A stretch of 47,649 nt of DNA, taken from NCBI GenBank assembly GCA_026026165.1, contig JAPEUD010000006.1, forward strand, positions 558,001 through 605,649. Direction: 5' to 3'. The position numbers and the translations under genes were made by a program. Position 1 is the stretch's first letter; each line of letters starts with the position of its first letter. The stretch is from Sarea resinae (taxonomy: Eukaryota). The notes under the pieces are model-generated. The model made no database searches and was not told where the DNA came from. It saw nothing but the letters and a program-made list of their open reading frames with translations. Of the stretch, positions 1-47,649 are shown piece by piece.

Positions 1-734
1 CCCCATCTCCTTCCTCATCTTGGGGCCACTCTGGCGGCAACGCAGCAATGACCCTATTCCAACGTCAAGCATCAACCCGATATCCCCTTCTAAAAGCCGC
101 TATCCACGCAAGGTACGGGAGACCTACTCATTTTTCCTCAAATCCGCATCCCTCCTCAGCCCGCTCTCCCGGCCGTCCATCTCGTCCTCAGGAGCCCCAG
201 CAGCCCAATACAGCGCATCGATCTGTTCCGCCACGTGCCGCAGCGCCTCAGAGGAATAGGCAGCTCTATTATGCCGTCGGACAATCGCGTTCACTATTTC
301 TAGCCGTACCCGTTCGGAACATGTCAGCTGAGAGCTCTCGTAAATTACACATTTTTTGAATTGTCGGACCGGGAGCCATCCTCTGGCAAACTAATCTAAT
401 CCATGGCTTTTGGCAAGCCCTAATGTCGACAGATCCACTTCAAGAGAATCTTGAAGGCGGGACCTTATGATGGCGGGCCGATGCGGGGCGGGGGTGGAGG
501 CATGAACGCACGTTTCATAACGACCTCCCGAACGACCTTATCACCAATTTCCCTCCGCCTTCCCCTCCCTCTTCTTCCGTCTTCTTCTTCATCATCATCC
601 TCTTCGTCCTCCCAATCCACCCTATCCCTCCAACCCGAGGGCGGTTCGAGCCCCTGATTCAAGATCCGCACCTGGCTGCGCAAGAAGCGCTGCTTGACGT
701 CTATGACCGTGTCCGTCGCGCGCGCCGTTGCCAT
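1..734 (-). CDS. fta4: Kinetochore Sim4-complex subunit Fta4-like protein (3' end runs off the window)
   Basis: Exons 734-512, 293-128 and 53-<1. Introns are 511-294 (GTGCGT..GCTGAC..TAG) and 127-54 (GTAGGT..TAG). The spliced product MATARATDTVIDVKQRFLRSQVRILNQGLEP...VVMKLNAIVRRHNRAAYSSEALRHVAEQIDALYW...VIAALPPEW matches the fungal Fta4 pattern as I recall it (KQxFL..Q.R.L; RHVAEQIDxLY). Confidence 0.8.
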
Positions 735-926
735 TCTAGGGGCTATGTTGTGCGTATTGCCGAGATGAGTATGACCGTCTGTTTTGCTTTTTGATCGGAT
801 GCGGTTCGTCTGATGGGTCGAGATGAGTGACGCCCTGGAGATCTTGTTCCCTACGCTCTGGGTTGGTGGGGTTGAACGTGGTGATGCACGTCTCTGTTGC
901 CCGATTTCGTACCTTAGGGTTGGGAG

Positions 927-978
927 ACGCGTATTCTCGCGGTACGAACACAGTATCGTGGCAAGCGCGAAGCGCGTG
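927..978. promoter_or_regulatory. Cluster of MCB/SCB-like CGCG elements upstream of fta4
   Basis: ACGCGT at 927-932 plus TCGCGG, GCGCGAA and GCGCGT within ~50 nt, about 200 nt upstream of the fta4 ATG. Confidence 0.35.
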
Positions 979-1665
979 GCTTGGTAATACGGAGTACGTA
1001 CAGTATGACATCCACCCAATGCGTCCCTTACTCCCGGAGACAGAAATCTCACGTTTTCCCCGAGGGGACCTCTCTGCTTGGCGATATCATTATTGCAGAA
1101 CCATCTGCAGGTGGTCAAGATCAAGCATCTCCAAAGGCCCCCGAGGATGGAGCCAGAGCGTCCCACATGATTGTAGTATCGGATGTACAGATTATCTCCG
1201 CTACTGCAAATCGACTACTTGGGGACGACTTCAGGGGTTACGCACAACACCGATAGGCCCTTCCGGGTCTCAAGCACGGGGATCTCAAAAAAGAATTTCA
1301 ATACTCCCATAAAGGAAGCGGTGCTATTCTTACTCGAGACCATGTTCAGAATGTGCTATGCTTGCAGACGGGCAGACTTTCGTTCTTTGTGACGATCGAC
1401 TATGAAGGACTTCGTATAAAACTCTGGCTGCAAGCTCAACGCCTTACAGGGTATAAGAGACCGGAAGTTAGAACACAGAAATACAATCAATCTAGTCTGT
1501 ATGCCGGTCTGCCTTGAGAGAGTACTCCCACTTGCTTGTCAAGCACCTCGACATCCCAGCTACCCCCTTTCCACGGCTTGCTAACAAAAGGAAACCAATG
1601 CTACCCCGAAGTTCAACAAGCAAACTAGGCCGGTCTAGCAAGGGAGAGATAGAGGTGGGTGCTCC

Positions 1666-2223
1666 CTACAACGCAGCCACGATTCCCAGGATACCGACCA
1701 CGCCAGCAGCCGCCGCAGCAAGACCGCCCGTCGGCTGCGCGGGAGCGAATCCAGCGGCCTTGCTGCTCGATGTCTTGGCCGCCGCAGCAGCAGTGGCGCC
1801 AGAGGTCTTAGTAGCACTAACAACTCCGAAGCTCTTGCTCACTTGGCTGTTATTCTTATCCGCGATCTTCGATACCTGAGCGCCGATCTTCGACTCTGCT
1901 GACGACAGGCCGGCGGAGTACTTGGAACCCGTTTCGGTCTCGAGAGCGGTCACCATGGCCGACGCCTCGGACAGGATGCTGGACCATGTCGGCCCGATCT
2001 TAGACGACCATTCCGAGGAGAGACTCGAGGGGTAGTAGAAAGTCGCGGAGTTGGCGGCTGACATCAAGCCGTCCCAGGCGACCGAAGGGTTAGCCGCTTT
2101 CTCGCTGGAGGTCGTTAGCGTCTTGAGCGTCTCAGGTGAATACGGGAGCGGTATCTACCTGGTCTCTGCCACCACAGAGGCAACAGCCATGAGGCAGAAA
2201 AATATGAGGGCTTTGGCGTGCAT
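1666..2223 (-). CDS. Small secreted Ser/Ala/Thr-rich protein, probably GPI-anchored cell-wall protein (167 aa)
   Basis: Exons 2223-2159 and 2104-1666, with intron 2158-2105 (GTAGAT..GCTAAC..CAG). The N-terminus MHAKALIFFCLMAVASVVA is signal-peptide-like. The body is S/A/T-rich, and the C-terminus ...TSSSKAAG-FAPAQPTGGLAAAAAGVVGILGIVAAL* resembles a GPI signal. Confidence 0.8.
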
Positions 2224-3953
2224 CTTAGAGGCCGTTGAATATTGCTGAACTCGAGGAGTTTCTATTTCTGGCAGGGGAATTGGACGTCTCGATCAGATGA
2301 GAGGTGTGAGTGATTCGATGCTCTACACAGACTCAAAGCCATGCGACAGGACGGCAAATAGCAGCAGCAATATAAGAGAAGCAGAGCAATCGAATACGGA
2401 ATTTTCAGCGCCTCGAATCCAAGCAGCCAGGAGGATTGTTCCCATTATTTAAGCATCCACACAGGAGTGGACTTCTGGCCGAGGAGGTCTCTTCCAGGAG
2501 GCGTTTCCGCTCATGCCCCTGTGAGGCACAGTCCAGCATAGCCTGACGGCCATGCTAGCTGGTGCTGGACACATTCCGTGTTTGCTTTGCACGACCCCGT
2601 GAGGCTATTCGCATACGTTGTGGCAGGTACCCACGTACGAAGTACCCGCACCAGCAAAACCAACGAGTCTCGGCGGTAAACCAGTTACCAGCCTAGTCGG
2701 TACCCCTCTGATAAATATAGTCGTTGCGGCCTGGCTTTTGGTGTGTTGGGGGGCCCTCGGGCCCGCATAGCGACAGGTGCCTTTGCTAGCGCTTAGATCA
2801 CCACCAAGCACTATTGCGCGCGAGCGCATTGCGCCTTCCCCGTTGCAGGAGGAAGGATTCTAGGCAGCAAAGCTTGGCAAAAGCTTGGCACACGGACACG
2901 GATGCTCACGAGCTGAATGGGTAGACGCTCCTCGAACGATGAGGTGACTCAAGTCCACGAAACGCGAATATGCATAGTACAGCGAGAGCCCCGAGGTCCG
3001 TTCCTGAGACGCGCGCGCGGTGAGTACCTGTAGTGACAGGGTCGCGAACGAGATCGCCTCGCGCGGGTCTGGCCCAAGCGGAATCGGGGCCCAGGCAGGG
3101 TCCGAACCGTTGTCGCCTAAAATTGTCGTGATGGGGATAGTAGCCTCGTTTTGGTGCTGCTGGGGAAAAGGTCTAGATTGCCTTCTTGTCAGAACCCTTG
3201 GGTTTTCTTTGAGTCAAGTCAATAAAATCGGAGAGTACTCCGTCGCCCACTAACCTGATATCTTCTACTCCAGTAACTTAGCCTCTGTCCCTTTTATCAC
3301 ACTACACATCACTGTCACTCTTCCTCTTCCTACCGACCCTTCTTTCTCGACACGAACCTTCCCGACGTTCGTGAAATGACGGGGTGTGGCTGGTGATTTG
3401 ATGGAGAAAAGGCCATACTTTTTTGACTGATGCAAAAGTCGAAATATACTCCCTCCCGGTCAATGAATGGTCAGTCAATGTAGCCTCTCGATTCGTGATG
3501 CCCTGGGGCAGTCGCACCGTTTCGTTCAGTATAGCTATATACGGGCAACTGGAGACCCTAGGACAATAATCCCGTGGATACCATACGGGACCTGCATACC
3601 CAAGGCAAAGAAATAAAAATAGAAAAATGGAAGGATGAACTAAATCCAGAAGCTACGAAGACGAGTGAGGACTACATGGGACCAGATCTACTTAAGCGGA
3701 CGCAGACGACATGACTGTTTTGCAAGCTTCAGTTTATAAGAAGTGCAGAAGACAAAATTTCATTCTATCAAACGAGTGAGGTCGTGCCCGGTAACCTCCT
3801 TAGAAGGTGACGGACACTATTATTTCTAGATCGAAAACGCAAGGATCTATTCGAAGCTCCCCACGTTGAGGCAAGAGACTTCTACGGACCTCGTCGCGGA
3901 AGATTGCACTTGTTGAATTGTGCATCCACTAACAAGCCATGTCCGGGACGGGC

Positions 3954-5675
3954 TTAGAACAGCTTGTGCTCGAGAGTCATGTCAGACTCCGGCTCGAGGC
4001 CAACGCAGGCACGGAAGATGTTGGTCAGAGCGGAACGCTGCTTGGCCAAAGCATTGACGACTGGAGTGCCGGGTGGAGTAAGGGGAGCCTAATCGTCTTA
4101 TTAGTATTATAGTAAGACAGAAATAAGTTAGCAACCGACCTTAAGCATGAAGCTCAGAATGCTAAGCACACTGTGGAAACCCTTGTACTCCTCTGAGGAG
4201 GCCTCGTCTCCCGAGTGAGCCTTCCATGAGACACGAGTCATCATCTCCGCGATGAGGACCAAGTCAATAATGAGGGGAGACGCCAAGAGCGAATCCTCGC
4301 ACACGTTGAACAGACTGATAGTCTGGTGGCCACCCATGAAGATCTCGGCGTAGTACTCATCGAGAGCACGTTTGTTGTCGCCAACGGCGGGCATATACTT
4401 GATCACGACAGTATGGTTAGGGTGCTCGCCCTTCTTGTAGAGAACATTGTTGGCCTCAACCATGTCGTCAACGACATTGGACTTGGAGATCTCCTTGGAG
4501 CGGAACTGCTTTTGAGAGCTCAAGTTCTTGCCATCGTTGTTGCCGAGATGGTTGTAGCTCGCAATGGAGGTGAGCTTGATACCAGCGCTGATGAGGAAAT
4601 CCACAAGGGCAGACTTCATCTTCGTTTGACCGGACTTGAAGTCATCACCGCCGATGAAAGCGCCGTGCTTCTCAGCAAGCTGAATGGCACCGGGAACGAA
4701 GGTGTTCTGAGGAGAGCCGTTGATGAAAGGAGCGTTTTCAAGGATCGACGCAACAGCGAAGATGGTAGAAGGAGACACCTCTTCGTGTCCGGAGTCAATT
4801 GCTTTCAACAGATTGTCGGCAGTGTCGTTGACACCGGTGACGAGATCTGCGTATCGCTCAGTGTTGGCGGTCCACTGAACGATGACTTTGTCAAGGCCGT
4901 TCTTGGATTTGAAGTCGCTATTGAATGTTAATTTAAAACGAGTAGCAAGTTCATATGAATCGAAGACATACCGGATATCCTTGCGGATCTGCTCCACGTG
5001 GGCCATGGATGCCTTGGAGCCTTCCAGCACATTATCGGCGCGGTCCTCTTGGTTGGCAGCAATGAAATCAGGATAGTAGACACTGGGGAGAGGCTTCATC
5101 TCAGCCATCTCCTTCTTGACGAGGCCCTTCAGGGTCGGCTCGAGAACTTGAGCCCTGTCCATTGCCTCGGCGAGGTTCAAGCCACTGATGTCCCATCCTC
5201 CGATAACGAGGTCATTGGGGTGCACCATGGGCAGAATATCATAGAAAGGAATGTTGACCTCCTTTCCGGTCTTCGCCTCAGTGCCAAGCTTGATCGTAGA
5301 GCCCATGACAACTGACCCGTAGTAGTTGGCTGCACGCGGGCCCTCCTTGGTTTCCCAGGTCAAGCCACGGCGATTAGCAATGATACCAGCAGTGACCGTG
5401 GTTCCATTGTTACCACCCCAGCCGACAAGCATCATGCCGACCTTGCCGACCTTGCGGTCAACTTTGAAGTCGTAGAGGGTCTCCTTGGGGGTGGCCACGT
5501 ATTTTCCATCGCTGCCTTGGGTCACAGAGGTGGTGCGGTAGGTGTACTTGCTCTTGATCTCGTTCTCGGTATAGACGACATTGGGTGAGTTGACAGTGAA
5601 GAGGTCCTTGCTCTGAGTCACTGCTTGTCCGTTTCCGTTCGCATGGCCGTTGGCGGTATCCGCGTGGGGTGCCAT
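3954..5675 (-). CDS. INO1: myo-inositol-1-phosphate synthase (538 aa)
   Basis: Exons 5675-4972, 4917-4140 and 4088-3954, with introns 4971-4918 and 4139-4089. All four MIPS signature motifs are present ([36 protein letters not shown]). The C-terminus is [21 protein letters not shown]...MTLEHKLF*. Confidence 0.98.
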
Positions 5676-5708
5676 CTTGATATTGTTATTGGCTGTGTGA
5701 TAGTGGAT

Positions 5709-5965
5709 TTACTTGGTTTCTGGTAAATCCGATGCCCCTCCACGAGCGGATGAGCGTCGGCTTCCTGCGAACGGATGGTGGACCCTGTTTCGAGGCATTA
5801 GCAAGCTTGATCACCGACACCTTGATGATTGAGCCAGAGTCATTGCCACGATTTGCGGCAAAGATGATTCTCGCAATGGTGCGTGCTCTTCTCCAGAGAC
5901 ATCACAGAAAGTCTGCCATGTGCTGGAGGCGGGGTAACTCACGAGTTTAAGAGATTGGAAAACGT
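5709..5965 (-). other. Spliced, near-cognate (ACG)-initiated uORF in the INO1 5' leader, 32 aa
   Basis: ACG at 5965-5963 sits in a CAAG-ACG context, the same as the CAAG-ATG of INO1. The leader intron is 5942-5785 (GTGAGT..GCTAAT..CAG). The spliced ORF (M)FSNLLNSVHHPFAGSRRSSARGGASDLPETK* ends at 5709, 33 nt before the INO1 ATG. Confidence 0.65.
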
Positions 5966-6102
5966 CTTGGCGACTGGGTCGACCGCTCAAAGATTGCGAT
6001 CGGATTCGGGTGAGATGGGATTGATTGGGATCTTCTTGGATCAGTTCAATTGAGTCGGGGGTGGGTAATTTCTCAGAGGGGGGTTGAGGTTGGTCTGACT
6101 TC

Positions 6103-6108
6103 TTTATA
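6103..6108 (-). promoter_or_regulatory. Putative TATA box of INO1
   Basis: TATAAA on the minus strand about 140 nt upstream of the uORF ACG. Confidence 0.5.
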
Positions 6109-8914
6109 GACGTCGGATTGCTTAGGGCTTGTGGCTTCTCGGCTTCCTGGCGGGTAATTCGTCCCTTCGCAGGCGTGCACTTCGTACCTCGCACCCTCTA
6201 CTCCTACATAGTACTCCGATACATCGGCCCATGGCGGCATATCGATAAGGAAATTGGAAGAATCCGGACCCCTCGTGCTCGGCCACACACGATAGTCCAC
6301 TGTACTCCGGAGTAGTCCACGGTGGTCAACCGTTAGTGCTCGCCCGAGACAAGGATTCTCCAGCCAGACCCTCAACCACTCCAGGTGGGGTCGTGTCCCG
6401 CAGTCCAATTGCCATTCTCGCCCTCACGCCCGCTGCAAATCACCGTCTTCTTCGAGCTTAATGGACGGCCACCTCAATGCGTCTTCGACATAGCGAGCCA
6501 AAGCATGTTCGTTTTCTAGCCCGTGTGCACTGCATTGCTCTACCTGCCTAGCAAGATCACAACCCCTCGGTAAGGCCAACAACGATTCCGCACGAACGAT
6601 CATTTGACACATCAGAGCGAACGGGCAGTACCATTGGGGACAGTGATGGGGTAAAAGGCGGTCAGCAGTCAGCATCGTGGGAGCAACAACTCTCATCTCC
6701 ACCTCTTAGCCCAGACCAAGTGAAGGTAGCTACAATCAGAAAGAGCCCAAGCGAATGCGGCTTCTTGCGGAGTCGCGATCAATGATAGCATCACTTCGGA
6801 GTACCTAGGTAAGGTAGTTAGCTTGTCCACGGCAAGGCTCGTTCTGGATCGCTCTCGATCCAGACGAGAATAATAATGCAACTTCGAGCGAATTCAATAA
6901 CACTGATGGCTTGGAGATACGGTCACATTACCGACACGAACATGTTAGTCCCTACCTACATAGATAGTAGTACCTCTCCTACTTCCGGTCATGGCCCCAT
7001 CATCGTTGTTGGACACCAAAGTACCTCCTCTAGACGGTCAGTCAATCTATGATCTATGGGTGATATATCAAGCGAGCAACATCGATGCAATATGGGCGAA
7101 TGGAAGAGGCCGAGATGATCTGAAAGTGAGAACTGCAATAATAGCCAATGCACACGGTCAACTTGCCTATGAAGCCGCAGAGGACTGAGGTGGTCAATGC
7201 TGAGGTGGCACCTATTGGCAAAGAAGACTCGAGCCTCGTGCGTTCGTCGGCGCGCCATGGGAGGTGGATGGTAGTGTGTGAGTGGGCAGCGTCTACTTTG
7301 TACTGCTGGTCCCATTTGATGAGGATCTACTCTCGAATTGCCGAATGGAATCTCGCATTCAGGGGCAGTCGCTCGATGATAGGCCCAGTACGGAGGTACT
7401 CATCTCGGCACGGCCAGGATCTGACAACCTGGAAGGATCCAAGTTCCTCGCTGGTCTCATTGGTCATCCACGACAACGGCCATCACCATCTTCCTCTCCT
7501 TCGGAAGGAGGCCATGAGGATCCTCCTCCCTTTATCGTACTCGTAAGATTCGACAGAGCCCGACTGCCAAGCGCGGTCAGGGGTGCTCAAGGGGCTCTGG
7601 ACCTCCTGAGCAACCCGAGCCGACGGCCCTCACACGCTCTGGCTGGGCATGATGTTATTATTCTCCGGTCCAGTGTGTGAAATGCGCCGTGAGGACGGTA
7701 TCAGCGAGGAAGCACGGGGCAGACGAAGGCATGCTGGTACGTCGACCTTGATCGATGCGAACGCATTCTTCCTGCAGCTTGCATTATTAGGCCTCAGGAT
7801 CAATGCTACATCGAATCGCAATCACAGATCGTGGCCGCAGCGACGGTTCGGCCCATCTGCGAGACCTCTATTGACTGCACCAGAGGCAGAGCCAGAGGCA
7901 ATGCCGAAGGAAACGAGAGGACGCATCGTTTCATCTTGGCCATACATGCCAATCCCACTCTAGAACACTGACCTTACCTAAGGCTCCTTTGCAGCCGACG
8001 GGTGCAAATGGAGCCGAAGAGGTAGGTAAGGTAGCTTAGGAGGTAGTCGATGGTCGACGGTCGTTGATGATGTGAGGGCGGACTCGTGATACTACATGAC
8101 ACTACCTCTTCGGAGCAGGTCCCTGGCAACGCAAAACAAGGTACCTTGGGTGTGTCTGGTACGCAGCCCCGCACGCCTGTCGCCGCCCACCGCGTAGTCA
8201 CTGGATTGGGCCAGGTACCTCCACTCACCTCACCTTGCCTTTACGAGTACTGCCTTTGCCGTGCCTTAGCTAGTACAACTCTGCTCCCTGCTCTCGCAAG
8301 TCGCCACAGATCTACTCTACTCTAGAGAGGATCCTCCCCTTCTGCAAGCCACGTCGAAGTGGGCTTCTTGTCATCTGCAAACCACAAGGTAGATTATTCT
8401 TCCTCGCTACTCACGCTCTTTCGACTTTACTCTCCTACTCCTTCTTCCATCTCCCCACCGCGAGTCTGAGGCTCACTCGAGTCTTGATCCATCATCATTG
8501 GAGTGTTTGTTTTGGTGCTCCAGAGGGACAGTGCCCGCGTTATCCGCACACGTGCAAGTCAAGCCGGGGGTCGTACATTTCTCGCGAGACCTCATTTCCC
8601 GCTCCAGCCATACACACAAGATTGCCTCGACTCAGAGCGCTAAGGCGGAGACCCGCAGAGAAGGTTCCATCTTCTCCTTCACCGCGTGCATAATTCTTTC
8701 TTCGAGAAACAACACCACACTCCTTTGATGCTTTGACGGACGCTGTGCGATCTTGTCTGAGTGAGCCGCCCAGACCGCTCCAACGTTTCTCGTCGCTCTT
8801 TTATTCAAGCGTTCATCGCAACTTTGCAAGCTACAAGGTACATGTGTGGAGCTTTCGGTGTATGGCAAGTCGACGACAATCTAGGTAGATCTTTAGGAAC
8901 GGCCGATAGAGAGA

Positions 8915-11330
8915 ATGGCCGACACAATGAGCTCTTCGGGAATTCTTCCCACCATCAAGTGCTCGAATTGTGCTGCGGAAATTGAGATTTCGAGAATGGG
9001 AGATCATATCTGTTCCGGCGCTTCTGAACAACGTACGTCTGCGGAGCTTCTATTTGATGGAGAGGTCCATATCTGACGATTCCAGCACCTTCGTCGGCAC
9101 CACCAAGATTCCAAGGGCAGCGCGGTCCTACGGGATCTCCAACAGCGAGTGTTTCAAGCAGCTCAGGCTGGCTAAGACCTGGGAGGAGCCATCCGCCCAG
9201 GATAGATCCTTCCGCAGCCAGTCCGTCTTTCCCTGATGAGCCGTGATGTGCTCAACTCTGATTTTTCTATAGACCTGCCATTCCTACGCCAGGATCAGCT
9301 TACTCCGATGAGCATGTCGAGTAACTCTCGTAGCATGTCACCGTTGTCATTCCGTGACGGACGCTCTCCTGGTCATCGAATGCCGCCCCGGAGCGCGACG
9401 GCACCATTGGCTCGACCCGTTAGTCCACCATCTCCCGAATTAAGCAATCTTGACTGCGCCTTTCCGCCTTTTCCGTTCTCGACCCCACGAAGCGCAACAC
9501 CATCCGGCACCAGATCGAGGCAGAATACCAAGACATCAAACTATGCAGATCGATCTCGTCCAGAGCCGAGTCCCATGTTTGCCCCTCTCAGCCCTCGCGT
9601 GACCAGCGGGGATGCTGTTTTGAAGAGGATGAACACGATTGCTCCAGGACCTTTTGACATTCGAGGAAAGAATGGCGTATCTCAAGATCGAATAGCCGAC
9701 AGCATGGACGGGACCCGTGAGAGGACCGAGACTATGAGCAGCAATAAATCTTACAGCAGACCGCCAAGTGCGGCAAGTCATGCCGGTCGCTTTCAGCCGC
9801 CGTCGGCCGAAGTCCCAGAGATGCCGGTCTTGAGCAGTGAGCCAATACCACCAAGGAACGGTCTAGATCGCGATGGCCGCCCACTACCTAATGGACCAGC
9901 TCCGCCTCGACCTGCGCGTCCAGACGATTCTCCTGACCTCGGTGCTTTCGTGGAGCTTGAAAAGCATGGAATCGACCCAGCAACGCCTATTCAAGACATT
10001 CCGCCAAACTTCCCTCTGCCCAATTCAGTGCTCGGAGCGGGTCCGGGTCCTACAGGTCCTCTTCCTAGAAGACCTTCAGAACCTTCTGCCGCCCCACGCC
10101 CTCGACGTCCAACAATAACTTCAGGAGGAGCGGCAACTGATGATGGTGCAGGAGAGAACGGCTATGTCGCATATCAGCCTTCCGGTAGTGTCTCAGCGCA
10201 AACCAAACCCCCTCCGAGAACTTCCAGCCGCAATGGGGAAAGGGCCGATAGCAGGCTGGGAGATGCCCCTCCAGTCCCTAACCCAATCCCAACCGTTTCG
10301 GAGGATTATTCTGTCGGCAATCCTTATCACACTCCCACTGAGTCCGTTTCATCCAACGGATCCGGGTATGGTTCTGATGCCAAGACTGGTAGCTCAAGAT
10401 CAAGTCCGCCACTATCTGATGCCTCTGGCAACTTACGCGGGAAGCAGTCAGACCCTGTAAATATAGATAATGCTATCAATGACTTCCGGCCACCAAGGAC
10501 TGGATCGCCTTGGGGTGACGCTTCCGGGGCCAATAGCAGGCCACCGCCGATAAGAACAGGCTCACCTTGGAGTGATGCTGGCAGCGTCAATAGCAGAGGG
10601 CCTCCACCCAGCTTTAGCAGGCCAATGAGACCCATGGAGCCTCCCGAATCGCCAATGGATCCGGCCTACCAACGACGTCCTTTTCCCGCTCATCCGCCAA
10701 GTGGCCATCCAGCTGTCCCGCCTCCATTGAGACGGCCAGATGCACCAGCTCCTCAGCATCGACCGAATACTTCAGGCAAGGGGAAATGTAGAGGCTGTGG
10801 CGAATTGATCAAAGGCAAGTCTGTTAGTTCCGCCGACGGCCGACTGACGGGGAGATATCACAAGCAATGTAAGTCTACCTTGCCTTTCAACGCCTCTAGC
10901 TCTATACTCATATCATATGCGTTTCAGGCTTTGTGTGCCAGACATGCAAGGAGCCATTCCAGACCGCCGACTTCTACGTGATCAACAACCATCCATATTG
11001 TGAACGTCATTACCACAAACTGAACGGTTCATTATGCGAGAGCTGCGACCGAGGCATCGAAGGAGAGTACCTGGAAACGCAACAGAAGAGGAAATTCCAT
11101 CCTCATTGCCTCACTTGCAGCGTAAGCATCATCCACCAGTCCAGGATCTCTGGAGCCAAGACTAATATTCTATCAAGACCTGCAATAAGAGCTTAAGCGA
11201 CGATTACTTTGAAATGAACGGCAAAGTCTATTGCGAGCGAGACGCTGCCCGCGCTGCCCAGCAGACAGCCTTTTTAGGCCCCGAGCGCAAGAACCCTGAG
11301 AGGAGAACTACGCGTTTGATGATGATGTGA
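8915..11330 (+). CDS. PXL1: Paxillin-like protein with two C-terminal LIM domains (731 aa)
   Basis: Exons 8915-9032, 9086-9220, 9273-10868, 10928-11121 and 11178-11330, all with GT-AG introns and a closed frame. It has an N-terminal PTIKCSNC..EISRMGDHIC motif, PPRIDPSAAN and a long Pro-rich middle. LIM1 is CRGC..YHKQCFVCQTC..YCERH, LIM2 is CESC..FHPHCLTCSTC..YCERD, and the end is NPERRTTRLMMM*. Confidence 0.85.
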
Positions 11331-12689
11331 CAGGCTCTTTTTGTTTACTTCCACCTTCGACGGACTTTTTTTCCACAAATCCCTCATCTTTCCTCCTGTG
11401 GAGTGAAGCTTTATACCCTTCTATGTACAGCTTTGGCAGCATTGACATCATACTTTGAACAACACTTATACTTTCCAGGCCGGTCGTTGGATATACCCAT
11501 TCTTCTTTTCTAGTGTCCATCTTTTTACCAAGCGTACTCCTTAATGTATATTGACGGCGTCCCGACATCTTGTGTTGTCCATGGAACTTGCGTTGGGTAG
11601 CGGCATTCTGGCATGCTTTTCTGGCGGAGTCTTTCCTTTTTCACTTTCTCCTTTCATACTCAGGCCATAGCGTATGCCTGTTCTTTCTACCTTCTTTTGT
11701 TTGCCCTTCTCTTTCTTCACTTGATTCTATTTTTTTCTTCTTCGCCGTCACTACAACAGTATCCAGGCGCAAAGCTCTGGCTTTCTCCCAATAAAAAGAA
11801 ATGATAAGAAGGTTCATTACGACCCAATGGAAGTTTTGATGCGGTAATTCTTGCATTATTTATCTGTCCACCGATCGAGGTCTTGCCGTTCAGTGTTCCA
11901 TAACCCGCATCCAGGTGTCCGGTACAGTGGCAGCCGATTAAAAGAGCAAGAGGCAAGAAGCAGTGGATAAGTGTCACACGTCATCTGAAGGTCTGTAGGT
12001 GAAGAAACCAAGGGTCTGATTATCTGATACTGTAGCGAGCACGATGTTCGGGATTCACGATGGACATGGGGTGGGGGCAAAGAATGCATCGAATGCGTCA
12101 AATGGATTGCGGGATTTTCCCCGGCATAAATCGTGCTAGAGAGCGATGCATAATCTGGCGGGCAGCGCGAGGGCAGGTTCACATCATCGTTAGCCTTAGA
12201 GCACAGTCTTCTCATGGTCCAGAAGAGAAGGTCGGGGAGTGGAGTCCGTATCAGATGGACGAGAGGTGAGTACGAAGTGTAGTACTTCGTACGTGATGAG
12301 TTGGGGAGGAGCCCCCCTATTCCTGCACCTAGGTACCTAGACCCTTGCTGACAGATGGGTGTCAGTGTCGTAACTGGTAACATCATGGATCCATATGGTC
12401 AGGCTCAGTTAGGGGGTGTCGGGGCTAGTACGGAGCACTCCGTACCTTGGGTAGGTACTCGTCTGCATCTCTGCAAGCGGTATGTACTGAAGTACTTGCA
12501 TCCATTGCTTCATACTTGGTCCTTCGTGCTATGGGGGACGTCTGAATGGTTGCCACGCCATCCAATAGTCCGCCGCGGATGAAACGCCACCGTGTTCGCT
12601 GATGGGGGTTGCGTGAGACTGGAATGGACGGCGACGAGGATGAGTGGCGCCAAGCACGAGCGAGCAGAGGACACTGATAGCCCTGCAGG

Positions 12690-12730
12690 GTGCGTGTGCG
12701 TGTGCGAGTGCGAGTGCGAGTACGTGTGCG
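12690..12730. repeat. (GTGCGT/GTGCGA)n hexamer-like microsatellite
   Basis: gtgcgtgtgcgtgtgcgagtgcgagtgcgagtacgtgtgcg. Confidence 0.8.
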
Positions 12731-14226
12731 GGTGGGCTTCCAATTGCAGGCGACAGAGGCGAGAGGGGGACGGGGGCGAGTGCGACCGACGTGCCTGGAG
12801 AGGTTTAGGGCCCCGCTGTTGCCTGCAGCCTACGGCCACGGTGCGATGAGGACGATGCAGCGGCCACTGACAAGTCCGCACGACCCAGGCGACTTCGTTA
12901 CTCCGTACCTTACGGAGGAGACACGATCAGGTACCGTACCCGCTCCATCTGGCGAGGCGTGACATCCATCCCATTGCAGGTGGTCTAGGCGCCGCCCGGG
13001 AATCCGTAAGCTGCCCTGTCTGTCGCTGCCTGCTCTGTCGCTCCCTCGCTGGGTCGCTGGCGATGCTACCTCGTGCAGCCGTACTCGTCCCTTCTGCCCC
13101 CTCACCGACCCGCGGCAGGGCGACGCGTGTGGTACTTTGGCCGTCCGTACTTTCCCGTTCCCTTCGTCAGGTCCTCATTACCAGGTAGGTAAGGTACCTT
13201 GGGTAGTGAGTAAAGGTATACTCGTAGAGTCGTAGTACTTCGTCCTCAAGGCAGTTCCCGCTTCCACTCACTATTCCGTAGTACTCACGCTTTCACCCAC
13301 TCGCTCACTCCCTCCTCTCCTCTCCATTCCTTTCCCATCACTTCACTTTCACTCTCCTCCAGCCAAGATCCTCCCATCTCTTTTCCCCCTCTCCTCCTCC
13401 TCTTCTTTAATTCTTCATCCCAATTCGCCCTTCCTTTTCTTATTCTGCTCCTGTCGTCAATTAATCCCCGAGCCAGCAACTGATCCGTCGTCCACCGTTT
13501 CGGCCCGAGCGACAAGTGCGCCCTTGCTTTCCCCCCGTCATCTTCATCATCAGCATCGTCTCTCCACAACACATTCCGTCGGGTATTACCTTGTGGTTTG
13601 CTGCGCAAAACGCAAGCTCCGACCGTCTCGAGCCCTCATCATCTATCGGCGTGTCTTCTGCATCAGCTCGTCCCTCCAGTCTTTCACTATCAGCGTCATC
13701 TCGACTTCGTGTTGATTCCCCCTTCTCGTTCAGTACTTTCGCCCTTCGCCTTTCGCTTGTTCCCGATTCACCGTGATCCTCGGCCGCCTCTGTCTTGTGA
13801 ATAGACGCCCGACCACATCCAGACCGCCTTAACACGTCAATCTGGCCGTGAATATTACCTCTGATAACCATAATTGTCTCTCATTGGTGAGGGCACCTTC
13901 GACTTACAAATTTCTCACTGCGAGCACCAAACTTGATCGGATTTCTTCAAACCTCTAATCTCCTAATATCGGCCGATTTCGATTTCTTCTATCGACCTGT
14001 CCACCACATTTGCCCTTTTCAAATATTCATCCAGTCGACGGATCCTTTCTGCGAACCGAGCTCGATCGATTGAGTCTTTACTCTCACTTTCAACCAAAAC
14101 ATTCTTTTCGTCCACTTCTCGATCTTCATCTACAGCTATTCGCTACAGAGCAGGCTGTCATCTCTCATTACGCTGTCCACTCCACTCCAACCATTCCAGC
14201 ATTCCTCCCCATCAGCAGCAATCAAA

Positions 14227-15936
14227 ATGAGTATGGACGCTGGCGGTCTTGCTCAAATGGCTTACAATAGCTTTTCTGCCGACGGTGGCCTCGGCGTTCC
14301 GGGTTCCGGATTCGCCTCACGCGGCAAAGGAGGACACATTAAGAGATTGAGCGTGCCAGCCCAATCCAACAACTCCGCTATCGATCAAGGTCAAGGTAGC
14401 GGTATTGCCGCGCCGCGCACTAGTCGTTCTCATCTGCTAGCCGGTCTGAGGACAGCTCCCAAGTCTCCGATGCCTGGCCCGCCGTCCACGGCTCCGCTCT
14501 CTCAGACTCAGAATCGCTTTGGCTTGCAAGCCAGCAAGTATAGTGACCACGAGGGTGGGGCTTACGGACGCGGAGTACCTCAGACTGCTGCGACCTCCAA
14601 TTTCCCCGGCCGCTCTCAGAGTCAGTATGGCATGAACAACCGTCAGATGTATTCCCTACCCGAGCAGGTTCTTGCTCCGCCGGCTATTCAAGTCAGCAAT
14701 GATCAATACGACGAGAACATGGATCCCAACCTCTATGCAGAGCTGGTTGCGACAAATCTCTACCTAGCCCAACAGCAGCAACGTTTGCAGCAGCAGCTGA
14801 TCAACGTCACCGCTGCCGCTCAACAATTTCAAGGCATGACTTTGGGAAACGGGATGAATGTAGGCCAACAGACTCAGCTCATGTCCCCCAATCAAAACGC
14901 GGGCTTCTATGGTCAACAGCTCCAGGCGGGGATGCAACCTGTGATTCAGATGGTCCCCAATCAGCCAGGCGTCTACTCTGTTTACAATCCAATGACTGGC
15001 CAGCAAGGCTTTTTCGTGGATCCAAACTATCAGCAGTCTCAGCTCTCGGCATCTTCTCCGACGGACACGAATCAGGGACTTAGCTATTCCCCTCCGGTGT
15101 CTGAGACCCCAACTTTCAGAGCTCAAGTCTCTCCTCCGCCACCATCGAACAGTGCGTCTGCAGGACCTAGTCGCAGCGTGTCACCGCCAAAGGCGACCGA
15201 ATCGCCTCAGAACGTGGAGCCACTTCCGCCACCGTCAGCCAATGCTTTCCGTCCCGGTCACAAGAAATCAACTTCGCTAGCCTTGTCTCTTAGTAACAAC
15301 TCTGCATCGCGCAGTGAAGGACCTAAGACGGGTAATCTGAAGTCGGCTGGCTTCAATCCGACACCGGTGAATGGTACATTCGGACCCGGTCAAGGCCGAG
15401 TTGGCGAACACCCTCTGCGACAGCCACGTGGCCCTCCGCCGCTCGAGGAGCTCATGGCGAAGCCGACCACAAAACACGAAGGGAGTAAGAACTTTTCCAC
15501 CCGTCAGCGTCGTCGTGCCGTTCACAGTCTGGTACGTGCTGGCATCGAGCGTCGAGGCGTGCGAGGAAATGGATCCACTGGAAGTGCAGGCAGTATGACT
15601 CCAGTCAGCGAAGCTGAGATTTCCTTCTCGGTCTCATCGGATAATGATTCGGATAGCATCCGCAGTGGCAGTCTCTCTGGCAAACCAAGTATCGGCAGCC
15701 TCCGCGCCGCAGCCAACGGAGCCATCGGATCTGAGAGAAAGGCCTCCCGTGAACGCAGCTCCATCGACAGCACCTTTACAGCTACCAGTATTAGCAGCGA
15801 CGAGGGCATGAATGTTGGCGGGAAACTGCTCGAGGTGAAGGTGGACTCGACTGGCAATTCTCCGACTAGCGAGAGGCGCAAGACTCCCATGTTGGTTCTC
15901 ACTTCAGCCGAGAAGAGGAAGAGTTCCGTTTTCTGA
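14227..15936 (+). CDS. Intronless Gln/Ser/Pro-rich, probably disordered hypothetical protein (569 aa)
   Basis: Long ORF with a strong CAAA-ATG start context. It contains a polyQ-like stretch (LAQQQQRLQQQL) and motifs that look conserved in fungi (PRTSRSHLLAGLRTAPKS, TFGPGQGR..EHPLRQPRGPP..EEL, SKNFSTRQRRRA, LVLTSAEKRK). I recognise no catalytic domain. Confidence 0.85.
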   Translation: MSMDAGGLAQMAYNSFSADGGLGVPGSGFASRGKGGHIKRLSVPAQSNNSAIDQGQGSGIAAPRTSRSHLLAGLRTAPKSPMPGPPSTAPLSQTQNRFGLQASKYSDHEGGAYGRGVPQTAATSNFPGRSQSQYGMNNRQMYSLPEQVLAPPAIQVSNDQYDENMDPNLYAELVATNLYLAQQQQRLQQQLINVTAAAQQFQGMTLGNGMNVGQQTQLMSPNQNAGFYGQQLQAGMQPVIQMVPNQPGVYSVYNPMTGQQGFFVDPNYQQSQLSASSPTDTNQGLSYSPPVSETPTFRAQVSPPPPSNSASAGPSRSVSPPKATESPQNVEPLPPPSANAFRPGHKKSTSLALSLSNNSASRSEGPKTGNLKSAGFNPTPVNGTFGPGQGRVGEHPLRQPRGPPPLEELMAKPTTKHEGSKNFSTRQRRRAVHSLVRAGIERRGVRGNGSTGSAGSMTPVSEAEISFSVSSDNDSDSIRSGSLSGKPSIGSLRAAANGAIGSERKASRERSSIDSTFTATSISSDEGMNVGGKLLEVKVDSTGNSPTSERRKTPMLVLTSAEKRKSSVF

Positions 15937-16758
15937 GGTTTCTATACCAATTGCAAAGACCCGAGGGATTCCATTTGGTGATGGCAGTGGTTTGTAATCA
16001 GCACTCTTGGGTAGATCTCAAGAGTGACTGGATACATGGATTACTCAATTAATGACGGTCGAGCGGTTGTTCATATTTGTTTTCACTTCATCATGCCTCT
16101 TATACGAATTCACTCTCTACCTTATGTTTTTCCTTTACTATTCTCTTCTGAGGCACCGGCCATTGCGCTTGCCTGGTATTATCTTTTCGGAGAGAGCTGC
16201 ACGGGTTCATGCTACGAGTAAATAGTACTTTAGCGGAGTTATGGGTGCATATTTGACATTACTGTGCAGTCTGTGTAGAAGTAAATCTGCCGTTCCGGGT
16301 GTACCTTGATCGTACAATTAATCTTGTCAACCAAATGCCGACGGTCCAATGCGTCAAGAGATGGAGGAATATGTAAAACCACCCAGTGAATCGCACAAAA
16401 TGTTTCCCTTGACCTAAGCTACTTTGGCACCATTCGGCTCACCATCTGTGTCAAATTGACCTCTCTTGAATGTACTTTCGTATTAGTCTTTCATAGAGAC
16501 GAGTAGAGGTGTTTTGGATGTAGCAATTAAAGAGGGCAGTAGGTAACTTGGAAAAATAATCTAGAATCTGGCTAGGAGCAGTGATGGTCTGGAGTAAACA
16601 TCGGCATCAGCGGCGGGGTGTCCTTTGCAGCTTTGAAAGTATAAGCGACAGCGGCAGCTTTTGCCGAGGCCGCCTTGAGAAGCCACGAAGCTACAGGTAT
16701 CAGATCAATATCACCAAACAACGATCACCGATCACCATCCCACAGACAAACAGACAAG

Positions 16759-18130
16759 ATGGATCCATTTTCGACAGAAGGAGGTCGGACTACACCGTTC
16801 CCCACCCCCCAGAAGAGTGTTGCAGCTGACTTGCCCCACAGAGCTCCTAAACATCCATAATGCCTTCCACCAGGGCCAATACCAAGACGTGATTGACTTC
16901 GACACCAGCGCCCTCTCCGCCGAAAACAAACTCGCTGCCCGCGTACTCCAATTGCGCGCCCAGATCGCCTCGGGGCTCGCCGAGGAGGCCATCGCGGATG
17001 TGGAGGGCGAGGAGAATACGGCAGACCTAGCGGCTGTCAAGGCGCTGGCGCAGTACGCGGCCGGGGATTCCGAGGGGGCCGTCAGCGCGGCCGAGGGCCT
17101 GGCCGGGAAGTTTGGAGAGAACGCCACCGTGCAAGTGCTGGCGGGGACGGTATTGCAGGCTGCGGGGAAGAGCGAGGAGGCGTTGGCGTTGCTGGCGAAG
17201 CACCAGGGGAGTCTGGAAGCGTATGGACAATCCCTCCTTATGCGTTACGTGGCCGGCGTATCATCACTGCTATCCTTGGATCATGCCCGTATCTGTCTTG
17301 CGGACTGGATGCTGATTCAGTGATAATCTTTACAGAGTTGCATTGATCGTGCAGATTCATCTTCAGCAGAACCGGACCGACCTCGCCGTCAAGGAGGTCC
17401 AGGCCGCACGCCGCTGGGCACAGGATAGCTTACTGGTCAACCTCGCCGAGTCGTGGGTGGGCTTGCGTGTGGTATGTCAACTCATATTCTACCGCCCTTC
17501 GTCGCACCCGCTCCTTTGAAAAAGGGGGCCGCGCACACTCTTGATTCGCTAGCTATTCTCCTATCCACCCCACCTCCTTACTATGTCTGACAGCACTGTA
17601 TGGCCACGACTAACGCGCGCATGTCATTCAACAGGGTGGAGAGCGTTACCAACAAGCCTTCTATGTCTTCGAAGAACTGGCCCAAGCGCCCTCGACCTCG
17701 TCGACGAAAAGTCTCGTCGGACAAGCCGTCGCAGAACTGCACCTTGGACGGCTGCCAGAGGCCGAGGCTGCTCTGCAACAGGCGATGCAGAAGGATCCCA
17801 AAAACGCCGATGTCATTGCCAATTCGATCGTGCTGTCTGCGATTTCGGGCGTCAAGGACAGCGAGACCCAGGCCTTGATTGAGTATGCTTGCTTGCTTGC
17901 CCGTTTCCATTGTAGCGTTTGGCTCCTTATCTGGGCATATCCTTTCGAACAGATTACGAATGAGACATTACAAATGAGACATGGATCGCTGACTGATTTT
18001 CGCTTTGCTTTGCGCTGATAGGTCCCTCAAGTCGACCGCTCCAGACCACATCTTCCTGACCGACCTGGCGGAAAAGAGCAATCTCTTCGACAAAGCGGCC
18101 GCGAAGTATTCCGCCAAAGCCGTCGCGTGA
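16759..18130 (+). CDS. SEC28: Coatomer (COPI) epsilon subunit (298 aa)
   Basis: Exons 16759-16783, 16842-17220, 17336-17471, 17635-17882 and 18022-18130. The product MDPFSTEGELLNIHNAFHQGQY...LEAVALIVQIHLQQNRTDLAVKE...QDSLLVNLAESWVGLRVGGERYQQAFYVFEEL...FDKAAAKY has the typical epsilon-COP TPR-like sequence. Confidence 0.95.
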
Positions 18131-18165
18131 AAGAAATCACCTCTGAACCGAAAACCGAAGGATAT

Positions 18166-18820
18166 ATGTGTGTGTGTGTGTATTGTCATGCTGCTTGTTC
18201 CGTGGTTTCAGTCGCCGAGAAGGGGGGGAGAGAAGATATCTTGGCATGGCATGGCATGGCATGGCAACGTCTTTCTTTGTGTTCCCGGCGCTGCAACCCG
18301 CTAGAGGGACTTGGCTGACTGACTCTGTTTTCTGTTTTCCTTGTCCTGGGCTGTTGTTCTTTTTTTCTTTTTTCTTTTTTTTTTTTTCCTACTTTCTTTT
18401 CTACTTTTTTTTCTACTTTTTGTTCTGTTTCTTAAAAGGCTATGTATGTATGTATGTGTGTGTGCATGCGACGAGCGAATTATTTCCAAAATAGGCATTA
18501 GAGAGGTCGTCTCAGATGAGTCTCAGATAAGTATGTAGCCACATCGGCGTCTTTTCCGGTTCCGTCCCGTCTCGAACCACTTTCGACGTTACCTACCTAC
18601 CTACCTACCTACCTACCTACCTACCTACATATCCCATTCACGCCCTTCACTTCACTTCGCTTCCATCAATCGATATGTCAGTCCATCTGTATGGTTTAGG
18701 TATCTGGCTACCTTATCCAGGGCCCCGCTCAGATCTAGTACTCTACTTGCGCGAAGAGAGCAAAAAGGAAGATTGGGCTGGGCTGGGGCTGGGGCTGGGG
18801 CTGGGGCTCGGGCTCGGGCA
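18166..18820. repeat. Microsatellite cluster downstream of SEC28
   Basis: (TG)n at ~18167, (TGGCA)5 at ~18242-18266, a T-rich tract at ~18356-18421, (TATG)n at ~18441, (ACCT)n at ~18590-18628 and (GGGGCT)n at ~18775-18818. Confidence 0.9.
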
Positions 18821-20950
18821 CAGACAAACAGATAGACTTGGTGTTTGGTGTTGGTGGGTGGTGTTTACTAAGGTAATGGAGGTGGCAGAGGTGGTTGAGT
18901 CCGGTGGCAACTACCTTGCCTCCTTTATCAAATTAAAGCGTTTCAGTTTTGAGATGGGATATTGCATTCAATAAATAAGAGGTAGGAGTCTGATGCCTAT
19001 GGGGTTGCGGGCTCGATCTTCCACGGCTTGTACGTAGTAGAGGGGGTCGTTGGATTGTGGGACTGTGGGGATGGATTGGGTTGGGCGGCGAGGATGTCGA
19101 GCTGCGGGGAAAAGAAGGTGGGGGGAGGTGGAGGATGTGGTTTCTGAATACCTACCTCAGAGTACATGTCTGGGGGTTGGTTAGAAGCGTTGAACTTTGA
19201 ACGTGCTTCGTGTTTTGTGCCTGATTTGATGTCTCATGTCTTACGCCTCATGGCAGGCTGATTGACCGACTCTCTCGCTGCTGACGGGAAGTAGGACAAA
19301 CTGTAGGAGGACAAAACCTTCGGTCTTTCTGACGTCTGTGATTCCGGATAGTGGTTGTACCATATGGGAATGGTTCCATGGTCTGGGTATAACTAATTGT
19401 CGTTGTTTACTCCAGGGTCTGATTTACTAATGTAGAGCTGTAGACGGACGGGTCGAGTCCTATTGATATGGATCATGGGAGGGATGAATGAATGCCCTTC
19501 CTCTCTACCGCGCAGTACGAAGTACAGCTTCGTGATAGCTGGAGATCGAGTACGGCACGAGGTCAGGTACGAGGTATCTTGGTACCGGCCTATCGCGCAG
19601 GAAAGGCCCTCAGCCCTCGCGCGCAGGTGACCCTTATACCTTACTGTGCAGTACTGCGGAGAGTTGCATGCGAGGCGCTGACGTCGGCGGGAAGACGATG
19701 GAAACCTGAGCACCAAGGACGGATGCTCGAATCAGGAATGGTTATGCACTTTCTGATTGCAGCCCGGGTCCACCGATGAAGAAGCCAATCCTACCGACGA
19801 CGATGATGAGGGTTGTGGCCAGAGACATGGCGATGACCTGCTTTCTGACGTACTCAAGGCCAAAAGAAAAAGGGTCTGGGCCATCCAATAGAGTATGGAT
19901 CGTTACCGTGCCTACGCTGTACTCTTTGCGGCAAAGCCGATGGATTGGCTAAAGGATAAAGTTGTCGTTCTCCTGAGTTCAGGCTCGCTGATCTTCGAGC
20001 ACCACAACACGTCTCCAATTTTCTTTTCAGCAGTGATGGATTGTTTTACAGCCTGCGATTTCACGGCTCTCCCGTACAGGACCAGTCATCAATACTCGAA
20101 ACTACGGCGAAAGTGCAGGTCGGCCAGGTCGTTGGTGGGGTGGATCAGGACAATCGGGGGCTTATCTTCGGGAGTTGGTTGTCCCCATTGGCACCAAGAA
20201 GGAAAAGGAAAGTCCGGGAAGCGAGCATGCACGAAAAAGCTTTCAAGCCGCCTGTTAGCGCCCTTCCCCTTCACGCTTGCTCGCAGCCAATGTGAGAGGC
20301 TCCAGAGGCTCGGCCCAGACCACGGAGACCGAGAAGACGACGGAGACCCCTCCATCTTGGCCGGCCGCCTCTGGCCCTGCCCCACCATGAATCCCATCAG
20401 GCGAATGAGGAGCGCAGATTCGTCGACTCTGGACTCCGGAATACTCGACTCGAGCAGACACTTTCGGACGGCACGAGGCTTTACGGAGTAGAGTATGAAA
20501 TAGAACACGCGGACGACTAGCAGAGACCGCGTACCTCGTCGCGAGAGAGCTGGCCAATGATCTAGGACGACGAGGCAGTGGGCCTCGCCTCCAGCGCTCG
20601 TCGATCATGACGGAGCCTCTCGCCCCTGTTTCTGGCACTTTCTCGACCGTCGGAGCGGTAGCATCGGCGGCAGCAAAAGCGGTAATGCTACATCGCTTTC
20701 TCATATGCACAATGCCATCCCACCCACAGAGTACTAGAGTACTGAAGTATGGAAGGTGCCTGACATCGATTTCGATGAGGATTGTCATGACGGCACCTGT
20801 CGAATACTACCTTACCCTACCGTACAGACCGCCGAACCGCGCTCCCCATCGTGAATTCAATACAGCCCACCTTGATGATGTCAAAAAAGCGTAGGCTTCC
20901 ACACTAAAATGGCCAAGGCTGAGGTCTACTACCTACCTTACTCAAGCACT

Positions 20951-20957
20951 TATAAAA
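20951..20957 (+). promoter_or_regulatory. Putative TATA box of the HAD phosphatase gene
   Basis: TATAAAA followed by a pyrimidine-rich tract, about 170 nt before the ATG at 21120. Confidence 0.5.
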
Positions 20958-21119
20958 GATCCTCCCCCTTCTCTCTCAGGGACTTCCTTTTGCCACCAAA
21001 AATCTGCAGTTCTTTGTCTTCGAACGATTGAGCGCCATATCTAGAAACTAGAAACTGTATACAACTTGTGCACGCCTTCCCATCACTATTGTCCAACCCC
21101 GGAGAAACCTTTTGACGAG

Positions 21120-22242
21120 ATGGCACCCTCTGCAGTTACGCCTCCCGCCGTGGAGAGCAAGTCCAACAACTACTTGACCAGCAATCTCAAAGTCCCCAAG
21201 CCCACCCTACACCGAAGAAATACAGGCAATGTTGGCACGAAGCGAAAGATCATCTGCTTCTCCGGTGAGCTCCTCTCTTTGCCACTTTTGTCTTGATTGG
21301 CCCCGAGTGCTCACTGTCGCGCAGATTTCGACGGCACCATCTTCATGCAGGATACTGGCCATGTCTTGTTCGACAACCATGGCTGTGGTGCGGAGCGTCG
21401 ACAAGCCCTCGACGAACAGATCAAATCCGGCGAACGCTCGTTTCGAGATGTCTCGGAAGAGATGTGGGGATCGCTCAAGGTCCCCTTTGATGATGGCTTT
21501 GATGTTATGAAGCAGGTTCTGGAGATCGACCCGGACTTTAAGCAATTTCACGAATTTTGCATCAACAACTCGATCCCATTCAATGTCATCTCTGCTGGTT
21601 TGAAGCCTATTCTGAGAAAGGTGCTAGATCAATTTCTGGGCGAAGAGAAGGTCAGTCACTTTCGACGGGATCCGGGAAAACTCTTTTGCTGACTTGATCT
21701 AGTCTGCACATATCGAGATCGTCGCCAATGACGCGGAAATCAAGGAGGACGGTTCGGAGTGGAAGCCCGTCTGGCGCCATGACTGCGAACTCGGCCACGA
21801 TAAAGCCGCCTCAATCAACGAGTATCGCGCCACCGCTAGGAATGAAAGCGCAAACGGCACAATCCCCATGATCATCTTCATCGGTGACGGGGTTTCCGAC
21901 CTTCCTGCTGCTCGCGAAGCCGACGTCCTCTTCGCCCGCAGGGGGCTTCGTCTCGAAGAGTACTGCATCGAGCACAAGCTCCCCCACATCCCCTTCGACA
22001 CCTTCGCCGACATCCAAGACGAAGTCTCCAAGATCATGAAGGAGGATGAGGCCAAGACGGCTGGCCAGGGCCTTCCGTCGAACTTCAACCCCAGGGCCAA
22101 CTTGTGGAGACGCGTTTCGAGCAAGCAGTCCGTGCCGCTCTATGTCGCTGCCACGCCAAAAGAAGAGAAGATGTTCCTCTGGCCCGAACAGTTTTCGCAA
22201 TACAATCCCCGAGACGGCCCTCCTGTCATTGCTGAGGCATAG
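21120..22242 (+). CDS. HAD-superfamily phosphatase, MtnX-like / yeast YNL010W (Pyp1 polyol-phosphate phosphatase)-like (336 aa)
   Basis: Exons 21120-21264, 21325-21650 and 21703-22242. HAD motif I is FSDFDGTI (split by intron 1), motif II is VISAG, the motif III Lys is in GHDK and motif IV is FIGDGVSDLPAA. Substrate assignment is uncertain. Confidence 0.88.
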
Positions 22243-22996
22243 GCCACATCTTACGTGGCTGTCCTCAGCATCTTCTATTGCTATAGCATCAAGTGGTCGT
22301 TTAGGCGTTGGAACGTTGGTTATCTCTGATGGGACTTCTTTGCATAGCGGTCTGGTCTAGGTTGGATATTGAAGGTGCGAGATGATTTAGATCATGATAA
22401 CGCCGGCAATTCTTAATGTGACTTTCATTGCTGCAGTATGCAAGCAGCATTGTATGTATTAGAATCAATCAATTAGAATTCATCAACATCCGTGGACTCT
22501 CAAGTATCGCACATCTGGCTTCGTCTCGTGATTTGATGCATGTATGATTATGCTGCAAATAGATTCATGAAACTGAAGATGCACCATCCGCTCCTCAGAT
22601 GGCGTAGCCGATTTGCGCCGACTCGCGGAACCTGTCGCTGCCTATCCATCTAATCAATCGATCTGAGCCCCTCGACTCCGCAAATGCTGTGCCGGAATAT
22701 TACATACACACTTTGTCTCGGTCGAACTTATGGCTACTCATTCCCTACCACTTGTAGTGCCTACCCCTCCGACTCGGACCGTCTATCCTATAAAGGCAGT
22801 CTGAGACTGGTCATGATGGAAGGCAAACAAGTAGATCTCAGTACATTGGGTGCTGGAACGGTACCTCGCCCGGTTGCGGCGATCGATTTCGTAATGTGGG
22901 GTTCTGTGTACACTGGAACGGTTCACCAATAATGCTGAGCTGGTGGGGTTGTAGGTGGTATGCTGCCGATAATCCTCCCCAAGAATATATAGAGCT

Positions 22997-23874
22997 ATGC
23001 GTTCATCTCTCTTCAATAAAAATCCACAACCTCTGCTACGTCTATATTCTCCACCAGTCCTGTCTATCCGACAATTGAAATCTCCACGAAGCGTTTGTAG
23101 CACCCGACTCGCATCTATCAGGTATCAGACTACCGCGGCCATGTCCAAGAAGCTCGAATTCATCGTCATCCTTCCCGACAAGGAGGGCTCGCTCGAGAGG
23201 AGGATGAAGGTGAGACCGTAAGTCGTGTTTCATTACTGGGCTTGCTGAGCGTCCTCCACAACGCTCTTCCCTCTGTCTTTTCCGCCCTGTCCCGCGGATG
23301 TGGCTGCCGGCGGGCAATGCAAAGAGAGCGTGGGGAAGCGAGTGAGGAAAGGATGAGAAGGAAGTCGAAGAAGCAGAAGTGTTTGGGAGGTCATGTCAAT
23401 TGAGGTGGGATGAGTCAGGGGCTAATGATGATCTGGATTGAATAGAGACCATCTTTCTGCGGTGTCCAAACAGGTTGAGGCTGGATTCTGGACGTTTGGC
23501 GGTATGCTCTTACTTCATCCGATTCCCTCTGTCCATATGGACCCGTGATCAGTGGTAGCATTGCTGATTGTTCTGTTCCTGTTACGTAGGAGCCCTCCTA
23601 GAAGACCACCCTAAAGAGGGCGAATCCCCAAAGATCAACGGCAGCATCATGCTGGCATCTGCGGACTCAAAGGAGGAGGTCATTGAGACACTCAAGAACG
23701 ACACTTATTATCAGAATGAGGTCTGGGATTGGGAGAAGGTGCGTTTTGTCTTGTTTATGGTTGCTATTGATGGGTGGAGATGAGGGCACATAAGAGGGTG
23801 AGAATGAGAGGCTAATATATGGGATCTAGGTCAAGGTTTACCCTTTCAAGACTGCCGTGAGGAAAGCTCTATGA
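22997..23874 (+). CDS. YCII-related domain protein (156 aa from first ATG; 108 aa from ATG 23141)
   Basis: Exons 22997-23217, 23446-23501, 23590-23738 and 23830-23874. The product MSKKLEFIVILPDKEGSLERRMKVRPDHL...FGGALL...INGSIMLASADSKEEVIETLKNDTYYQNEVWDWEKVKVYPF carries the YciI-type R..VRP.HL, G, GS and D.Y/W motifs. There is a TATAAA at 22789. Confidence 0.88.
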
Positions 23875-25333
23875 ATCCGTGGACGGACTGGCGGGCATGG
23901 TGATAATAGAAAAGAATTGAAGCTCTAGCAGTACAACCTCGTTGGAGAGAAGCTGCTACTCATGTCGTTGATGTAGACATCGAGCAAGAGGCCAGTGGGA
24001 GGTACAATCCCAATCACCAGTCACTGCTGTTCTAGACCTCTATCTAGCAGACAATAATGCATGATTTATCGAGACCTCTCAACTTTGTAATTTCAACCAT
24101 GCGTAAGACCGTTCAGGGTGTTTCATGTCCAGAGTCGTACCTGTACTTGTCGACCTTCTCAGGCTTGTTGGGACATTCTTTGGATGATGAGTTCTAGGCC
24201 TTTCGGAGACCGATGAGGGGGTCAAGATCCTGACTAAGACGCCTGCGTCTTTTTGATCTTCCTGTAGGATACCTTATGATTGGGGTTTGATACAAGAGAT
24301 GGAACGAACGGCCTCAGTAGTAGGTGAGCAGATTGATGACTTGATTACCTAAGATACGCCTTGGATGGCTTATTTTTAGTCGTGGTCTCGCAGGGAGGGG
24401 CTGTGTGGGCTTACTGCGGTACTTGAAGTACGGAGTATGCAGTACGACTCACGGTACGTGGTACCTCGTCTGAGGATCAGCCGGCTCGGGTCTGCCCTGG
24501 TGGGTGTCGACTGGCTGGCAGTGGGCGTGGCATCATCATCGTTGTAATCGTCTCGCCAGCATCGTGGGGTATGGATACCTGGCTACGCACCAACGGGTGG
24601 TGGGCCGACGAGTACCTACGATTACTTCAGTACCCTGCTCTAATCCTCTAATCTACCCCCTCTGCCCCTGCTGCGGTGTCCTGCCCTGCTCTGCCCTGCT
24701 CTGCCCTGCTTTGCCTTGCAGTGGGCTGTACCGTACACGGCACTCTGTAGTCAAGGTAGGTGAGAGTCGTAGATCTTGCGCAGTCCTAGCAAATGTAATT
24801 CGTAGAGACTTCGTGGCCGTGTGAGCATTGTTCAAAGTATCGGGCCGTATTTCGACCTCTGTTGATGTGGCTTTGACCGCACTTTCATTTCCCCTCCACC
24901 CAATCCTTTCTGGCTGCTACACCACCTTACCTAGAGTAGTCTGCCCTCACCTTCCCTACTTCTCCCCTCTCCTTTGGATTGCAGATCTCTTCAGATCCCC
25001 TCGTTGGTTCTACGTAGGCCCGAATCTCAGCCTGCATTGACCACGATTTCTTCTTTGATCATTTTTATACTGCGTAGACGTCCTCAATCTCAATTTCGAT
25101 TCAAACCTAAGCCACTTCGAAACTTGGCACCTACAGCTTCAAGCACCTCTCTGCCGACGTCCTTGAACATCACTCTACAGAAGAGCGAATCGACATTCCA
25201 AGTGGCTGTCCCTTTCCCACGTCGCTTCACGCATGGGCTGCGACGGCTGATGGTTGGCCACCTACCGATCGGATCCTGGTAATCGTGTGAGATCACCCAC
25301 ACCTGCTGTTCCCGCCGTGTCGCTCTACCCACC

Positions 25334-28300
25334 ATGGTTCGCATGATCCCGAACCGCCTTAAGAGCAGCTCTGGGAGCAATCTGCCAAGTCGAACTTCGA
25401 GCCCGAAACCAGCCATGGCGGATTTGAACAAGAACGGCCTGGTGCTGAGGACGAGCGTCTTGAAGGTATGATGTGTGATTTGTGATTCTCTTGGTCAGTA
25501 TGCTCACATGAGAGGTTTACAGGCGAGGAACCTTGCAGCTGCCGATAGGAGTGGCTCGAGTGATCCGGTACGTTCTGTCGCCCGCTGAATGGTTATGAGC
25601 GGTGAGCATGGGCTGATGTAGCGCTTCTGTTGACAGTATCTTGTCGTCACCCTGGGCGATGCTCGACAGGCCACACAGGCCATTAGCAAGACATTGAATC
25701 CCGAGTGGAACGTACGCTTCGATTTACCCATCATAGGCCTACAGAGCGTGCTTCTTGAATGCGTGTGCTGGGACAAAGATCGCTTTGGAAAGGATTATCT
25801 CGGCGAATTTGATGTTGCGGTGGAGGATGTCTTTGCTGATGGGCAAACGACACAAGAGGTGGGTGCTCATTCTACAGCGAAGATGTCTCTTTAGCTCACC
25901 GTCTACAGCCCAAATGGTACCCTCTCAAATCGAAGCGCAAGGGAAGCAAGAAGAAGAGCAAGATCTCTGGGGAAGTCCAGCTGCAGTTCTCCATATTAGA
26001 CCCATCCAATCCTTCGGCTACGGCATCCCAGATTCTGCAGAAGTTTTATGGCCTCGTTGCCAGCACTCCGGGTACCGAGGAAGAGGAGGACGATATGGCA
26101 AGATTCGAAAGTGGTAGTGCCGATGAAGAGGACGAGAAGGATGACGACATCTCTGACGAGACCGATGATCCCACTAAGCCAGAGACTGTAGAAAAGAAGA
26201 AGAAGCGACTACGTATAGCGAGGCTCAAGAAGAGAACCAAGGCGAGGGCATATGAGTTCTATGGCGGGTCCGACGTTGTGGGCATCGTGTTTTTAGAGAT
26301 CGGGAAGATCACTGACCTCCCCCCGGAGCGGAACGGTAGGCGTCCATCGTAGAAGTGATCGTAAGTTGCTTACGTTGATATACAGTGACGCGGACGTCGT
26401 TTGATATGGATCCGTTCGTGGTAATCTCTCTAGGGAGAAAGACCTATCGTACCCGTGTCGTCCGTCACAACCTCAATCCGGTTTACGACGAGAAGCTGGT
26501 CTTCCAGGTCATGCAGCATGAACAGAATTACTCAATGACCTTTTCTGTTGTCGACAGAGACAAATTGTCTGGTAATGACTTTGTTGGTACGGCCATTTTC
26601 CCTGTGCAGGAGATTATGGCTTCGGCCCCCGAAGCCGACCCAGAAACCGGACTATATCGATTGAGAGAACTGCCCGGAACACCGCCTCTCCCTCCACCCT
26701 CGAACAAGTCTCGCTTTCGACTACCCATCTCCCGGTCTTCGTCTGCTACGAGCCTGAGTAAGATGGCGAGACCGAGTCTGAAATCTCATAACTCCGCAAT
26801 GTCCACCCAGTCAGATCTTCTAGGGCCGCCTTCTACAGGGTTTGGCGACTCGAGTAGCCTGACTACGGTTACTTCTGGGGATGCGCAAGAGAGCGTTCCG
26901 CACACTATGGATGATCCTGATCTGAAGTCGCATGAAATTCACCTGTCCTTGAAGAACAAAGATAGATGGGAAGACAAGCACAATCCAACACTTTATATCA
27001 AAGCAAAGTACTTGCCGTATCCAGCTCTGCGGCAGCAATTTTGGCGAGCATTATTAAAACAGTACGATACTGATGATAGTGGTCGTCTGAGCAAGGTTGA
27101 ACTATCTACGATGCTGGATACCCTGGGCTCTACTTTGAAGGAGTCTACGATCGACAGCTTCTTCGAGCGATTTTCCGAGGATAATGGAACAGGGGATGCG
27201 AGTGCTATCGAGCTAACCTACGACCAAGCTGTCATTTGTCTAGAGGATAAATTACTTCAAGGATCTCAGAAGAAAAGTATTGGGGACACGCTGAAGGATT
27301 TCTTACCGGACGCGCATAGTAGCTCGTCTTCGACCGACAACAACGGAACATCGTCTGGTTCAGAAACAGCTACGGAGATATCCATACAGCCTAATCAATC
27401 GCAAACATCCGAAGTTCCCGCTCTTGAGACAGAACCCCTCGGGAAGGGTGGTCAAGAAGGCGATTATTTGGGACGGGATGATCTAGCAGATGACAAAGGC
27501 GAAGAGCACGTCGTAGAGATTCGGGAATGTCCATTGTGCCATCAGCCACGCCTAAACAAAAGATCTGATAGCGACATCATCACGCACATTGCCACTTGTG
27601 CCAGCTCGGACTGGAGGCAGGTGAATAACATCGTGATGGCTGGCTTTGTTACCTCTAGCCAGGCTCAACGGAAATGGTATTCTAAAGTCATTACCAAGAT
27701 TGGCTACGGTGGGTACAAGCTAGGAGCCAATTCTGCCAATATCTTGGTGCAAGACAGAACTACGGGCCAGATCAACGAAGAGCGGATGAGCGTCTACGTG
27801 CGGCTGGGAATTCGATTACTGTACAAGGGTCTGAAAAGCAGAGATATGGAGAAAAAGCGAAGTGAGTGGGACAAAGGATTCCTCGAAGCCCCAAGCTAAC
27901 TTGAACAGTCCGAAAATTATTGCGCTCTCTAAGCATCAAGCAAGGACGGAAATATGACGATCCGGCTTCGGCTCGCGAGATCGAACCCTTTATCAATTTC
28001 CATCAGCTTGACATGTCGGAGGTCCTGCTGTCCAAGGATCAGTTCAAAAACTTCAACGAATTCTTTTACCGTCAATTGAAGCCTGACGCTCGACCTTGCT
28101 CCGCACCAGAGCACCCAAAGATTGCCGTCTCCCCGGCAGACTGCCGTTCCGTGATGTTCAATCGGATAGACGATGCAACGAAGATATGGATCAAGGGCCG
28201 CGAGTTCTCCATTGAGCGCCTACTCGGTAAAGCATACCCCGAGGATGCCAAACGCTACAGTAACGGAGCTTTGGGAATCTTCCGTTTGGCACCGCAAGAC

Positions 28301-28914
28301 TACCACCGCTTTCACATTCCTGTAGATGGCGTCATGGGCACTCCGAAATTGATCGAGGGTGAATACTACACGGTCAATCCCATGGCGATCCGGTCTGCTC
28401 TAGACGTCTATGGCGAAAACGTTCGGGTGATCGTACCGATTGACTCTGTCGCTCATGGTAGAGTGATGGTGATCTGCGTTGGTGCTATGATGGTAGGTAG
28501 CACCGTCATCACGAGAAAGGCAGGTGAAGAGGTTCATCGTGCAGAGGAGCTGGGCTACTTTAAGTTCGGTAAGTCTTCGAGAGAAGGTACATATGAACGT
28601 TCGGACTGATGATTTGCAGGTGGAAGCACCATTATTCTTCTCTTCGAGCCGGGGGTGATGAAGTTTGATCAGGACTTGGTCGATAATTCCAACAGCGCTC
28701 TTGAGACTTTGGTGAGAGAAATCGTCGCTTTTGGCATGTACACGTCGCTGACTGGTCACAGATTCGAGTAGGCATGTCTATTGGACATCATCCCGAACAC
28801 GCTCCGTACACGCCCGATATGCGCAAGGAGAACGTGTCGAACGAAGAGAGGCAAGAGGCGAAGAGACGTATCGAGGGAAGCTTGGCCCCGGCACCGCCTG
28901 GAGCGACAGGCTAG
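25334..28914 (+). CDS. PSD2: Phosphatidylserine decarboxylase 2 proenzyme (C2 domains + EF-hand + decarboxylase; 1068 aa)
   Basis: Exons 25334-25465, 25523-25567, 25637-25858, 25909-26335, 26386-27861, 27909-28568, 28620-28711 and 28762-28914. It has two C2 domains (ADRSGSSDPYLVV..LNPEWN; FDMDPFVV..LNPVYDE), an EF-hand-like YDTDDSGRLSKVEL, FNEFFYR, SPADCR and RLAPQDYHRFH. The GGST pyruvoyl autocleavage motif forms across intron 6. Confidence 0.97.
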
Positions 28915-29453
28915 GCTGGCCTATGATTGTGGATGTCCTTTGCCATGATTCGGATCTGATTGATTGCTAGGTGCAAGCGGCGCGGGAAAAGTAGCTGTAA
29001 TGTCCCTCTTGGATCACGACTAGTAAAAAGGCGGCCGGGGATGAGGCGTAGAGTAAACAAGCAATATTACGACAGAGAAACGCATTTGATCTAAATGATG
29101 CTCGGCCCATACTTTATACATGCCATTGTATTGATGATTCCTCGCGATGCGCAAAGTGTGGTGGTGGTAGTGGCTCTGCGTCCAGAAGAGGTTAGTGCAC
29201 TCCGCGGTCGCGCCAAGACCAAAACATTGGAAGTGAAGCGACCGGATCTCCGTTGTTGACTACGTCCGCCTGCAAGCCCCCCTCAACTCCATTAATCAGT
29301 CCCTGTACAGCATCACGATTCCGCCATTCTGCCATAAGTCACCATCAACCCGCGGCATTGACTGTCAACAATCGACACTCGTTTACGTTTACCCACTAAT
29401 CGCCTTCGCCAAATACAACACCGTCGCTGCTGTCTATACCACGTGCCGTGCGC

Positions 29454-29465
29454 TTCGCGACGCGC
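29454..29465. promoter_or_regulatory. MCB/SCB-like CGCG elements upstream of DSN1
   Basis: TTCGCGACGCGC lies about 40 nt before the ATG, with a further ACGCGACGCG just inside the ORF. Confidence 0.3.
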
Positions 29466-29500
29466 CTAACCATCCCTCCCGGATCGTCGCAACGGGCTCG

Positions 29501-31463
29501 ATGACATACTACGCGACGCGCTCACCGCTGCAAACTTTGAGCCTGGCGATGTCGCAGCCGCCAACCAGAAGGAGGAGTGTGAGACTGCAGGGTTTTGATC
29601 AGGAGGATACGAGAGAGAACGTGAAGAGATCTCGGACGGATGCTGGGCCTGTAGCCGGGAAACAGGTGAATGGACGGTCAACGACGACGAATGCCGGCGC
29701 GGGTTCGAAGCGGAAAGGATCAAAAGTTGGTGAGTTGGATAGCAATGGATGGTTGATAGCTAGGATGGATGGATACTGATAGGTTCGTGGCTGTAGCATA
29801 CGATGAGGAAGATGATGGGTTCATGTTTACGCGCACTCGATCTCGGACAAAGGCCGCTGTCCCGGCCGAGGAGACCATACGAGAGGAAAGGGAGGAGCCT
29901 GCAGTCCCTGTCGAGAAGAAGAGGAGAAGGCCGAACCCTTCGACCGGCGCGGCACCGGACAGGGATAAGGAGAGAGAGCCTGTGGGCGCGAAGAAGAAAC
30001 CTCGACGGTCGACAAGGCATTCGGGAGATAAAGACCACTTGGAGCAACCGAAACCTCGAAAGCCACGACATGTTGAGAACGGGACAAGCGAAGCTACGAG
30101 GACAGATGAAGACGCCGTGGATCTAGTCGGTGGTGGTGGCGAGTCACGGATGATCGAAGCGTCCAACGAAACCAAGATCGCCCTTCCATTTGCAGACACG
30201 CCTATTATCAAACGGAACAAGGAACTACGGAAAGTCGGGTCCCAGGGCCGAAGAAGAAGTAGTGTAGGCCTGCGAGGAAGGCGAGCGAGTTCTTTGATAG
30301 ACAGCGGGAAATCAAATGGTGCGTCTGTTATTTATTTGGTAACGCCATGAATCTCTGCTGACTCAATCCATTGCCGCAGCTTTGCCACACAGCGAGGTTG
30401 AAATCACGGAATTCTACAAACATATTGAAGCCGACGGACTCCCCGAGCCCAGACGGATGAAACAGCTCCTGACATGGTGTGCCACGCGAGCCATGGGCGA
30501 GAAACCCTCATATACTTCCGGCGACGGCAATGCTCGTATGGCAGGTGTGTTTGAACAGTATCCCGTCTCACGATAGAAGAGTGCTAACGACTCGTACCAA
30601 AGCGCGGGTCATCCAAGAGGAGATATTGAAAGACTTTTCCAGCCGGTCCGAGATGTCCGACTGGTTCAGCAGGGTAATGGTCTTTTTTTTCTTGTTCAAG
30701 AAGACATCTAATTCTCGCTACAGGAAGATACACACCCGGCGCCCTTGGTGACCAAGAAGCCGAATCCGCGAAATGTAGCCAATGCCGCCAAGATCGAGGA
30801 GCTGGAGAAGGAAGTCAAGCGGTATGTCTTCGATATGTCATATCCTTGGCTATGTGTTCCTTGGTGCTGATCTTATGAATATGAAATAGCCTACGAGACG
30901 AACGCAAAGAATGGGAAGCTCTAACGACGGACCCACCGGATCCGCCGCTCGAACCACTTCATCTTCCACTCATCTCTGCAAGCAGTACTGCTGGTCCATC
31001 GTCGCCCTCGTCCCCAACGGCCAAGCCTCCGAATATCGAGATAGACGAAGCACTCCTCTCGCCCGAACAACGCGCCATCCTGACCTCTTTATCCTCGCAC
31101 GCCCATGCTCCCTCATCAAGTACGACCGCAAGCACAGCCCGTCCCTCTTCATCATCATCCCACCCACCACTAGCAAGCACGGCTGCAGCAACAGCCACGG
31201 CAAACATACAACCGCGTCTCTCGTCTCTCGCACAGTCCCTCGAACCCACCATCGACACCCTAGCAGCATCCCTGCACACGCTCTCGCAGTACCGACACGT
31301 GGCCGACCGACTGGCGAGCCGGGTTCTAGAGGACGTGGCGGCCAAGCTGGAGGAGCGCGATGAGGAACTGAAAGCCGAGGCTGGAACGAAGGAGATGGGT
31401 GAGGGTGAGGTACTCAGAGCGTTGGGGAGGCTAGGCGGGAGTGGGTTGGGAAGTGGGGGATGA
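29501..31463 (+). CDS. DSN1: Kinetochore MIS12/MIND complex subunit Dsn1/Mis13 (552 aa)
   Basis: Exons 29501-29729, 29797-30318, 30380-30544, 30603-30673, 30724-30821 and 30890-31463. Motifs are YDEEDDGF.FTR, IALPFADTPIIKRNKELR, RRRSSVGLRGRRASS (Aurora-B-type basic motif), LPHSEV..EFYKHI...LPEPRRMKQLLTWC, SDWFSR and KKPNPRN. Confidence 0.92.
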
Positions 31464-32059
31464 TGACCCTGATGATGTGGATGCAAATGGAGTTAGGGAA
31501 CAGAGGAGGGGGGAGGGAGGAGGATGATGAATGAAGTTCCTGGATTTCTTTTTCTCGGGAAACGGACCGCAGATGATATGCTCGTGTCTCTCATCTCTCG
31601 CCTCTGTTCTGTGTAATTATCGTAGGCGAGAAGACGAAATGAGGCGTCGGCAAAGGCGTCAGCGGAGGCGTCCATGGCGGTCGGTGTCACGTTGTCGGTA
31701 TATGGCTATCATTCTCCCCCTTCTTGTTTCTCTCTCTCTCCCTCTTCTTGCTTCTCTCTCGCTTTGATGCCCCTGTTTTCTCCCCTTTCATTTTTTTCAC
31801 CTTCTCTTCCACTTCCACGTCAGTAAAACCTCCTCTATTTCGTTCCGAATGAACACGAATCCCCAGGCGTCCTAACGTTCCGCGTTTTCTTCTTTCTTTT
31901 TTTTTCACCTCGGGGTGGGTATAGGGAGCAGGGAGGGAATGGGAGGGGGAAGGGGGTTCGGCCTTTTGATCTTCTTTTTTTTTCTTTTTTGTTTTCTTCA
32001 TGCTAGTTGGACATGTTCAGGTGTTCTTTGAATCGAAATCTCTGATGGCTGATTGGGTA

Positions 32060-32180
32060 TGGATGTGGATTGGATGTGGGTGTAGGTATGGGTATGGGTA
32101 TGGGTATGGGTGTGGATATGTGGATATGTGGCATTACTCCCACCCTCCTACACGCACGCACGCACGCACGCACGCACGCC
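32060..32180. repeat. (GGGTAT/GGATAT)n and (ACGC)n microsatellites
   Basis: ggtatgggtatgggtatgggtatggg at ~32085-32110 and (ACGC)7 at ~32152-32179. Confidence 0.85.
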
Positions 32181-32953
32181 TATACACACTTATACCTTTT
32201 CACGCTTGTGCTTGTGCCTATAGCCTGCCTCCTCTCTAGTAGTGAGTGCTAGTGAGTAGTAACGCAGCCCGGGCGGGAGGGATACTACATACCCTACATA
32301 CCCTGGTCTGCTCAACCTGCTCAGCCAGCTTCCTGAAGACAAGAAACTACTTACTTTGAATGGTGACTAGCTGGTGAGACTTGAGACTTGAGAGCGAGAC
32401 GTGAGACTTTTGTCTGCGATTTAGGGTGGGGGGAGCTTTGCGTGGTGTACCTCTTAAACTCAGGGGAAGGAGGGGTTTTCTGGTGGTATATAAGGGATAA
32501 GAGATATGAGAGGGTGAGAGAGGGAGAGGTCTTTATATGCGTTCGAGTTGTTACAGGGTAGTAAAGCTGTCGTACATGGAATCGAGCTTCTTGATTTATC
32601 ATCCACCTTCTCTAGCAGTGAAGCCGCCCAAGACGCCACGACACCAATCCCGCGCCTGCGCCACAGACCACCTCCACCTCACCTCTACCTTGACGTCTTG
32701 TCTATAGACCCTGAATCATAATCGACATAGATCATTCATTTGCCTCTACTCCGTCCTCCTCTCCTCTCTTCTGCTCCGCTCCACCGCTCCACCCCTCGAC
32801 CCCTCGGCCCGACGGATGGGCAGATAGACACCCATCCACTGTCTGCACCACGGCAGCTTGCAGCCCTTTCCTCCCCCCAGGAAAGGTCACGCAGAGTACA
32901 TAAAGCATTATATCATATCATACCATCTCATACCAGAGCAAGAACACTTCCCT

Positions 32954-32956
<3 letters not shown>

Positions 32957-33000
<44 letters not shown>
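32957..33000. repeat. (TC)22 microsatellite
   Basis: Perfect TC dinucleotide run. Confidence 0.95.
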
Positions 33001-33004
<4 letters not shown>

Positions 33005-33529
33005 TTCCTCTTCTTCTCCTCGAGCTCAACTTCCAACTTCCCACGCCAAACAGCAGCAGTCATCAGCACGCAACCCCGTCCCGTACCCGTCCCGTACCCG
33101 TTCACGTCCACGTCTAACCATCACCCTCCCTCCCGCCGGCAGGCAGGCAGCCTCCCGCCATACCCACACACACGCCGTTTTCTGCACCGACCCGCCCACC
33201 CACCCTGCTTCCCTGCTTCCCTGTCTCCGTCCATCCCTCCCGCCCGCCCGTCTTGCCAAAACAGTAGCAGTGGCAGGCAGGCAGACGCGCAGACAGAGCA
33301 GACACGCAAGCAGAGCAACCTCGCACGAACCCCGTCTCTTCGTAAGGAGACACAACCAGCCAAAGCAGCCAAGCCAGCCCAGCCAAGCCAGCAGGTCAGT
33401 CAGCCAGCCAAGCCAGTTAGGTAATCCGGTCGGTAGGGTGCCTATCCATCCCACCGCCCCTCCGGTGGCAACTTAACGCGCGATATTCGGTGGGGCGAGG
33501 CGGCCTTGATCTAACTGACTGATAGATAG

Positions 33530-33760
33530 AGAGAGAAAGAGAGAAACAGTCTGACAGTCTGACAGACAGACAGACACCCAGCAACGACAGCAACGACAGC
33601 AACGACAACAATAATAACAACAAAAACAACAAAAACATCAAACAACGACGCTCTACCCAAAAGAACCTAGAAACAGTACCGTATTGTACGTGCGTGCAGC
33701 CACGTGCTTTTGCTTGCTTGCTTGCTTGCTTGCATCCGGTCGGTCGGTCGGTCGGTCGGT
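33530..33760. repeat. Mixed simple repeats: (CAGA)n, (CAGCAACGA)3, (AAC)n, (GCTT)n, (CGGT)n
   Basis: Tandem units read directly at 33560-33640, 33711-33732 and 33737-33760. Confidence 0.85.
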
Positions 33761-34739
33761 GCATTTCCCACGTCGTACAGATCAGGATCCTATCCCTCTC
33801 TCTCTCACAGGACGGGTAGATGAGTGAGTGCGTGTGTAAGTGAGTGAGTAAATAACCACCTCCAACCTCCAACCTCCCAACTTCCGATCCCATCTCCCCG
33901 ACTCACTCCAAACCCCCCCTCCCCCCAGTGGTTCTGGATGAATGGCTACTCTAGTCTGCTAGTATGGATGCGGTTACTACAGGATAATGTGTGACACGGT
34001 AGGAAGGATGATAAGAATAATGCAAGGGCCGTTGCGTGGCGCGCAGGTTCATGCAACGGCCATGAGAGGGAACGAACAAAAGAGAAGCAGAACCGCATGA
34101 GCGCATGAGCGCATGAGAGGAGAGATCAGATGGCAAAGCGGTCGGGGTTTGCGTGTGTTGCGATCGCGCATCGGCATGTTCCAGAAGAAAAGTGTGCAAA
34201 TGTTCGTCATATTTATCTAGTCTGTATAGCGACAGGTGAATTGACGGACACCACACAGGGAACGCTGGCTTGCGTTCTCAAGCCTTTTAGACTTGAAGCC
34301 CTCGGTTCATTTCGAAAGGCCGGCATAGATAGTAGAATGCTCGCTTCCTTTCACCCTCTTTCTCCTTCTTCTGCGCCCAGAAGTCTAACCTTTGAAGAAC
34401 GACCAAACACCGGAACCATACATACTTGGTCTGCCCCGGGACACAAAACAAAACAAAAAATATGCCGGAATACGCCAACGATGGGCCCCCCGTGGAAGTA
34501 GAGTGACTGACTGGACTCCTCATATGGAAACAGAAAATAATACCGATGAGGACTCTGAAAATGGTCGCCGAAGAATGACTGCCTTTTTAACACAACCCAG
34601 ACCTGGAGCAATCCGCTCGACCATGCAACAACGCCCTTTGACGAAGACCAAAGGTGAGGAATATGAGAGAGAAGACCATATCATGTACGTGTCTAGATGA
34701 GAATGTACTGGAATGCAAAGCGTATGGGTCGTGAAATCA

Positions 34740-36490
34740 TTATTGCGGCGACCCAGGTCCCATCGACTTGGGACGAAGATTCGACCCCCCAATCGCAGCC
34801 TTGTTTCCCATCTTGCGGGTCAGTTTAGCGTAATCTTGAGATTTGTTAGCTCGAATGAACCTAAAGCACAGCTGGACACAAAAACATACGAAGACCGCAA
34901 GCGTTACACAATGTACGAGCACCGTCAGGTCCCCTTCGCCATTCAGGTGTCTCAGCCCGATTGCAGCTATGACACCTACCAGGAGGCGCAGCTCTCTGAG
35001 GATTGATGTCAGCAATGCTCGGATTGTGAAAGAGAGGGCAGCTTACCCCTCGTCGCTTCTTGGCGTCAGAACCAGCAAAACCACCTCCTTTGGCATCATC
35101 ATGATACATGGCGGAATCTTCAACGTCGAATTCGCTTGACCCTTTGAAGCCTTGGTCCTGAACTCGTTGCTCTGCTAGCGCGTGCTGTTGCGTCACGAGA
35201 ACTTCCCGGATGCAAGACAATGAATCATGGATACGTGTCTGCTGCTTCAGCATTTCGTCACATTCGGCCAGAGTCGGCAAGGAGCCTGGGATTGGACCCG
35301 ATCGTTGGGTTTGGTGAGCACGGGCGCCGTAGTGACGAGAAAAGTCGAGAATTTGACCACTGCCCTCGGCAATCTACTGAAGTTAGCATGACCGAATCGT
35401 AAGCACGCATGAGAACGAACCTCATTTAGAGAATGTTCGAGGTCAAAGATGTCCAGATGCCGCTTGACGGATTCTCCATAAGCTTGTCCGCCCAGAGAAC
35501 CCCCTCGAGGTGCCGTTTTCCTATTCTCTTCGACGCGGTTTATCTCGGAGCCGTCCGATCTCCAGGTTGTATGCGGATTGCTGGCGCCTTGGTACCCCGC
35601 AGAGGGAGGATAGGCAGTCGGTGGGCCATTTGGCGCTTGGGAATAATACTGCGGGGGATAGCCGGCGTAGCCATACGGAGGATTCATCGGACTTGAGAAT
35701 TTACTACCCTGCTCATACAAAGGAGATCGTTGAGATTGAGGTGGATGTGGTGGTGTAGGTCGATTTGGTTGAACTGGAGATTGAGTCGTGTTCAGGTAGA
35801 GTAGAGATGGAAGCTTCGATTCGTAAGAAGTTGGGGCTGAGGGTCGAATTGAAGGATCTGACGAGCTGTAAGGTGGTTGTTGTTGATGTACAGGAGTTTG
35901 ATAGCTCGGTGTGGAGTAAGGTGTAGCCTGGCCGGTAGGTAGCGGACGAGGGCCACTCGGAAGATCAGTGTTCGCAGGGCTGGAACGAGATATAGGTGTT
36001 GATGAGAGTGCCGAAGGAGGGTTTTGAGTCGGTTGTGGAGGTATCGATGCCGGAGGAGGTCCACTGTATGATAATGGCTGATCTCCACTCAAGGCCTCGT
36101 GAATTGAAGGAAGTGACTGCCTCTGTGCTTGCCGCGGTTCCTTTTCATCGTCTGAGGTCCGGCGCGAATCCGGAGGGGATATTAAGCCACTCAGTCCAGG
36201 CACAGAGCTGGCCGTGGTGGATGACGGATATGAGTACGGAGGTGGCGGGCCTGTATACATTGTCGATGGGCTGACGAGAGTTGCGGAAGGCATGTTGAGA
36301 GCCGGCGCTGACGGATGCTTCTGATGGAAATCCGCTTCCCTCTTGACTTTTCCAAGATCCAGATAACTGATTGACGGAAGGGTATCGCTATTTCCCAATT
36401 AGCACTTCCTGAAACGCACGGTGGAGTTTCAAATTCCTCTCCACAAACAAATACGGACCTTCGTCTGCTGCCGCCATCCACTGCCTCCAT
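34740..36490 (-). CDS. nsdD: GATA zinc-finger developmental transcription factor NsdD/SUB-1 type (508 aa)
   Basis: Exons 36490-36459, 36387-35421, 35373-35047, 34995-34890 and 34834-34740. Motifs are YTGPPPPYSYPSS, GLISPPDSRR, RQSLPSIHEAL, YGESVKRHLDIFDLE.SLNEI and HQTQRSGPIPGSLPTL.E. The C-X2-C-X18-C-X2-C finger reads KKRRGRAAPPGRCHSCNRAETPEWRRGPDGARTLCNACGLHYAKLTRK. Confidence 0.95.
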
Positions 36491-37039
36491 CACGCAAGGA
36501 AGCTGCAGTATCGACAAGACTACGACCGATCAACAGTCGCACAAACAACGGCACCTCTCTTCTACTGAGAGATATGGGTTTCCGGCCGATATGTTGCCTT
36601 CCGGGAGCAGACGGGGAGAAGGACCCGTGGTGAAGATGTCGCTGGGGCTATTCCAGCAACGCCACAGGCTGCGGGTCCGTTGTCGCGGGATCCAGTGGAG
36701 AGCGGGATGCCAAATAACCAAACAATGCCGTCGCTCTCAATCCAGAAATCAGGAATATTGCCAAGTTCGCCGTGTCGTCCAGATGGACTCAAGCCTATGG
36801 CGTAAACACAGGGAAGCGCGACGGAACTTTTTTTCCGTTTGGTCACGTCGTCAAGAGGAAGTCCACAGCCATCGACTGAAGCGAGCCGAACCGATTGCGC
36901 TCTGTGGTCGATTATCACGATCCGATCACCAGCAAATTCTCGAGACGTCGGCAACGTGGATGAAGTTGAAGGTCATGAACGAAGTGGGAGTGGCGATGAA
37001 GGAAGGTGAGTAAGAAGAGCTTGGGAAGGTTTGAATCGA

Positions 37040-37580
37040 ATTGGATTGGATTGGATTGTATTGGATTGGGTTGGCTGAGGATGGAGCCGATGGATCGCTT
37101 GAATTAGAGCGCAGAGAAGAGAGCGCCGTTCTTGAGTCGTGGAGCAAGAGAGTGAGATCGGAGATGACCCGCTGGTCGGATACAGGGGTGTCTCGACGAT
37201 GGGAACGGGGATGTACCCCTCTAGGGTTCGCTTGGACTCCCGGAGGGAGGGGGGGGGAGGCAGGAAGAGCGAAGGGGAGGGGGGGGGGGGGGGGGGAAGA
37301 AAAGGTTAGTAGTAGTGGACGGGAAGGGATTCGTAGATACTGTATGTACGAGATAGTAGGTAGGTAGGTAGGTAGGTAGGCAGACAGGGAGGCAGGTATT
37401 GTATTTGATGTATTTGATGGATGTAGCTTCGTAGAACGCAGGTAGTCACGGCAAGGTAGATCGAGGGTCTGAGCTGGTACTTGGGCGGATGCTTGTCGAG
37501 GATGCTTAGGTGCACTAGGTGGCCCTAGGTGGGTTCGGTGCGTTCGGTGCGTTCGGTGCTGGCGGTGCTGGCGGTGCTGG
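37040..37580. repeat. Simple repeats upstream of nsdD: (ATTGG)n, G-runs, (TAGG)n, (TTCGGTGCG)/(GGCGGTGCT)n
   Basis: (ATTGG)n at 37040-37069, poly-G at 37250-37296, (TAGG)n at 37357-37380 and 9-mer repeats at ~37533-37580. Confidence 0.85.
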
Positions 37581-40500
37581 AAGTGCTCGCCGTGCTTCGG
37601 ATCTATCCTCTATCCTCTGTCCTCTATCCTCATGAGCGCTGGACGATGGGCAGATCAGATTGGTCTCGGCAGGGGGGTCCACCCACCAGCAGAGGGCCTG
37701 GCGTGGGTCTTGACGGATATTGATGCCTGCAAATCTCCCCAGCAGCAGTAGTCGGTCGTAGTCTGAGCGTTGGCGGTTGCTCCTAGAGGACATGACACGG
37801 CCATCGAAGATGTATATATCGTCGGGGATTACTGCGTAGTGGCAGGAGAGGGATCGTCTTTGGTGGCGAGATGGAGACGCCGTCGTCATCTATCGACGGG
37901 GACACGGCGACGCACCACACGACAGGAGAGACGAGACAGCTCCAGCAGCTCTCGCATCTCTCATCCTGATTACATCGTACTTCGTACGTGCCGGAACTGG
38001 AACTCTCCCGCCATGGCCGAGTCTAGCTTGTTCATGCGATTATGCGTTTCCATGTCATATCAAATCCCCTTTGGCCTGTTACCGTGGTGCTGGGTACTGT
38101 AAGCCGTGAGCTGTGCGCCGTGGTGTTCTCTATCCCTTCACACTGCCTGTCTCTTTGCATTGCGTTGGAGAGAACTCGCTGAGTCGTGAATCCTTGTGGC
38201 GTTGCCGCCCTTGTACCTTACGTGGATAAAGGCAAGTATGTCGCAACAGTCAGAAATCATCTACGGGCACACCCACACCCACACACGACACCCACACGAT
38301 GCCCATACCCACACACCCAAGACACAGACACGCCGATGGATGCTCTACGTAGACGGAGGCTACCTGGCAGATACCTGACCTACATGCCTCCTCGAATTGG
38401 ATCATCGAAAATGCCACTACCACGCAGGAGATACTATATCTGGTTCATCATCGCACGAGTCGGAGAGAAAGAGAGAGAGAAGTACAAAGACAGTCCGACG
38501 CCACGGACCGACAGGGACCCAGAGAAGACTTGGAGACATGGGGCCAAGTCAAAAGCGTGGTCGCCAGTCGCCAGTGGCCAGTGAGCCGTGGCGATGGAAA
38601 CATGGGTCCATAGCCGTCAGATCGAGATCTGCGTAGTGACCGTAGTGACTGTACGGCGGCCTGCCAGCACTGCAAGGAGCCCACTAGCCCATCACCCATC
38701 GCCGGACTCTCCAATAGCGTCGTGGGCTCAGACGCGGCCGGCCTCAGAAGTACTCCAAGTACGTCTACCTGCGTGCTCGAGTGCCACCGTGCCGCTCGCC
38801 ATCTGAGATCTGTGGGGAGAGTCATCTACGAACGGCAAAGGTCGAGGTACAGGCTGCTTCGGTACTCGCCGTTGCGGAATGCGCACACCGCGAAACCTCA
38901 GCCCCAGGTCGTCCAGACCGGACCTGGTGTAGAGCATGTAGCGATCCAGATCAATGCAAGAGATCAATGTTGAATGATCCTCTCTGCCGGACACAGTACC
39001 TCCATCTCGGGGTGGTGGTCTTTCGCGATTTACGTACAAGATCAATCAGATGTACTGCGCAGTACGCAGTCTGTACGAGAAGGATATGCTCCGTACGGTG
39101 CCGGGGTCTGCCCGCCGTCGTCAAGGTTATTAATTCTCCCCATTCTTGTCTCGCGACACGCCAATATGGATCCGACAGGGCGGCAACAGCGACAATCAGG
39201 GCTTGAGACGAACAGTCACGACGGCTTCGTTGGCACTGCTCGTCCCTCATAGCCACAGTAGCAGAGTCTCATCCTTGGCCCGTGACACTCAGGATGCAGG
39301 AATCTCGCCTGTCACGGCGTTTCCCATCGACTCCTTGGTATTCGTACATGTTTCTCGAGAGGGAGGTTAAAGGCTGTTGGCGCTTGCGCTCTGATCCACA
39401 GCAGCGAACTCTTCTTTGTCGCTTTGCGCGCCCCGTTTCATAGGGCCATAGAGTGTGATCAGTCTTTCGACGTCCTTCTTTCCGGACTCGACTGACTTGG
39501 TTCCTCGTCGAGCACACATGAGTCGTAGGCGGTTGTGCACAGATGGGAAATCATGCCATGATTGCAGCCAGAGATGACTATTGTTTTCTTGGGTCGACGG
39601 TCTCGGAGCCAAAAAGCCCCTCGGTATTTAACAAAGCGACGAGCGTCGTCTGTCCGTCGTCGTTTACATACATTTCGGCAACCTGCACTCTTCCACGGTG
39701 ACACAAAAGCCATTCCCTCAAAAGTTTCGCTCGATGAGATAGTTGGGTACCCTTGCGGCGGGATTTCAGCTGCCATCATCTATCGATCCACAATCCCATG
39801 GCGAGAGTGGCCATTTCCAATAAGGTTCTGGGGACACAAACAAATCCACGTGCGAGGTAACAATCGGTTCCAGCGCGTCGGGGCTGACAGATGTGAAGAG
39901 CCGTCTGGCCGTGCGCTCAGTTTTCCGCGAACGAACACGCATCGAACAAGGGAAAAGCAGAGAGAAATTTCGAGACGGTCGGCCATAGAATCAAAAAAGA
40001 GCTCGGACCTCGATACGTCGTCTGTACTCGTAGATTGGCATCTCCCATGTGCGAACCACAAATCTAGGTACCGTCCAGGTCATTCAGGTACCTAAATCTC
40101 TCTTACCAGGTTGATTTTGGCTCAAGTCGTTTTCGCCCAGAGATGGTGGCGGCTGCGCCATGGTTCAGACTTTCTCTTGTCATGCTCTACAGTACTCTAC
40201 AGAGGTAAGCGGTAACTGGCCCTGATCCCGAGGGGCCTGAGGAAATTCGTATGAATGTCTAGCGTTGAAGAAGCGCAACCCTTCCCTCGCCGATATTACT
40301 ACTATGTACATCACCAACATCTCAAGTCTGAAATCTCCCCCAGGCATTGTTTGCCCGCGGAAGCAGCGGAAAGAAGTGACCTTTACGAATGGAATCTGAA
40401 CCAAATGAGACTCTGGTCACGGTGTTTATCCATCGATCGGCGCAGACAAACGCGGCCCACTACCGCTACCATGGAGGAACTAATCACTTTAGCCGTTTCT

Positions 40501-40698
40501 GGACGGATGAAGAAGGCTTGCCGTCTCCAACGAAATTCTAGAAATTACGAAGAGGTACAGGGTACGAGTGGCAGAGAAGGAGGTAGGTACGGCACGTCAC
40601 GTCGGAGCTGCAACGCTGGCACAACGATTGGGCGGTGGTGGATGAAATGACCTGAAGGCCCCACTGACGGAGAACTCCCCTACTCCGTTATTGGACTC

Positions 40699-40733
40699 TA
40701 CGGAGCTGGAGTACGGAGCTGGAGTACGGAGCT
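40699..40733. repeat. 13-nt tandem repeat (TACGGAGCTGGAG)x2.7
   Basis: tacggagctggagtacggagctggagtacggagct. Confidence 0.85.
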
Positions 40734-40983
40734 TTCGACCTGACTGAGGTACCTAGTGGACTCCTGCTCCCGAGTACTCTCCTCTCCCTTAGGTAGACAG
40801 TATCGCAATTTCCCATGTGATTCGCTTACCACGCCTTACCCACACCACCGACCTTACGTACCTGGGTACATCGCTACGACTGCATGTGGCTGCCACATGA
40901 GTGCGTTCCCATCTGGTCTCTAGTCGCACGCTACTAATACTCCTGGCACACAACGCCTTTCCCTCGGAGATTTCCGCCCCCGC

Positions 40984-41012
40984 CGATTGTCGATTGTCGA
41001 TTGTCGATTGTC
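40984..41012. repeat. (CGATTGT)4 heptamer repeat
   Basis: cgattgtcgattgtcgattgtcgattgtc. Confidence 0.9.
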
Positions 41013-44000
41013 CGTCATCCTTATCCTAGTGGCAGGACAAGGCGGCTCCAAGTTTCACATCGGATTGAGAAAGGAGCAAGGGCCAGGGATGCAGGACAAC
41101 CAGAAAGGGACGAGAGCTGATCCATCCTGGGACGATGCGCATCTTGAATAAAATGGTTGTGACGTGGTCGCACAGGCGGTCCGGCAGGTCCTGTTTCCGA
41201 CCAGCATGCAGTCAGTTGTGGAGGCGACGATGTGATATCAAATTCGGAGCACAATCCGTTTTCGTGAGGTCGTGTCTTACTTGTCGATGGCGCACCGGGG
41301 CGATCGCAAGGATCTCATCGAAGCCGATCGAGATCTTGCACGCTAAGCGTAAACTTTGACAGCCAAAAGATTCCTTAGCGAGCACTCTGACTTTGCGCCA
41401 ATTACCGTGGTTTCAGCTGCATATTCCGCAGCAGACTACGGAGTACATAGTACTCTAGGTGGAAGGGAGTAAGATCTACTGCTCGATACATGCATGCGTG
41501 GGCCTCTATCGCTGCGACAACAAGATCACCACTAGAGAAAAGAGAGTCATTGCAGTCAATCTTTTTTCACCAACGTGGTCGAAATGATTTTGGGGATTTT
41601 CAATATGCCCAACGAAGGACGTCTTGATCTCTCTCCGACGTTTACACAAGCACCGCGTTTTCGTATGAGAGTCAAATTTCAATAGGTCTTAGGCATCGAC
41701 ACATGTCCAGGAGCAACTAGCCGTCGTCTTCAGTTCTTGGTTGACAACACGGCGACACCGGTAGCGGCAGCACCTTACCGCGACCTTCAAATTCTGACAG
41801 CAGCTTATATTGAACTAAAGATGCGTTCTTCCTTTTTGACATTCAACGGGCTGTTTATTTTCCTTTAGTACACATCTCAAGCTGCGTTGCGTTGATCATC
41901 TTAGCCGTCTTAGAACAAACGTCCGAGATCATCGGGCATGTACGAAGTAGAAGCTCTCTTCCAGATTCGCTGGCCACTGCATTGTTGCCTGCTTCCAGCA
42001 AGGACGGACGCGCATTGTCCCAGATGCTGTCTTGCAACTAGAGCGAAAGAAGTTGTCAAGTACATGTACCCCCGCGTGATTATTTGGGGGGGTGGCTGTG
42101 AATTTCCAGATGGCGTTGAAGCGTCGGAACAACCATGCTCTTGGGCCCTTGTCTCTCTCTCTTACTTCTGAGGAGTGCATTGTATGCATCTTCTTTCCTC
42201 TCTCGCAACCATTCGCCAGGGCAAAAAGCTCCAAGCGAGCGAAATAGACGAAACAATGGCGTTCGGCGCCGTCCCGCAAGGTTCCCGGCATATATTGGCA
42301 AGCGATACGATCACCCCATGGGTCGATTATCCTGTAATTGCCGTTTACTAACCCGGAGGTAGGAGTTGCCTCTCTTTTCGGTCATCTTTACTAACGTTTT
42401 CCCTCCCACCGGCGTGATCGACCAGATACTGCCAAGTACGCAGCATGCTAAAGTGAGGTACTTGCGAAGACAGACCCTGCCTGCAAGGTTCTTTGGCACT
42501 GCGAAGATGCAAGCCGCATAGCTATCTCACAAGTCGGAGACCGGACCCACATCCGGGGCCCACCTTCCTAATGGTAAACGGCAAACCCAGGCAAAATGAA
42601 GAAGAGGTATGGCGTCCTTTTTGCACGTACGAAGAGGGTAAGGAGCTCCAGAGCAAAGTATCTAAGTCTAATCTCGCCCCGCATAATTGAGCCTTGCTGG
42701 AGAGCATGGGTAGATGAGGAGCCTCGGTACGGTGCGCTGTTGCTTGCACCCATGTGTCACGCACGGAGACATTACAGAGAGTGTGAAATTGACCGCATAT
42801 CGTCTGACGGGATGAAGTGATACTTACCTAGAAGGAAATAGAGGAAGATGTTAGATCCAGATCAAAGCTATTACCATAGCCTTGCATTCGAGAGTTTCGG
42901 AGACGAAGGACATCAGTCTTTACAGACGGCATGGCTGTCATTCGAGGTACCTACGTGCAAAGTACGCAGCATGGCAAGAGAGCCACTATCAGTAGATTCG
43001 GTGGAAGAATCAATCGCGCAGGGCTTGGCCTATCACGTGTCGAACTGTGCGCTCGAGTGATACAAGTGCCGTTGGGGGCCCCCGGGAGAAGCATAGCCCT
43101 GGAAAATAGATCTACTACGGAGTACGGATGACGGAGTACGGAGCACCTATCGCAGGCAGGAGAGAACAATAATGAGGGTCGAAGGGAAGGGAAGGAAAAG
43201 GTCCTTGCGTTGAGCCTCCTTCAACATGCAGGCCGCCATCTCGATCAAGCATCAAGACCGACAAGCAGTCTTGAAACGCAGCGAGCAGATGGACAAGCGA
43301 CAAAGAGAGAGGACGGAGTACCTCGTACACCAGTACAGTACGGGGATACGGGGCATTGATACTGCATATCTTGCGCGTGGCACAGGTACTGATACGAAGA
43401 ACATAGGTAGATGGCGATACCCGCTGTCACGAATCTCCACACTCAGCGAATACTGTGTGTACACAGTACTGTACTGTACGAAGTACTCCGTACGTGTACG
43501 AGTATCGTGCAGACCACATGGATTGGATGCTTTGGTGAGAGCGGGTGATACTCCGAGTAGACGAACGGCAGTACCGGCGTGCCCTGTGGCAATGCAGGCG
43601 GACAGGCCGGCAGGAAGACTGGCAAGATGCAAGATGCAAGAGACAGAGGGCAAAAGACAAAAGACAAAGGGCAAAAGGCAGAGGGCGAGAGGCAAGGATC
43701 AGCATTCCGGTGACGATTCAGTGACCGTTGGATGATTGGCTACCATCCGGGAATATGAATGGGCCTCGCGAGGTTACCAGAAGCTTTTAGATGACTGGGT
43801 GCCGGGGTTGGCTGTGACGGAAGGGGTGAAAACTTGCATTATCGTGGCTGACCGACCCCTTCCCAACGGTCATCGCGATGATGCGGTGGAGTCCACTAAC
43901 GTCCAGTGCCATAGACATCCATGCATGTGCTGGCTCTGCTTTACTCCCTATGGATACGTCCTCACCTGCCTCCTCATTCGCCGCCGAGGGAGTCCTTGCT

Positions 44001-44873
44001 GGCGACCCTGATTATTGCTGATTTGCCTTGCCCTGGGGGGGTGTTGTTTACCTGAAGCAGCTAGCCTCTGATATCTTCAGCAACTCGTCGCAGAAAGAAG
44101 GAGGATTATTACTCTGATTTATGATATGATATGGATCAGATACTCATTGTCATTGATATTCTGATATTCTCAGATCAGCAGCCTTTGTCCATGCGCCCTC
44201 TCATGGGTCGCGCGTCGAGTCATGATGAACTACTGTGTAGTCCATCAATACTCCTCAGCAGAAGGAAAGCAGCTCGATCGACAAGTTTTCGAGAAGAGAA
44301 CATCCGCACGATGGATCGCATTTTCCCTTCCTAGGATGGTCTTTGCTGCAAGGAATGATACATTCCGGCCACGCGAGGATACGGTAGTAACATTGTACCG
44401 ATATCTTTCTTGCAAGTTAAATGACTGATCAGGGAACACAGGATCCAGAAGCATGCGAGTATCAGGCCCCCAGAGACCCAACTGCCCGGGTCATGAACAC
44501 GGCATCATATTATCTCTACGGTGGGGTTTTGATTCGTTCGGTTTACTAATGATGCTTTGCCAAAGAGCTTAATCTTGGTGTTGGCCATTGATGACCAGTT
44601 TCCGTATCTAATCCCATGCTTCGCCTATCTCCCATCGACGGTCTCTACATACCACATTAGGCAAACCCTATCCGTTTCCAGGGAGCTTTATCGATAAACT
44701 GGTCCCCCCATGCTCCTGTCTTGCAGAGTTCAATAATAATGGCTGGAAGATAGATGATCAATTGATTTGGTGTCAGCTAAGCAGTGGTGTAGATATCTAT
44801 CTTGCAATGTAATGGTTTTCTATTCTTCTGTTGCTCTGTTCAGCTTTGTCGTGGCGAATGCGAAATCCGATAG

Positions 44874-46949
44874 ATGACCATGGCCGAGGAAGTTGGCAAG
44901 ACAGATGTGGTTGGCATCGCGCCCGCTCACGACGAGGAGAGTATCGACGGCATCGAGAAGGTCAATGCGTCTGGCCATGTCCAAGAACTTGACCGAAACT
45001 TCAGCTTGCTGAGCGTTTGCGCCGTTGGAATTGTTACGGGAAACACGTGGGCGGCGTTTGGTGGCAGCATTGTTGGTTTCGACTCGGAATATCGACCTGT
45101 GGCGCATACCGTCTGACGAAAGACATACAGGTCGTATCCATTTACAACGGCGGTCCGCCCGGTGTGATATATGAATTGTGAGCTCTCAAAGCCCCTCCCC
45201 CGCCCGCCCTTTACCTCCAAGTGGGAGGCGTCTTTCTGTCCTGCAGGCCCGTTCTCTTATTGACATGTTTGCGCGACGCCAACAGCATTGCCGTTTCTAT
45301 CTTTTACTGGCTTATTGCCGCCTCTATCGCGGAGCTTGCGTCCGCCATCCCTTCTGCCGCTGGAGGTAAGCTTTTTCGGTCCCGCAGATTAGCATCTTCT
45401 TGAAGCATGAAGAACGGTCTGCTAAACTAGCCCAATTCTCATTGGCATTCATTAGTCTACCACTGGGCGTCGATAACGGGTGGACGCCGCCATGGCCTCA
45501 TCTGCGGCTGGTTTGCCGGGTGGTGGAATTTCTTCGCGTGGATCTTTGGGTGCGCGTCCATGTCGTCCATTGTTGGCAACCAGACCGTCCAGATGTATGC
45601 CACTTTCCACCCCGACTTTGTACCACATAAATGGCACGTCTTCGTCAGCTATCTCATCGTTACCTGGCTGTGCTGCTGCTGTGTGCTGTTCGCCAACCGC
45701 GCCCTGCCAGCGGTGAACACGCTGGGACTCGTATTCATCCTTGCCGGCGTCTTTATAACAGTCATTGTGTGCGCTGTGATGCCCAGTGGCAACGGCAAGG
45801 GATACGCGTCGAATGATTTCGTCTGGCGGGACTGGGAGAATGGCACCGGCTGGGGAAGTAACGGTTTCGTGTTTGTGGCGGGCATGTTGAACGGTGCTTT
45901 TGCAGTCGGAACGCCTGACTGCGTGTCTCATCTCGCGGAAGAAATCCCAAAGTACGAACATTGATCCTTTCCTCTGTCGCTTCCCCTCTGATCAGCATCG
46001 ACACTATCATGCGAGCCTATTACATCAGAAATGCACACATGCCGAGGACAGAGAGCTAACGAAGTGCCCACGTACGACCCATAGCCCCAGCCTCAACGTC
46101 CCCAAAGCCATTGCGGCGCAGATGGGCGTCGGCTTCATCACCGCCTTTGCCTATCTCGTCGCAATTTTCTACAGCATCTCCGACGTCAGCGCCGTGCTCT
46201 CGTCGTCGTCGACCTTCCCGCTCGCGGAAGTCTACCACCAAGCCACCGGCTCCCGCGGCGGCACCCTCGGTCTCATCCTCTTGATCTTCCTGCCCACCTT
46301 CGTCACCTGCATCGGCACCTACCTGACCGCCGGCCGCATGCTCTGGACGCTCGCCCGAGACGACGTCACCCCGTTCGCGCGCTTCCTGGGCGCCATCTCG
46401 CCGCAGTTCAAGAACCCGTTCAACGCCACGTTGGTGTGCGGCTGCGTCTGCACGGTGCTCGGATGCATCTACGTCGGCTCGGCGACGGCCTTTCAGGCTT
46501 TCGTGGACTCGTACGTGGTGCTGTCGTCGCTGTCCTACTTCTCCGCGCTCTTGCCGCACCTCCTCTCGCGCCGTGCCAACATCCGCCATCACGGTGCCTT
46601 CTGGATGAAGGGCGCTGTCGGCTACGTCGTCAACGCCGTCTCGTGCGCCTATATCGCCGTCTTCGCCGTCATCTACTGCTTCCCCTATTCGCTGCCCGTG
46701 TCGGCGCAGAACATGAATTATTCCTGTCTCATCACGGGCGGGCTGACGCTCTTCGTGGGCGCGTGGTGGGCTTGGAAGGGGCGGTCGTATGTGGGGCCCA
46801 GGGCTGTGGTTGACTCGTGGGCGCTGGAGAGCGCTGGTGGTGCCATTGTCGGCGTTGATGTTGGCGGTGAGAGCGCCGCGGGGAAGCTAGAGAAGAAAGG
46901 CCGGCAGGGCGAAAAGGAGGACCTTGTACTTTCCGAGAAAGCCGCCTAA
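44874..46949 (+). CDS. APC-superfamily permease, choline/GABA/polyamine (HNM1/UGA4-like) type (561 aa)
   Basis: Exons 44874-45071, 45131-45177, 45286-45365, 45456-45951 and 46085-46949. Motifs are GHVQELDRNFSLLS, YNGGPPGVIYEF, SIAELASAIPSAAGVYHWAS, GTPDCVSHLAEEIPNP, GRMLWTLARD and NMNYS, with many hydrophobic helices. The start could instead be the ATG at 44880. Confidence 0.93.
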
Positions 46950-47164
46950 GGTTTTCTTTCTCTCTCTCTCTTGTCCATCCCTCTTGACAGCAGTGTCAAG
47001 GTAATTGCATACCGGATTTCGCCTTGTGCCCCTTTTTATTTTCTCCTCGTTTTCTGGCCGCACCGATCTAGCTTTACGCACACAGGATGAAATGCATCAC
47101 TTACGGCGTTTTCTCTATTCGTCTTTTTTCTCTGCGTCTTTTATCCCGCCCGATCCCTCCACGA

Positions 47165-47400
47165 CATCCACATCCACATCCACATCCCGAAAATCCCCCC
47201 TATCTGCCATTCCCATTCCCTCGTTGCTTAGCCCTCTTTTTCTCGTTCGCATCTGCTTTACTTATTCGGTTCATTATATATATATACATATACATACAGA
47301 CATACATACAGACATACATACAGACATACATACATATATACATATATTCATACATATTGATATACATACAGACAGACAGACAGACAGAGATAAATACACA
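47165..47400. repeat. (CACATC)n, (TA)n, (TACATACAGACA)n and (CAGA)n repeats downstream of the permease
   Basis: Tandem units read directly. Confidence 0.9.
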
Positions 47401-47649
47401 TCGATGTGAATTTTGAGTACAAGTACCCTTTCTTCCTTTCTTCGGACGGTTATATACTCATTAGGGGCTGGTTTGTTTGTTTAAATCCCCCCCCCTCCTC
47501 TTTTGGGGTTCTGCATACGTATATCTCTCTATGTTACAAGAAAACATATACAATACATACGATATCAAGATATCCATCTCAGTGATGCGGAACGTCGCGC
47601 AGTCAATCAGTCGGACACTCAGTCAGTTAGTCAGACCGTCAGTCAATTA

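Follow-up and report, generated by a model that had tools for sequence, protein, structure and literature searches.

Metabolite-sensing nascent peptides are rare: the known cases respond to arginine, polyamines, sucrose and ascorbate, and each has added to our understanding of how small molecules are read in the ribosome tunnel. The INO1 gene of budding yeast is known for a different mode of control, being the textbook case of transcriptional lipid-precursor control. To our knowledge, filamentous fungi have not kept this transcriptional circuit for INO1, and a deeply conserved translational element would add a missing control layer for the gene.

The closest described translational systems come from both fungi and plants. 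The arginine attenuator peptide (AAP) of Neurospora arg-2 and yeast CPA1 has a start that is bypassed by leaky scanning and a peptide that lies wholly within the exit tunnel; conservation is high in its core and lower in the tail behind it, the ribosome stalls at the stop codon of the uORF, and nonsense-mediated decay (NMD) is a second output (portions of PMC11550727). The conserved coding uORFs (uCC) of ornithine decarboxylase (ODC) homologues and AZIN1 use non-AUG starts (AUU, UUG, ACG) in good context, are also found in Pezizomycotina, and repress in a peptide-dependent manner (portions of PMC2811004). For AZIN1 it is proposed that a paused ribosome causes scanning ribosomes to queue back to the weak start (portions of PMC11550727). 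Finally, the plant GGP/VTC2 uORF starts at ACG, encodes a conserved peptide and lies before the enzyme that controls a small-metabolite pathway; feedback by ascorbate through ribosome stalling is proposed, changing the ACG to AUG increases repression, and the portions of the source cited here treat direct metabolite sensing as unproven (PMC11066809).

We use comparative analysis of DNA sequence to study a frame of this general kind in the INO1 leader of Sarea resinae. We find no description of an INO1/inl uORF in open-access PMC and bioRxiv full text (supplementary files aside). The preliminary description of this DNA had mentioned reports of an "inositol regulatory peptide" in the Neurospora inl leader, which we could not trace to any paper in open-access PMC/bioRxiv; the main text of a 2017 mBio paper on conserved non-AUG starts makes no mention of inositol, inl or ino1. 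An INO1 uORF peptide switch has apparently not been described before.

The split frame in the INO1 leader

The window (the whole 47,649-nucleotide stretch analysed here) carries the gene for myo-inositol-1-phosphate synthase, INO1, on its minus strand at 3954..5675. Its three exons (5675-4972, 4917-4140 and 4088-3954) join into a single open frame of 538 amino acids whose product matches Pfam family PF07994 at E = 6e-63; the relatives of this INO1 are at most 84% identical to it. All features of the leader described below lie on the same strand. A TATAAA box, read directly from the sequence at 6103..6108, stands 138 nt 5' of an ACG codon (5963..5965) that codon counts over 59 distinct sequences point to as a near-cognate start. 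The ACG is preceded by an initiation context (5966..5974, delimited by column entropy over the same 59 sequences) that ends in CAAG, with C at -4 and A at -3. The INO1 start has the identical CAAG context: CAAG-ACG is found at 5969-5963 and CAAG-ATG at 5679-5673.

From the ACG, a first exon of 23 nt (5943..5965) encodes the start codon, FSNLLN and the first two bases of a Ser codon. It is followed by a phase-2 intron of 158 nt (5785..5942) with a GTGAGT 5' splice site (5942-5937), a branch-like GCTAAT (5802-5797) and a terminal CAG (5787-5785). The second exon (5709..5784) supplies the last base of the split codon, 24 codons that include the HHPF core, and a TAA at 5711-5709. Once spliced, the uORF is 99 nt long, 32 sense codons plus TAA, and a spacer of 33 nt (5676..5708), not conserved in sequence, separates its stop from the INO1 ATG. 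The preliminary description placed the TATAAA, the CAAG-ACG, the intron, the 99-nt frame and the 33-nt spacer exactly; its translation is reproduced from the spliced frame, and the spliced leader (6100-5676) is indeed free of ATG, the intron containing four.

If the intron is retained the uORF frame ends immediately, at TCG TGA; with GTRAGT sites in phase 2, an unspliced leader has a uORF that stops after 8 codons. Retention of 5785-5942 would also expose the four ATGs in the window and alter which upstream frames are read. We also considered a CTG at 6044 with A at -3, which opens a 66-codon frame across the spliced leader, and rejected it because this is another frame and is closed in many relatives. 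Farther upstream of INO1, the next long ORF (9236-10978, plus strand, 581 aa) is divergent and matches no Pfam family at E <= 0.01; in the roughly 3.3 kb between it and the INO1 leader the sole ORF of at least 130 aa is one of 132 aa at 7148-7546.

To see whether the leader occurs in joined form, we aligned Logan contigs from three small-share runs of one study to positions 5300-6300 at 80% likeness. The contigs come from relatives of Sarea resinae, and that the runs are RNA is a guess. Record 4 of run X1 (432 nt) aligns over 5510-5783 with 20 mismatches and 6 gaps, then continues at 5942-6014 with 8 mismatches, so that it skips exactly 158 nt with GT..AG ends on the gene strand; a further 79 unlike letters lie upstream, and the record extends at least 128 nt 5' of the ACG. 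Record 6 of X3 (1981 nt) and record 5 of X2 (1583 nt) represent a more distant relative, whose INO1 coding pieces have 46 mismatches to the window over 311 letters and 35 over 249, respectively (about 85% identical), whereas the core of uORF exon 2 (5722-5781) differs at only 2 of 60. In X3 record 6, exon 1 joins directly after two replaced letters. At the loose end of X2 record 5 the CAAG-ACG is kept and exon 1 has two synonymous changes, with Val replaced by Thr at the junction codon. The spacer is unalignable in both.

The junction 5943/5784, which the preliminary description had proposed, is therefore present in joined form in contigs of two relatives (from runs guessed to be RNA), and in these relatives the uORF and the INO1 coding sequence share one spliced contig, which places the uORF in the 5' leader to the extent that the guess about run type is right. 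Strictly speaking, the joined contigs could stem from intronless DNA, an origin that is conceivable because five lineages have DNA without the intron.

Conservation of the frame ahead of fungal INO1 genes

To examine how widely the uORF occurs, we ran a pattern scan of JGI metagenome contigs based on aligned INO1 exon-1 proteins, which gave 548 confirmed relatives, and analysed the best 80 of these (L001-L080; 70-85% identity, partly redundant loci). Five loci with 0-58 nt of upstream DNA (L052, L061, L069, L070 and L078) were left out, making 75 that can be judged. Both exons of the uORF are found in 72 of these 75. The complete uORF could be reconstructed in 70, and L050 and L080, at first set aside because the N-terminus of INO1 was unaligned, have both exons in the right order. 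In L059 and L044 the contig end cuts the uORF, leaving exon 2 visible and, in L059, the last codons of exon 1 as well. In L037 (2391-2483) there is an intronless, divergent frame of 30 codons that starts at ATT in a CAAC context, ends 4 nt past the INO1 ATG and so overlaps it, and retains only F..S..HH.PY. This frame may be a decaying or remodelled uORF, and such a divergent remnant would mean that the uORF can decay.

Together with the window, the reconstructed set comprises 71 uORFs, which amount to 59 distinct nucleotide sequences and 55 distinct peptides. Length is nearly constant across all 59: 30 have 31 codons and 29 have 32, owing to a single indel at column 21. The phase-2 intron occurs at the same site in 66 of 71 uORFs (54 of 59 distinct sequences), with GT..AG ends and a length of 48-467 nt (median 107, distinct sequences). 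It has been lost at least five times with the frame undisturbed, the exons being contiguous and in frame in the five intronless loci. The stop is TAA in 51/59, the spacer to the INO1 ATG measures 31-171 nt (median 53) among the 59, and that ATG has A or G at -3 in every one of them. No ATG occurs in the spliced leader 3' of the uORF start in 66 of 71; L004-L008 have one each, in the spacer. One clade (L025, L032, L045 and L046) stands apart in having an ATG start after an in-frame TGA, His-Asn-Thr in place of His-His-Pro, and a spacer of 166-171 nt.

Among the 59 distinct sequences the start column holds ACG in 48, ATG in 6, CTG in 3 and ATT in 2 (54, 12, 3 and 2 among all 71), so that every state is AUG or one base away from it. 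Wherever the codon at this position reads as Thr it is ACG (48/48), never ACA, ACC or ACT, while the Thr codons at column 32 are ACC in 20, ACT in 9, ACA in 3 and ACG in none. On a tree of INO1 exon-1 DNA the start state has changed at least six times, with three ATG clades, two CTG and one ATT. The context is conserved too: column entropy over the distinct sequences is 0.13 bits at -4 and 0.48 at -3 and rises to 1.7-2.0 beyond -10, conservation setting in abruptly at about -9. Because it is sharp at -4/-3 and absent beyond -10, we take the start codon to be the 5' edge of the element, and what stands at this edge is a conserved, in-frame, near-cognate codon in good context. Position -3 is A in all 53 non-AUG starts and T in all six ATG starts, four of which are directly preceded by an in-frame TGA. 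The pairing of ATG with T at -3 looks like compensation that keeps initiation weak; the association comes from 2-3 independent events only (sign test p = 0.5).

Variation within the frame has a coding signature. Mean column entropy at codon positions 1, 2 and 3 is 0.82, 0.67 and 1.38 bits over the 59 distinct sequences. A codon model (GY+F3X4) gives omega = 0.20 with lnL -3240.5; when the topology is kept and omega set to 1, lnL falls to -3427.1. Saturation of the codon tree, whose length is 42 for an alignment of 32 codons, makes the value rough, and its direction is not in doubt. The dN/dS below 1 expected in the preliminary description is thus borne out. Residues that never change are spelled in many ways, with six codons used for Leu6, five for Ser8 and three for Gly15, and the other two frames contain internal stops in 27/59 and 33/59 sequences. 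Conservation of the peptide is strong over about 27 positions. The best-kept parts are FSNLLNS, then His, His/Asn, Pro, Phe/Tyr, Ala/Asn, Gly, x, Arg, x, Ser, and then Gly-Gly-Ala-Ser-Asp, and they are followed by five last residues that are variable in identity and constant in number. Pro is commonest at column 12 (49/59) and column 29 (31/59); the consensus of the 59 peptides has no Pro-Pro pair, and two sequences (L034 and L048) have PP within a variable stretch.

These features weigh directly on the idea that the conserved object is a non-coding element, such as an RNA structure, splicing signals or a DNA binding site, in which the open frame is incidental. The near-identity of exon 2 in the more distant relative (58/60 nt, against about 85% for INO1 coding sequence) would suit such an element, and the intron site is itself kept. 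Three-base periodicity, free synonymous turnover at invariant residues, the low omega and the stops in the other frames all run counter to it, as do the five lineages that keep the frame without the intron. Nor does a structured RNA emerge: the covariance models of Rfam 15 gave no match at E <= 1 on either strand of 5600-6200, and neither the spliced uORF nor the leader folds with a better energy than its mononucleotide shuffles (z = -0.26 and -0.36). We consider a non-coding origin of the pattern excluded for practical purposes. By contrast, we hold it nearly certain on the comparative evidence that the frame is genuinely coding, that purifying selection maintains this uORF and that it starts at the position of the ACG. 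Because the split frame recurs in 72/75 loci with omega near 0.2, its occurrence upstream of INO1 is, as judged from these alignments, far beyond chance, and a conserved, near-cognate-initiated coding uORF before INO1 is well supported. The conservation of peptide, start position and intron position that the preliminary description predicted is what these loci display.

How far the uORF reaches across fungal classes can be gauged from a profile search with the peptide, which at E < 0.02 matches 14 short database proteins and about 26 longer ones. Nearly all are NCBI "hypothetical protein" models with the uORF peptide at the C-terminus behind unrelated N-terminal sequence. They include Fusarium, Verticillium, Colletotrichum, Claviceps, Purpureocillium, Mycothermus, Thermothelomyces (Sordariales) and Sodiomyces among Sordariomycetes; Botrytis, Monilinia, Hyaloscypha and Clarireedia among Leotiomycetes; Aspergillus, Penicillium, Talaromyces, Paecilomyces, Thermoascus and Thermomyces among Eurotiomycetes; and Alternaria and Plenodomus among Dothideomycetes. 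The class was checked for five species, the models being identified from protein sequence and not from genomic context, and the remaining genera are placed in the classes to which we take them to belong. The peptide of L036, whose uORF precedes INO1, is matched at 100% identity by the Fusarium models, and in the Eurotiales models the start position is occupied by Ile, in agreement with the ATT of L054 and L074. Together the matches point to the presence of the uORF in four classes: Sordariomycetes, Leotiomycetes, Eurotiomycetes and Dothideomycetes.

The same search exposes a blind spot in annotation, as the uORF frame is invisible to ORF finders that require AUG or that read unspliced DNA, and gene callers that did catch it have produced spurious "hypothetical proteins". 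About 35 NCBI models under that name from named Pezizomycotina (within P0122-P0162) end in the uORF peptide and begin at an unrelated upstream ATG; they have the look of artefacts that arose when gene callers imposed an ATG start on the leader. The expectation in the preliminary description that the uORF would be missing from annotation is only mostly true, as those models do contain the peptide, if by accident. We asked whether P0157, a Penicillium arizonense model of 465 aa for an MFS sugar transporter (PF00083, PF07690) that ends in the 24 exon-2 residues, might be a second use of the uORF, and rejected this since the peptide trails a complete transporter. P0157 is most likely a merged gene model, which would mean that in Penicillium arizonense the INO1 leader has a transporter gene directly upstream, on its own strand.

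A possible route from the peptide to INO1 expression

We think it probable that the uORF peptide acts in cis as a nascent chain and represses INO1 through a leaky weak start combined with stalling. In this scheme most scanning ribosomes would bypass the weak start and reach the INO1 AUG, and the few that translate the uORF would stall, probably at or near its stop codon. A core at a fixed distance from the stop, followed by a variable tail of constant length, fits a stall at that codon, as described for AAP (portions of PMC11550727); in length the entire peptide roughly equals the exit tunnel, and the FSNLLNS...HHP[FY].G.R.S core would be inside the tunnel during the stall. The stalled ribosome would then obstruct the scanning ribosomes behind it. 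From start to stop the uORF spans 93-96 nt, about three ribosome lengths, so that a queue could hold a ribosome at the weak start, much as is proposed for AZIN1, and make repression stronger. The uORF also ends far upstream of the introns in the coding sequence, which would perhaps expose the mRNA to NMD as well.

Purifying selection cannot by itself separate action in cis from action in trans, and one may therefore ask whether the product is a free, trans-acting micropeptide with a cellular function of its own, expressed together with INO1 from a single mRNA. Begun at a near-cognate codon, or at an ATG in the poorest of contexts, such a peptide would be made in very small amounts, and it resembles nothing in the collections searched: the two full-length peptides compared with Pfam (L036:218-313 and L079:190-282) match no family at E <= 0.01, no solved PDB chain resembles the uORF peptide, and no usable match to it appears among ESM Atlas clusters. 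The fixed length, the fixed distance from core to stop and the place just upstream of one gene are typical of leader peptides that act in the tunnel. A micropeptide acting in trans is in our view improbable.

If the peptide does act in cis, the next question is what, if anything, sets the strength of the stall. INO1 is the first committed enzyme of inositol synthesis, and because the uORF precedes it, end-product feedback is the natural guess, with the ACG-started GGP uORF of plants as a parallel (portions of PMC11066809). Here myo-inositol or a close derivative would strengthen stalling, so that more product would mean more stalling and less INO1. We put this forward tentatively, at a little short of an even chance, with the identity of the downstream gene as what suggests it. 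The explanation as a whole, a cis regulatory nascent peptide that includes inositol feedback, we regard as evenly poised. Should inositol indeed act on the uORF, fungal biotechnology would gain a compact and portable translational switch.

The serious rival is a peptide that acts in cis without sensing inositol, as a constitutive damper, as a reader of start-codon stringency (eIF1/eIF5/eIF2), through polyamines/eIF5A, or in response to some other signal. A weak start tuned by its context is a trait of uORFs that sense stringency; the conserved uORFs with non-AUG starts in front of ODC homologues are responsive to polyamines (portions of PMC2811004); and the downstream gene is the one thing that ties this uORF to inositol. 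However, some 27 strongly conserved positions would be superfluous in a mere damper, the peptide has neither the adjacent prolines nor the Pro-Ser end of polyamine-type elements, and in the 80 loci examined, all of them INO1 loci, it is found only before INO1. We judge such a mechanism rather unlikely, and it is nevertheless the one against which inositol feedback has to be weighed.

Returning to inositol feedback, its most specific form is one in which the ribosome carrying a chain of 31-32 residues would itself sense myo-inositol or an inositol phosphate. On this account the invariant length would be a ruler for a queue of three ribosomes behind the stalled one, queued ribosomes on the ACG would switch the uORF on cooperatively, and the arrangement would go back to an ancestor shared by Sordariomycetes, Leotiomycetes, Eurotiomycetes and Dothideomycetes. 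So detailed a proposal is possible, and we would sooner doubt than assert it. Were it true, this would be the first inositol-responsive arrest peptide.

Comparison with known regulatory uORFs

The uORF shares with the general class of conserved-peptide uORFs with non-AUG starts the mark of purifying selection, here an omega of 0.20 and other frames that are closed. With AAP it has in common that a fungal leader peptide stands before the gene of a biosynthetic enzyme. The two differ in that AAP starts at AUG whereas the INO1 uORF usually starts at ACG, in the pathway they precede, and in the intron that splits the INO1 uORF. The gene that AAP precedes encodes the arginine-specific carbamoyl-phosphate synthetase's small subunit, and the gene here is INO1 (PF07994). 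The search of Pfam with two INO1 uORF peptides, which at E <= 0.01 returned no family, hence no homology to the arg-2/CPA1 leader, is relevant here too, as Pfam presumably holds a CPA1-leader family.

The plant GGP/VTC2 uORF matches the usual ACG start. It differs in being plant, not fungal, and we take its peptide to be about twice as long as that of the INO1 uORF. The uCC is found before ODC homologues, whereas the gene downstream here is INO1. It has two adjacent prolines near the C-terminus and responds to polyamines, and in Pezizomycotina it is about 100 codons long (portions of PMC2811004), in contrast to the peptide before INO1, which has no Pro-Pro in its consensus and is 31-32 codons long. 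By analogy, then, the INO1 uORF would resemble AAP, the ODC uCC and the GGP uORF in how it works, and it appears to be a member of none of them.
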